Source: Octopus vulgaris (taxonomy: Eukaryota). Taken from it: 64,000 nucleotides of DNA. The notes under the pieces are model-generated. The model did not search any database. It worked only from the letters and a program-made list of their open reading frames with translations, and was not told the origin of the DNA. The translations under genes and the position numbers were made by a program. The number at the start of each line of letters is the position of its first letter. Within the stretch, counting starts at the first letter, position 1. Of this stretch, positions 1 through 64,000 are shown one piece after another. Location of the stretch: the NCBI GenBank assembly GCA_951406725.2, contig OX597821.1:77066001-77130000 (forward strand), in the 5' to 3' direction.

Positions 1-63
<63 letters not shown>

Positions 64-207
64 ATGAAATTAGGCAGCAGTTTATCAATGTGTCACCAAA
101 AAGGAAAGGTTATAAGTGTCATTAAATATCATAGAGGGTGTTAGAAATTGCTAGAAATAAGAACTAAAGTACTCTGATGCTGCAGTCAACGCACATAATT
201 GTATATG

Positions 208-253
208 TGCATACTGACAGCGACCGTAAACGGCCGAAATCGGCCGTCGTGTG
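208..253 (+). ncRNA. degenerate minimal hammerhead-like motif
   Basis: CTGACAGC-GACCG-taaa-CGGCC-GAAA-tcggcc-GTC-gtgtg: stem II hairpin, GAAA and GUC present, but the CUGANGA core is mutated. Confidence 0.35.
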
Positions 254-494
254 ACCTCTATATGTATGTGTGTGTGTATGTGTGTGTGTGTGTGTGTGTG
301 TACATGTGTGTGTGTGTACATGTGTGTGTGTGTATTAATCCCTATTCAAATTCAAACGTGGATGTTCTGTTAGAACAAACTTTACTGCGGTAGATTCCAT
401 GAGTGGAATGCTCATATTGTCTTTCGGTGCAACATGCACTCCTTTTTTATATCGCTAGCTGAGAGACAAACCCTCACCCCCTCCAGTACTGAGA

Positions 495-541
495 CCACCA
501 GGACACATAATTTTGACCTTCCTTGGTCTTATCAATAATGG
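495..541 (-). ncRNA. degenerate minimal hammerhead-like motif
   Basis: minus strand TTGATAA-GACC-aaggaa-GGTC-AAAA-ttatgt-GTC; CGAAA>CAAAA fits CpG decay. Confidence 0.3.
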
Positions 542-705
542 ACGTTCGACCGCTAGGGACAGTAGCAAAGTGGATATTAGTATTACCACCCGGTATTAAT
601 ACAGCCTCTATCGTTAATATATATATATATATATATATACATACATACATACATGCATATATATATACATACATACATACACACATACATACATACATAC
701 ATATA

Positions 706-736
<31 letters not shown>

Positions 737-873
737 GCATGTGTGTGTGTGTGTGTAGCATTTATTTGAATGAGACAAGTTACAAGGTCAATAATACTCC
801 TCATCAAAGCTGACATATATCGAAACACAGAGGGCATATACAGGTCATTATAAGCATGCGAACACATAACATA

Positions 874-935
<62 letters not shown>

Positions 936-1138
936 CATATACATACATACATACATACATACATACATACATACATACATACATACACACATATTAGTGT
1001 AATTCCGTTCCCAAACCAAAGTCGGATAAGTAGTTGCATAAATTCATACAGATAAATTAAGTAGTACAAGCTGATGAGATAACAGCGCACAATATGCCAA
1101 AAGGGAAGTCCTCAAATGAAACTAATAAATAGAAAGTG

Positions 1139-1224
1139 TCTTACGGGCGTTTCCGGGAACGTGCGAAGAAAGGTGTAGGGAGAACCTTTTGAACTTCAGT
1201 AATCCACATTTCCTTCATCAGAGA
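1139..1224 (-). ncRNA. type I hammerhead ribozyme with long stem II
   Basis: minus strand TCT-CTGATGA-AGGAAatgtgga...tcgcacgTTCCCG-GAAAC-gccc-GTA-AGA; intact core, stem I TCT/AGA. Confidence 0.75.
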
Positions 1225-1846
1225 ATATGTACGAATTTGGAGTTTTTAAACAAAATCATAAGATTATTCGTGGGATTATAAAAATATGTTTAAGAATATA
1301 CAGTAATTATGTACAAGTATAAAAATATCATAGATTCTGGGATTCCATGTCGTTTGGTGAATGTTCATAATTGATTTTTTATTACCCACAAGGAGCCAAC
1401 GAAGAAGATTTAATGCAATCTGATTTGGGTGTCAGATGAGCGAATGATTATACAAAAAATGACATTAAAATTTTTTACAAAAATAAGAAAATATAATAAA
1501 ATTGAATGGTAGGACAGACCGGAAGACATTACAGATGGAGTGGGGGGGTTAATTTAGACCCCACGATCCCGCCTCGCCACTGATACCTGAGTTACATCCT
1601 GTGTCGCATTCATGAGGTTCCATCCACACGCAACATCCGTGCTACATTCTTCCATCGATTTTCAAACATTTTCACAGTCAGGTATTTTCTCTCTAGCGCG
1701 AATGTTCATAATGTAAAACTATTAAGAAAACTTTTTAAATATTTTTACTAAATTTATACGTTTAGTTAATCCATGAAATCTGTGCGAATATAAGCAGCTA
1801 GGACGTGTACAACATTTGATGGGATAAGACGATTAAAATGTTTTGA

Positions 1847-2424
1847 TTAAATAATGATTATACTGCGAAAAATTTTAAAGTAGAAAAGTACATATGTCGA
1901 TATGAGATCAAACACTCCGAGAATCTTGTTAAGCAATAATTTTTTATCTGTTCGAAGTATGTTAATGGCCTCCTTGATGCATAATTTGCAAACTTTTGTA
2001 TGAGTATTATAAGGAGTAGATTCACACATAATAGACCATTTTGAAGCGTATTTACTATTACTATTTTTTAATTTATTGATATAAATAGCCAGGGTCGTTG
2101 AATTTTTGAACCCTTATTTATCAATGAGTTTAAATGCGCCCTATACCTGACTTTGAAGTTAACAGTACTCCCTATATATACTCTCCTAGGATCCTTTATT
2201 GTGTTTACTTCGCATTTATATACGGCGTTTCTACGTAGACACTGACCGCTTAAAGGACAAGCGTTTCGAGATCGACAGTTACATCTCTTATCTCCGAGAC
2301 AATCATTTTCTTTACTATACCCAGGTATACTAGCGTTATTGTTAACATTATTTCGCAATTTAAATCTATTATTCGTTGCTATAATCGACCCCAAGTTTGG
2401 CGTCGTAGCATAGGATAACTTCAA
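1847..2424 (-). pseudogene. PLE thumb-linker and GIY-YIG endonuclease remnant (frameshifted)
   Basis: KLSYATTPNLGSII...CNCRSRNACPLSGQC...AVYKC...VYIGSTVNFKVRYRAH and downstream PYN...CKLCIKE...LLNK; the CxCx5C and CxLC motifs fit Hydra-clade PLEs. Confidence 0.85.
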
Positions 2425-2735
2425 AGATGATCAAATTCTCAAAAATTACTAACTATTTAAAAAAAACTACAGGATGTTTTCTGCAACATAAGAAACTCGA
2501 ACCACCTCCATGTTTATCGAACAAAACTGGAAGCTAAACTCTAGATATAAATTAGCACCTAATACTAGATTAAAAGAGATCAATAGGAAACACTTTAGTT
2601 TGACTAAAGAACTGAAATTATTAGATAGGACTAAACCGTTCTCTTCTTAGAGTTCGCATTTTACTTTTAAGGATCATAAGGTAAACTTCATTAGCAAACC
2701 CATTATCCGAATGATTTGTCCAATAAAATCAGTCA
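2425..2735 (+). pseudogene. PLE reverse transcriptase N-terminal fragment, inverted relative to the adjacent endonuclease
   Basis: + strand reads HFTFKDHKVNFISKPIIRMICPIKS (about 2657-2731), matching the TLKDHKxNFxxxPxxRLIxPxKS motif of Hydra-type PLE RT. Confidence 0.7.
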
Positions 2736-2782
2736 CTAGTCACTAGCATTTTTCCCCATAAATATTACCTCAACAAATATCA

Positions 2783-2913
2783 TACCGGATATTTTGTGCG
2801 AATTTGGGACTATATTATATGTTTTAATGTAGTAAAACCATTTTTTCTTGAATATGCACTGCATAAATTGAGGTGCGCCTAATATGCCCGTGCGATTTTA
2901 TGCCACCATATAC

Positions 2914-2917
<4 letters not shown>
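2783..2917. mobile_element. possible Tc2/pogo-like MITE remnant
   Basis: ends TACCGG... and ...GGTGCGCCTAATATGCCCGTGCG...TACGGTA, resembling CCGTA-type TIRs with TA; left TIR poorly matched. Confidence 0.3.
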
Positions 2918-2949
<32 letters not shown>

Positions 2950-2950
<1 letters not shown>

Positions 2951-3082
2951 GTGGGGAACAACAAGTGGGTGTATTAGAAAGGATGGAAAAGGGAAAAGTC
3001 TTTGACGTTACGAGTCTACACTCTTCGACAGAATGGAATGATAGGAAAAAATGGAGAGAGAACGAAAAGACGGAGAGAGATT
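2950..3082 (-). mobile_element. solo PLE pLTR fragment (family A) with hammerhead at 2999-3033
   Basis: minus TTCTGTCGA-AGAGT-gtag-ACTC-GTAAC-GTC-AAAGA; flanked by (TA)n. Confidence 0.6.
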
Positions 3083-3106
3083 ATATATATATATATGTAT
3101 ATATAT

Positions 3107-3267
3107 GCGCAGGAATGACTGTGAAGTAAGTAGCTTGCTTACCAACCGCATGGTTCCGGGTTCAGTCTTTGCGCAAGTGTCTTCTACTATAGCCTTGGGC
3201 CTACCAGAGCCTTGTGAATGGATTTGGTAGACAGAAACTGAAAGAATCCCGTCGTATATATATGTGT

Positions 3268-3313
<46 letters not shown>

Positions 3314-3512
3314 CTGTGTCTGTGATTGTCCGCCCCCCCCCATCCCTTGACAACTGATGTTCACGTTCCCGTAAACTAGCGGTTCGGCAAAATAGACCGA
3401 TAGAATAAGTACTAGGCTTATAGAAAATAAGTCCCGGGGTCGATTTGTTCGACTAAAGGTGGTGCTCTAGTATAACCGCGGTCAAATGGCAGAAACAAAT
3501 GAAGGAATAAAA

Positions 3513-3515
<3 letters not shown>
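3107..3515 (+). mobile_element. tRNA-derived SINE family S1 with internal microsatellite
   Basis: GCGCAGGA..TGTG..GTAAGTAGCTTGCTTACCAACC..GGTTCCGGGTTCAGTC head; near-identical copies at 7880, 30871, 38101. Confidence 0.85.
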
Positions 3516-3580
<65 letters not shown>

Positions 3581-3985
3581 ATATATATATATATATATAT
3601 CTATATATCTATATCTATATCTATCTATCTATCTATCTATATATATATATATATATATTAAAATGATAAAATTGCCTTTACTTATTTTTTAACGAAAGTA
3701 ATATTATATTTCATATTTTGAAATATTTCCATAGAGTTCTTCCAAATACCAGTTCATCAGCGCGTCATTTTTTAAGTCGTGGCAAGATGAGCGTCAAAAT
3801 TTATTGAAAAAGAAATACGAAATATTCAGAGTCAACATACCGGTAGTGGAAAAATATTCCATATCTAGGCATTGAGTTCAGCCACCTGTTCCGGTCTAAT
3901 ATGGAATGGCAAAAATCTCCCAAATTGACAAGCTCCAAGAAAAGAAATACAACCAATCTTTCTAAGAAATAAGTGATGGGAGGCA

Positions 3986-4035
<50 letters not shown>

Positions 4036-4378
4036 TCATTACGTCTCTTCTCGCTCTGTCTACTCATATATTACTTCCTTTTTGATGTATGTATTCCGAA
4101 ATATCAAACTTTGTATCGTTGGACTCAACTAAACTCCCCCCCACATACACACACTTTTTATATATATTTCTTTTAGTCTTATCAAGCTTTGTTTCAACTA
4201 TGATACATTCACTCATCAGAAAGAGAAGGAAAGAAAGAGAGAGAGAGAAAGGGAGAGACATTCTCTCTGTATGCTTACTTTATGTTTACATCCGGCCTAG
4301 AAAAAGATTCACAATACATTATATACATACAGCACATACATCCCCACCCCACACACACATATATTTATACATATACAT

Positions 4379-4411
<33 letters not shown>

Positions 4412-4437
4412 CATACATACATACATACATACATACA

Positions 4438-4525
<88 letters not shown>

Positions 4526-4658
4526 CGTACATGAATGTATATATATATATATAGTCCTGGAAGAATTTTCATGAATCTGAATTTCCGCTAGCTTTATATT
4601 CTTTGTATGATATACGACCCAGCTAGAGATACATAAATACATAAGTCTCTTCATGGAA

Positions 4659-4722
<64 letters not shown>

Positions 4723-4939
4723 AGTATGTATGTATATCTGTCTATCTATCTATCTATCCATGTATCTACCTATCTACTATCTACCTATCAAAAAAAATTC
4801 ATATCCACTAACTTATTACAGAAAATTACACAGCCTTCTACTCTATTGTGTCTTCAACTTTCTTCCTTTCTATTTCATTCTATTTCATCTTCCTCTCCAC
4901 CTCTTCTATAAACAGCGTTACCTTCGTATCTTATGATGC

Positions 4940-5131
4940 CATGATTGACTGCTATATTCACAAGTTTATTTTGTTTTATTCTCTCTCTGTTTATTTCATC
5001 GCGTTCCTTTCTGTTGAAGAACACAGGTTCGAAACGTAAAAGACTTTCTCACCTTCCCGAGCGTCAAACTCATACACCTGCTTGTTGTTTATACACCTGT
5101 CTTCGTCTTTTGTTTTTCTGTAAATTTCAAC

Positions 5132-5132
<1 letters not shown>
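4940..5132 (+). mobile_element. solo PLE pLTR (family A) with hammerhead at 5008-5041
   Basis: TTT-CTGTTGA-AGAAC-acag-GTTC-GAAAC-GTA-AAA; same sequence as the 3' end of the Neptune copy at 33795-33948; ends in (TA)n. Confidence 0.8.
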
Positions 5133-5222
<90 letters not shown>

Positions 5223-5249
5223 GTGTATGTATGTATGTCTATCTGTCTG

Positions 5250-5354
<105 letters not shown>

Positions 5355-5374
5355 TTATATATTCGTTTTGCAAG

Positions 5375-5557
5375 ACTCTTGATGTGAATTCGTGTATTGA
5401 AACAGATATTGTTGTATTTGTAGATGGTCATGATGCCAGTTTAGCAATGAAAACACACGCACTATATATTTGGTGTTCACTTGCTTCAGCTTTATTTCAT
5501 ATTAATTGTATTTTGGCCAGAGTTCTTGTCACACTTCTGTGACCACATCAGTGGTCC
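5375..5557. ncRNA. two convergent degenerate hammerhead-like motifs (pLTR remnants)
   Basis: + TTGATGT-GAATTC..TATT-GAAAC-agatatt-GTT (5378-5421); - CTGATGT-GGTCACA-gaag-TGTGAC-AAGAAC-tctg-GCC (5512-5557). Confidence 0.35.
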
Positions 5558-5703
5558 TTTGCTTTCTTCTGTCTTTTTTGTGTCTCTCCTTCCTAACGAC
5601 CTCCCATTTTGTATTCCTGTTGTATGCGTCGTTATTTGCGCATGCGTATATCTTTGTGTGTGTCTATGCTTAGTAAATGTCTATCTACTCCCCATTTCGT
5701 ATG

Positions 5704-5740
<37 letters not shown>

Positions 5741-5870
5741 ATAGATATATATATTGGTTTCAAATTTTGGCACAAGCCCAGCAATTTTGTGTGGGGGACA
5801 AAGTCGATTATATCGACCCTAGGGCTCAGCTGGTACTTGTTTCATCGACCCCTAAAGGATGATTTGTTTT

Positions 5871-5918
<48 letters not shown>

Positions 5919-5950
5919 TATATAAATACATATACACACACACATATATA

Positions 5951-6190
5951 TACGTGTTCTGATCAATAATTATCTGGACTGTTGCTGTATTAACGACGCT
6001 AAAGAACACAGAGTAAAGCCGCTTGACACAGATTGACCTTGAACTCTGTTGTTCATGTGCCTTGACTTTTAGCGTCCTACCTCACTTCCGCCATTTACAG
6101 CAATGCCTGGAGGTGTGTAGCGTGTGATCGTCGCATTGACCATGACAGAGAAAGTTGAGCAGAGAATCTCCGTCAAATTTGCCAGAAAGC
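5951..6190 (+). mobile_element. mariner-type DNA transposon 5' end (TIR and transposase start)
   Basis: TA-CG..CTGATCAATAA TIR-like start; MTEKVEQRISVKF resembles the mariner N-terminus EQRxxIKF; homologous copy at 52928. Confidence 0.7.
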
Positions 6191-6194
6191 TAGA

Positions 6195-6413
6195 ACTGTG
6201 GCCATGCTGGAGCACCGCTTTTAGTCGAATAAATCGACCCCAGGACTTATACTTTGTAAGCCTAGTACTTATTCTATCGGTCTCTTTTGCCGAATTGCTA
6301 AGTTACGGGGACGTAAACACACCGGCATCGGATGTTAAGCGATGTTGGGGGACAAACACAAACATATACAAACACAAAACATACACACATACATACATAC
6401 ATACATACATACA

Positions 6414-6483
<70 letters not shown>

Positions 6484-6564
6484 TATGACAGGCTTCTTTC
6501 AGTTTCCGCCTTCCAAATCCACTTTGGTCAGCCCGAGGCTATAGTAGAAGACACTTGCCCAAGG
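6195..6564 (-). mobile_element. SINE S1, 5'-truncated
   Basis: reverse complement of the S1 body and tail, with an expanded internal (TACA)n(TA)n. Confidence 0.8.
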
Positions 6565-6898
6565 TAGATAATGCTGAAACAACTTTATTATGAAGGACAT
6601 TTTAGTACCGGTTTTAGGCTTTGCGACTTTTTTATGAAAAACAATTAAATTGTAGAAAAATTAAATGAAATGTTTTTTAAAAAATATTTCCATAGTTTTC
6701 AAATAATAAGGAGAAACAGAAAAAAAGAATATGTCTCTTGAATTCGAAAACTATGGAAATATTAAAAAAAAAAAATATTTCATTTAATTTTTCCACAGTT
6801 TGTTTTTCGTGCTTTACTCTAAGTTGAAAAAGTCGCAAAGGCTGGAACCGGTACCTAAATGTCTGTCATGATAAAATCATTTTAGTATTTTCTACCTT
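6561..6898. mobile_element. fold-back MITE-like element (imperfect inverted arms of about 150 bp)
   Basis: AAGGTAGATAATGCTGAAA...GTACCGG..CTTTGCGACTTTTT...TTTCCATAGTTTTC mirrored by GAAAACTATGGAAA...AAAAAGTCGCAAAG..CCGGTAC...TTTTAGTATTTTCTACCTT. Confidence 0.7.
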
Positions 6899-6946
6899 AT
6901 CTTACTTTCCTTATACATTTCAACCCGTGTGTTACTTTTTAACCTT

Positions 6947-7009
<63 letters not shown>

Positions 7010-7017
<8 letters not shown>

Positions 7018-7872
7018 TTGCTATGGATAAATTGTCGCCATTTTATAAGTTCAATTTCACGCATGTACATTGTTTGTTTTTGATTTTGTCGACTACATGA
7101 TATAGTAGGGTCAGTTGCGCACCGTCGGTATGAAAAGCTCCAACATATTGCAATTCCTTCGCCCAAAATTTGGAAACGACATGCTCTACTGGTTGGCATT
7201 TGTGCCGGAAGCTTCAGTACGAATATTTCAGAGTGTTTGGATGTCAATCTGAGGACATGAACCGAGAGTGATAGAAATCAGACATCCAGTCAACATCATG
7301 GTGTCTGGAGTGATCACTAATGATGGCTTCTCATACCTCCATTCATCTTCCCACAAGGCTTCAGACACAACATGGTTGCCTACATCAAAGTACCTAGAGG
7401 AGGTAGTGCTGCCCTGGGCCAAAAGAGTGGCTGCTGGAAGACCCTATGTTTGGCAACAGGACTCTGCACCATGCCACACAAGCAGGAGAACCCAGTCATG
7501 GTTGACAGACAATTTCTGCGACCACACCACCCCTAACATCTGGCCACCGCCCTAACTCCCCACACTGCAACCCCCTTCATTATCATGTGTGGGGCGCAGT
7601 TGATCGAGAGACCTACAAAACTCCTTGTAACGCCAAAGATGAGAAGGATTATGGCAGCATTCACCAACTCAAACAAGGAGACTGTCCAGAAGAGTTGCAG
7701 GAGATTCCGAAGTTGTCTGGAGGCCGTGGTTAAAGCCAATGGCTATTTTATTGAATAAATTTACTCTTTAGTATTTCAAAATATTTTAATGTAATTTTGG
7801 TAAATATTTCTGTTAAAATGTTATTTTTATTTTGGCCTTAACTCAGACGACAGTTTGTTCACCGCACCCCAT
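7010..7872 (+). mobile_element. internally deleted Tc1/mariner element (maT/DD37D-like) with transposase remnant
   Basis: HPVNIMVSGVI...VLPW...YVWQQDSAPCHTS...WPP/NSPHCNPLHYHVWG...LEAVVKANGYFIE*; imperfect TIRs ...ATAAATTGTCGCC / GACGACAGTTTGTTCACCGCACCC. Confidence 0.8.
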
Positions 7873-7879
7873 ATATATA

Positions 7880-8289
7880 TACTCTTTACTCTTTTACTCT
7901 TTTACTTGTTTCAGTCAATTGACTGCGGCCATGCTGGAGCACCGCCTTTAGTCGAGCAAATCGACTCCGGGACTTATTCTTTGTAAACCCAGTACTTATT
8001 CTATCGATCTCTTTTGCCGAACCGGTAAGTGACGGGGACGTAAACACACCAGCATCGGTTGTCAAGCAATGCTAGGGGGACAAACACAAACACATACACA
8101 CACACATATATATATATATAAATATATACGACAGGCTTCTTTCAGTTTCCGTCTACCAAATCCACTCACAAGGCATTGGTCGGCCCGGGGCTATAGCAGA
8201 AGACACTTGCCCAAGATGCCACGCAGTGGGACTGAACCCGGAACCATGTGGTTGGTTAGCAAGCTACTTACCACACAGCCACTCCTGCG

Positions 8290-8291
<2 letters not shown>
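7880..8291 (-). mobile_element. SINE S1, full length
   Basis: complete tRNA-like head to (GTAAAAGA)n tail, both ends in (TA)n. Confidence 0.9.
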
Positions 8292-8381
<90 letters not shown>

Positions 8382-8418
8382 GAGATAGATACATACATAC
8401 ATACATACATACATACAT

Positions 8419-8449
<31 letters not shown>

Positions 8450-8869
8450 CATATGCAGTCATATAAACACACATACATACATACATATATGCCAGCGTAG
8501 GCACATGGAAGAAAAAGAGGTGATAGCTGCTTAGGCTGTCCACACATGGCCCACATGTCGAGCGTCACAATAAACATAACATTGTCAGTTGAATAGCTGC
8601 CGCTCACTTCAGTTGATCAAGAAAATATATAAATGTCAACCAGGAGAGCAGGCTCGGAACCAGAGTGAGTGGCTGCTTGCTTTGAAAGTTCCAAACATCG
8701 AATACCTAAACTGGTTGCCTACCCCCTCTCAATCCCCTCTCTCCTTCCCTCTCTCTCACCCTCACTCTTCCCGTGTGTGTGGGGGGGGGGCGCTCGTGTG
8801 TGCGTGTTTGAGCATCTGCTTATACGCATGTATCTGTATTTATACATGTATGTGCGTGTATATGTATGT

Positions 8870-8874
8870 CTACA

Positions 8875-8920
<46 letters not shown>

Positions 8921-9355
8921 ATAGGAAAGAGAAAGAGAGATGAAGGTAATATATACATACATATGCGTGTATATATATACATATACCTATATGCGTATAT
9001 ATATATAAAGATGTACACACGCACATGCATTCACACACACATGCATTTGTTAAGTATGTGTGTGCGGTTAAAGATTTATCTATTTGGTGATCTGATGTAT
9101 TTTAACATACACTCACTTGTATACGCATATATGCAGGTTGGCATGTGTGTATACAAGGAGGCATTTATTTACCTGACACATCTATATACACGTATTGTTA
9201 TATATTCGTATATTCGTGTGTATATATATATATACTATACATATATATATATATTTACATACATATATATATGTATATATATACATATATATATATATAT
9301 ATGCATATATACATATACTTGTGTATATCTATATATATGTGTGAATATATGTGTT

Positions 9356-9387
<32 letters not shown>

Positions 9388-9450
9388 TGTATGTATGTAT
9401 GTATGTATGTATGTACGTATGTATGTACACACACATGTATACACACGCAC
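8870..9450. repeat. compound (TA)n/(TATG)n microsatellite field
   Basis: direct inspection. Confidence 0.9.
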
Positions 9451-9821
9451 GAACTTTGTCAATTACATAAAACTGTTCAATGAAATGTGAGTCTAACAGC
9501 AGTGTATTTCTTCTGTATTTTCACAGAAAACTGACATGAACCCCAGTGGTGTAATGTTGACAATAAAAACTCTCTATATTTATAAATAAACCTGTAAACA
9601 CTGCCCGAAGGGGTCGAAATATTTTCACACATTGATTGCCGTGCTGGGGCTTACCGAGAGAAACCATGTTCCCGTGAATTGTTGTTTTTGTAGCTGCTGT
9701 TGTTGTTGTTGTTGTTGTTGTTTCGCCTTAGTTCAGTCATTAGTTTATAGGTTACAATGATAGTATATTTTTCATAAAGATTATCAGGGACCATTGTTAT
9801 AATCAATCCTTTTAACAAAAG

Positions 9822-10006
9822 AACAAGACCCGAAATTTTTTTAGGAGAGGCGGGGGCTATTCGATTACAGAGACCCCCGTGTTTAACTGGTACTTATTTC
9901 CTCGATCCCGAAAGGGTGAGCGGTGAAGTCGACCTCGGCGGCATTTGTACTTAGAGCGTAAAGTCAGACGAAATGTCGATATACATTCTGCCCACGCGCC
10001 GCCTTA
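9822..10006 (-). mobile_element. SINE S2, diverged
   Basis: AACTGGTACTTATT..GATCCCGAAAGG..AAGTCGACCTCGGCGG matches the S2 body. Confidence 0.7.
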
Positions 10007-10270
10007 ATTATTTTTATAATTAATAAAAATCATCAAAGCTGGACTTTAAAAAAACATTTAACTCCTGATAGATTAAAGATCCCGTATCTTGTTTTACATG
10101 CGTTGAGGTTTATTTTTTGTGCATAAGTTCACAGCTATTCTATTTCTTATTTTATTTATTTCTTTTTGTAGAATTCTACATAAAATTATTGTAAAATTAT
10201 TATTTTTAAATCTCACAACGAGAGATATTCAGCAACAGTACTTTGGAGTAAAGATTCTTTGCCAACAAAA

Positions 10271-10586
10271 TATGGATAGCCCTGGTTTAGAACGAATGTT
10301 GCTGTAATTTAGCCCCAGGAGACAGCGTCTCCAGCGGGCTATATGACACGATCTGTGTCCTTATATATTCGAACAAGGGAATCTAGCACCCCCACTCAGC
10401 TCAAAATAATATCTGTGTAATAACCCGGAAATCGCGTTACACTGATATTGTTTTGGGCTGAGTGAGGGTGCTAGATTCCCTTGTTCGAAAATATATACGA
10501 CACAGATCGTGTCGTATAGCCAGCTAGAGACGATGTCTCCTGGGGCTAAATTACAGCAACATTCGTCCTAAACCAGGACTGCCATA
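10271..10586. mobile_element. palindromic MITE (arms of about 150 bp, short spacer), TA at both ends
   Basis: CCTGGTTTAG.ACGAATGTTGCTGTAATTTAGCCCCAGGAGACA...TTCGAACAAGGGAATCTAGCACCC mirrored at high identity on the right. Confidence 0.85.
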
Positions 10587-10944
10587 ACTGAACAATGCGA
10601 TAGGTGTGGTTTACATGAATATTTATTTTTTTAGTGGATACTCAATATATGTGGTAGAGGATATGTTTTTTTTTATTGAAAATGAAACTAAGGATTGTGA
10701 AACTCGTGTCGCGTTCAAGTAGGACAGTTTCATTTTGATCTTTCGCACACAGTTTTTCCTTGATTGATGCAATCTCATCTGTAGTCACAACTCTCTGTAA
10801 AGATGTTATGGTTGCATTTGATTGCTTTGCTTTTACGGATGTATGGAAGATAAGAAATATGGACAAATATATTGTCAAGCTACCTAGATGCGATAACTAC
10901 ACTACCTCTTCTGATAGACGTATGACACAAGCAACCATAACATC

Positions 10945-11109
10945 TTTAAAGAGGACGTGGAACAAGTATAGTGTTATTGGACGCTCAGGAAAGGAAAGAA
11001 AGAAGGAGGATTTAACGTTTCAAGCGGAGCTCTTCGTCAGAAACATAGGAAAAGGAAAGATCCAAGGAAGAGAAGACGGAGGAAAAAATCGCCAACGATA
11101 CACACGCGG

Positions 11110-11112
<3 letters not shown>
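10945..11112 (-). mobile_element. solo PLE pLTR (sister family A2) with hammerhead at 11011-11043
   Basis: minus TTT-CTGACGA-AGAGC-tcc-GCTT-GAAAC-GTT-AAA; homologous to 29003-29215. Confidence 0.7.
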
Positions 11113-11175
<63 letters not shown>

Positions 11176-11406
11176 TGAAACGATTCGATAAAAAATTTCT
11201 TTTCTGCGTAGTGTATAGTGGTAAAGTATATACCAAAAAAAAAAAAAAGGAAAATGTAGAGAAATTTTATGCTGGACAGATATTTATATAGTCGAGCGGG
11301 TTCATTCGTGCTGATTATGAATGAGAAGATAGTGATAACGTCACAATTTCAAGCTGTCATTAGAAGTTCTTATTACACATTAGTAGAAGTAAAGATATAA
11401 TTGCTT

Positions 11407-11480
<74 letters not shown>

Positions 11481-11854
11481 AGAATCGGGACTCTCTTTTC
11501 CATAAGTTTTGGTGCCCTGAGCTATGTTATATATGACTTAGTAGTAGTCACGAAATATTAAGGTTTTCCAAGTTAATATAATGAACAGCTAATACAGTGA
11601 AAATATGCCAAACTTTCGCGAGGTTCAACTTGCATATAATATTCTTCATGTTTGCCATCTAAATTCCAGCAATCGAGCTTTCTTTTTCTTTTAGAAACCA
11701 GTTATTTCCACATGTGGAATGATTAAAAACGACAGATAACGTATATACATACGTACACGCATGCAAGCATGCATGCATACATATATGCATTCTTACATAT
11801 ACGCATATATACAAACATACTTGCGTACATACTTAAAAGCACGCATGCAAGAAA

Positions 11855-12186
11855 AGTAAAGTCGAACGAATCGACTCAGAACCTTTTTTTCAATTTTGTG
11901 CTTAATCTATCGGCCTCTGGCGGAACGGCCAAGTTACGGGGACATAAACACACAAGCACCGGTTATCAAGCAGTGGTGGGCGACAAACACAAGCACAAAC
12001 ACACACACACAAATTTTTACATACGTCGGGCTTCTTTCAGTTTCCGTTCACCAAATCTATTCACAAGGCTTTGGTCGGCCCGAGGCTATAATAGAAGACA
12101 CTTGTCCAAGGTGCCATGTAATGGGACTGAACCCGGAACCATGTGTTTGGGAAGCAAGCTTCTTACCACACATCCATGCCTGCGCC
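11855..12186 (-). mobile_element. SINE S1
   Basis: reverse-complement S1 head and body. Confidence 0.8.
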
Positions 12187-12869
12187 AATGTGTATTCTTA
12201 ACATAATCGTCGGGTAGAACCAGTATGATCCAAAGTGTGACAAAGGTGCAGCTTTGAATTACCTGTACAATCTCTTTCATGAGCTTCAGTACAGTTACCG
12301 TCTTCACAAGTTCACTTACAAGGCTTGGGTTGAAACTAGACCATAAGAATTACATTTGCACAAGATGTTACACAACAGGAACGAACTCGGTACATCGTGT
12401 TTGTGAAGCGAACTCGTACATCGTGTTTGTGAAGCGAACTCCTTAACCATTCAGCTATATTGCACGTATGTATGTATGTATGTATGTATGTATGTATGTA
12501 TGTATGTATGTATGTATGTATGTATGTATGTATGTATGTATTTAGGTAGGTAGGTAGCTAGGTAGGTGGGTAGGTAGGTACCTATCCACATCCATCTATA
12601 TATGCATACATGCGCACACAAACATACATGCACATGAATACGTACAGATATACATGCATACACACATACATATATACACATTCAAACATACATACGTACA
12701 TACATACATACATACACACACATATATGCATACATTCATGAATAGAAGCGTACGTATACTTATATACATTCACACATACATAAATACAAAGATACACATA
12801 TATATCTATCTACCTACATACATACATACATACACACATACACACAAACAAAAATACCCTGTTGATGTT

Positions 12870-12918
12870 GAAATTCCGATGAAGGAACCTTGGATCTAGG
12901 TTAGAAACCGGCTCTTTC
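12870..12918 (+). ncRNA. hammerhead variant (CCGAUGA core) in a short pLTR-like repeat
   Basis: GAAAtt-CCGATGA-aggAACCT-tggatct-AGGTT-a-GAAAC-cg-GCT-cTTTC; related decayed copy near 17205-17255. Confidence 0.5.
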
Positions 12919-13014
12919 TCTATTGGCAAGAAATCTTGAAATAAACTGAATAATGACCTACATACATACATAAATAAATACATACATACATACATACATA
13001 CATACATACATACA

Positions 13015-13045
<31 letters not shown>

Positions 13046-13315
13046 GAATACGCAGATGTCAGCTGTTTTGAGCGAAAGGTATTCTGTGCGGCCCGGCCTC
13101 TGTGGTTTGTCTCGCTCATTAAAGGAACCGGGCGAAATCAAATACACAAACGAAAATAACAGAAGACATTCCAGACAAGTAAATTGTTGATTCCTGGACT
13201 TAATTTAAATATGTCTTTAAGATGATGACATGAGTCTAGCACAGCATGTTAAAGTCTCGGATGTTAGGATGGAGGGCATTAAAAGAAATGGAAGCTTCCA
13301 TAAATGGCCCACCGT

Positions 13316-13733
13316 TATCACCACCACCACCAACAACAACAATCATCCTCATCTTCTACCTCCTCCTCTTCCTCTTCCTTCTCCTACTCCACCTCGTCCT
13401 CCTCCTCATCATCATTATCCTCCTCCTGCCCCTACTCCTGCTGCTGCTGCTGCTGCCCCTTCTCCTCGTCGTAGTCGTCATCAGCACAGCTCATCCCTCC
13501 TCTTCTTCTTCTTCTCCCTCTTCTTCTGCCTCCACTTCTTCCTCCTCTTCTTCTTCCTCCACTTCTTCCTCTTCTTCTTCCACTTCTTCCTCTTCTTCCT
13601 CCACTTCTTCCTCCTCTTCCCCTTCCTCCTCTTCCCCTTCCTCCTCTTCCTCTTCCTTCACCTCTTCATTGTTATCATCTTCATCACCATTATCATTATC
13701 ATGTCTTCCTCCTTCTCTTCATCACCATCATTA
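13316..13733. repeat. pyrimidine-rich trinucleotide low-complexity tract (CAC/CCT/CTT/CAT)
   Basis: direct inspection. Confidence 0.9.
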
Positions 13734-13737
13734 TTCG

Positions 13738-13950
13738 TTTACTTGTTTCAGCTATTAGGTTGCGGCCATACTGGGGCACCACCTTGACGAATTCTTAGTC
13801 TAATGAATTGACTCCTGTACTTTTTTAAGCCTTGTACTTAACCCCTCGGTCTTTTGCCGAAAGGCAAAGTCACGGGTACGTAAACACACCAACACCGGTT
13901 ATCAAGCCTTGTTGGGAGACAAGCATAAACACACACACATACGCATACAC

Positions 13951-14025
<75 letters not shown>

Positions 14026-14187
14026 ACGGACTTCTTTTCAGTTTCCGTCTACCAAATGCACTCACAAGTCTTTGGTCAGCTCGTGGCTATAGCAGAAGAC
14101 ACTTACCTAAGGTGCCACGCAATGTGACTGAACCTGGAACCATGTGGTTGAGAAGCAAACCTTTTACCACACAGCCACGCCTGCGCC
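13738..14187 (-). mobile_element. SINE S1 with internal (TCTA)n
   Basis: reverse-complement S1 from tail to head. Confidence 0.8.
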
Positions 14188-14269
14188 TGTTTATTTCGGT
14201 TTTCTGTTTTGTCTTGTTTGTCACTAATATTGGCTTCAAATTTTGACAGAAGACCAGCAATGGCTTGTG

Positions 14270-15120
14270 AAGCTTTTACTTCATCTTCTCAAAACGACTA
14301 ACCCAAACCTATTCGGGCGTGCGTCCAACATGGCGCTCCAGTCGCCCACTAACATGGCTCTTTGTAGTTCCTCCATATCTTTGCTACGGGATGTGGAGGA
14401 ACCAGCGTCTGTGGAATCAGTCCCAGGGTGTGTGAGTGTGTTTGTGTTTGTCTGAGCGTTGCTGTGTGTGTATGTGTGTACTTGAGAGAGAGAGAGAGTA
14501 AGGCGGAGTGTTGGTTTGGGAGACAGCCATGGTGATTATCCCTATTGACTTTATGTGTGCTTCACCCGAAGGTGAGGCTTCATGTGTGGCATATTGTCTC
14601 TGTTGTTGAGTGTTTTGCTTGAGTGGTGAGAGTAGCTTCGTGCCTCCTGTCTTTTTGGAGCAGAAAGATCTGAGGTGGCTAGTGGGCCCACATATATCGA
14701 TTGCACTTAAGCTTTCTGCCTTCTACTATCATACGCAGATCGACCCCGTTGGGCGACTGAATAAAATTTGGGCTTTTTTCTGTTTTCAGGTTTTACAAGA
14801 AGCAGGATTTCTATTGTTATCCCGGACCAGTTCTCCTTGCTGTTCTATTTCATCTCTAGAAGTGACCCCGTGTCCTCTACAACGCAAGTAACAGACCACC
14901 AGACGTTCACGTCCAAAAGAACGTTCGATACTCTCATTCTAGATTCTTTTGGGGAGGTAGGTTGCATACAGGACCCACTCCTCCCTTCAGCAGGGTATTA
15001 CTGCATGTTTATGTGCGAGGCCCTCACTTTTCAAGAGGACCTCGATGACGGCATACTGTCTGCCTTTCTGTATATGGAACACATCTTCTAAGATGTCCTT
15101 CAGTGCCTCTTCCTCTTGAC
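14270..15120 (-). pseudogene. L1/Tx1-like LINE ORF1 remnant with CCHC zinc knuckle
   Basis: minus strand ...KGRQYAVIEVLL...WSGITIEILL...LRMIVEGRKLKC(frameshift)ICGPTSHLRSFC. Confidence 0.55.
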
Positions 15121-15163
15121 ATATAGCTGCTACTTCTGCTTGCCTGCTCTTGCAGGAGACACA

Positions 15164-15561
15164 TCTTTATATATAAAAGAGAGGTTGTGTGCTGTCTGTC
15201 TCCTACGATTTAGATTCCTAACTACTCCCACATTTTGCGGTGCAGTTTAACCAAAACCGGGTATCTTATAGTCGTGATTCATATCGAGCCCTTCTGGGTA
15301 TTAGCGCGCGTCTACGATGAGTCTACGATTTTAAAAACAATTTGCCATCAATTTTTCCCATTTTTAATGCACTTTTGGCATATATAAGGGAAGTAACTCT
15401 CTAAAAATTTATTATTAAATCTCAGAACGTAAAAAGCTACAGTAACACCTCCCCCCTTTGTGGTTAGCCATATTGAGATGGCTATTATACTTTACATCTC
15501 TAAAAATGCTTATATAGTTATTTCCCTTACAAACCCGAGCAACGCCGGGCGATACTGCTAG
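15164..15561 (+). mobile_element. non-autonomous Helitron
   Basis: A|TCTTTATATATAAAA 5' end, subterminal hairpin CCCGAGCAACGCCGGG, CTAG|T 3' end, no TSD; second copy at 25868. Confidence 0.85.
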
Positions 15562-16040
15562 TTTAAAATAAATAGTTTGTTCTTCCTTCATTTCCAAAAC
15601 TTCACTACCACACCACCAACACGGCCACCACCACGGCCATCACCACCACGACCACTGCCAACAACAACAGCAACACTACAAGGAAAGAAGAAAGCTTTTA
15701 GGCGAACACTCGACATACTAGAAATAGCTGTCAAATCTCAAAAAAATTACACTTTACAGACTTGAAAATGGACACTTCGATGATGTGCTGTTGAATTTCT
15801 TGTTCATAGGAAAGAGATAGGATGCTTAGGTCAGGAATGTATTTGATTGTATTTCTAATCGATCAGAGTTGACCTGAATCCAAACAGCAAACAATAAGAA
15901 CTACAGACTTTAATCACAAACGCAGTGCTTCTCGGTTAAGATACCAAACATCTGACATAGATGCAGATACGGTGATTGCTCCATCTTCACAGATGGTTGC
16001 CGTCTCGCTGGGCTTCCTCGTTCACAATGTGGTCAGTTTT

Positions 16041-16091
16041 ACAGTTCTATATTTAAGAGATGAGGAATTATGTACATTATTTACATTCGAC

Positions 16092-16173
<82 letters not shown>

Positions 16174-16499
16174 AAGAAGAAGAAGAAGAAGAAGAAGAAG
16201 AAGAAGAAGAAGAAGGAGGAGGAGGAGGAGGAGGAGAAGGAGGAGGAGAAGAAGAAGAAGAAGAAGAAGAAGAAGAAGAAGAAGAAGAAGAAGAAGAAGA
16301 AGAAGAAGAAGAAGAAGAAGAAGAAGAAGAAGAAGAAGAAGAAGAAGAAGAAGAAGGTCAAAAAATACCTAGGGAATGAGAAACCAGCCTCGAAATTTCT
16401 CCAAGACACCTGAAGAAGGCTGAAGGGTATATCAGCTGAAACGTTGTTTTAACAACAAACAAGATGAGGACAAATATCTGTCGAATGTAAATAATGTCA
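16041..16499 (+). mobile_element. hammerhead element family B, inverted-arm insertion
   Basis: inverted tail (16042-16092) + (AAT)n(AAG)n + HHR module; TSD TCAGTTTT at 16033-16040 and 16500-16507. Confidence 0.8.
16406..16449 (+). ncRNA. minimal type I hammerhead (family B)
   Basis: ACAC-CTGAAGA-AGGCTGA-agggtata-TCAGCT-GAAAC-GTT-GTTT. Confidence 0.75.
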
Positions 16500-17983
16500 T
16501 CAGTTTTGACCTTCCGTCTATGACCTCTCGGATGACTTTTCAGTCCCGCTGTAGATCTGCATGGTTGGGTAAGCGACAGACGAAAGCTGTAACTTTTTCT
16601 GGATTGATCGGATCACATTGTGGGATATGATATCCGTAGAAGCCATTTCGCTAACTACTCAAGTTGAATCACCTGCCCTAGAAGAAAGGCTGTAGCAGCC
16701 AGTTCTTTTATGGGACTTGATATGGTTGACATACCCAAACTTGATAAAAATTACAGTCTCACGTTTCAAACCCAACCTTCAGCAATTAATGTTTCCAATA
16801 AGGTTCTTATGACAGCCCCTCCGAAGCTTGCAGTTTTGGTTACCATGCTCAAAGGAACCCTCTTCAAAGGTTTTACAACCTTCCTTTATACGCTTCTGCC
16901 ATTCAGAGCTTTCCAAAGCTAATTCTTCTCAATTCTTTGCATTGACTTACAGTTTCCTCGGGTTGTCTTTTAGGCTGTCTTTGTATCTGTTTTGTGGTTA
17001 GTATTGAGTTTTCTTCCCAGTGCACAGCTCACAGTTGCACAGCTGGTTTAGAAACCTATTATCCTCCATCCATGCGTACGTACATGAATATATCAGAAAG
17101 AAAGCCACCAGCTAACACGCACATTACAAATACAGTCTGTACGCAGAACAATAACAATATGCAGGACTCTTCTCTACTTCAAAATGGGACATTGTTTTTG
17201 TTATCAACATTCCAACGATAGAGCTGTGTATCGTAGTTAGAAACCAGCTCTTTCCTTACAGGAAAACTTCATATAATTAAATATGCGTGAATGTATGAAC
17301 ACATGCGCGCATTTGAATGTGTGTTTATGTATGTGTGCATGTGTGTATTTGAGTGTGTGTGTTTGTGTGAATGTGCGTGTGTGTGTTTGCGTGTGTGTAT
17401 ACATATGTACGTGAAAACAATAAATATATTATAAATAAAATACTTTAAACAAGAAATAAAGAAAGGAACTTGAACAAGATGTAAGCAAATGAAATATTTC
17501 CTTCCAGGAATGACTGCTATGTGTCATGGCCGAATGATTCCCTTCTGGTCTTTGAAACGTTCCTCGTTTTCATCCTCTCTAATTATCCACAACACCGAAA
17601 CTTTCGCGTTGTGACGGTGTGTTTGCTTTTGTGGCAGGGGAGTGAGAGAAAGCCAGGGTGGAAGGGAAAGAGGGAGAAGAAAATCTAGAATCTTCCTGAG
17701 TACTTAACTGGTTTGTATCTTTATTTAACCTCCCAGAAAGCATGAAGTGGGAGTCGGCCACTCTAAAATTTCAATCTCGAGTGCGGAAAGCCGTTAGAAA
17801 TACCACAAACCAGACAGTCTGTTACATTCACGTTTCTATTAATTCGCCACCTTGCTTATAGAGGTCAATACATGAAGAATATATAACGTAAAGGTGGGAT
17901 GATGTAGGGGTGGAGTCCGTAAATTTTTATGTCTTGTATGGTATTAGATTGAATCAAAAGTTTTGCAATATTTTGGCAACTTA

Positions 17984-18488
17984 AGGCAGCGAGCTGGCAG
18001 AAACGTTAGCACGCCGGGCGAAATGCTTAGCGGTATTTCGTCTGCCGTTACGTTCTGAGTTCAAATTCCGCCGAGGTCGACTTTGCCTTTCATTCTTTCG
18101 GGGTCGATTAAATAAGTAGCAGTTACGCACTGGGGTCGATATTATCGACTTAATCCGTTTGTCTGTCCTTGTTTGTCCTCTCTGTTGTCCCTTGTGGATA
18201 GTAAAGAAATAGGTATTTCGCCTCCCGCAAAATTTTAAGCCTTGTGCCTAGAGTAGAAAAGAATATTTCGTTTATAAGGCGGCGAGCTGGCAGATTCGTT
18301 AGTACGCCGGGCGAAATGCTTAGCGGTATTTCGTCTGTCTATACGATCTGAGTTCAAATTCCGCCGAGGTCGATTTTGCCTTACATCCTTCTGGGTTCGA
18401 TAAATTAAGTACCAGTTGAGTTCTGGGTCGATCTAATCGACTTTTACCCTCCTCAAAAATTTCGGGCCTTGTGCCTAGAGTAGAAAAG
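17984..18488 (+). mobile_element. tandem pair of S2 SINEs (tRNA-derived head, Deu/Nin-like domain)
   Basis: GGCGGCGAGCTGGCAGAA..GAGTTCAAATTCC head; GCCTTTCATCCTTTCGGGGTCGATAAA..AGTACCAG domain; shared TSD AATATTTTGG(C/G)AACTTA at 17967-17983 and 18489-18505. Confidence 0.85.
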
Positions 18489-18611
18489 AATATTTTGGGA
18501 ACTTATTTACTTCAATCGTCAAGTTACAACAAAAGTAGCCTAGCATTCAAAGTAGGGGTCATCGTGTTACACTGTCCAAAGGTACCACTCTGTCAGTACT
18601 TTGCTCTTCTT

Positions 18612-19236
18612 GTTCAGCCAAATGAGACCGATATAATAACTTAGCGGTTCGCCAAATCAGATCGATAGAATAACTTAGCTGTTCGGCAAAGGAGATCGAT
18701 AGAAAAACTTAGCGGTTCGTCAAATGAGGTCGATATAATAACATAGCGGTTCGCCAAAAGATCGATATAATAACTTAGCGGTTCACCAAACGAGACGGAT
18801 ATAATAACTTAGCAGTTCGCCAAACGAGATCAATAGAATAATTTAGCGGTTCGGCAAAGGAGTGCGATAGAGTAACTAGCGGTTCTCCAAACGAGATCGA
18901 TACAATAACTTAGCTGTTCGCCAAATGATTTCGATAGAATAACTTAGCTAAGTTATTCTATCGATCTCGTTCGCCGAACTGCTAAGTTATTCTATCGACA
19001 CCATTTGGTGAACCACTAGGTTATTATATCGATCACTGTTGGCGAACCGCTGAGTTATTCTGTTGGTCTTATTTTGCGAACCGCTAAGTTATTCTATCGA
19101 TCACATTTTAGCGAACCGGTAAGTTGTTATATCGATCTCATTTGGGGAATCGCTAAGTTATTCTATCGATCTCGTTTGGCGAATGCTAAGTCATTATATC
19201 GATCGATTTTGGCGAACCGCTAATTTATTCTATCGA
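18612..19236. repeat. 34-bp minisatellite array that inverts at its centre
   Basis: about 10 units TTAGCGGTTCGCCAAACGAGATCGATAGAATAAC, then about 8 reverse-complement units; perfect 34-bp palindrome at 18931-18964. Confidence 0.95.
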
Positions 19237-19382
19237 ACATTTAATGTGGTTTTAGAGTCAGATTTTGGCTGCTATTTCCAGCGTGGTGGTATCTCTTAGA
19301 TACCCTAAATTATAATTCTAATAATAATTATTACCTTTGAAGGTTTTTTATTCCCATGCTGGCCGCTTGATAAGATCGATAT

Positions 19383-20585
19383 TTAAATTGCTTCTCGTTC
19401 ACGGGCGAGTTCTACCATCATGTCTCGGGAGTGGCCATGGGAACGCGAATGGGCCCCAACTATGCGAACCTGTTCGTTGGCTATGTTGAGGCCCAAATAT
19501 TCTCTAATTTCACTGGTCCCACTCCTGAACTATATGGTCGTTACATTGACGACATTATCGGTGCCACCTCACTCTCCCGTGAACATCTAGATTCCTTCCT
19601 CTCTTTTGTTCAATCTTTCCATCCAGCCCTCCACTTCACTTCCACTATCTCCTACACCTCTGTCTCCTTCCTCGACATTTCGGTTAGCATTCTTCACTCC
19701 ACTCTTACCACCTCCATTCACTACAAACACACAGACTCACACTCTTACCTCAACTTCTCTTCCTCCCACCCAGAACACACCAAGCCTTCCATCCCCTATT
19801 CCCAATTCCTTCGTCTACGTAGGCTCTGTAGTGACGACCATGACTTTGAGACTCAGTCTCAACGTATGGCTCACCACTTCATCCTACGTGGATACCCCCT
19901 CACCACTATCCACACCGCCCTTGCCAGAGCACGTTCCGTGGACCGTGTATCTGCTCTCTCTCCCCGAACCCGCCCTGTAGTCTCCCGCCTCCCTTTTCCC
20001 CTCACTTACCACCCCACGACCCTACGTCTCCAACGCACCATTCTTCGAGCTTTCCGTCATCTCCAGTCCGACCCGTCCACTTCACACCTCTTCCCTAACC
20101 GACCCCTCCCCTCTTTCAAACGAGCCCATAACCTTCGAGACCTTTTGGTCCATAGCTCCTTCCCTGACCCTACCTCCCAACCTGGCTCGTTCCCCTGCTC
20201 CCGCCCTCGTTGCCGCACTTGCCCTTACCTCTCCAACACCACCCTCCTCACTGGCACCCATCATCGACCCTTTCGCATCATCAACTCCTTTACCTGCACC
20301 TCCAGCAATATTATCTATTGCGTCTCTTGCTCTCTCTGCCATTCCCTGTACATCGGACAAACGGGACGCCGCTAGGCTGACCGGTTCGCGGAACACCTTC
20401 GTGACATCCACCTTGCGAACGACACACCGGTCTCACACCATTTCCGCTCCACCGGTCACTCCTTGCAACACCTGTCTGCGTTCGGTTTGTCCTTACACAG
20501 AGGCCATCCGGATTCCCGTTTGCGCCGTGAACAGGAATTAATCTTCTCTCTTCGCTCTTATATGCCATTTGGTCTCAACTCTCCC
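19383..20585 (+). pseudogene. PLE RT + GIY-YIG polyprotein remnant (one in-frame TAG at 20373-20375)
   Basis: GVAMGTRMGPNYANLF, RYIDD, FLD, YLNFSSSHP, SIPYSQFLRLRRLCS, RGYP, CSRPRCRTC, NIIYCVSCSLC..YIGQT, HF...H, GLN. Confidence 0.92.
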
Positions 20586-21320
20586 CCCTCCTCATCTAAC
20601 CTCCCCCTGACCCCTACTTCTCTTCAGTCCTTCATCCTTTCACCCCTACTCCTCTTCCCTTCTTCCCTCTTCCCCCTCCCTCTGCTCCCTCACTCCCCTT
20701 CTCTCTCTCCCACCCTCTCCCTCTATCCTCCCTCCTCCTCTCCCCTCCTCTTCTCCTCTCCTTCCTCCTCTCCCCTCCTCTTATCCTCTCCTTCCTCCTC
20801 TCCCCTCCTCTTATCCTCTCCTTCCTTCTCCCCCTCCTCTTCTCCTCTCCTTCCTTCTCCCCCCCTTTCCTTCTCCCCTCTTCTCCCCTTTCTTTCTCCC
20901 CCTCCCCCCTCCCCCCTCTTCTCCTCTCTCTACACTACACCATACGACTTTACACATCACATCATATATACATACACACGTCTAGACCTCTCATACGCAC
21001 TAATACCCCCTCTTCTCCTCTCTCTACACTACACCATACGACTTTACACATCACATCATATATACATACACACGTCTAGACCTTTCATACGCACTAATAC
21101 TCTCTCATACACACACACACACTCTTCTCATACACACACACACACACACTCTTATGTTTGAGCGGGGTCATTCAACCCTATTATCTCCCCTAATTTCGCT
21201 CTTGCGTCTCATGTTTGATCTTTGACTTCTGGCCGAAATCAGATCGCCATGTTGTTCCGCTAGCTTCCGCACGCATATTTTTTTTCTCTCCTTCTTTCTG
21301 TGTTTTTTTTTCTCTGTGTA

Positions 21321-21358
21321 TCTTTCTGTTGAAGAGCGTAGGCTCGAAACGTTAAAGA
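21321..21358 (+). ncRNA. minimal hammerhead variant (CUGUUGA core) in the Neptune pLTR
   Basis: TCTTT-CTGTTGA-AGAGC-gtag-GCTC-GAAAC-GTT-AAAGA; 5-bp stem I, 4-bp stem II, palindromic AACGTT stem III. Confidence 0.8.
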
Positions 21359-21791
21359 CTTGTTTCATTTATATTTCCTGAGCGCCATACTAATACAATT
21401 GTTTGTTTGTATTCCACCTGCCTTCGTCTTTTGTTTATTTCCGTAAACCTGCCTTCGTCTTTTGTCTATTTTCATAAAGCTTCCCGTTATATATATATAT
21501 ATAATCACATCACAAGTGGTAAGCGAATTATCAGCCGTAAACGCAAATTAATAAGATATATACATACAATATTAGATATGTACATATATACACAAGGGTA
21601 CTACATGAGTACCTATATCCCTAATGATTGAAATCAAAAAATACTTCTGTACCACCGAACAGTCACAAATCTATTACAGACAAGATAGGAAAAAAATATC
21701 AGTGAACAATAATAATGTCTTACCTCAAATGGGTAAGAACAAGTAAATGCTGGTGAACCTGGTACCGGTTTCAAATATATATATATATATA

Positions 21792-22135
21792 GTGGAGGCG
21801 CAATGGCCCAGTGGTTAGGGTAGGAGACTCACGGTTTCAATTCCCAGACCTGATGTTGTGATGTGTTTATTGAGCGAAAACGTCTAAAACCAAACGAGGC
21901 TCCGGCAGGGTGGTGGTGGCCAATCCTACTATACTCTTTCACCACAACTTTCTCTCACTCTTTCTTCCTGTTTCTGGTGTACCTGTATTTCAAATGGTCG
22001 GCCTTGTCACACTCTGCGTTACGCTGAATCTCCCCGAGAACTACGTGGAGTACTCAGTCTTGTGCACGCTAATTTCACGAGCAGGCTGTTTCGTTGATCG
22101 GATCAACTGGAACCCTCGTCGTCGTAACCGACGCA
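21792..22135 (+). mobile_element. tRNA-derived SINE family S3
   Basis: GGAGGCGCAATGGCCCAGTGGTTAGGG head; copies at 47046 and 63495. Confidence 0.85.
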
Positions 22136-22136
22136 C

Positions 22137-22178
<42 letters not shown>

Positions 22179-22182
22179 CAAT

Positions 22183-22485
22183 TGGCCCTCCGTCGGTTAC
22201 GATGACGAGTGTTCTAGTTGATCCAATCAACGAAAACCCTGCCTAGGCAGTTACCCGGATGCGTACCCTAAACATAGTTCTCAGGGAGACTAAGCAAGGT
22301 ACAGAATATGATAAGCCTGACCTTTTGATTTTACAGATACAACTCGTTTTTGCCAGCCGAGTGGACTGGCGGAACGTGACATAAAATGTTTGGTTCAAAG
22401 ACAAAACGCGCCTTAGGGAATCGAACTCACGACTCGACGATCGGGAGCCGAAAACCCTTACTTATTAATCCACGCGCCTTCACAC
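22183..22485 (-). mobile_element. tRNA-derived SINE family S4 (shares its 3' tail with S3)
   Basis: minus GTGTGAAGGCGCGTGG...GAGTTCGATTCCC head; tail ...CACTCGTCATCGTAACCGACGGAG. Confidence 0.7.
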
Positions 22486-23281
22486 GCAGTAGTTCGCACT
22501 TATAAAATCGTTGGCACATCTCACTAATCCGATGTCTGATTTATCTGAGAACAAGAGAGAGAGCGAGACTGATATTTAAACAAAATCTTCCTTATAAAAT
22601 AAGCACACCCGCTAAGTAGTGAACAGTGGGGTATCCGTAGCGGTCACGCGAAATGACTAAAGTCGACCCCCCAAGGAGCTGAAACGCAATGTGGTTCTTG
22701 TTGGCGAGAACAAACCAATGATATTTTTAAAAGTTGGGTCGGTCGCTCGGTCGGAGGAGGAGGAGGAGGCGGAGGAGGGAGAGCAGTGGTGGTGGTGGTG
22801 GTGGCGGGGGGGTCCCCGTATTTGTAGAAGAGTTCTAATAGCTAATATGAACTATTCTATTTTATTCACATCAGTAAATAAAGAACGACTCTTCGTACCA
22901 GCGCACGGATGGTCTAGCAATGGCTACCAGATGTCGCTGGTGTCTCTGATATGGTGGGATGAGCAGTGGTGAGAGAGAGAGAGAGAGGGAGAGAGAGAGA
23001 GAAGCACAACTGCAGAGGTAGGGGGTGGGGTCGAAGATGTGTGCATGTGTGTGTGTGTGCGTGTGTAGAAGGTTAGCGTAACATTGACAGAAGATAGGCG
23101 GGGTGGGGGTGGGGGGCGGGGGCGGACAGAGGAGCACACCTACACATTTATATAAACATACATACACAAACACAAGTACACACGCACACACTCATCCATG
23201 TTTACCTACACATACACACGCGCGCGCATACACACATACACATACAGACATATATATATATATATATATATATATAGATAG

Positions 23282-23338
<57 letters not shown>

Positions 23339-23674
23339 TAAAAGAAATAGACAGATAGAACACTTAACGTGTGTGTATGCGTGAATATACATTTGGAGCT
23401 GTGACTAAATATTTGCGTGTGCGTGTGTATTGCGTGTGCGTGCGTCTGTGTGCGTGTGTATGTGTGTACGTCTATTGTCTTTGTGTATGTGAGAGGGAGT
23501 GGAGAGATGACAGGCGAGAGGGAGAGAGAGAGAGGGGGGAGAACAGAGATGAAAGGCAAAACGTAAAACAATCTGAAACATAAAATGGGAAAGTCTTGTA
23601 TATATATGTTGTGAATCAATATGCATATGAGAAGACATGCATATCTATATGGGTGTATATATACATACATGCAT

Positions 23675-23710
<36 letters not shown>

Positions 23711-23916
23711 TATGTATATACTATGTATATATACACTATACATGTATGTATATTTACACTATACATGTATATATAAATACTATATATATATATGTATATA
23801 TACACTATACATATATATATATATATGTACACACACACACATCATTTATATATATATTTAAATGTATTTTTACAGCTATGTCTGTCAGTCTGTATGCATG
23901 TATTCGTGTGTGTGTG

Positions 23917-23978
<62 letters not shown>

Positions 23979-24344
23979 CATATGTATGTATGTATGTATG
24001 TATATAAGCAAGTACATCAGCATACTCTCATGTGTGCACGGCTGTACATCATTGCATGTGGTTTTGTGTATCTTTCAACCTACGAGTTACATGTGTTTGC
24101 ATCGTTTCAAATGTACACGCTGCAGGTTAAACTTCTGGAATGCATTACATGTTTTTCAAAGCGCTATTAATGGCCCTTGATTGTAATGTCTTAATTAGCC
24201 GTGTCCTTTCTGGGTTTGTGAAACCCAGCATCTCAAACCTCGTGCTGATGCAGTTACATAACCAAATGCCCCCAATAATAGCAGGTATAAATCTGAAGTT
24301 ATGCTCAGATTGTAGTATCTGCAGACTTAGTCATAGATGTAGTC

Positions 24345-24485
24345 TTTTGTTTGGCAAGAAGCTTGCTTCCCGACCACATGGTTCTGCGTTTATTCCCACT
24401 GCGTGGTACCTTGGGCAAGAGTCTTCTACTATAGCCTCGGGCCGACCAAAGCCTTGTGAGTGGAAACTAAAAGAAGCACGTCGTA
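24345..24485 (+). mobile_element. SINE S1 5' half
   Basis: GCTTGCTTCCCGACCACATGGTT...CCTTGGGCAAG...AAAGAAGC. Confidence 0.75.
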
Positions 24486-24521
24486 TATATATATATATAT
24501 ATATATATATTATGTATGCGC

Positions 24522-24823
24522 CCTTTTCAAGCCAAGCCAGACTCATGGGCCCCCTTTTTACCCGGTTTCTGTGGTGTATGTGTTCCCCCCAGCTGGACGG
24601 GACGGCTGTCCATCGCAGCGTTACTCAAGAAATAAGAAGGGAAAGTGAGCGAAAGTTGGGGCGAAAGAGTACAACAGGGGTCGCCCTCCCCCCCTACCGG
24701 AGCATCGTGGAGTTTTAGATGTTTTCGCTCAATAAACACACACAACGCCCGGTCTAGGAGTCGAATCTGCGATCCTCCGACCGCGAGTCCGCTGCCGTAA
24801 CCACTGGGCCATTGCGCCTCCAC
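24522..24823 (-). mobile_element. SINE with S3 head and an alternative 3' tail
   Basis: minus GTGGAGGCGCAATGGCCCAGTGG head, then ...GAAACCGGG...GCCCATGAGTCTGGCTTGGCTTGAAAAGG. Confidence 0.8.
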
Positions 24824-24840
24824 TCCTATATCTATATCTA

Positions 24841-24880
<40 letters not shown>

Positions 24881-24888
24881 CATACACA

Positions 24889-24978
<90 letters not shown>

Positions 24979-24983
<5 letters not shown>

Positions 24984-25839
24984 TGGGTGGAAAGTAACTG
25001 GGTATTAAAAATTGCTTATAGAATTTTTAATATCACTGAAGTCATACCAAAAATATTTTTTAGACAGACAACACTAATGGGGACCTGGTTTTCATACGGT
25101 CTTATATTTTATTTCTTATTTTCCAGATGGTCGGTCGCTTGACTGTTCAGGAACGAGTTAAGATGTTAGCACGCTATGAAGTGTGGGATTCCAATGCTTT
25201 GGTTCAGAGATGGTGGCGTGCATGGAACACTACGTCCGGAGACAATAAAAGGTTGTCATGCAAAGCTGATGACCACGGGCTCTGTGAGCGATGCAAGAAA
25301 TGGCCGTCCAACCACACCCCGACCAGCGGAGAACGTGGCAACAGTGCAGGAAATGTTTAATCGCAGCCCGCAGAACTCAACAAGTCTAGTAGCTCGTGGA
25401 AGTGGACTAACAAGACACACAATGCGTACGGTGTTGCATAAAGAATTGAATTTTCGTCCGCGGAAACCCTCATTACGTGCAGGAACTAAAACCTGAAGAC
25501 TTTAAACGCAGAATGGAATACAGAATGGCCTCCAAGAAGCCCAGATCTCACTCCATGTGATTTTTACCCCTGGGGTTACACAAAAGAGGTGTTGTACAAG
25601 ACAAAACCTCGCATACTGAGGGACTTGGAGACACGGATTCAAGAGGTTCTCAATGATATCCCAGACAACGTCCTTCAGAAGGTTGTTCATTCCATCCCTG
25701 GCCATTTGCGGAAACTGGTTGACATAACTGGTGCACACGTTGTAATAAAGAACATGAATCATTTGCTTCAATAAATTTGCAAAAGGAATATGGATTTTAT
25801 TACCAATTTTTAATGCCAACTTACTTTTCACCTACCCTG
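24979..25839 (+). mobile_element. internally deleted Tc1/mariner element (DD41D/rosa-like)
   Basis: TIRs CACGGTGGGTGGAAAGTAACTGG / CCAACTTACTTTTCACCTACCCTG; HTH remnant TGSVSD..GRP..SP..ST..HYVQELKPED joined to WPPRSPDLTPCDF.WG...GAHV. Confidence 0.85.
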
Positions 25840-25867
25840 TGTGTGTGAATATATATGTATGTATATA

Positions 25868-26155
25868 TCTTTATATATAAAAGTGAAGTTGTGTGTCTGT
25901 CTCCTACGATTTAGATTCCTAACTACTCCCACATTTTGCGGTGCAGTTTAACCAAAAGCGGGTATCTTATAGCCGTGATTCATATCGATCCCTTCTGGGT
26001 ATTAGCACGCGTCTACGATGAGCCTACGATTAAAAAATAAAAATTACCATCATTTTTCCCATCTTAATGCATTATTTTGCTATTATATAAGGGAAGTAAC
26101 TTCTTATATAGTTATTTCCCTTACAAACCCGAGCAACGCCGGGCGATACTGCTAG
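25868..26155 (+). mobile_element. non-autonomous Helitron (deleted sister of 15164-15561)
   Basis: A|TC...CCCGAGCAACGCCGGGCGATACTGCTAG|T; lacks about 110 bp of internal sequence. Confidence 0.85.
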
Positions 26156-26390
26156 TAATATATACATATATATGTATGTGTGTGAATATATATATATATG
26201 TATGTGTGCGCGTGTATGTTTGTGTGTGTATGTGTGTGTGTTTGTATGTATGTACGCGTGTGAGCTTATGTGTGTGTGCGTGCGCGCGCGGGGGTGTGTA
26301 TTTGTGTTTTATAAAATATAATAAAATATATTTGTTTTAACTTTAATAATGTTTGCATTTCAAAATCCATCTTGGCATATATATTAAATT

Positions 26391-26625
<235 letters not shown>

Positions 26626-27024
26626 GTAACATGGTGAGATGAAACAAAAAGAAAACAATGAGCAGAGATAAGAACAAAACTAGACAAGAGGCGATGAGAT
26701 GATTCATTTCCTACACGCACGCGCGCACACACACAGAGGGAGAGAGAGTAAGAGAGAATGAGAGAGAGAAAGAGAGAGAGAGAGAGTAAGACAGAGAGAG
26801 AAAGAAAGAGAGAGAGAGAGAGTTATAAATAGGACAAAGAAATACTCAAACATGACCTGGGTCGGAATGACATGGAAATAGTTTCAATTGTTATTTAATA
26901 TTTTGTGTTTCTAATTCCATAACTGCAGCCAAGCAAGAAACTACTCCATAGTCACCCAGCCCGATAGAAATAGCAACAAAATCTCCCTCAAGCCAAGCCC
27001 TGCTGTGTTAATAGATGCAAATGT

Positions 27025-27160
27025 TTAATTCATCGTGTTCCTTCCTGTTGAAGAACGTAAGCTCGAAACGTAAAAGACTTTCTCACCTTCCCGAGCGTCA
27101 AACTAATACATATCTGCTTCTTGTTTATATACATGTCTTCGTCTTTTGTTTTTCTAACTA
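27025..27160 (+). mobile_element. solo PLE pLTR (family A) with hammerhead at 27042-27076
   Basis: CTGTTGA-AGAAC-gtaa-GCTC-GAAAC-GTA-AAAGA plus the conserved downstream pLTR. Confidence 0.75.
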
Positions 27161-27338
27161 TAGAGAATCTAGTCGTATAAAACAGATGGGGTTGTCACGG
27201 TTAGAAAGTTTTTGCTCATGAGCTGTTCACCACAACTAGCCTGGGGATAGACAACAGCTCCACGAGAGTATAAACATACATACATACATACATACACACA
27301 CACACATACATACATACATACATACATACATACATACA

Positions 27339-27369
<31 letters not shown>

Positions 27370-27599
27370 TTGTTTACTACCCACAAGGGACTAAACATAG
27401 TGTGGACAAACAGGGACAGACAAACGCATTAAGTCGATTACATCGACTCCTGTGCATAACTGGTACCTAATTTATCGACCCCGAAAGGATGAAAGGCAAA
27501 GTCGACCTCGGCGGAATTTGAACTCAGAACCTAACGGCAGACGAAATATGGCTACGCATTTCGCCCGGCGTGCTAACATTTCTGCCAGCTCCCCGCCTT
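27370..27599 (-). mobile_element. SINE S2 monomer
   Basis: reverse-complement head, body and tail A. Confidence 0.85.
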
Positions 27600-27616
27600 C
27601 TTACATACATACATAC

Positions 27617-27697
<81 letters not shown>

Positions 27698-27789
27698 TGT
27701 GTGTATGTATGTGCATGCGTGTGTGCATGTGTCTGTATGTGTGTGTATGTGAGTGCGTGTATGTGTGTATGTGTGTGTGCATGTGTGTA

Positions 27790-27992
27790 TGTGATTGTCT
27801 TTGTGTCCCGATCACCGCTTGACAACTGGTGTTGGTTTGGTTACGTCTCCATCACTTAGCGATATTCGTCGAACGAGTTAGGTTCCAGTCTTTAAGAAAA
27901 TAAGTAGCGATTTGCGATTTGTTCGACAGAAACTCTTCAAGGCGTTGCCCCAGCATGACAGCTGTCTAATGACTAGAACAAGTAAAAGATAA
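27790..27992 (+). mobile_element. SINE S1 3' half
   Basis: CGCTTGACAAC..GGTGTTGG...CTTAGCG...CCAGCATG...GAACAAGTAAAAGA. Confidence 0.65.
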
Positions 27993-28145
27993 CGGAAGGG
28001 CACATCGTGGGTAACTTTAACAATAAGCGTTTAAATAAAACGATAGGTTGTCGGCCTCACAAAAGAAAACCTGGCTGATTGGATCACGTTACTAGAAACT
28101 TCTTGTCATTTGACACCATGTTTGCTTTCAATATGAACAGTAAGG

Positions 28146-28538
28146 AAGGTGGCGAGCTGGTACAATCGTTAGCACACCGGGCGAAATGCTTAGCGGTATT
28201 TCGTCTGCAGTTACGTTCTGAGTTCAAATTCCGCCGAGGTCAACTTTGCCTTTCATCCTTTCGGCGTCGATTAAATAAGTAACAGTTACGCACTGGGATC
28301 GACTTAATTCGTTTGTCTGTCCTTGTTTGTCCTCTCTGCGTTTAGCCCCTTGTGGGTAGTAAAGAAATAGGTATTTCGTCTGCCGCCACGTTCTGAGTTC
28401 AAATTCCGCCGAGGTCGACTTTGCTTTTCATCCTTTCGGGATCGATAAATTGAGTACCAGTTGCGTACTGAGGTCGATCTAATCGACTGGCCCCCCTCTC
28501 CAAAGATTTCGAGCCTTGTGTCTAGAGTAGAAAAGAAA
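28146..28538 (+). mobile_element. SINE S2 internal dimer
   Basis: head-body-tailA-body-tailB; TSD ATGAACAGTAAGG at 28133-28145 and 28539-28551. Confidence 0.88.
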
Positions 28539-28939
28539 ATGAACAGTAAGGCTAGACCTTTCCAGACACTACGAATATACAGAGAAGAGAAATCAAGCGC
28601 TTTTTAAACTAATTTTACTGCTTTTATATGCAACACCTCTGTTATTTCGCCGAGAATTTGTGATGTATCTTCACGATTCTTTCAACAGCAACACTATAAA
28701 TGTATCTTTAAATATACCTCAGTAAAGTGAACCATTTAAATATGACGCTGTGTTTTATGTGCATCTATGTATACACTCAGATATGCTGGGGGAGAGTCAC
28801 AGAGGGATGCTTCTGTAGATATTTCTATATTTGAACGTATTGCCAGTTATCTAAAGAATATTTATTTAGATACATATAAACATATGCTTACATGAATGCA
28901 CACACGCACACACACACACACACACATATGTATACACAA

Positions 28940-29002
<63 letters not shown>

Positions 29003-29005
<3 letters not shown>

Positions 29006-29215
29006 GTAGTAAATCCCCCAAAAGAAGAAGAACGAACATAAAAAAAAACAACGTGAGGTCGTGGTACATATAAAGTATTAGCTGACGCTCAGGGAAGGAA
29101 AGAAAGATGGTTTAACGTTTCGAGCAAAGCTCTTCGTCAGAAACAGAGGAAAGTCCAATAGAAAAAGAAGACGGAGGAAGAAAATCGCCAACGATTCACA
29201 TGTGGTTACATTTTG
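29003..29215 (-). mobile_element. solo PLE pLTR (family A2) with intact hammerhead at 29110-29144
   Basis: minus GTTT-CTGACGA-AGAGC-ttt-GCTC-GAAAC-GTT-AAAC; ends at (TA)n. Confidence 0.8.
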
Positions 29216-29295
29216 ATAAATGTAATCCGTTACACCACTTAGCCAGTGTACATAGTCGTTTAAATCACCAGTGAACTAAATCCCCATATTTTGTA

Positions 29296-29350
<55 letters not shown>

Positions 29351-29465
29351 GTGTATACGTACATTTGGTACCATTGTGTATATACATATTTGTGGGGGCG
29401 TGCGTGTGTTCGCGCGCGCGTTTCGCAGCGTGAATTGACGAGGGATTATAAATAGTCTTTTAAAC

Positions 29466-29788
29466 TAGGAATATCAAACACGCGACCCGCGGGTTGCATG
29501 CGCCCCTTTTCAAACGCAAGTGCAGCCTGCGATTGACGTAACTGGATGCTTAAAAATAGGAAAAGAAAAAGAAATTGCTAATAATAAAAATAATTGGTAA
29601 TAATTTAATTAATAAAAATAGGATCATTGACGAGCAAATAAAAGGTTTCAAAATTTTTTTTACTTAATAATAAAGAATTGATATTCAGAAATCTTACTTG
29701 TAAACGTATGTTTAAAAATATGCGGTCCCCATTGTAAGATGTATGTGAACAATGCGGCCCATAGAGGCTCAGCTGTTTGACATGTTTG
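29466..29788. mobile_element. hAT (Charlie/Buster-like) MITE, diverged
   Basis: TIR-like TAGGAATATCAAAC / GTTTGACATGTTTG, subterminal GCGGCCC-like repeats, 8-bp NNNTANNN flanks TTTTAAAC / CTTTAGGC. Confidence 0.55.
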
Positions 29789-30422
29789 CTTTAGGCCATA
29801 AAATCTTCGTTTAAGCAAGATTTTAAACAAACGCTCCCTATTCCGCCCTTCAAGTTATGATAAATACTATTCACCGTAGTATATGGGTGGCATTTAACGA
29901 CCTCATCAACTTTACAATTATTTATTTCATAAAAACATCCGTAAACATAATCCAGGAGTTCTGGATGGAATACCAACATAACTTACAGCATAATATTGGT
30001 CACTGTTTCTTGCTTATTATTATCTTCGTCAGGGATCGTCTTTCAACGAAAAACCAAACCTGATACTATAAAGCTTTATTTAATCGTTATAGTTTCGGTT
30101 CCCCTTAATTTTGTTCTTTCTCATTTTCTTCCTCTCCGTGCCTGAAGAACGGGGTAGGAATTATGGTACAATGTTGTCTGTATGCTTGTTTTTTTTTGTT
30201 TTTGTTTTTTTGCTTCGCTTTTGCTTCTCTTGGTTTCGAAAAAAAAAAACAACTATCATTTGCTGTTACTGTTTTACTTATTCGTATCGTCGGTTTTTTA
30301 TTCATATATTTATATATATTATTCTCTTATTTATTTATTTATTTATTTAATTATTGCATGTTCACTTTTAGCTTTAGAACCCAAGATTCAAAGGTACATA
30401 AATGCATACCTACGAATATAAA

Positions 30423-30760
30423 GGGGTAAAGACCCCCTTCGGTCATGAGTGACCATGGGTTTGCACCTAGAAAGTTACCCTCCCAGGCACAAGTCTGGGC
30501 AAGGTTGTTTATGGAAGGCCAGCAGTCGCCCATGCATACCGGCCTCCCCTCTCCACGCCACCAGTGTTGTCCAAGGGAAAGACAAAGGTCGATACAGCTT
30601 AGCACCAGTGACGTCGCAACTCATTTCTACAGATGAGTGAACTGGAGCAACGTGAAATAAAGTGTCTTGCTCAAGAACACAACATGCAGCCCGGTCCGGG
30701 ATTCGAGCTCACAACCTCACGATCGTAAGCTCGATGCTCTAACCACTGAGCCATGCGCAT
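30423..30760 (-). mobile_element. SINE with S4 head and a third type of tail
   Basis: minus tRNA-like head, TTGAGCAAGACACTTTATTTCACGTTGCTCCAG domain, tail ...CATGACCGAAGGGGGTCTTTACCCC. Confidence 0.75.
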
Positions 30761-30870
30761 ATTCACACATACGCATACATCATAACGCCTTACACACACG
30801 CGCACACAATCATACATATAAATATATACGTATATATGAGTGTGTATATATAAATATATATATATATATA

Positions 30871-31250
30871 GGCGCAGGAGTGGCTGTGTGGTAAGTAGCT
30901 TGTTTACCAACCACACGGTTCCGGGTTCAGTCCCACTGCGTGGCACCTTGGGCAAGTGTCTTCTACTATAGCCTCGGGCCGACCAAAGCCTTGTGAGTGG
31001 ATTTGGTAGACGGAAACTGAAAGCCCGTCGTATAGATGTATATATGTATATGCGTGTGTGTGTTTGTCCCCCTAGCATTGCTTGACAACCGATGCTGGTT
31101 TGTTTATGTCCCCGTTACTTAGCGGTTCGATAGAATAAGCACTGGGCTTACAAAAGGTTAAGTCCCGGGGTCGAGCTGCTCGATTAAAGGCGGTGCTCCA
31201 GCATGGCCGCAGTCATATCACTGAAACAAGTAAAAGAGTAAAAGAGTAAA
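30871..31250 (+). mobile_element. SINE S1, full length
   Basis: complete head to (GTAAAAGA)n tail within (TA)n. Confidence 0.9.
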
Positions 31251-32130
31251 AGATATATATATATATATATATAGGCACAGTCACAGTCTAAGAGCCGAAA
31301 CAAAAGAGAAAATATATATAAGTGCACATACATACATACATACATACATACATACATACACACACATAATACATACATACATACATACGTACACACATAC
31401 ATACATACATACACATACATACATACGTACATACACACTCATACATACATACGTACACACACACATACATACATACATACATACATACATACATACATAC
31501 ATACATACATACATACGCCCACTTATATCCACATGCTTACGTAAATCTAGAGGTAAAAAGAGATTCGGTGAAACAGAGAGAGAGAGATGGGAAAGAAAAA
31601 GAGACAGAGGGAGAAAGAGACAGAGGAGGGAGGGAGAGAGAGAGAGAGATTAAAACGGGTGAAAGAGAAATAAACCTGCATCTTCTTTGACATGTTTTCA
31701 TGGAGAGATAATCCATGTTTATTCTTCTCCGGGTCGAAGGCGCCAACGCTTTCGCAATGGCAGTCGCTCTATTTATACACAATATGACAACGACTCTGTG
31801 GTCTTTTACAAACAACTCGGCTTCTAATTTCATTCGTTTACTCACCCGATTTTAAAATTGGCAGCTTTCTGCATTAACCAGCTATCTAACTAATTCAGAT
31901 TAAATTTATTAGTCGGCTAAAAATCTCATGCCGTCCTGTTTATAAAGCAAGCCTTCCAAGCGTTAAATTGACTAATTACAGCCCGAATCACTATAGAGAA
32001 ACTGATCGGCCAGTTGAGACTGATGAAATTAACAGTTGCCGTTTAATCGTCCCTCGACCTTATCTTGTAGAGCAGTAAATGACAACACAGCAACAACAAA
32101 AATCGCGCGCGCCCGTGTGTGAGTGTGTGT

Positions 32131-32184
<54 letters not shown>

Positions 32185-32328
32185 ATCTAACTATCTATCT
32201 ATCTATGAATGTATATATATGACTACAACATACATATGGATATATATTTGTGTGCGTGTATACATATATATAAGCATACATATATACATATATATACATA
32301 TATATATATAAGAACTTAATTTTTATTC

Positions 32329-32383
<55 letters not shown>

Positions 32384-32385
<2 letters not shown>

Positions 32386-33948
32386 AACGAGAATGGGCCC
32401 TAGCTATGCGAACCTGCTCATTGGTTACATTGAGGCCCAAATATTCTCAAGATTCATTGGTCCCGCTCCCGAACTATACAGTCGTTATATTGATGGCTGT
32501 ATCGGTGCGACCACACTCTCCCGCGAACATCTAGACTCTTCATCTCTTTTGTCCAATCCTTCCACCCTGCCCTCGAATTCTTCTGCACCATCTCCAACAC
32601 TTCCGTTGCCTTTCTCGACATTTCGGTCAACATACACACCTCCACTCTCACTACCTTCGTCCACTACAAATACACAGACTCACGCTTCTCCTCTTCCCAC
32701 CCTATCCATACCAAGCTTTCCATCTCCTACTCCCAAATTCCTCCATCTGCGCAGGCTCTGTAGTGACAACCATGACTTTGAGACTCAGTCTCTACTCATG
32801 ACTTGCGACTTCATCCTTCGTGGATATCCCCTCACCACTAATCACATCGCCCTTGCCAGAGCACGTTCCGTGGACCATACCTCTGCTCTCTCTCTCTCTC
32901 TGCCCCACCCCGCCGTTACTTGTCTCCCGTTTCCCTCTACCTACCACCCTTCCACTTTGCCTTTCCAACGCACCATTCTCCGAGCCTTCCAGTGACACCA
33001 GTCTAACCCCTCCACTTCGCACATCTTCCCCAACCTACCCCTACTCTCCTTCAAACGAGCCCACAGCCTAACCCCACCTCCCAACCTGGTTCGTTCCCCT
33101 GCTCTCGCCCACACTTGCCCCTACCTCTCCAACACCACCATCCTCACATGCACCCATCATCGTCCCTATCACATCACTGACTCCTTTACATGCACTTCTA
33201 GCAACGTCATTTACTGCATCTTCTGCTCTTTCTGTCCTCTGTACATCGGTCAAACGGGACGCTGCTTGGCTGACCGGTTCACGGAGCACCTCCGAGACAT
33301 TAGATTCAGCAACAACACCCCGTCTCGCGCCATTTCCGCTCTACCGCTTATTCATTACAACACTTGTCTGTGTTTGGATTGTCTTTGCACAGGGGCCATC
33401 CGGACTCCAGCCTTCGCCGTGAACAAGGATTAATATTCTCTCTTCTACATACCCCATCCCTACCCCCAAACCCCACCCTTGCATCCCCACACCCCACCAC
33501 CGCCACACTACACCACACAACACCACATTACCACGCCCCATATACACTAGCACTGACCACTTCCCAGTACCTACACCATCATCCACGCATCAACACATTA
33601 CAGACGCACATACTTACGTCAAAGTCAGCAGACCCTGTCCACATGCACCTACTTACAGACGCTCACATACACACACGCGCGCACCTTCGTTTTGGGATCA
33701 CCAATACTTTATTATCTCCCCTTTCTACCTAGCTGTCCTGTTTAACTACCTCTGTACAACCAGCCGCAATGATTGACCTCTATCTCCAAACGTTTTTATT
33801 CTCTCTGTTTATTTCATCGTGTTCCTTTCTGTTGAAGAGCGTATGCTCGAAACGTAAAAGACTTTCTCACCTTCCCAAGCGTTAAACTACTATACCTGTT
33901 TGTTGTTTATACACCTGTCTTCGTCTTTTGTTTTCTCTAAATTTCAAC
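32384..33948 (+). mobile_element. Neptune-type PLE, second and more decayed 5'-truncated copy, with hammerhead at 33826-33859
   Basis: frameshifted homologue of 19440-20555 (MGPSYANL, RYIDG, LRRLCS, RGYP, YIGQTGR); pLTR CTGTTGA-AGAGC-gtat-GCTC-GAAAC-GTA; both ends in (TA)n. Confidence 0.9.
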
Positions 33949-33971
33949 TATATATATATATATATATATAT

Positions 33972-34220
33972 ATCACCTTGACCACCTTGACCGACCAGTC
34001 CATCAGGCGTCCATTTGACACCGCTGGTCACAGCACGCTGTCCACTCCTCTCTGATCCCAATCGTCCTCCTGAAATCGTAACTCCACCGTCGTGGAGGCC
34101 TTCCGGGTGGTCGTTTTCGCTCGCGCGGGTACAACTCGACAACTGCGCGGGTCCACCGATTATCGGTGACCCGGGCGACGTGTCCTGCCCATCTAAACTT
34201 GATGCGTGTATACTCTGCGA
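33972..34220 (-). mobile_element. RTE-clade LINE 3' end
   Basis: minus KFRWAGHVARVTDNRWTRAVVELYPRERKRPPGRPPRRWSYD; tail GGTCAAGGT repeated twice; in (TA)n. Confidence 0.85.
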
Positions 34221-34230
34221 TATATATATA

Positions 34231-34286
34231 TATACTTTATTGAAAAGCAGCAGAAATATCACAAAAACTATTACTCAGAGTTTGTG
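34231..34286 (-). mobile_element. pLTR fragment homologous to 45276-45490
   Basis: AAAAGCAGCAGAAATATCACAAAAAC..TTACTCA shared between the two loci. Confidence 0.6.
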
Positions 34287-34391
34287 AATAGATAATTAAG
34301 AAAATTGGAGTCTACAAGACGGGTTAACTTTGGATATTTATTTTCTATCACTACAATTGCTTCCACGCAACATAGTTCTCCAGGTTACATA

Positions 34392-34453
<62 letters not shown>

Positions 34454-34460
34454 CTATCTA

Positions 34461-34546
<86 letters not shown>

Positions 34547-34840
34547 AATCTATCTATCTATCAATCTATCTATCAATCTATCTATGAATGTGCATATAGG
34601 CCCAGTATATTTGTCAAATCCGACACGGTAGGTGATTTCATTTCAACATTGTCTGAATTTTGTTGAAACAGTAGAAAATACCTGTTATCAAGCATGCCCC
34701 TTACGTGAATTGGTGGATCGTTTAGGTAACAGCATGTTAACACCTGTAATAATGACATTTAATGATGTTATTCGTTGTTGTTGTTGTTGTTGATGATGTT
34801 GTTGTTATTGTTGTTGTTATTGATGATGATGATGATGATT

Positions 34841-34871
<31 letters not shown>

Positions 34872-35589
34872 CGTCGTCGCTGTTGCTGCTACTATTGCAG
34901 CCGACTGTGATCGAGTAAATCTTTGCTCAGAATTGTACCAGCTCAACCAAACTGAAGGCGGCGGGCATCGACGAGGCTCAAAAAGCAAGAAAGGCTAACG
35001 GAAACGTATTGCCAGAATTGAAGAAAATCTGAGCAGCAAGCGAATCGTTTTGCAGGAATTTCCAAATATCGCGTCCATCGCATTTCGAAGCAGTCTCATT
35101 TCTTACAGTAGTCGATGCTCTCAATGAAGATTAACCAGAGCAAAGATTAGAGTTTTGCGTAGGCATTTGGCAAAACGTATAAATGCAGGTTTTCCAACAA
35201 AGTCTGCTTGGAGTGATGAGACTCCATCTAAATTAAATGACTCAGGTAACTGTTACAGTTGAACCTACAAGGAACCTAAGAATCCGCGTATTACAGAGGA
35301 ACATCTTGTATGTGTGACTGTGGAGTACTCAGCCACTTGAACGTTAATTTCACGAGCAAGCTATTTTATTGATTGGATCAATTAGAACGTTTGTCGTTGT
35401 AACTACCAGTTTTTACTTAAAAGATAAACTTTACAGGACCAAACCGACAATAGTCAATCAGTTGAAATTAGACAAGGAATGAGAATGCGCTCAAAATTAA
35501 ACAAATCGTGACACAAGCAAGTATCTAAAAGCCACCAAATGCTCAATGACCTGAAAGAACATTAAATTTGAAATATTTATTACAAATAT

Positions 35590-36175
35590 GTCTTTCTACT
35601 CTAGCCAGAAGGCCCGAAATTTTGAGAGAGGGGGCCAGTCAATGAGATCTACCCTAGTACGCAACTGGTATTCAATTTATCGACCCCGAAAGGATGAATG
35701 GCAAAGTCGACCTCGGTGGAAATTGAACTCAGAACGTAAAGACAGACGAAATACCTATTTCTTTACTACCCACAAGGGGCTGAACATAGAGGAGACAAAC
35801 AAGGACAGACAAACTGATTAAGTCGATTATATCGACCCCAGTGCGTAACTGGTACTTATTTAATCGACCCCGAAAGGACGAAAGGCAAAGTCGACCTCGG
35901 CGGAATTTGAACTCAGAACGTAGCGGCAGACGGAATACCTATTTCTTTACTACCCACAAGGGGCTAAATACAGAGAGGACAAACAAGTACAGACAAACGG
36001 ATTAAGTCGATTATATCGACCCCAGTGTGTACCTGGTACTTATTTAATCGATCCTGAAAGGATGAAAGGCAAAGTCGACCTCGGCGGAATTTGAACTCAG
36101 AACGTAGCAGCAGCCGAAATACCGCTAAGCATTTCGCCCGGCGTGCTAACGTTTCTGCCAGCTCCCACCGCCTTA
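35590..36175 (-). mobile_element. SINE S2 internal trimer
   Basis: one head followed by three bodies of about 180 bp (tail A, tail A, tail B). Confidence 0.9.
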
Positions 36176-36784
36176 GAAATATACAAATATTAACAATGTA
36201 ACTCAATTGGTCATACCACTTGTGCGTATGTGTATGCATGAATAAGTGTGTGCATATATATAAACGTATCTATGTATGTGTTTGCGTAGAGCCTTCATGA
36301 AGTGGGAGCCCATACTTCCCTTGAATAACTTAGTAGAATTAAAATACCTTTCTCCAACATTCTTCAAAGTTTTCTCAGCAATAATTATGATAAATAATTA
36401 CTTCTAAAGCCATGTGCTGCATCTGAAGTATTTCCAAGTAATTCTATTGTAATTTAATTCAGTCTCGCAGATAAGGTTTATACTTAAACCTGAAACTGTG
36501 AAAGACAAAACGCCTTGCCTTGAGAACATCACAAGTTACAAAGGCGCCGTGTATCTTCCATCTGCCGCGGCACTTTAACAAGAGAAGAGAGTATAATGTT
36601 TTATAAAAGAGACACCTGATGGTTTGGAGCGGATTTACTCGGAGGACGGGTTGGAGGTGGGGGGGGGGGGGGTAGAAGGAAAAAAAAAAGTTTGGGTAAA
36701 TAAATGAAAAAAAAAAAATATCACGCCAGGAATTTATGTTGGCTTGGTCAGCTTATTTTGTTGGGTAACTACTATGCTGTTATC

Positions 36785-37053
36785 GATGATGATGATGATG
36801 AGGTAGTGATGGTGATGAGGTAGTGATGGTGATGGTGATGATGACGATGATGATGATAATGATGATGACACAACAACAATGACTACGACAACGATGATGA
36901 CGATGATGATGATGATGAGGAGGAGGAGGAGGAGGAGGAGGACAATGATGATGATAATTTATGCTGAATGCTGGCGACGACGACGATGATGACTGTCATG
37001 ATGATGATGATGATGGTAGTGATGGTGATGATGTAGATAATGATGGAGATGAC

Positions 37054-37087
<34 letters not shown>

Positions 37088-37152
37088 GTAGTGATGGGGA
37101 TGATGATGATAACGATGACACAACAACAATGACGACGACAGCGATGACGATG
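36785..37152. repeat. (GAT)n-rich degenerate trinucleotide tract with internal duplication
   Basis: GATGACACAACAACAATGAC occurs twice. Confidence 0.85.
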
Positions 37153-38100
37153 CGTACATGGAATAATTTACGGTGATCAGTTACCATGTTCCGTGTCTAA
37201 AACAGTCTCCACCAACTTACTCTACGCAATATTGTTGACCAGCAAATCAATTTGGAGCGAATCCATTAGTTTTACGATTGATTCTCTTTGACTCTTCAAC
37301 TAATTCTTCCATGACACCACTCTACTTAAGCACTTCTCTTCTTAATGTCTCCTTAATGGACGATTAGGTAAGTGTTTCGAAATACGTGTTATACTTTCTT
37401 TTTATTGAAAGTTTTACGCGAGGAGAACAAACGCATAACTTCTTTATTAACGGAATCCAACGGTTCTTATATCCATCGGTGGAAAAGCAAAACTGAATCT
37501 GTCCACTACAAACAGAACCATGGAATTTCAATTAAAATAGGAACTGTTGCATGAACGGCATGTGGGCTTACAGGAGATGTTTCCCTCAAATACGGAGATT
37601 ACTAAGAAAGAAATGGAAGAGAAAAACAATCCTTTCTGTGTTGAGTGTGGGGAGTGAAGTTTTTTACGTATCATTGGAAACAGGTGTTTCGTCGGTTTGG
37701 AAGAAGAGCACAAAATAAGAGCTAATTCAAATCACGTGTGAAGACAACTTTGAAGTCTCCACTCATCCACTTCAGCCAATGTATTTCTTCACCGTGAATA
37801 GAAAATAAAGTGAGGGCTCCGATTTTAAATGTATTTTCGTTTTATTTTGTTTTATTTCGTTTTTATCGTGCAAGAAACTTCGGGGAGTGAAAACGGTAAA
37901 ATAATGTTTTAGGTTTTTTTTTCCTTTATTAGTGTGTACAAGGAGTCGGGGCTTCGTTGCTGTTTACAGCTGGTTTTGGTTCTTTTAAAAGGCTTCGAAA
38001 AATATTTTTATTCTCTTTGAATTGTGTTGATCAGCGTTTTATTGATATCTGTCGCATTAAAATTGCAGTTTGTCTTTTCATTTTTTTAAAAATATATATA

Positions 38101-38512
38101 CGCGCAGGAGTGGCTGTGTGGTAAGTAGCTTGCTTCCTAACCACATGGTTCCGGGTTCATTCCCACTGCGTGGCACCTTGGGAAAGTGTCTTCTACAATA
38201 GCCTCGGGCCAACCAAAGCCTTGTGAGTGGATTTGGTAGACGGAAACTGAAAGAAGCCCGTCGTATATATGTATATATATATGTATGTGTGTATATGTTT
38301 GTGTGTCTGTGTTCGTCCGCCCAACATCGCTTGACAACCGATGGTTGTGTGTTTACGTCCTCGTAACTTAGCGGTTCGGTAAAAGAGACCGATAGAATAA
38401 GTACTAGGCTTACAAAGAATAAGTCCTTGGGTCGATTTGCTCGACTAAAGGCGATGCTCCAACATGGCTGCAGTCAAATGACTGAAACAAGTAAAAGAGT
38501 AAAGAGTAAAGA
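38101..38512 (+). mobile_element. SINE S1, full length
   Basis: complete head to tail. Confidence 0.9.
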
Positions 38513-38734
38513 GAGAACGGAAACAGCAACAGGACTTGTCGCTTAATCTATAAGATAGGAAATGAAATTATTATTCCTAGGAATAACTATTTTGAATATA
38601 GTCACACGGCCTGAAATTTCGATCTCAAAAATTGACTGGTGCCTTACTTTATTGACCCCGAAGGGATGGAATGTAAAATTGACCTCGACGGGATATGAAT
38701 CCAGACTGTAAAAAGTCCGGAGAAATATAGATTA

Positions 38735-39345
38735 CAAATTTTGGCACAAGAACATCATTTACGGGGGAGGAAGTAAGTTGATTACATCCATCCACAGTAC
38801 ACAACTGGCACTTATTTTATGGACCCATAAAGGATGAAAGGCAAAGTCGACCCGGCGGCGTTTGAACTCAGAATGTAAAATCGGAAGAAACGCCACGAAA
38901 ACTTTTTTCGACATGGTAACGATTCTTATTTCTTTATTACCCACAAGGGGCTAAACATAGAGGGAACTAACAAGGACAGACAAACGGATTAAGTCGATTA
39001 CATCGACTTCAGTGCGTAACTGGTACTTAATTTATCGACCCCCGAAAGGATGAAAGGCAAAGTCAACCCCGGCGGAATTTGAACTCAGAACGTAACAGCA
39101 GACGAAATACCTATTTCTTCACTGCCCACAAGGGGCTACTCACAGAGGGGACAAACAAGGACAGACAAACGGATTAAGTTGATTATATCGACCCTAGTGC
39201 GTAACTGGTACTTAATTTATCGACCCTGAAAGGATGAAAGGCAAAGTCGACCTCGACGGAATTTGAACTCAGAATGTAGCGGCAGGCGAACTACCGCTAA
39301 GTATTTTGCCCGGCGTGCTAACGATTCTGCCAGCTCGCTGCCTTA
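38735..39345 (-). mobile_element. SINE S2 multimer plus an adjacent older S2 copy
   Basis: repeated GAAAGGATGAAAGGCAAAGTCGACC bodies; single head at about 39345. Confidence 0.8.
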
Positions 39346-39945
39346 AAGTCAGGAGAAATATCGCAAGGCATTTTCTGCAACGCTCTAACGACTCTGAAAT
39401 CTATGCGAAAGAGTTAATCGATTAAGTCAGCCCTAGTACTTAACTGTTGACCATTGCTGGATTTGAACTCAGAACGCAAAATCCCGGAAGAAATATCACA
39501 AGGCTTCGATTATTCTAGCAATCCACTCACTTCAACCATTCCAGCGATTTTTAGGGCAAGTGGTTAATGGATACCACTGACCCTGGCACTTGTCGGGTAC
39601 TTTATATTATTAACCCCATAAGGATCAAAGGCAAATTTGATTTCAACGGGATCAATTTTTGTTTCGTGTTCAGTCCCACTGTCCGGCATCATGGCCTGGT
39701 GTCTTCTACAATAGTTCCCAGGCCGTAAAGTGCCGGAAATAAATAACGCAAAACATGACTTTAGCAACGCTTTTATGATTCTGTCAGCTTTTCGCATTAA
39801 ACAGCTTCCGATCATAATGATTAAACATGCAAATCATCATTTGGTTCTCGCCGATCATCGTGCATATGACGATTTATCAGCCTTATTTACATAATTTACA
39901 CTATTTACATTTGATGGATATTTGTCCTCATCTTGTTTGTTGTTA

Positions 39946-39989
39946 ACACAACGTTTCGGCTGATATACCCTCCAGCCTTCATCAGATGT
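39946..39989 (-). ncRNA. minimal type I hammerhead (family B)
   Basis: minus ACAT-CTGATGA-AGGCTGG-agggtata-TCAGCC-GAAAC-GTT-GTGT. Confidence 0.85.
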
Positions 39990-40099
39990 CTTGGGGAAAT
40001 TTCGAACCTGGGTTCTCATTCCTAATGTATTTTTCGATGTTGTTGTTGTTGTTGTTTTTATTATTATTATTAATATTATTATTATTATTATTATTATTA

Positions 40100-40180
40100 T
40101 TCAAGTCACTGCCTAGAATCGAACTCGAAATCTTGGGGTTAGTAGCCCGCACTCTTAACCAGTACGCCATATGCCCGTGG
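40100..40180 (-). promoter_or_regulatory. tRNA-derived head with Pol III A/B boxes
   Basis: minus GGGCATA-TGGCGTACTGG-TTAAGAGTGCGGG-CTACTAA-CCCCAAGATTTC-GAGTTCGATTCT-AGGCAGTGAC. Confidence 0.75.
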
Positions 40181-40271
40181 GAATATAGCGTAGTGGTGAT
40201 CTGAATAATAATGATAATAATAATAACAATGATAATAATAATAATAATGATAATAATAATAATAATAATAA

Positions 40272-40302
<31 letters not shown>

Positions 40303-40426
40303 AAGAAGAAGAAGAAGAAGAAGAAGAAGAAGAAGAAGAAGAAGAAGAAGAAGAAGAAGAAGAAGAAGAAGAAGAAGAAGAAGAAGAAGAAGAAGAAGAA
40401 GAATGATGATGATGATGATGATGATG

Positions 40427-40480
<54 letters not shown>

Positions 40481-40483
<3 letters not shown>

Positions 40484-41010
40484 GCCTTGATGCAGTACCA
40501 GACAGTGCCTCTCGTGGCTTCTGATCTTAACTCATTGGAAGTGTTATCATGTACATTGTTTTGTCTTGGTATAAAAGATGGGCTACATAAAATAGTCTGC
40601 TCAATACCAGATTTGCCTATCAATTGTTTGACCGTAACCAGTTGAGCATGTCCTTTAGTGGCTGACAATATGTGCACCTCTGATCAGGAGCAGAAGTAGT
40701 GGGGGAGCATCATAGCCGTGTGTTGGAGGTTCGGATAATTCACCTTTGTTTCGTTCAACATCCTTAAACAATCCTTATTCAGGGACCTTTTGAGCGGGAT
40801 GGGCTACCCGACCAGAAGAAAATTCTAACTGGGCCCCACCTGCAAGGTCATGTGCTGTTTATCTTGATATGAGATCACCGTGTCACGCACATATGGTTGT
40901 GATACATGTGTCTGGTGTACCCTTATCAGACGGGTTGTCATGATGGATATACTGGGCTTCGTATATTTTTCGCCAGTATCACTTTGATGGCATGCACTAC
41001 TCTCTCACTC
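40481..41010 (+). mobile_element. 530-bp non-coding repeat (cargo S5) embedded in (AAT)n
   Basis: starts AATGCC, ends CTCTC..ACTC; homologous copy with the same ends at 42715-43255 on the minus strand. Confidence 0.8.
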
Positions 41011-41084
<74 letters not shown>

Positions 41085-41161
41085 TGATGATGATGATGAT
41101 GATAATAATAATATCGAAAAGTACCTTAGAAATGAGAACCCAGGTTCGAAATATCCCCAAG

Positions 41162-41205
41162 ACACCTGATGAAGACTGGAGGGTATATCAGCCGAAACGT
41201 TGTAT
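41162..41205 (+). ncRNA. minimal type I hammerhead (family B)
   Basis: ACAC-CTGATGA-AGACTGG-agggtata-TCAGCC-GAAAC-GTT-GTAT. Confidence 0.8.
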
Positions 41206-41398
41206 TAACAACAAACAAAATGAGAACAAATATCCGTCAAATGTAAATAATGTAAATAATGTACATAATTTCACATCTCTTAAATATAGAACTGGATTTA
41301 TCAGCCGTTTCGAGATATCAGCATGCATCAGCAATCAGTTTGTTTGTTGAAGTTATAAACAAGAACTTCTAACATAGATGTTTAAACCTGAGATACCT

Positions 41399-41445
41399 TT
41401 GACTGACGAGACACAATGATGTTGAAACACCAGGTGTTCTGGAGT
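41399..41445 (+). ncRNA. hammerhead-like motif, separate family
   Basis: CTGACGA-GACA-caatga-TGTT-GAAACAC-cag-GTGTT; stems II and III pair, stem I weak. Confidence 0.5.
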
Positions 41446-41907
41446 CCGTTTATTGTAATGAATCTAGTGTGATATGAGCACACATTCGTCTTGAAGGTGT
41501 TCTGTGATGAATCACACAAGCGCCTGAACGTATTAAGAGTATGCAAGACATAGCGTAACGAAGAGCTGTTACCCCGCCCTCTTTAGTTCAGAACCCGACG
41601 AATGTCGAAATATTTTGATTCAAAACTATATTTTTGATTCATGTTGTTCATTCTTACGATCATAAAATGACATTATTTAATTACAATTATAAACGCTTTG
41701 ATTCACTTAATTTAATTTTGGTGTTAATATAGACTTTATATTTATTTATTCCAAAATAATGCAAATAATACCAATTTCCCCTGGGGTCGAGACATTGAGG
41801 ATTAAAACAGCATGAGATATTACAGGTATTGAATGGATTGACTACGTGGGAGTTAGATTTAAAATATGATAATGACAAAAAGAAAAGCAGCAGCTTGAGT
41901 TTTTGGT

Positions 41908-41948
<41 letters not shown>

Positions 41949-42039
41949 GGTGGTGGTGGTGGTGGTGGTGGTGGTGGTTGTGGTGGTGGTGGTAGTGGTG
42001 GTGGTGGTGGTGGTGGTGGTGGTGGTGGTGGTGGTGGTG

Positions 42040-42103
<64 letters not shown>
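41908..42103. repeat. (AGT)n(GGT)n(AGT)n trinucleotide array
   Basis: direct inspection. Confidence 0.95.
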
Positions 42104-42104
<1 letters not shown>

Positions 42105-42456
42105 TAACAAAGTGTAATTTTGATCTCGTCTCTGGATTATGAGTCTAACACGCAGTTCCTGCACCCCGCTTTCATTTTTCTTTTTTCGGGGGTGAAAAGC
42201 AGTACCCATGGCCCTTTTGTGTTTTCAGGATCAACGAAGCAAGCAGGGAAAAATGAGGAAGTTATATTCGGACAAGAGATATGTCTAAATGCTTGCAAAA
42301 GAGATATCGTCACCATCATCATCATCGTCATCATCATCTACAACAACAATAGCTCCTAGACATTACTGTCTTGATGCAGTTCTATATTTAAGAGATGAGG
42401 AATTATGTACATTATTTACACTTGAAGGATATTTGTCCTCATCTTGTTTGTTGTTA

Positions 42457-42500
42457 ACACAACGTTTCGGCTGATATACCCCCCAACCTTCATCAGGTGT
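42457..42500 (-). ncRNA. minimal type I hammerhead (family B)
   Basis: minus ACAC-CTGATGA-AGGTTGG-ggggtata-TCAGCC-GAAAC-GTT-GTGT. Confidence 0.85.
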
Positions 42501-42557
42501 CTTGGGGAAATTTCGAACCTGGGTTCTCATTCCTAGGGTATTTTTTGATGTTGTTGC

Positions 42558-42669
<112 letters not shown>

Positions 42670-42714
42670 ACTGCTACTGTTGCTGCTGCTACTACTACTA
42701 CTACTACTACTACT

Positions 42715-43407
<693 letters not shown>

Positions 43408-43482
43408 AACAACAAACAAGACGAGGTCAAATATCTGTCAAATGTAAATAATGTAAATAATTACTGTCTTGAGTTTTAGGTG

Positions 43483-43712
43483 TCATGGGACCGATTCTCC
43501 AGTTTCGCTGGTGTACAAGTGACCGAGATCAAAGCGTCTCACTGAATGAGACACCCACCCATTGCAGGTTCTACTCATTTGCAGCCGAGTAAAATGAAAC
43601 AACGTGATATGAAAGGTTTTACTCAAGATCACAACGTGCCGCCCGTTCCGTGAATCGAAACCTCGATCTTTCGATTGTCATTGCAGCACCCTAACCACTA
43701 GGCCACAAGCCT
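43483..43712 (-). mobile_element. SINE S4-like, diverged
   Basis: minus TGGCCTAGTGGTTAGGG...GGTTTCGATTC head, TTGAGTAAAACC..CACGTTG domain. Confidence 0.6.
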
Positions 43713-44819
43713 TTATTTTGCAAGAGAGTTAACGCCGCTTAAAGGCATTCAGGATCAGTTATTATTGTTGGTGGTGGCGGTGGTATTGTTTTGGTGGTGA
43801 TGTTGGTAGTAGTGATGTTGGCTGTTGTGGTAATGGTGGTAATGATACTAGTGGTGGGGGTGATTGTTGATGGTAGTGGTGGTGGTATTAAACTAAGCTA
43901 CGGATTAACTCAGCCACCCAAGAAATAAGAACGTAAAGATCCGGAACAAAATCCACATCTTATCTGATGCGAAATTAACAATTCTGTTAATCTGCCGCTC
44001 TGGACTGACACCTTGTCATATCGAAGTCGAGAGCATTATAAGCAAAGTTGATCTTGGCTGGATTCGAACACAGAATCCAGAGAACTATGAGAACCAAGAA
44101 CGCAATAAAAGAAGCTTTTCCTCTAAATTAGCAGGCTAATGCATATTCCTCTGCCAAAGTCTGTCTGCTGCAAGATTTTCTGAATTATTCCAGAACTGCA
44201 ACACACAGGAATTTCCGATCTACTCAGGCAGGCATCAACTTACAGTAGTTCAAACTAAACAGTCACCGTATTGACCCCACCAATGTGGGAGGGCCTGCCA
44301 AGGGTATGGGCGCCACCTTAATTATGTAGCATGACTAAATAATTAAAATAATTAACATAATTAAAAACATATATTTTTCGCATTTCTAATGGATGTTAAT
44401 TTATGTTCGTTCAAAGCTTCAACTTATTCCGTATTCATTATTGTATTCGATGTTGAAACAGTTTGGTTGGTTCATTTCGTAAGAGTTTAATCCCTTCGGC
44501 TGGCACGGCATGGAGATCGGGAACGTTGGCGGATTAACAATTGTGAGTGCATGTTTCAGTGATTTTGAATAAGGGATGTGTTGACAAAACAAAATGGGAC
44601 GGCGAAGTCCTCAAATTTAAAAGAAAACCAGTTCTATCACACACACATATGTTTATGTATGTATATATGTATATATGTATGTATGTATGTAAGTATGTAT
44701 GTATGTATGTATGTATGTATGTCTTGATGAACTGATATGTATATATATATATTTACACTCGCACGCACACGTATACATATTAAATATTATAACGAAACTT
44801 CCTGGCTTCTTCATACACA

Positions 44820-45268
<449 letters not shown>

Positions 45269-45275
45269 TAGATAC

Positions 45276-45488
45276 CGGAGTAAGCACATAAATGTGAGGC
45301 AAGGTGGAGAAAAGAGTACACAAATACCAGAGGTAGAGTGATACGGTTTATTTAAAAGCAGCAGAAATATCACAAAAATTGTTACTCATTCGTCGGACAG
45401 TTTTCTGACAGAACTGTCCGACGAATGGGAGCGTAAAACTCTAAGTAACAGTTTTTGTGATATTTCTGCTACTTTTAAATAAAGTATG

Positions 45489-45490
<2 letters not shown>
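45276..45490. mobile_element. inverted PLE pLTR pair with hammerhead variant at 45414-45451
   Basis: CTGT-CCGACGA-ATG-ggag-CGT-AAAAC-tctaa-GTA-ACAG; inverted arms with a one-sided extension of about 70 nt. Confidence 0.65.
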
Positions 45491-45548
<58 letters not shown>

Positions 45549-45579
45549 ATATATATGCGTCCCTGTTGTATTCCTCTGA

Positions 45580-46392
45580 AATATTGATCTATTACGAAAG
45601 ATGGCGCAAGTTGCTAAATGGTTCCACCAAAAATGCCTTCGCTGCATTTTAAACATTAAACGGAACTTTTTTTTTACTCCAGGGACAGATGTATTTTGCA
45701 TCTACAGGCATCAATTCACTTGAATCAATGATCTTGAAAAATCGAACGAGATCGTCTGGCCACATTGTTCGATTGGCAGATGAACGAACATACAAATAGC
45801 TGTTGTATGGCAAACTTGCAGAAGGGAAACCTGATCAGTGTAAACCTAAAAAGAGGTTTAAGGACTACCATGAAATCACTTGGAATGGATACAAAGGCCA
45901 TAGAAGCCCTTACTTCGGATCGAGGTGGATGGCGAACAAAAATGTGGAGTGGAGAGAAAGCTTTTGAAGAAACCAGGATGATCCATGCGAAACTCAGGAG
46001 AAATTTGAAAGAAAAATGTTACGATCAACGAGAAAATTAATCCCAACTATATTTTTGCACATTTTTGTGCACAATTTGTGGACTCAACTCCCATTTGCGG
46101 GACTATGGAAAACGAACTTCCACCAACTACGCTGCCTATATATTTGTGCATACCTGCCAATGCTACATATCCCATAAGGCGTGCAATTCTAACGGAGACT
46201 TCAACAGACATTTCAAGATCCACAAAGATCAGAACTGAATTGCAGCTCTTGGTGGTCCACATCAGATATGCAATTTGTGTGGATATCCTTTCAATACATT
46301 GTCTGGTTTGAAAAGCTACATCAGACGCCATGATGGATGATCTAAGGTGTAAGTATAAGTGGTGGTCAGACTCTGCATAAGGAGACGACCAT
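45580..46392 (+). mobile_element. RTE-clade LINE 3' end with tandem C2H2 zinc fingers
   Basis: FHQKCLRCILNIK, SGHIVRLADER, LLYGKLAEG..KPKKRFKD, DRGGWR..FEE, then CYISHKACNSNGDFNRHFKIH and CNLCGYPFNTLSGLKSYIRRH (46161-46340); ends in (TA)n. Confidence 0.8.
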
Positions 46393-46395
46393 ATA

Positions 46396-46446
<51 letters not shown>

Positions 46447-46449
<3 letters not shown>

Positions 46450-46603
46450 ACAAAATGGGACAAGAAAACAAAACATCCAGATCCAGATAGACGATACAAA
46501 GAAAACAAGGACGGGTCATTCGAAGTTTTCTTTCTTCGGTCAAGTACCTGATTATCTTCGCAATTTCGGCTGATTATACTTGAGATTGCTCCAATCTGGC
46601 CAA
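46447..46603 (-). mobile_element. pLTR-like fragment with the 3' half of a hammerhead
   Basis: minus TCAGCC-GAAAT-tgcgaag-ATA-ATCAGG; flanked by (TA)n. Confidence 0.4.
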
Positions 46604-47045
46604 TATATATTTGAGGAGACCTGAAAGTTTCGTTAGCATGTCGAACAAAAATGCTTAAGCTCATTCGGTCCGGCTCTTTACTTTCTGAGTTCGAATCATG
46701 CCTTGTCAACTTTGTCAACTTTGTCATCGTGATCAATAAAATACCAGTCAAGTACGGGAGTCGATGTAATCAACTTGTCCGGTCCCCCAAAGTTGCTGGT
46801 CTCGAATCCTACAACAGACTGTTTCCCGTTCAAAGAGGAACGTTGTAATCTCAGTCAATTAATCCCTAGAAGCCGAGTAACTGGTCTTCACGAATAATCA
46901 CACTCACACACATACATACGCACACATACATACGCACACATACATACGCACACATACATACACACACACATGTGCATGTATATATGTATGTATGTATGTG
47001 TGTATGCATGTATGTATGTATGTATGTGTGTATGTTTGTATGTTG

Positions 47046-47385
47046 TGGAGACGCGATGGCCCAATGGTTAGGGCAGTGGACTCGCGGTTTCGATTGCCAG
47101 ACCGGGCATTGTGAGTGTTTATTGAACGAAAACCCCTAAAGCTCTACGAAGCTCCGGCAGGGGACGGTGGCAAACTCTGCTGTACTCTTTCTCTCACTCT
47201 TCTTGTTTCTGTTGTACTTGGATTTTCAAAGGGCTAGCCTTGTCACGCTGAATCTCCCCGAGAATTACGTTAAGAGTACACGTGTCTGTGGAGTGCTCAG
47301 CCACTTGCACGTTAATTTCACGAGCAGGCTGTTCCGTTGATTGGAATCAAATGGAACCCTCGTCGTCGTAACCGACGGAGTGCCA
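47046..47385 (+). mobile_element. SINE S3
   Basis: homologous to 21792 and 63495. Confidence 0.85.
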
Positions 47386-48349
47386 CTATTCAGTCTATAT
47401 ATGTATGTATGCTATGTTTGCGTTTTTCAGGGCTGATGTGAATGGAGGATTTTGATGCCAACGATTAGCTTTGAGATGAGAAAGAATAGATAGGAAGCAA
47501 TGGGAAAAATCATCGCCATATCTCAGCGTCTTCATCGTTGAAGTGCGACGTCTGCATTCAACGAATGCCAACATTCCTAGCAGTGCTGGAATATAACAGT
47601 GTCAGATCAAAATCAAGCAGTGTTATCCGAGGGAAGAGTGTTGGCAATACTAAAACCCACATATAATACATCTGGGGAGCTATCGTCTGCAACTGTTGCT
47701 AGAACCGACAGCATTACTTAGGCTGATAGTCCACAGGGCAAATCAGCCAACAGATAGAGAAGGGGATTCCTAGTAAAGCAAAGAGAGAGAGGGGGAGGAA
47801 GGAGTGAAGGAGTGAAGAGAGTGGAGGAAGGAGAAAAGGAGGAGGAAGGTGCGAATAGTGAGTGAAGGGGTGAGGGAGAACACATAACTATAGCGAGAGG
47901 TTATCCTAGAGACATGCGACCGAAAAATATTATAAAACCTGTTGACAACTGTTGATGAATTGTAACTTTTATTAAAATCATTCTTTCCCAAGAAAAGTCG
48001 GTGTTTTTCACCTCTTCTCATTCCTCCTCCTCGGCTTTCTCCTTCTAATTTTTTTCTTCTTTGTGTATTTATTTATTATTTTATTCTTGACATTGTGATG
48101 TCTGAAACGTCGGTGAAGTCAGGTTAGCCGACACAATACTAGTCGAGACGAATCAGGCTAACATTTTGGCAGTTGTCAGAAGTTCTCTTAGGAATGAAGA
48201 ACTTGTCAATGTTTACTATCTTATATCCCCAGTGATAGGAAAATATATCCTTTCTGGAGAAAATTTGGTGAAAAATCTTTAACGATATAAGAATCTTTAA
48301 CGGCTAAAAAGAAGGAAAAATAAAAAGAAAAGGTAACCAATACTTGGCT

Positions 48350-48710
48350 CTCTTGTTTCAGTCATTGGTTTGCGGCCATGCTGGAGTGCTGCCGTGATAA
48401 TTCAATTCCAATATTTATGACTTTTTAAAGTTTGGTATTTACTCTATCGGTCTCTTTTGCTGAACCGCTAAGCATTTTGTGGACATCTTTGAATTCTTTC
48501 TTGATTTTGCACGAGACCAGCAAATTTTTAGAAAAAGGGAACACGGAAGTCGATTATACTAACCTCAGTGAGCAGCTAGTATTTATTTTACCGTCTTCGA
48601 AAGGATAAAAGGTAAAGTCGATTTCAATGGCATTTGAACTCAGAGCGTCAATAAGTCTCAAGAAATGCCGCTAAGCTTTTTGTCCAACGTACTAACGAGT
48701 CTGCCACATT
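48350..48710 (-). mobile_element. decayed S1 3' part followed by decayed S2
   Basis: CTTGTTTCAGTCATT..GCGGCCATGCTGG and GAAAGGATAAAAGGTAAAGTCGA..TTTGAACTCAGA. Confidence 0.6.
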
Positions 48711-48801
48711 AACTAATTAATACCACGTGTATCCCTTCTGCAATTAATCTTCGTAAGTCTATGCTCGTATGTTATATTCGGTAATAAAGCTATTATATTA
48801 A

Positions 48802-48851
<50 letters not shown>

Positions 48852-49046
48852 TGTATATATATATATATATATATATATATGCATGTATATATATATATAT
48901 ATATATTGTTTAATTATCTAAGAATTACTACTAAGAGTTCGTATCTTAAATATAATGAACTCAATAATATCCGTTGTGTATATTTGGTTGTATGTATAAG
49001 CTTAGAAGTATATGTATATATTCACGCTCAGGCACATATATACACA

Positions 49047-49097
<51 letters not shown>

Positions 49098-49668
49098 CAG
49101 CTAAGGGTCGGTTTGGATATGATGAACCTGTAAAACCTTTTCTGTGTAAGCATTCGACTTGTTTGGGCTCGCTTATGTTAAAAAACAATTTTAGAATGAC
49201 TTTTTTCTGTCAAAACGCTACAAGTAACTGACCAACAAAAAAAAAACAACAACCAAGATTCAACCAAATCAAAAAATAAACCCAAATACTAAGCGAACAA
49301 AGATGAACCATCCCACTTCCACTGCGCGCGCACACGCACGCACGTACATATTCACATACCCTCCTTTTACATACACACATATATTCACAAAGAGCTGAAG
49401 CGCTGTTTGATTTATTTTTCAGCGTACACTTTTCATCATCCCACTACTAAGTAGGACATCACCCCTTCCTTCCTTATTCATCTATCACCCATTCCTTTCT
49501 CATTCATAAACACAAGAGTATTATTATAGTAGATTATCTCGGTAACAGTGGGAGCTATGAAAAATATACAAAGCCTAGCATCACCATCATTCTACACATC
49601 TGTGTAATTTTTCGCGCAATTCCACCTATCCGTTTGACCTTGAATCCTAAGACAAGAAAGAATTGCCC

Positions 49669-49726
<58 letters not shown>

Positions 49727-50181
49727 AAAAAAAAAGGTTCGTTCCATGCTTGTTTTTACGTTTTCGTTCTCGTCGAGTTCTGCGTCTATTTGTGGTGTCC
49801 TGTACTCACGTATATATATTTATATATGCATGTATATATACATGTAGATGTAGGTACGTATATATATGCATGTATGTATGCATATATTTTATTTATTACA
49901 CTATTGTATGACTGAGCGCCTACGCGTCGATTCGATTCGATTCGTTCCGTTTCGTTTCGTTTCTTCTTTATATATATATATATGCATACATATATTGTCA
50001 GTTGTGGAACACGACTGTCACTGCATAAACCTGATTATTGCGTAACGCATGAAAGCACTAGTTTATTTCAATATTGTAGAATTGTAAAAATGGCAAAAAA
50101 TAAAACATGAAAATCAGATTAAGTTGGAATTTTATTGATTAATATATTCTTCTATACACAACCATACAAACTATCTGTCTG

Positions 50182-50254
<73 letters not shown>

Positions 50255-50280
50255 TTGTCTGTCTGTCAATCAATTTATAT

Positions 50281-50446
50281 ATAATAATCAAAGGACATAC
50301 TGAGTATGTCTACCTCCTGGAAATAACAGTCAAAACTCTGATTTAAACCGCCGAAAAAATAACAATAACTACGACGGTTTAAATAAGAGTGTTGACTGTT
50401 ATTTCCAGCAGCTAGACATGTCCAGTATGTCCTCTGATTAATATAA
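50281..50446. repeat. 70-bp inverted repeat with 24-nt spacer
   Basis: AATCAAAGGACATACTG..ATGTCTA..CTGGAAATAACAGTCAA..TTTAAACCG / CGGTTTAAA..TTGACTGTTATTTCCAG..TAGACAT..CAGTATGTCCTCTGATT. Confidence 0.8.
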
Positions 50447-50605
50447 ATTTTAATCCTTCAGCTATTTAATGATTTTGGGGGGTCTGTAATCACCTATATT
50501 ACTAATTCTGTTACTATCAATTTAATTATATTACCTTAGATATTAATAATAGAGTTATTGATATCTTCGCAAATATTTTCTACTGAATTATTTGCTCTGT
50601 ATTGG

Positions 50606-50652
<47 letters not shown>

Positions 50653-50821
50653 TCGAAATGAGGTGTAGATAGAGAGCCGACAACTGACGAAGGGTAGTTT
50701 TTATGTTACTTGTCCTATTTTCCATTTGTTTCTCTCGTTTTTTGCGTATTGAATTCATTTGCTTTTGTAATTCATGTTGTTTACTGTTTGGTGGCGTCCT
50801 GTATCCCTATATGCATGTATG

Positions 50822-50872
<51 letters not shown>

Positions 50873-50876
<4 letters not shown>

Positions 50877-51018
50877 GAAATTTACAGAAAAACAAAAGAC
50901 GAAGACAGGTATATAAAGAACAAGCAGATGTATTAATTTGACGCTCGGAAAAATGAGAAAATCTTTTACGATTCGAGCCTACGCTCTTCAACAGAAAGGA
51001 ACATGAGGAAATAAACAG

Positions 51019-51020
<2 letters not shown>
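50873..51020 (-). mobile_element. solo PLE pLTR (family A) with hammerhead at 50963-50997
   Basis: minus TTT-CTGTTGA-AGAGC-gtag-GCTC-GAATC-GTA-AAAG; ends in (TA)n. Confidence 0.8.
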
Positions 51021-51077
<57 letters not shown>

Positions 51078-51492
51078 AAGAGGGAGAGAGAATCAAAAAA
51101 ATACTTGTGGGTTTATCGATTAAGGCCGTGACTAGCTACAATATCACCAGCTGGAAGAGACTTTTTTGTAGAGGACGGATGAAACGAAAACCAAGTCTTG
51201 GGTGAAGTGGGCAACGCTGTTGGAATACTGCCAATATGAAGGCCAATCTATAGTTAGATTGGTCTTCATACTGTCAAGAAGAGATAGACATCCGTCTGTG
51301 ATTAATACAATAATACAGTATCGCTTGATGAAATGAATCAATGATGATGATCAACCGGATGCCCAAGGATAATACGGATTATACTGTACTAATCCCAGGA
51401 CACTGACTCTGATTTTAAAATCATGTGATTTGTAGAAACGCGTGTAGCGATGTAGTAAATATTTATAAATTCTATCCTAGAACTATTATTAT

Positions 51493-51516
51493 CTTTCTCT
51501 CAAAGACAGACACACA

Positions 51517-51564
<48 letters not shown>

Positions 51565-51915
51565 CCCGCTGTCTCTCTTTCTTTCTCTGTCTCTCTCACA
51601 CAATACACACACACTCTTTCTCTGGTACACACACACTCTCTTTCGTACACACACACACTCTCTTTCGTACACACACACACACACACTCTCTCTCTCTTTC
51701 GTACAGTACGAGAGAGAGAGAAAGTGTGAACGAGAGAGAGTATGTGTGTGTACGAGTGTGTGTGTGTGTGTGTGTACGAAAGAGAGTGTGTGTGTACCAG
51801 AGAAAGAATCTGTGTGTATTGTGTGAGAGAGAGAAAGAAAGACAGCGGGTGTGTGTGTGTGTGAGAGAGAGAGAGAGAAAGATCGTGTGTGCCTGTCTTT
51901 GCGAGAGAGAGAAAG
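51493..51915. repeat. fold-back of microsatellite-rich sequence, about 420 bp
   Basis: unique words AAAGACAG, CCCGCTGTC, CACAATACAC, TCTCTGGTAC, TTTCGTAC mirrored around TCGTAC-A-GTACGA (centre 51705). Confidence 0.85.
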
Positions 51916-51945
51916 AGAGAGAGAGAGAAAGAAAGAGTGTGTGTA

Positions 51946-52011
<66 letters not shown>

Positions 52012-52927
52012 CATGCTTGTTAGCCCCATTTGGCATTCATTGAGCAGACTTTGACCGAAAGTGCTTGAGCCATGATCATCTCATAACCCCACAACTTTTA
52101 GACGATTAACAATACATATATTTGAGGTTTTGCTGCTATTTCTAGGAGTTCGACCGACCACCAAGAGGACCGTGTTTGTTCTTTTTCGCTCGTTACTGCC
52201 GACCATTTTCTACACGTGCTTCATGTGTATTCCTCAGTTTATTTACTTGTTCTGTTTGTGTATTTACACAGCAAGATGTCGCTGCTGTATACTATTTCTA
52301 TGTCTATTATGGTCTGGCGAGTCTAAATATCTCGTAATTGTGTCTGGTTTGGATTTTTTCCTCAGGTTTAATCTTCTACAAGGCGCAGCTTTGTTTTAGG
52401 GGTCACTCAGCATGTTTGGAGAACATTTACAGACAAACACAGACATTTACGAGGACGCACACCTACACACACACACACATACATACGGTATACACGCACA
52501 TGTATATACACACACGTGTATACACAATAATGGCCTTAGAAATACATTTGCATACATATGTTCTATGTTATATATATAATGTGTGTAGAAATATGTCTGT
52601 GTGTATGCGTGCGCGCGGATGTGTGTATGTGTGTGTATGTATATATATATGTATGTGTGTGTGTGTGTATATAGGAAAGCAAAAGAGAAGGAGAGAAAAG
52701 AAGAAAATAGTGTATACGTCTACGCACGCTCCTATATAGACGTATACAGACATCTATATAATTACACATAATCATATACACGCATTCTACACAAACAACA
52801 CAACATACATACACACATACATGCATGCATACATACATACATACATACATACATACATACATACATACATACATACATACATACATACATACATACATAC
52901 ATACATACACACACACATACATACATA

Positions 52928-53136
52928 TACGAGTCTGATCAATAAGTGTCTAGACTGTTGCCATAGTAACGAAGCTAAAACACGCAGAGTAAAGCTGATT
53001 GGCAAAGATTGAACTTGAACTCTGCTGTGAATGCACACTAAACTTTAACGTTCTAGTGCACTTCTGCTGTTTAAAGCAGTGCTTGGAAGGAAGGTGTGTA
53101 GCGTGTGGTTGTCGCATTTACCATGAAAGAGAAACT
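52928..53136 (+). mobile_element. mariner-type transposon 5' end
   Basis: homologous to 5951-6190 up to the ATG. Confidence 0.7.
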
Positions 53137-53405
53137 CACCACAAGGGGAAAATCTCTTCAATGAAATTCTCTTCTACAATTCATATACACGGCGGGCTTC
53201 CGCATAGTTTCTTCCTACAAAATAAAACACACGGCATTGGTCGGGCCAGGGTTACAGTAGGCGATACTTGAAAAATGTGCCACTAAGTGAAACTGAACCT
53301 GAAACCAAGTTTTTACCAATACAACCTATGCCAAAGGTTGACCAATACCTTGTGGGTGAATTTTGATCGGGAGGGGCTAGGTGGAAGCCCACCATATACA
53401 TATAT

Positions 53406-53498
<93 letters not shown>

Positions 53499-53534
53499 AA
53501 TTGTCCGGCATTCGCCATGATAGATCGGTAGCCA

Positions 53535-53690
53535 CTACACACACTTTTTTTTTCACTCCTTGTTTCTGTCTGTGTTCCTTTCTGTGGAAGAGCGTAGGCT
53601 CGAAACGTTAAACACTTTTTCAATTCCCGAGCGTTATATTTATACATTTGTTCGTTTTCTACACCACCTAACTTCGTCTTTTTTTTTTGG
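53535..53690 (+). mobile_element. solo PLE pLTR (family A variant) with hammerhead at 53579-53612
   Basis: TTT-CTGTGGA-AGAGC-gtag-GCTC-GAAAC-GTT-AAA. Confidence 0.75.
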
Positions 53691-53745
53691 GGGGGGGGGA
53701 TTCTCCCTATATATATATGTGTGTGTGTGTGTATGTATATAAATA

Positions 53746-53985
53746 CAGGGTGTTCAAAAAGTCTCCCCGCAGTGATGTTTTGAGATTCTCCAAGATGTAT
53801 TGCAAAACATGTGTAGAAGACTCAACTTATGCATTGAAAGCAAAGGACGACGTTTTCAACACGTCTTATAAAGTTTTTTAAAGTCTTGTAAAGTCTAATA
53901 TATTTTTTTTGTAGTCTTATAGCATCTTATAAATATTTATTTTGCAATAAAATACTTACAGCGGGGAGACTTTTTGAACACCCTG
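53746..53985. mobile_element. Tc1/mariner MITE, 240 bp
   Basis: perfect 25-bp TIR CAGGGTGTTCAAAAAGTCTCCCCGC, TA TSD on both sides. Confidence 0.92.
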
Positions 53986-53993
53986 TATACACA

Positions 53994-54066
<73 letters not shown>

Positions 54067-54404
54067 GTGTATGTATGTGGACCTTTGTGTGATTGTGGTA
54101 TTAGTATTCACGGCCCTTAATCCATGTTATATTGGTGGCGTCGTTTTATTTGTGACTTTTCATATTTCCCTAGTTACACATACACCAACTCTGTTTAGAC
54201 AACTTCTATTCGGATTCATCATTGCATACGATTCCATAGAGTCACACATGAAATTTAATCATATTCTTTACTCTTCTTTTTCTTTGGCGCGTCTTCGCAG
54301 CAAGGAAATGTTGTTACTGATGAAATCGTTATCGTTAAGGAAATATATCTTTTATCTTTTACTTGCTTCAGTCATTTGACAGCGGCCATGCTGGGGCACT
54401 GCAT

Positions 54405-54516
<112 letters not shown>

Positions 54517-55187
54517 ATGTGTGTATGTGTGTGTATATCGTCGAACATAAAAAGAATTTAAATAAAAATTATTAATCATAAAGTTATTTGAAAATAAGTG
54601 ACACGAACCTGAAAGCTTCTCCTTCCAAAAGGTTCGTGTCGTTCTGTTTTTACAAGATTTTAATTTTTATTTTGTCAATGATAATTATTGTAAGAATATC
54701 TTTATTTAAATATTGTGACTGTATCAAGAAAGTTTTATAAAAAAACTTTTTTTTAAAACACACGCACAAATATATACAACAAATTGTTTGTTTATTAAAA
54801 TTATCTGCGTCTATGGAGGATGTGTCATGGCTCCAGATGAGCAGGGAAGATGATATCAAAAATCAAGAATTTTCTTCAAAGTTGAGATGCCGTCAATGAA
54901 AAGGACAAACTAATGGTATGAAGATAACGAGGACAGTATTGCATACGTGTTTCTGGTTCAATACTCGTCACCATCAGGAGAATTGTTTTGACATTACCTC
55001 CAATAACCAGGGGACTTGTTGTTGTTGGTTGTTATTTCTCGAGCCATGCTTGGCTCATGAAGCCCAGTTTCCCGGTTTCATTGACGTATAGGTCCCCCAC
55101 CTGAATGTGACGTCGGTCCGTCGCAGGTGAGCTGCTAGATGCAGGTGGAAAGATTGAGAGAAAGTTGTGGCGAAAGAGTTAGCAGAA

Positions 55188-55331
55188 CATTATTTACATT
55201 ATTTACAATTGACGGATATTTGTCCTCATTTTGTTTGTTGTTAACACGCCATATGCCCGTAGGCATATGGCGTAGTGGTTAAGAGCGCGGGCTACTAACC
55301 TCAAGATTCCGAGTTCGATTCCAGGCATTGA

Positions 55332-55386
<55 letters not shown>

Positions 55387-55593
55387 TATAAATATAATAA
55401 TAATAATAACATCGAAAAATACCTTAGGAATGAGAACCTAGGTTCGAAATTTCCCCCAAGACACATGATGAAGGCTGGAGGGTATATCAGCCGAAAGGAT
55501 GTGTTAACAACAAACAAGATGAGGACAAATATCCGTCAATTGCAAATAAGGAAAATAATATACATAAGTCCTCATCTCTTAAATATAGAACAA
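55188..55593 (+). mobile_element. hammerhead element family B, complete unit (tRNA head-(AAT)n-HHR-tail) with a short inverted arm
   Basis: inverted 3' arm 55188-55247, head 55262-55335, (AAT)n, mutated HHR 55461-55504, tail to 55591; TSD AGT(T/C)AGCAGAA at 55177-55187 and 55594-55604. Confidence 0.88.
55262..55335 (+). promoter_or_regulatory. tRNA-derived head with Pol III A box (TGGCGTAGTGG) and B box (GAGTTCGATTCC)
   Basis: canonical box spacing, anticodon-arm-like GGG-CTACTAA-CC; acceptor stem not paired. Confidence 0.8.
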
Positions 55594-55859
55594 AGTCAGC
55601 AGAAGTTCGCCATTACCCTCTGCCGGAGCCGCGTGGAGCATAGGTGTTTCGTTCATTAATACACACATCGCCCGGTCTCAGATTCGAGCCCGCGAATCCG
55701 CTGCTCTAACCAGTAGGCCATGTGCCTCCACTAAAGACTTACACTTATTGAAAAAGAAGAGAACACAGTTATGTATTAGCATGCATATGTATAAATTGAC
55801 AGGATGAGATAAAAACAATCCAAGGCTGTAAATAGTTTTCAGAACATTTATAAAGCAAA

Positions 55860-55905
55860 GGTCTTACAGCTGTTTCCGGGATATTTTATATATCCCTTCA
55901 GAAAT
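55860..55905 (-). ncRNA. hammerhead with a deletion in the core (similar to the 1139-1224 family)
   Basis: minus TTCTGA-AGGGATAT-ataaa-ATATCCC-G-GAAAC-agct-GTA-AGAC; 7-bp stem II. Confidence 0.55.
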
Positions 55906-56139
55906 TGGAGTCAAGAAGGAGTGCGATTGGACATTTATTTATTATTCGATACAATTGTCTCGACGCAACGTAGTTCTCCAAGAATACAAACATTTGATTT
56001 TGTAACTGTTTGTTTGCATAATGAGATCTAGCTGTGTTTCCTCAGGCGAGAACGTATATAATAATACTCCCTGATAGTACTGGGCAATTCTGAGGTGGAC
56101 GAGCATTATACTGTACTCTATCAGGTTCCTAACTGATTA

Positions 56140-56182
<43 letters not shown>

Positions 56183-56464
56183 CACGTATGCATCTATATA
56201 TATCGTCTATGCATGTAAGTGCTTCTAAGTAGATAAAAACCACAAACACTGATTGAATGAGGGGCTCAATACATGCATTGACTCTATTGCAGTTTTGTTC
56301 ACAATGAGTAGCGACTGGATGAATGTTCACCTTCGAATAAAAGAGTAATACCTGCAAAATGTGTATGGATTTTCGTATTCTCTCCCATAGTGACACTAAT
56401 GAAATTGTAACTACACGTGCACACAGCCCAAAACAAACAATCATCCTATATATAAGATTTGATC

Positions 56465-57449
56465 TGCACATACATACGCACGTACATATATGCATACATG
56501 CATACGTCCTTACATACATACATACAATCACACATGCTTGAATACACACATACATACAATACGTACAAAACATGTACACATAAATACATATATACATACT
56601 TATACAGATACTCACAAACATACACACACATCATATACACATAATACATACATGCATGCATGCACGCACGCATACATGCATACATATATACATGCATACA
56701 TGCATACATGCATACATACATACATACATACATACATGCATGCATGTATGCATACATGCATGCATACATACATACATACATACATACATACATACATACA
56801 TACATACATACATACATACATAGACATCCATAAATACATGCGTACACGCAACGCTATTTTTCTCATTCACAATATTTATTCAAACTCCGTGGGCGTAACA
56901 CCTGTTTCTCTGTTGATAGCAATCAGCAACTGTAACCCAAGGCAAAGGGTGGGGCCTCCAGTATCTGAAATACGCGCACTCCTGCGTATCGATCTCACAC
57001 AGTTACGTGTAAAATGTCAGTTGTCAACATCCCGCGGCCGCCCACCGACACGCGAAACGGATAGCATTTTTAACGAAGATAAGTTAAAATCTTGTTCAAA
57101 TATTATGTATGTACATTTTTTTGTACGTATACATGGGTTTGTGTTGAACATTCACACATATTTTTTACACATGAACATAGATTCGAATATATACGTGTAT
57201 ATATTTATATATATGCATTATGTGTATATACACATGCATAAATGCACACATACGTACACACAAATGCACACATACATAACTACACACACAAACATATATT
57301 CAAACACATACATGCATATACATACATTCATACATGCATGCATACATACATACATACATACGTACATACACACATACATACATTCATACATGCATGCATA
57401 CATACATACATACATACGTACGTACGTACATACATACATACATACATAC

Positions 57450-57480
<31 letters not shown>

Positions 57481-57494
57481 CATACATACATACA

Positions 57495-57527
<33 letters not shown>

Positions 57528-57545
57528 GCATGCATACATACACGT
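56465..57545. repeat. degenerate (CATA)n/(CATG)n fields around a unique island of about 250 bp
   Basis: direct inspection. Confidence 0.85.
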
Positions 57546-57931
57546 CTAGAATCCATGAAAAAACTGTGGGCTTTGGGTTTTTCTTTCTGTCAGTTTTTTT
57601 CTCTCCATTATTGCGTTTCTTTTCATCTGGCTCTAGATTTTCTAATTTTTATTTTCCTTAACTCTTCCTTGTAGTGATTGACTCACAATTTTCGTTATAT
57701 CTTCTCTCTGTCTCTAACTGTTTATCAATCTATCTATAGGTCTACCTCTTTCTCTCTCTCCCCCCTCTCTATCTCCCCTCTCTCTCCCCCCCCTCTCACC
57801 ATGTATATTTATACATATATTTATACATGTATATATGTGTATGTGTGTGTATGCATGGATGACGCATGTCTATGAGTATATATGTATGCATGCATGTATC
57901 TATCTATCTATTTATCTATCTATCTCCTATA

Positions 57932-58072
<141 letters not shown>

Positions 58073-58788
58073 TTCGCTCAATTCTTTCACTCTTTGAAAA
58101 TCTAACACCAGATTTCCCTAATGTCTCCAACACTCGCACTTTGATAACATACACATATCCTGCTTCTATCTCTTTCTATGTCTCGGTGTCTCCCATACTT
58201 ACACTTTCTTTCTCTCTCTCTCTCTCTTTCACTTTCTATTTATCTATCTATATATCTCTCTTTCTCTCTCGCTCATTCCCATTCTCTCACGCCGTATAAT
58301 ACTATTGTTATTTTATCACATTACCTCTCTAATATCTTTTGTTTTATTGTACACTACATTTTTCCTTCTAACTCTCTTCACTTACGTAAGCTACCGGTTG
58401 CTGCTTATTTCTTTCCCTCTCAGTCTCCCTTTATAATACTCTCTTTTTCTCCTTCTGTCACCTCTTTCTGCACAGTCACTAATTTCTCATCCAAGTGCGG
58501 TCGAAACAAAGAAAGGAATAACCGCAAAACGTGACTTGACGTTACATTTAATTTCATATCCTTGTTAAAGCCATTGCCTGAAGCGATGCTAGAACTCCGC
58601 CTTGAAAGTGTTTTTAGTAAAAACCTGGTACTTATGTTAAACGCCGTTTTAACCGAACCGCTAAGTTACAGTTACATAAATAGATCAACACCAATTGTCA
58701 AGCGGTGCGAGGAACAAACACAGGCACAAAGATACACGCACTCACGTACATACAAGCACACACACACACACACATACACACAACACAG

Positions 58789-58887
<99 letters not shown>

Positions 58888-58960
58888 TAGTTGAAATTGA
58901 CAGAAAAATAAAAGACGAAGACAGGAGTATAAACGACAAGCAGGTTTATTAGTTTGACGC
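58888..58960 (-). mobile_element. family A pLTR 3' tail fragment (no HHR)
   Basis: TAGTTGAAATT.ACAGAAAAA.AAAAGACGAAGACAGG matches 50873 onward; abuts (TA)n. Confidence 0.7.
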
Positions 58961-59917
58961 ATATATATGTTAATGCTCACTGCATATTCAGTACTCCAGC
59001 ATGACCGCAATCAAAAGATTGAAACTAGGAAACAAAAATACAAGAATAAGGCAAATTTGTCATGAATCATTTTGCAATGATTAATGACACGCTGTGATCA
59101 ACTGGAAGAGAATTCGTGGCGAAAAGTAATGTCCGAGACCGGGCAGCTGTCTACTGTTGTACTTTCATCACAATCTCGATTTTCTGACCTTTAACGCTAC
59201 ATAATACAGAAGGTCTTTACTTTTGTGATAGCTCTGCATCATATGATCGTACGATTGTATGATCTCGTATCAACAGTAATTTCTGTAAGGGACTTTTCAA
59301 TCACGCATATATGTCTGTTTTGTATGTGCACATATGCACACATTCGCACACATACGGTGAACCCCGCTGTACTCTTTCACCACAACTTTTTCTCACTCTT
59401 TCTTCCTACAAAGCAGAGGATCCATGGTGTAACCCACTATGGTGTGGTAAACTTTCAGACCCTAGTCTAGATTGCGAATCCTCTGTACCCCAGGATGGTT
59501 CAGCTCTCCACCAGTTAAAAGCTACCATTTACGAAATCAGGATAACAACGCAGCTTTCGCGCCCGTGCAACCGCCAGTCTATCGCGTGTGGTGGGTGGAT
59601 CTTCAAGTTTCCACACACATTCTTACTAGCTTAGAGTAGGCTCGAATTAGATATTATTCTTTGTGGCTGACGGCGTGAGTCCTGATTGGAAGAAGAAGAA
59701 GAAGAAGAAGAAGAAGAAGAAGAAGAAGAAGAAGAAGAAGAAGAAGAAGAAGAAGAAGAAGAAGAAGAAGACAGCAGCAGCAGCAGCAGCAACAATGGCA
59801 GCAACTTCTAGAATAACGGCATCCATACCACTACTAACACTAAAACCACACCACTCCTTTTATATGTATGCTTCTGCGTATATCAGTGTTGTAACGTTGA
59901 TTTACAACAGGTCTGGA

Positions 59918-60236
59918 TCTTCGTCGGTTACCACGATGAGTGTTCCAATTGATCCTATTACCCCGAACAGCCTGCTCGTGAAATTATCGTTCACGTGGCT
60001 GAGCACTCCACAGACACGTGTACTCTTAACGTAGTTTTCGGGAATATACAGCGTGACAGAGTGCGATGAGGCTGGGCCTTTCAATTACGGGTACAATTTA
60101 TTTCTGCAAGCTGAATGGACTGGAGCAACGTGAAACAGAGTGTCTTGTTCAAGGATAGAATTCCCCGCCGAGGATTGATCTGATGACCTCACGATCGTGA
60201 AATGAAAACTCTAACCACCTACCCACATGCCTTCAC
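59918..60236 (-). mobile_element. SINE S4
   Basis: minus GTGAAGGCATGTGG head, CCTTGAACAAGACAC..TTTCACGTTGCTCCAGTCCA domain, S3-type tail. Confidence 0.8.
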
Positions 60237-60389
60237 TAATTTTCAATTAGGTAATGAGATCAACTGTATTTTTAGTACCTTCTTAGTAAGAGAAAAATGA
60301 TATTTTTAAGAAAGAGGCGTCGATGGATGGCAACTAATCTGTGGAAAATCCGATAAAATATTTCATCCCATTTAAAAGTAAGCACTTAT

Positions 60390-60777
60390 GCGGTGAGCTG
60401 GCAGAAATGTTAGCACGCCGGGTGAAATGCTTAGCTATATTTCGTGTGTCTTTACATTCTGAGTTCAAATTCTGCCGAGGACGTCTTCGCCTTTCATCCT
60501 TTTGGGGTCGATAAATTAAGTACCAGTTGCGTACTGGGGTCGATCTAATTGAATAGCCCCCTCCCCAAAAATTTCGGGCCTTGTGCCGAGTGTAGAAAAG
60601 AGTATGCTTAGCTGTATTTCATACATCGCTACGTTCTGAGTTCAAATTCCGTCGAGGTCGACTTTGCCTATCATCTGTTGGCGTCGATAAATTAAGCATC
60701 AGTTAAGTACTGGGGTCGATGTAATCGAATCATACCCTCCCTAAAATTTCAGGCCTTGCGCCTATAGTAGAAAGGAT
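60390..60777 (+). mobile_element. SINE S2 dimer (tail B twice)
   Basis: head-body-tailB-body-tailB; flanked by AAAGTAAGC on both sides. Confidence 0.8.
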
Positions 60778-61252
60778 AAAGTAAGCCCAAGTCGAGTACT
60801 GAAAGCATCAGTTTTATTTATTTTATTTATTCCCTACGAAGCTGTGGTCTTTTACCAGGGCTGGAAAGATTTGTTCATAACAAAGTAGATAGACATGGCG
60901 TGGAGTGGAAGGAACCGTAAAATGGTGGATAAGATTAAACGCAGTATATTTGTTAGAACCACCACTTACATTACGGATTCACACTTCACCGGAGCCGATA
61001 AATTAAATTAATCATATACCTGGGTAGATTTAATGGGCCAAGGGGTTATGTAATGAACAATATTAACAAAGTTTAATTAGCTAAAATTTTACTATTTTGT
61101 GAGAGAAAACAATACAAAAACAAAATGGTTGCAATTGTTAGCAATTTAGAGGGGAAAGGAATGATATTTTCAGAAAATTAACAATCACTTTACAATGCCA
61201 GTTTATATGTTGAGCAAAAGAAAAGTCCGTTATTTGTTTGCCGGTAAGTAAC

Positions 61253-61296
61253 AACTATGAATATGTTTTGGTCTATTACACCTCATCAGCATAGTT
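61253..61296 (-). ncRNA. near-canonical minimal hammerhead, separate family
   Basis: minus AACTATG-CTGATGA-GGT-gtaatag-ACC-AAAAC-AT-ATT-CATAGTT; 7-bp stem I; GAAA>AAAA fits CpG decay. Confidence 0.65.
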
Positions 61297-61309
61297 ATAG
61301 TCAATATTC

Positions 61310-61696
61310 TTTCCTACTCTTGGCACGAGGCCCGAAATTTTGGGAGAAGGGGGCCAGTCAGTTAGATCGACCCCAATATACAATTTATAGACCTCCGAAA
61401 GGATGAAAGGCAAAGTCGACTGAGGCGGAACTTGAACTCAGAACGTAAAGATAGGCGAAATACCTATTTCTTTATTACCCACAAGGGGCTAAACACAGAG
61501 GGGACAAACAAGGACAGACATAGGTATTAAGTCGATTACATCGACCCCAGTACGTAACTGGTACTTAATTTATCGACCCCGAAAGGATGAAAGGCAAAGT
61601 CGACCTCGGCGGAATTTGAACTCACAACGTAACGCAGACGAAATACCGCTAAGCATTTCGCCCGGCGTGCTAACGTTTCTGCCAGCTCGCCGCCTT
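61310..61696 (-). mobile_element. SINE S2 internal dimer
   Basis: TSD ATAGTTATAGTC(A/G)ATATTC at 61291-61309 and 61697-61715. Confidence 0.9.
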
Positions 61697-63494
61697 ATAG
61701 TTATAGTCGATATTCGCCACTCGTTTCTTATGAATATGTGACATTGTATTAAATAAAGAAGTCAATGTTGACTCAGATCGAACTTTATACTAAATTACTC
61801 TTCATTTATCTGAATGAAAGAAAGGTCTTTATATAAACGGCGTGAAAGCGACAAAACACGAGAATCGTTCGCACAGCGGTGATAACGCTTAACGATATTT
61901 CTTCCAGTTGTTTACGTTCTTCCAGTTGTTTACGTATTCGTCTTTGTCCTTTATCCCTCCAGCGTCGATAAAATAAAGTATCAATGGATTACTGGGGGTT
62001 GATGTAATCGACTTTCACATCCCCCCCTCAGAATTGCTGGCGTTGTGCCGAAATTAGAAAGAACTAAGTGTTCAGCTGGTTCTTAATTTACCGATCCTGA
62101 AAGGATGAAAGTTAAAATTCAACCTCGGCGGAATTTAAACTCTTAAGAATTAAGAATTATTGATATCGGCGTGGATAGCCGTGGAGTTTTGCATATGATT
62201 ATAAACCCTGAAATCGATATGAATTGCATATATTTTCCTTATTATGTATATGTAAGCCATTCTTACAAAATGGAAAATGTCCATGATATAAGGTTTTGAT
62301 TCTAATGGTTAATAGTTTTCGCTTTTTTTCACACGCTAAACTCAAACAGCAGGCTTCTTCAGCGAAGAGATTAGAAACAGAGTCTAGTCGAGTAGCTTTA
62401 CTGACTGCGTTAGCTGTCTCGTATTACCTTAATTTAGTGGCACCAAGGTTCCGAGTTAAGTTATTGAATATGCTCGAAATTGCAGTGGGGCTCAGGGAAA
62501 TGCTAACTCAATCTTTCTGCCTTTTCCCCTAACTTCTAAACTAATTCAAAGTCATTATCCCCATGTTGCAGCCATCGTGGCAATGTAATAAACAGCTCAC
62601 AACTTGTCGCGCTTAGTCGTTCGGTGGAGATTTCCTGGGTGCCATAGGTCTGCTCGATCAAAGCTATCCTGGGGCTACACAAACAACAACAACAGCAACA
62701 ACACGCGACTAATTAATCACATATAAAGTAGAGGTTTAACGTATTTTACTTTAACTGTTTTAACAAACTATCTTATCTCGGTTTTTCAATTTAACATGTT
62801 AAAAGATAAAATATATAGTTTTTAATAAAATCTGCGAATCATTCATATTAACTTTCTGCCAATGCGCAAAGGAAAAAGCTGGCAGAAAAGCAGGTCTCTA
62901 GGTCCTTAGTGCTGCCAACTAAAACGATACACGGTGTTTATCTTCGGGTACCCGAAGTAATACGATTCTTTACTATATGAATGAACGTGGTTGAGATTAG
63001 GACGTTTTGGCACGTCTCACACTTAACTGCCTTGGGTTATTATAAAATACTTACTCAAAGTGTCGTGCAATGGGACTGAACCTGAAACCGCGGGATTGCA
63101 AGGCGAGCCTCTTAACAACATAACAATACCTGCATCTGAGTCCAAATATAAAAATAACAGGTGCGTATGTGGCTTCAATAACTTTTCCTGCGAGTTTTAA
63201 AACAAAATTTTGTCTTAATAAAACAGATGTGTCTCTTCTTCTAATAAAACGACAGAAGATAATCCTGCTTATCGTGATTGAAAGAATTTATTACAATAAT
63301 TGAAATTCAGTGCGTTTCTTTCCGCTGGTTTAATTCAAACTCTCCAGTCCTTGAATACCTTTAGCAGATTTCCTTCTGTCGAAAGAATTCGAACCAGGCC
63401 TTCGGCTTCAGCAAAATTTCCTTCCAAAAGTTTCGGTGGGTGTGATAAATATTTATGAACATCGCCTTTCCATTGTTGATTATGTCATAAAAAA

Positions 63495-63875
63495 GTGGAG
63501 GCGCAATGGCTCAGTGGTTAGGGCAGCGGACTCTCGGTCGTAGGATCGCGGTTTCGCTTCCCAGACTGGGCGTTCTGAGTGTTTATTGAGTGAAAACACC
63601 TAAAGCTCTACGAGGTTCCGGCAGGGGGGGGGGGGTGACGAGTCCTGCTGTACTCTTTCAGCACAACTTTCTCTCACTCTTTCTTTCTGTTGTACCTGTA
63701 TTTCAAAGGGCCGGCCTTGTCACACTCTGTGTCACGCTGAATCTCCCTCGAGAACTACGTTAAGGGTACACATGTCTGTGGAGTGCTCAGCCACTTGCAC
63801 GTTAATTTCACGAGCGAGCTGTTCTGTTGATCAGATCAACTGGAACCCTCGTCGTTGTAACCGATGGAGGTCCAC
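63495..63875 (+). mobile_element. SINE S3, full length
   Basis: A box TGGCTCAGTGG, B-box-like GGTTTCGCTTCC, tail ...CCCTCGTCGTTGTAACCGATGGAG. Confidence 0.88.
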
Positions 63876-64000
63876 GACGACGACGATGCCATAAAAGATT
63901 TTAAGTGTCGAAAAAAAAACTTAAAGAAAAAAAGCTGGGAAATATATGTAAACTTGAAGGTGCAGACATAGCTGTGTGGTTAAGAAGCTTTTTTGCAACC

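What the first reader, a model, noticed from the sequence alone, without database searches (positions are those of the whole stretch)
39871..41306. Family B integrates as unequal inverted arms between a TSD, the PLE integration signature
Seen: a 1.4-kb insertion bounded by a perfect 12-bp TSD (GATTTATCAGCC). The left arm (minus) ends at the AATGTAAAT repeats, while the right arm (plus) runs about 35 nt further to ...TAAATATAGAACT. The two arms have different 5' parts (tRNA head versus 530-bp cargo). The same short-arm/long-arm geometry holds at all four family-B loci. Known: PLE insertions often carry an inverted pLTR copy with a short tail extension. Inference: one integration event copied two templates or two parts of a multimeric RNA, priming from both target strands.
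Basis: partly seen in the sequence, partly recalled or inferred. Interest (0 to 1): 0.75.

Follow-up and report, generated by a model that had tools for sequence, protein, structure and literature searches.

The report
Back-to-back Penelope retrotransposon insertion
This is one copy of a common Penelope-type jumping gene lying as two back-to-back arms between a 12-base duplicated target, a layout already in print; in 59 of 62 sampled pairs one arm has the long end and the other the short end, and many arms begin at a built-in tRNA-like sequence that likely acts as a promoter.

Summary
In detail: perfect 12-bp TSD, head-to-head arms, one short and one tailed end, at all four window loci. Family B is the pseudo-LTR of an abundant Penelope/Poseidon-type element (RT + C-terminal GIY-YIG ORF, minimal hammerhead; the arm encodes the ORF N-terminus). 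Inverted pLTR + 30-40 nt tail + TSD is the published PLE layout, so the headline is not new. Measured here: of 97 sampled loci 62 are head-to-head pairs; 59 of 62 are long+short (at most 50% if ends were chosen independently); 39 of 62 have a TSD (0-4 in permutations); partner arms share subfamily alleles (39 of 39); neither arm is a copy of the other. One reading is corrected: the arms do not have different 5' parts. The tRNA-like sequence is a fixed part of the element, both focal arms start in it, and the 530-bp 'cargo' is a separate (AAT)n-associated repeat, likely nested later. 40 of 55 arms reaching the tRNA-like start stop there, suggesting short Pol III templates (untested). No empty site was found. 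This scan noted the tRNA-promoter reading before on another piece of this genome (e1-8669850).

The parts
39871..39882 (+). left copy of the 12-bp target site duplication
39883..40038 (-). short-ended pLTR arm, 3' end outward, ending in the AATGTAAAT repeats
40039..40101 (-). (AAT)n/(AAC)n linker of the left arm
40102..40183 (-). tRNA-like segment of the left arm (A-box- and B-box-like motifs, recalled consensus; ARAGORN calls no tRNA)
40172..40183 (.). central junction at the near-palindrome that opens the tRNA-like segment; shared by both arms
40179..40203 (+). tRNA-like head of the right arm with a 50-nt internal deletion
40204..40480 (+). expanded (AAT)/(AAG)/(ATG) microsatellite, right arm linker
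40481..41010 (+). 530-bp 'cargo': independent non-coding repeat found in (AAT)n tracts, likely nested after the PLE insertion
41011..41112 (+). (AAT)n/(ATG)n linker, right arm
41113..41294 (+). long-ended pLTR arm; from the ATG at 41132 it encodes the N-terminus of the PLE ORF
41161..41206 (+). minimal type I hammerhead-like motif (helix I GACAC/GTGTT in most copies, CTGANGA, helix II, GAA-ACGT-T); read by eye, no Rfam hit
   Evidence: negative: 39, 57
41260..41294 (+). 'tail' present only on the long arm; N-terminal coding sequence of the ORF
41295..41306 (+). right copy of the 12-bp target site duplication
16042..16497 (.). second family-B locus: long arm left (minus), short arm right; 8-bp TSD
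42377..43461 (.). third locus: long arm left, cargo repeat inside its linker, short arm right; 13-bp TSD
55187..55591 (.). fourth locus: short arm left, tRNA-like head and long arm right; 11-bp TSD with one mismatch

Best explanation
The locus is a pair of head-to-head pseudo-LTR arms of a Penelope/Poseidon-type retrotransposon between a 12-bp target duplication, likely made in one event in which both nicked target strands primed reverse transcription on RNA from one source element. Shown: element anatomy (ORF, stop, about 30 nt, tRNA-like segment, (AAT)n, pLTR with hammerhead-like motif reading on into the ORF), TSDs of mostly 10-15 bp, one long and one short end per pair, shared alleles, arms abutting in the middle. 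Inferred: the GIY-YIG endonuclease cuts the two strands about 12 nt apart in AT-rich DNA; one 3' end starts at the tail end, the other about 33-35 nt upstream inside the AATGTAAAT repeats; the two starts are coupled, most simply by a dimeric RNP holding two RNA units of the same source (about 50% for this sub-step); the two cDNAs are joined at their free 3' ends, here at the palindrome that opens the tRNA-like segment. Inferred: many templates were short RNAs beginning at the tRNA-like segment (Pol III type). Inferred: the 530-bp repeat inserted later into the right arm's (AAT)n tract.
For: PLE machinery: RT with YVDD followed by a CCHH/GIY-YIG-type domain directly upstream of the tRNA-like segment and arm; 599 relatives at E<=1e-20 with RVT_1, two of the listed 120 also with Pfam GIY-YIG; endonuclease fragment 39% identical to the GIY-YIG region of P0062, E 2e-20; arm peptide resembles the N-terminus of the intact 847-aa P0010 (by eye). 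Geometry: 59 of 62 pairs long+short, binomial p 9e-15 against 0.5; 8 of 8 scorable pairs among 20 separately chosen read-through loci. TSD 39 of 62 against 0-4. Allele sharing: 39 of 39 at arm position 58 (permutation mean 26.3), 41 of 44 at 127, 39 of 40 at 129. Short arm reaches further 5' in 29 of 52 simple pairs, long arm in 17, tie 6, so neither is a copy of the other. L198 has the same private junction on both sides. 5' ends: of 89 arms linked to a tRNA-like segment 34 stop inside it, 40 at -8..+3 (5 of these scored by eye as fold-backs), 3 in the UTR, 12 run into the ORF. Cargo: 0 of 19 hits in 60 evenly spaced 10-kb tiles linked to an arm; linked copies not clustered on a tree, 118 of 500 shuffles as low.
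Against: No empty site was recovered: the focal right junction is bridged in organisms B and C, and no orthologous flank was seen in organism E. 23 of 62 pairs have no TSD by my rule, 3 of 62 are not long+short, 30 of 97 loci show one arm only and 1 is tail-to-tail. Overall identity of partner arms (0.916) is not above that of shuffled partners (0.914, p 0.17), and position 35 (a CpG) is not concordant. Allele sharing shows one subfamily, not one molecule. Partner arms often differ in the number of 9-nt units. In vitro, Poseidon_Ac showed no strand difference in start site (PMC11167929), so coupling is not yet shown biochemically. The hammerhead fold is not the minimum-energy structure and has no Rfam hit. 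L098 and L113 join cargo to an arm or flank without (AAT)n on one side, so some cargo may have been carried by the PLE. No RNA evidence was obtained.
Confidence: 0.82

Rival explanations
1. Fold-back self-priming: one cDNA folds back at the central palindrome and copies itself, giving the second arm (a model of this kind was proposed for Adineta Penelope, on an antisense template).
For: Palindromic central junctions occur (focal locus, window 55246-55279, L071, L144, L152); partner arms share alleles; PMC3846280 discussion argues for self-priming.
Against: A self-copy of the long arm cannot reach further 5' than its template, yet the short arm does so in 29 of 52 pairs, several by hundreds of ORF bases (L087, L137, L146, L159). 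A self-copy of the short arm cannot supply the tail. An antisense multimeric RNA version is not excluded.
Confidence: 0.08
2. Two independent insertions, the second homing into or beside the first, happen to face each other.
For: PAc cleaves its own ORF-pLTR junction in vitro (PMC11167929); complex three-arm loci exist.
Against: One TSD brackets both arms in 39 of 62 pairs; 39 of 39 allele concordance; 61 head-to-head style against 1 tail-to-tail; strict long+short pairing.
Confidence: 0.03
3. One RNA molecule is copied twice from two start sites about 35 nt apart (leading and trailing RT on the same template), rather than two RNA units.
For: Would explain both the coupling and the allele sharing; the short arm more often reaches further 5' (29 against 17).
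Against: 29:17 is a weak bias; it needs strand displacement of the first cDNA; unit number differs between partners. This is a variant of the best explanation, not an alternative to it.
Confidence: 0.3
4. The pile-up of 5' ends at the tRNA-like start is RT stalling or end joining at the TGCCC/GGGCA palindrome on long Pol II transcripts, with no Pol III promoter.
For: The peak coincides with the palindrome; 34 of 89 arms also stop inside the tRNA-like segment; ARAGORN and Rfam see no tRNA; single-copy TTTT depletion of the ORF is not significant (P(0) 0.09-0.17).
Against: Only a 5-bp hairpin; 40 of 55 arms stop within 12 nt and only 3 in the next 55 nt; no TTTT run is shared by most ORF copies (14 runs in 38.6 kb) and none in three tRNA-like-to-tail stretches.
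Confidence: 0.35
5. The 530-bp segment was part of the template and was carried in by the PLE.
For: 8 cargo hits (7 loci) lie directly 5' of an arm in the same orientation, two of four window loci among them; L098 and L113 have non-microsatellite joins.
Against: Free copies dominate, most flanked by (AAT)n on the same strand and truncated at the far end; linked copies are not a cluster; LINE fragments sit in the same tract in L121 and L171; the focal right arm has its own tRNA-like head upstream of the cargo.
Confidence: 0.15

Closest known systems
Poseidon_Ac (PAc) of Anolis carolinensis, Penelope/Poseidon clade (PMC11167929; parts 1-2 of 4 read)
   Same: Single ORF, RT then GIY-YIG; pLTR overlaps the ORF start and holds a hammerhead; two RT start sites inside the ORF, the gap between them being the 30-40 nt tail; AT-rich targets; both strands extended in vitro; predicted dimer. 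An 836-aa Anolis protein (P0108, not verified to be PAc) is 39% identical to the RT fragment.
   Different: In vitro start sites showed no strand difference, while pairs here are 95% long+short; no tRNA-like segment is mentioned in the parts read; starts here lie about 125-140 and 163 nt after the presumed ATG rather than 111-118.
Adineta vaga Pen2a/Pen2/Pen3a (PMC3846280; passages and Discussion read)
   Same: Inverted pLTRs, 8-10 bp TSD, 31-bp optional tail encoding ORF residues, palindromes at the inverted junction.
   Different: Few copies; TATA/Inr promoter proposed; self-priming on an antisense template proposed, which its simple form does not fit here.
Naiad/Chlamys PLEs (PMC8557442; passages read)
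   Same: 5'-truncated inverted copy and 30-40 bp tail at one end; high copy number in invertebrates.
   Different: Naiads have an N-terminal endonuclease and lack canonical hammerheads; here the endonuclease is C-terminal.
Minimal PLE hammerheads (PMC4209133; passages read)
   Same: Short helix I, longer helix II with an unpaired base before it, palindromic positions 15.2-16.2, no helix III.
   Different: Activity not tested here.
L1 twin priming
   Same: Second nicked strand primes on RNA, giving a 5' inversion inside one TSD.
   Different: In L1 the inverted part is an upstream, non-duplicated segment; here both arms carry the same pLTR.
Dong elements targeting TAA microsatellites (PMC3812793; passages read)
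   Same: The cargo and the LINE fragments in L121/L171 sit strand-specifically in (AAT)n tracts.
   Different: The cargo has no ORF and no shared 3' end with those fragments was seen; the Dong/R4 label for the fragments rests on recalled motifs plus a zf-RVT hit.

Membership tests
EN+ Penelope-like element (Penelope/Poseidon type) | Single ORF with RT followed by C-terminal GIY-YIG endonuclease | tested here: met
   Seen in broken copies and through relatives; no intact copy was found in G000
EN+ Penelope-like element (Penelope/Poseidon type) | pLTR overlapping the ORF start, in direct partial tandems and inverted copies | tested here: met
   116 read-through matches genome-wide; tandem and inverted arms in the 20 loci mapped
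EN+ Penelope-like element (Penelope/Poseidon type) | 30-40 nt tail at one end | tested here: met
EN+ Penelope-like element (Penelope/Poseidon type) | Short TSD | tested here: met
   39 of 62, mostly 10-15 bp
EN+ Penelope-like element (Penelope/Poseidon type) | Hammerhead motif in the pLTR | tested here: inconclusive
   Core and helices present by eye and 92-100% kept across arms; no Rfam hit, not the MFE fold; cleavage untested
EN+ Penelope-like element (Penelope/Poseidon type) | Phylogenetic placement in the Penelope/Poseidon clade | not tested
   No tree with named references was built; the label rests on domain order and similarity
Naiad/Chlamys | N-terminal endonuclease | tested here: not met
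   Endonuclease follows the RT
tRNA-derived SINE | tRNA-like head with A and B boxes at the 5' end of most copies | tested here: inconclusive
   Box-like motifs by recalled consensus; 40 of 55 arms stop at its start; ARAGORN negative
tRNA-derived SINE | Separate non-autonomous element | tested here: not met
   The segment is part of the ORF-bearing element
tRNA-derived SINE | Pol III transcription | not testable with these tools
   No RNA holder listed, contigs only
Non-LTR retrozyme | Tandem 170-400 nt non-coding repeats with canonical type I hammerhead (PMC7229834, passages read) | tested here: not met
   Inverted pairs, ORF-derived, minimal motif

The most novel reading that the evidence does not exclude
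A Penelope element that carries its own tRNA-derived Pol III promoter, making short SINE-like RNAs (and possibly the whole TTTT-free ORF transcript), which a dimeric RNP integrates by obligately asymmetric twin priming: one protomer always starts at the tail end, the other about 35 nt upstream, and the two cDNAs anneal through the palindrome at the RNA 5' end. This would give a rule for the long-unexplained inverted-pLTR-plus-tail layout that can be tested in the existing in vitro system.
Probability: 0.35. Interest if true: 0.68.

Novelty: new variant of a known kind. Interest (0 to 1): 0.42.

Why it matters
The layout is textbook PLE, but how it arises is still called undefined in PMC8557442. 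The counts here constrain it: ends are paired long+short far above the 50% ceiling of independent choice, both arms come from one subfamily, and neither arm is a copy of the other. That gives a direct prediction for the PAc in vitro assay. The built-in tRNA-like segment would, if it is a promoter, link PLEs to SINE-type amplification. For annotation: such loci will be mis-split into a SINE, a microsatellite and an unknown repeat.

Tried and rejected
Rfam on the window and on the locus: only microsatellite-driven or chance hits. ARAGORN: none. RNAfold does not give the hammerhead or a cloverleaf; z-scores -0.8 to +1.2. Pfam on short broken fragments: only a weak RVT_1 hit. Empty site: the focal right junction is bridged by contigs of organisms B and C; organism D covers the flank only; organism E gave no usable flank at the focal locus or at L072, and no joint skipping the insertion was among those shown (lists were cut). 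No RNA holder listed. Priming microhomology: observed means 1.33 (long) and 1.78 (short) exceed permutations (0.49, 0.78; 36 loci, L096 and L120 dropped), but TSD calling adds chance matches on both sides of the boundary, roughly doubling the null, so I treat it as inconclusive. Overall within-pair identity: not above background. Extra 9-nt units on short arms (12 of 15 informative pairs carry A where the partner has C): equally explained by unit number being hypervariable; not claimed as telomerase-like repeat addition. TTTT depletion per single copy: not significant. The protein Atlas was unavailable. Literature searches found no paper on a tRNA-like segment in a pLTR or on long/short pairing counts; the library lacks most subscription journals and Repbase/Dfam were not searchable; supplements (for example Fig. 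S2 of PMC11167929) were not opened and may bear on this.

Full report
Observation. The 12-mer GATTTATCAGCC occurs twice in the window, at 39871 and 41295. Between the copies lie a minus-strand arm (39883-40038) and a plus-strand arm (41113-41294), 91.7% alike, 3' ends outward. The three other window loci have the same long/short layout with TSDs of 8, 13 and 11 bp. The window lies in a 2.8-Gb genome, G000; its repeats look octopus-like from recall, which I did not establish.

What family B is. Locus L004 and 11 further loci show RT (YVDD) and a C-terminal cysteine/histidine endonuclease domain, a stop codon, about 30 nt, a tRNA-like segment and, in most, (AAT)n and the arm. The arm reads on into the ORF N-terminus (L182; 116 matches genome-wide at one mismatch), and its peptide resembles by eye the start of an intact 847-aa relative, P0010. 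The RT fragment has 599 relatives at E<=1e-20; the endonuclease fragment aligns to the Pfam GIY-YIG region of P0062. A minimal hammerhead-like motif is in the arm (features as in PMC4209133, passages read), without Rfam or folding support. So the arm is a pLTR and the tail is N-terminal coding sequence, as described for Poseidon_Ac (PMC11167929, parts 1-2 of 4), Adineta Pen2a (PMC3846280, passages and Discussion) and PLEs generally (PMC8557442, passages). Exact 32-mer and 29-mer matches number 2305 and 3864; 5 loci in 60 evenly spaced 10-kb tiles suggest roughly 20,000 loci, a loose estimate. Arms are about 4% from the majority base (median 0.042), so the burst is old.

Sample. 97 loci: 5 from the tiles, 88 around the first exact matches on contig C1 (94 of the 100 listed matches were fetched; L074 and L091 dropped as duplicates; this set favours well-kept arms; flanks 1.5 or 3 kb), and 4 from the window. 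62 are head-to-head pairs with both outer ends reaching arm position 125 or more; 30 show one arm; 3 are pairs with a clipped end (L059, L076, L139), 1 is tail-to-tail (L090), 1 is a split single arm (L095); one further pair cut by a locus edge was left out. Among the single-arm loci that I could see, L079, L167 and L168 carry a tiny inverted remnant of the other end type, two of them with a TSD, so 62 is a lower bound.

Geometry. 59 of 62 pairs are long+short, 2 short+short, 1 long+long; independent choice of start site allows at most 50% (p 9e-15). Eight of eight scorable pairs among 20 read-through loci agree. TSD score >=8 in 39 of 62 against 0-4 in permutations; lengths 8-15, mode 12-13, one microsatellite artefact of 26; TSDs are 76% A+T. 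Long ends fall within a few bases of ...GAACTG; short ends scatter through the 9-nt repeats, mostly about 33-35 nt from the tail end counted from the last unit. Contigs from four organisms show the same two classes of end as major loose ends.

One source, two primings. Partner arms agree at subfamily sites: 39 of 39, 41 of 44, 39 of 40; a CpG site does not (21 of 32) and overall identity is not raised. In 52 simple pairs the short arm reaches further 5' in 29, the long arm in 17, 6 tie, so neither arm is a fold-back copy of the other. Central junctions are overlaps of 2-20 nt in 17, blunt or 1 nt in 11, gaps of 2-20 in 11, other (microsatellite, nested inserts) in 13 of 52; no null was computed for these. 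L198 has one private junction on both sides, which points to a multimeric source. I infer that both nicked strands primed on RNA of one source and that the two cDNAs were end-joined. Whether one RNA is copied twice or two units are held by a dimer is open; the predicted PAc dimer and dimer-dependent hammerheads make the second plausible. Microhomology at the outer ends is inconclusive (see Tried and rejected).

The tRNA-like segment belongs to the element, and the focal right arm starts with its own head, lacking 50 internal bases, at the palindrome shared with the left arm. The 530-bp repeat is independent: 19 hits in the tiles, none linked to an arm, most with (AAT)n on the same strand and truncated at the far end; the 6 linked copies among 16 on a tree do not cluster, though the tree has no strongly supported branch. 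LINE fragments occupy the same tract in L121 and L171; TAA-targeting Dong elements are known (PMC3812793, passages). L098 and L113 leave room for occasional PLE-borne cargo.

The tRNA-like start. Of 89 arms linked to the segment, 34 stop inside it, 40 at -8..+3 (35 direct, 5 fold-backs reassigned by eye), 3 in the UTR and 12 continue into the ORF. No TTTT run is shared by most ORF copies (at most 3 of 21-23; 14 runs in 38.6 kb against 515 AAAA runs), but per copy this is not significant. Short Pol III templates are the simplest reading; stalling or joining at the palindrome is the rival. No RNA data were available.

Empty site. Not obtained: the focal junction is bridged in organisms B and C, and organism E gave no orthologous flank at two loci.

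Verdict. A real, single PLE insertion with the published inverted-pLTR-plus-tail layout and a later nested repeat. The added value is the near-obligate long+short pairing and the tRNA-like 5' start, neither found in my searches (open-access library only). Other papers seen: PMC13282606, PMC10886601, PMC7229834 (passages). Interest 0.42.

Noticed in passing
window 40481-41010 and 42715-43255; L046, L131, L172 and others: A 530-560 bp non-coding repeat with a defined start, many copies truncated at that end, found strand-specifically in (AAT)n tracts; possibly a non-autonomous partner of a TAA-targeting LINE. More frequent than family B in the tiles.
   Followed up: partly
L121:1830-2772, L171:3290-4190, also L077 and L193 upstream of the arm: 3' fragments of a LINE with CCHC zinc finger and restriction-like endonuclease motifs (R4/Dong-like, label recalled) nested in family-B (AAT)n tracts.
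   Followed up: partly
L198, L189, L192, L195, L203, L207: Mini-tandems in which the arm runs 35-150 nt into the ORF and then jumps to a tRNA-like head or another arm; suggests template jumps or deleted source elements.
   Followed up: partly
short ends of L082, L089, L125, L138, L152, L164 and the focal locus: Short arm has one more AATGTAAAT unit than its long partner despite shared point alleles; slippage at initiation or later.
   Followed up: partly
L152 central junction: Filler reading as telomere-like repeat (TAACCCTAACC) between the two arms.
   Followed up: no
L090:1432-1920: The only tail-to-tail pair (two long ends facing inward) among 97 loci.
   Followed up: no
ORF copies L102-L112, L173-L187: Sense strand almost free of TTTT runs over about 2.3 kb, compatible with Pol III read-through of the whole element.
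   Followed up: partly
window 27295-27591, 35684-36164, 39040-39336, 61393-61689, 7893-8346, 38080-38503: Other dispersed SINE-like families and very dense microsatellites in the window.
   Followed up: no
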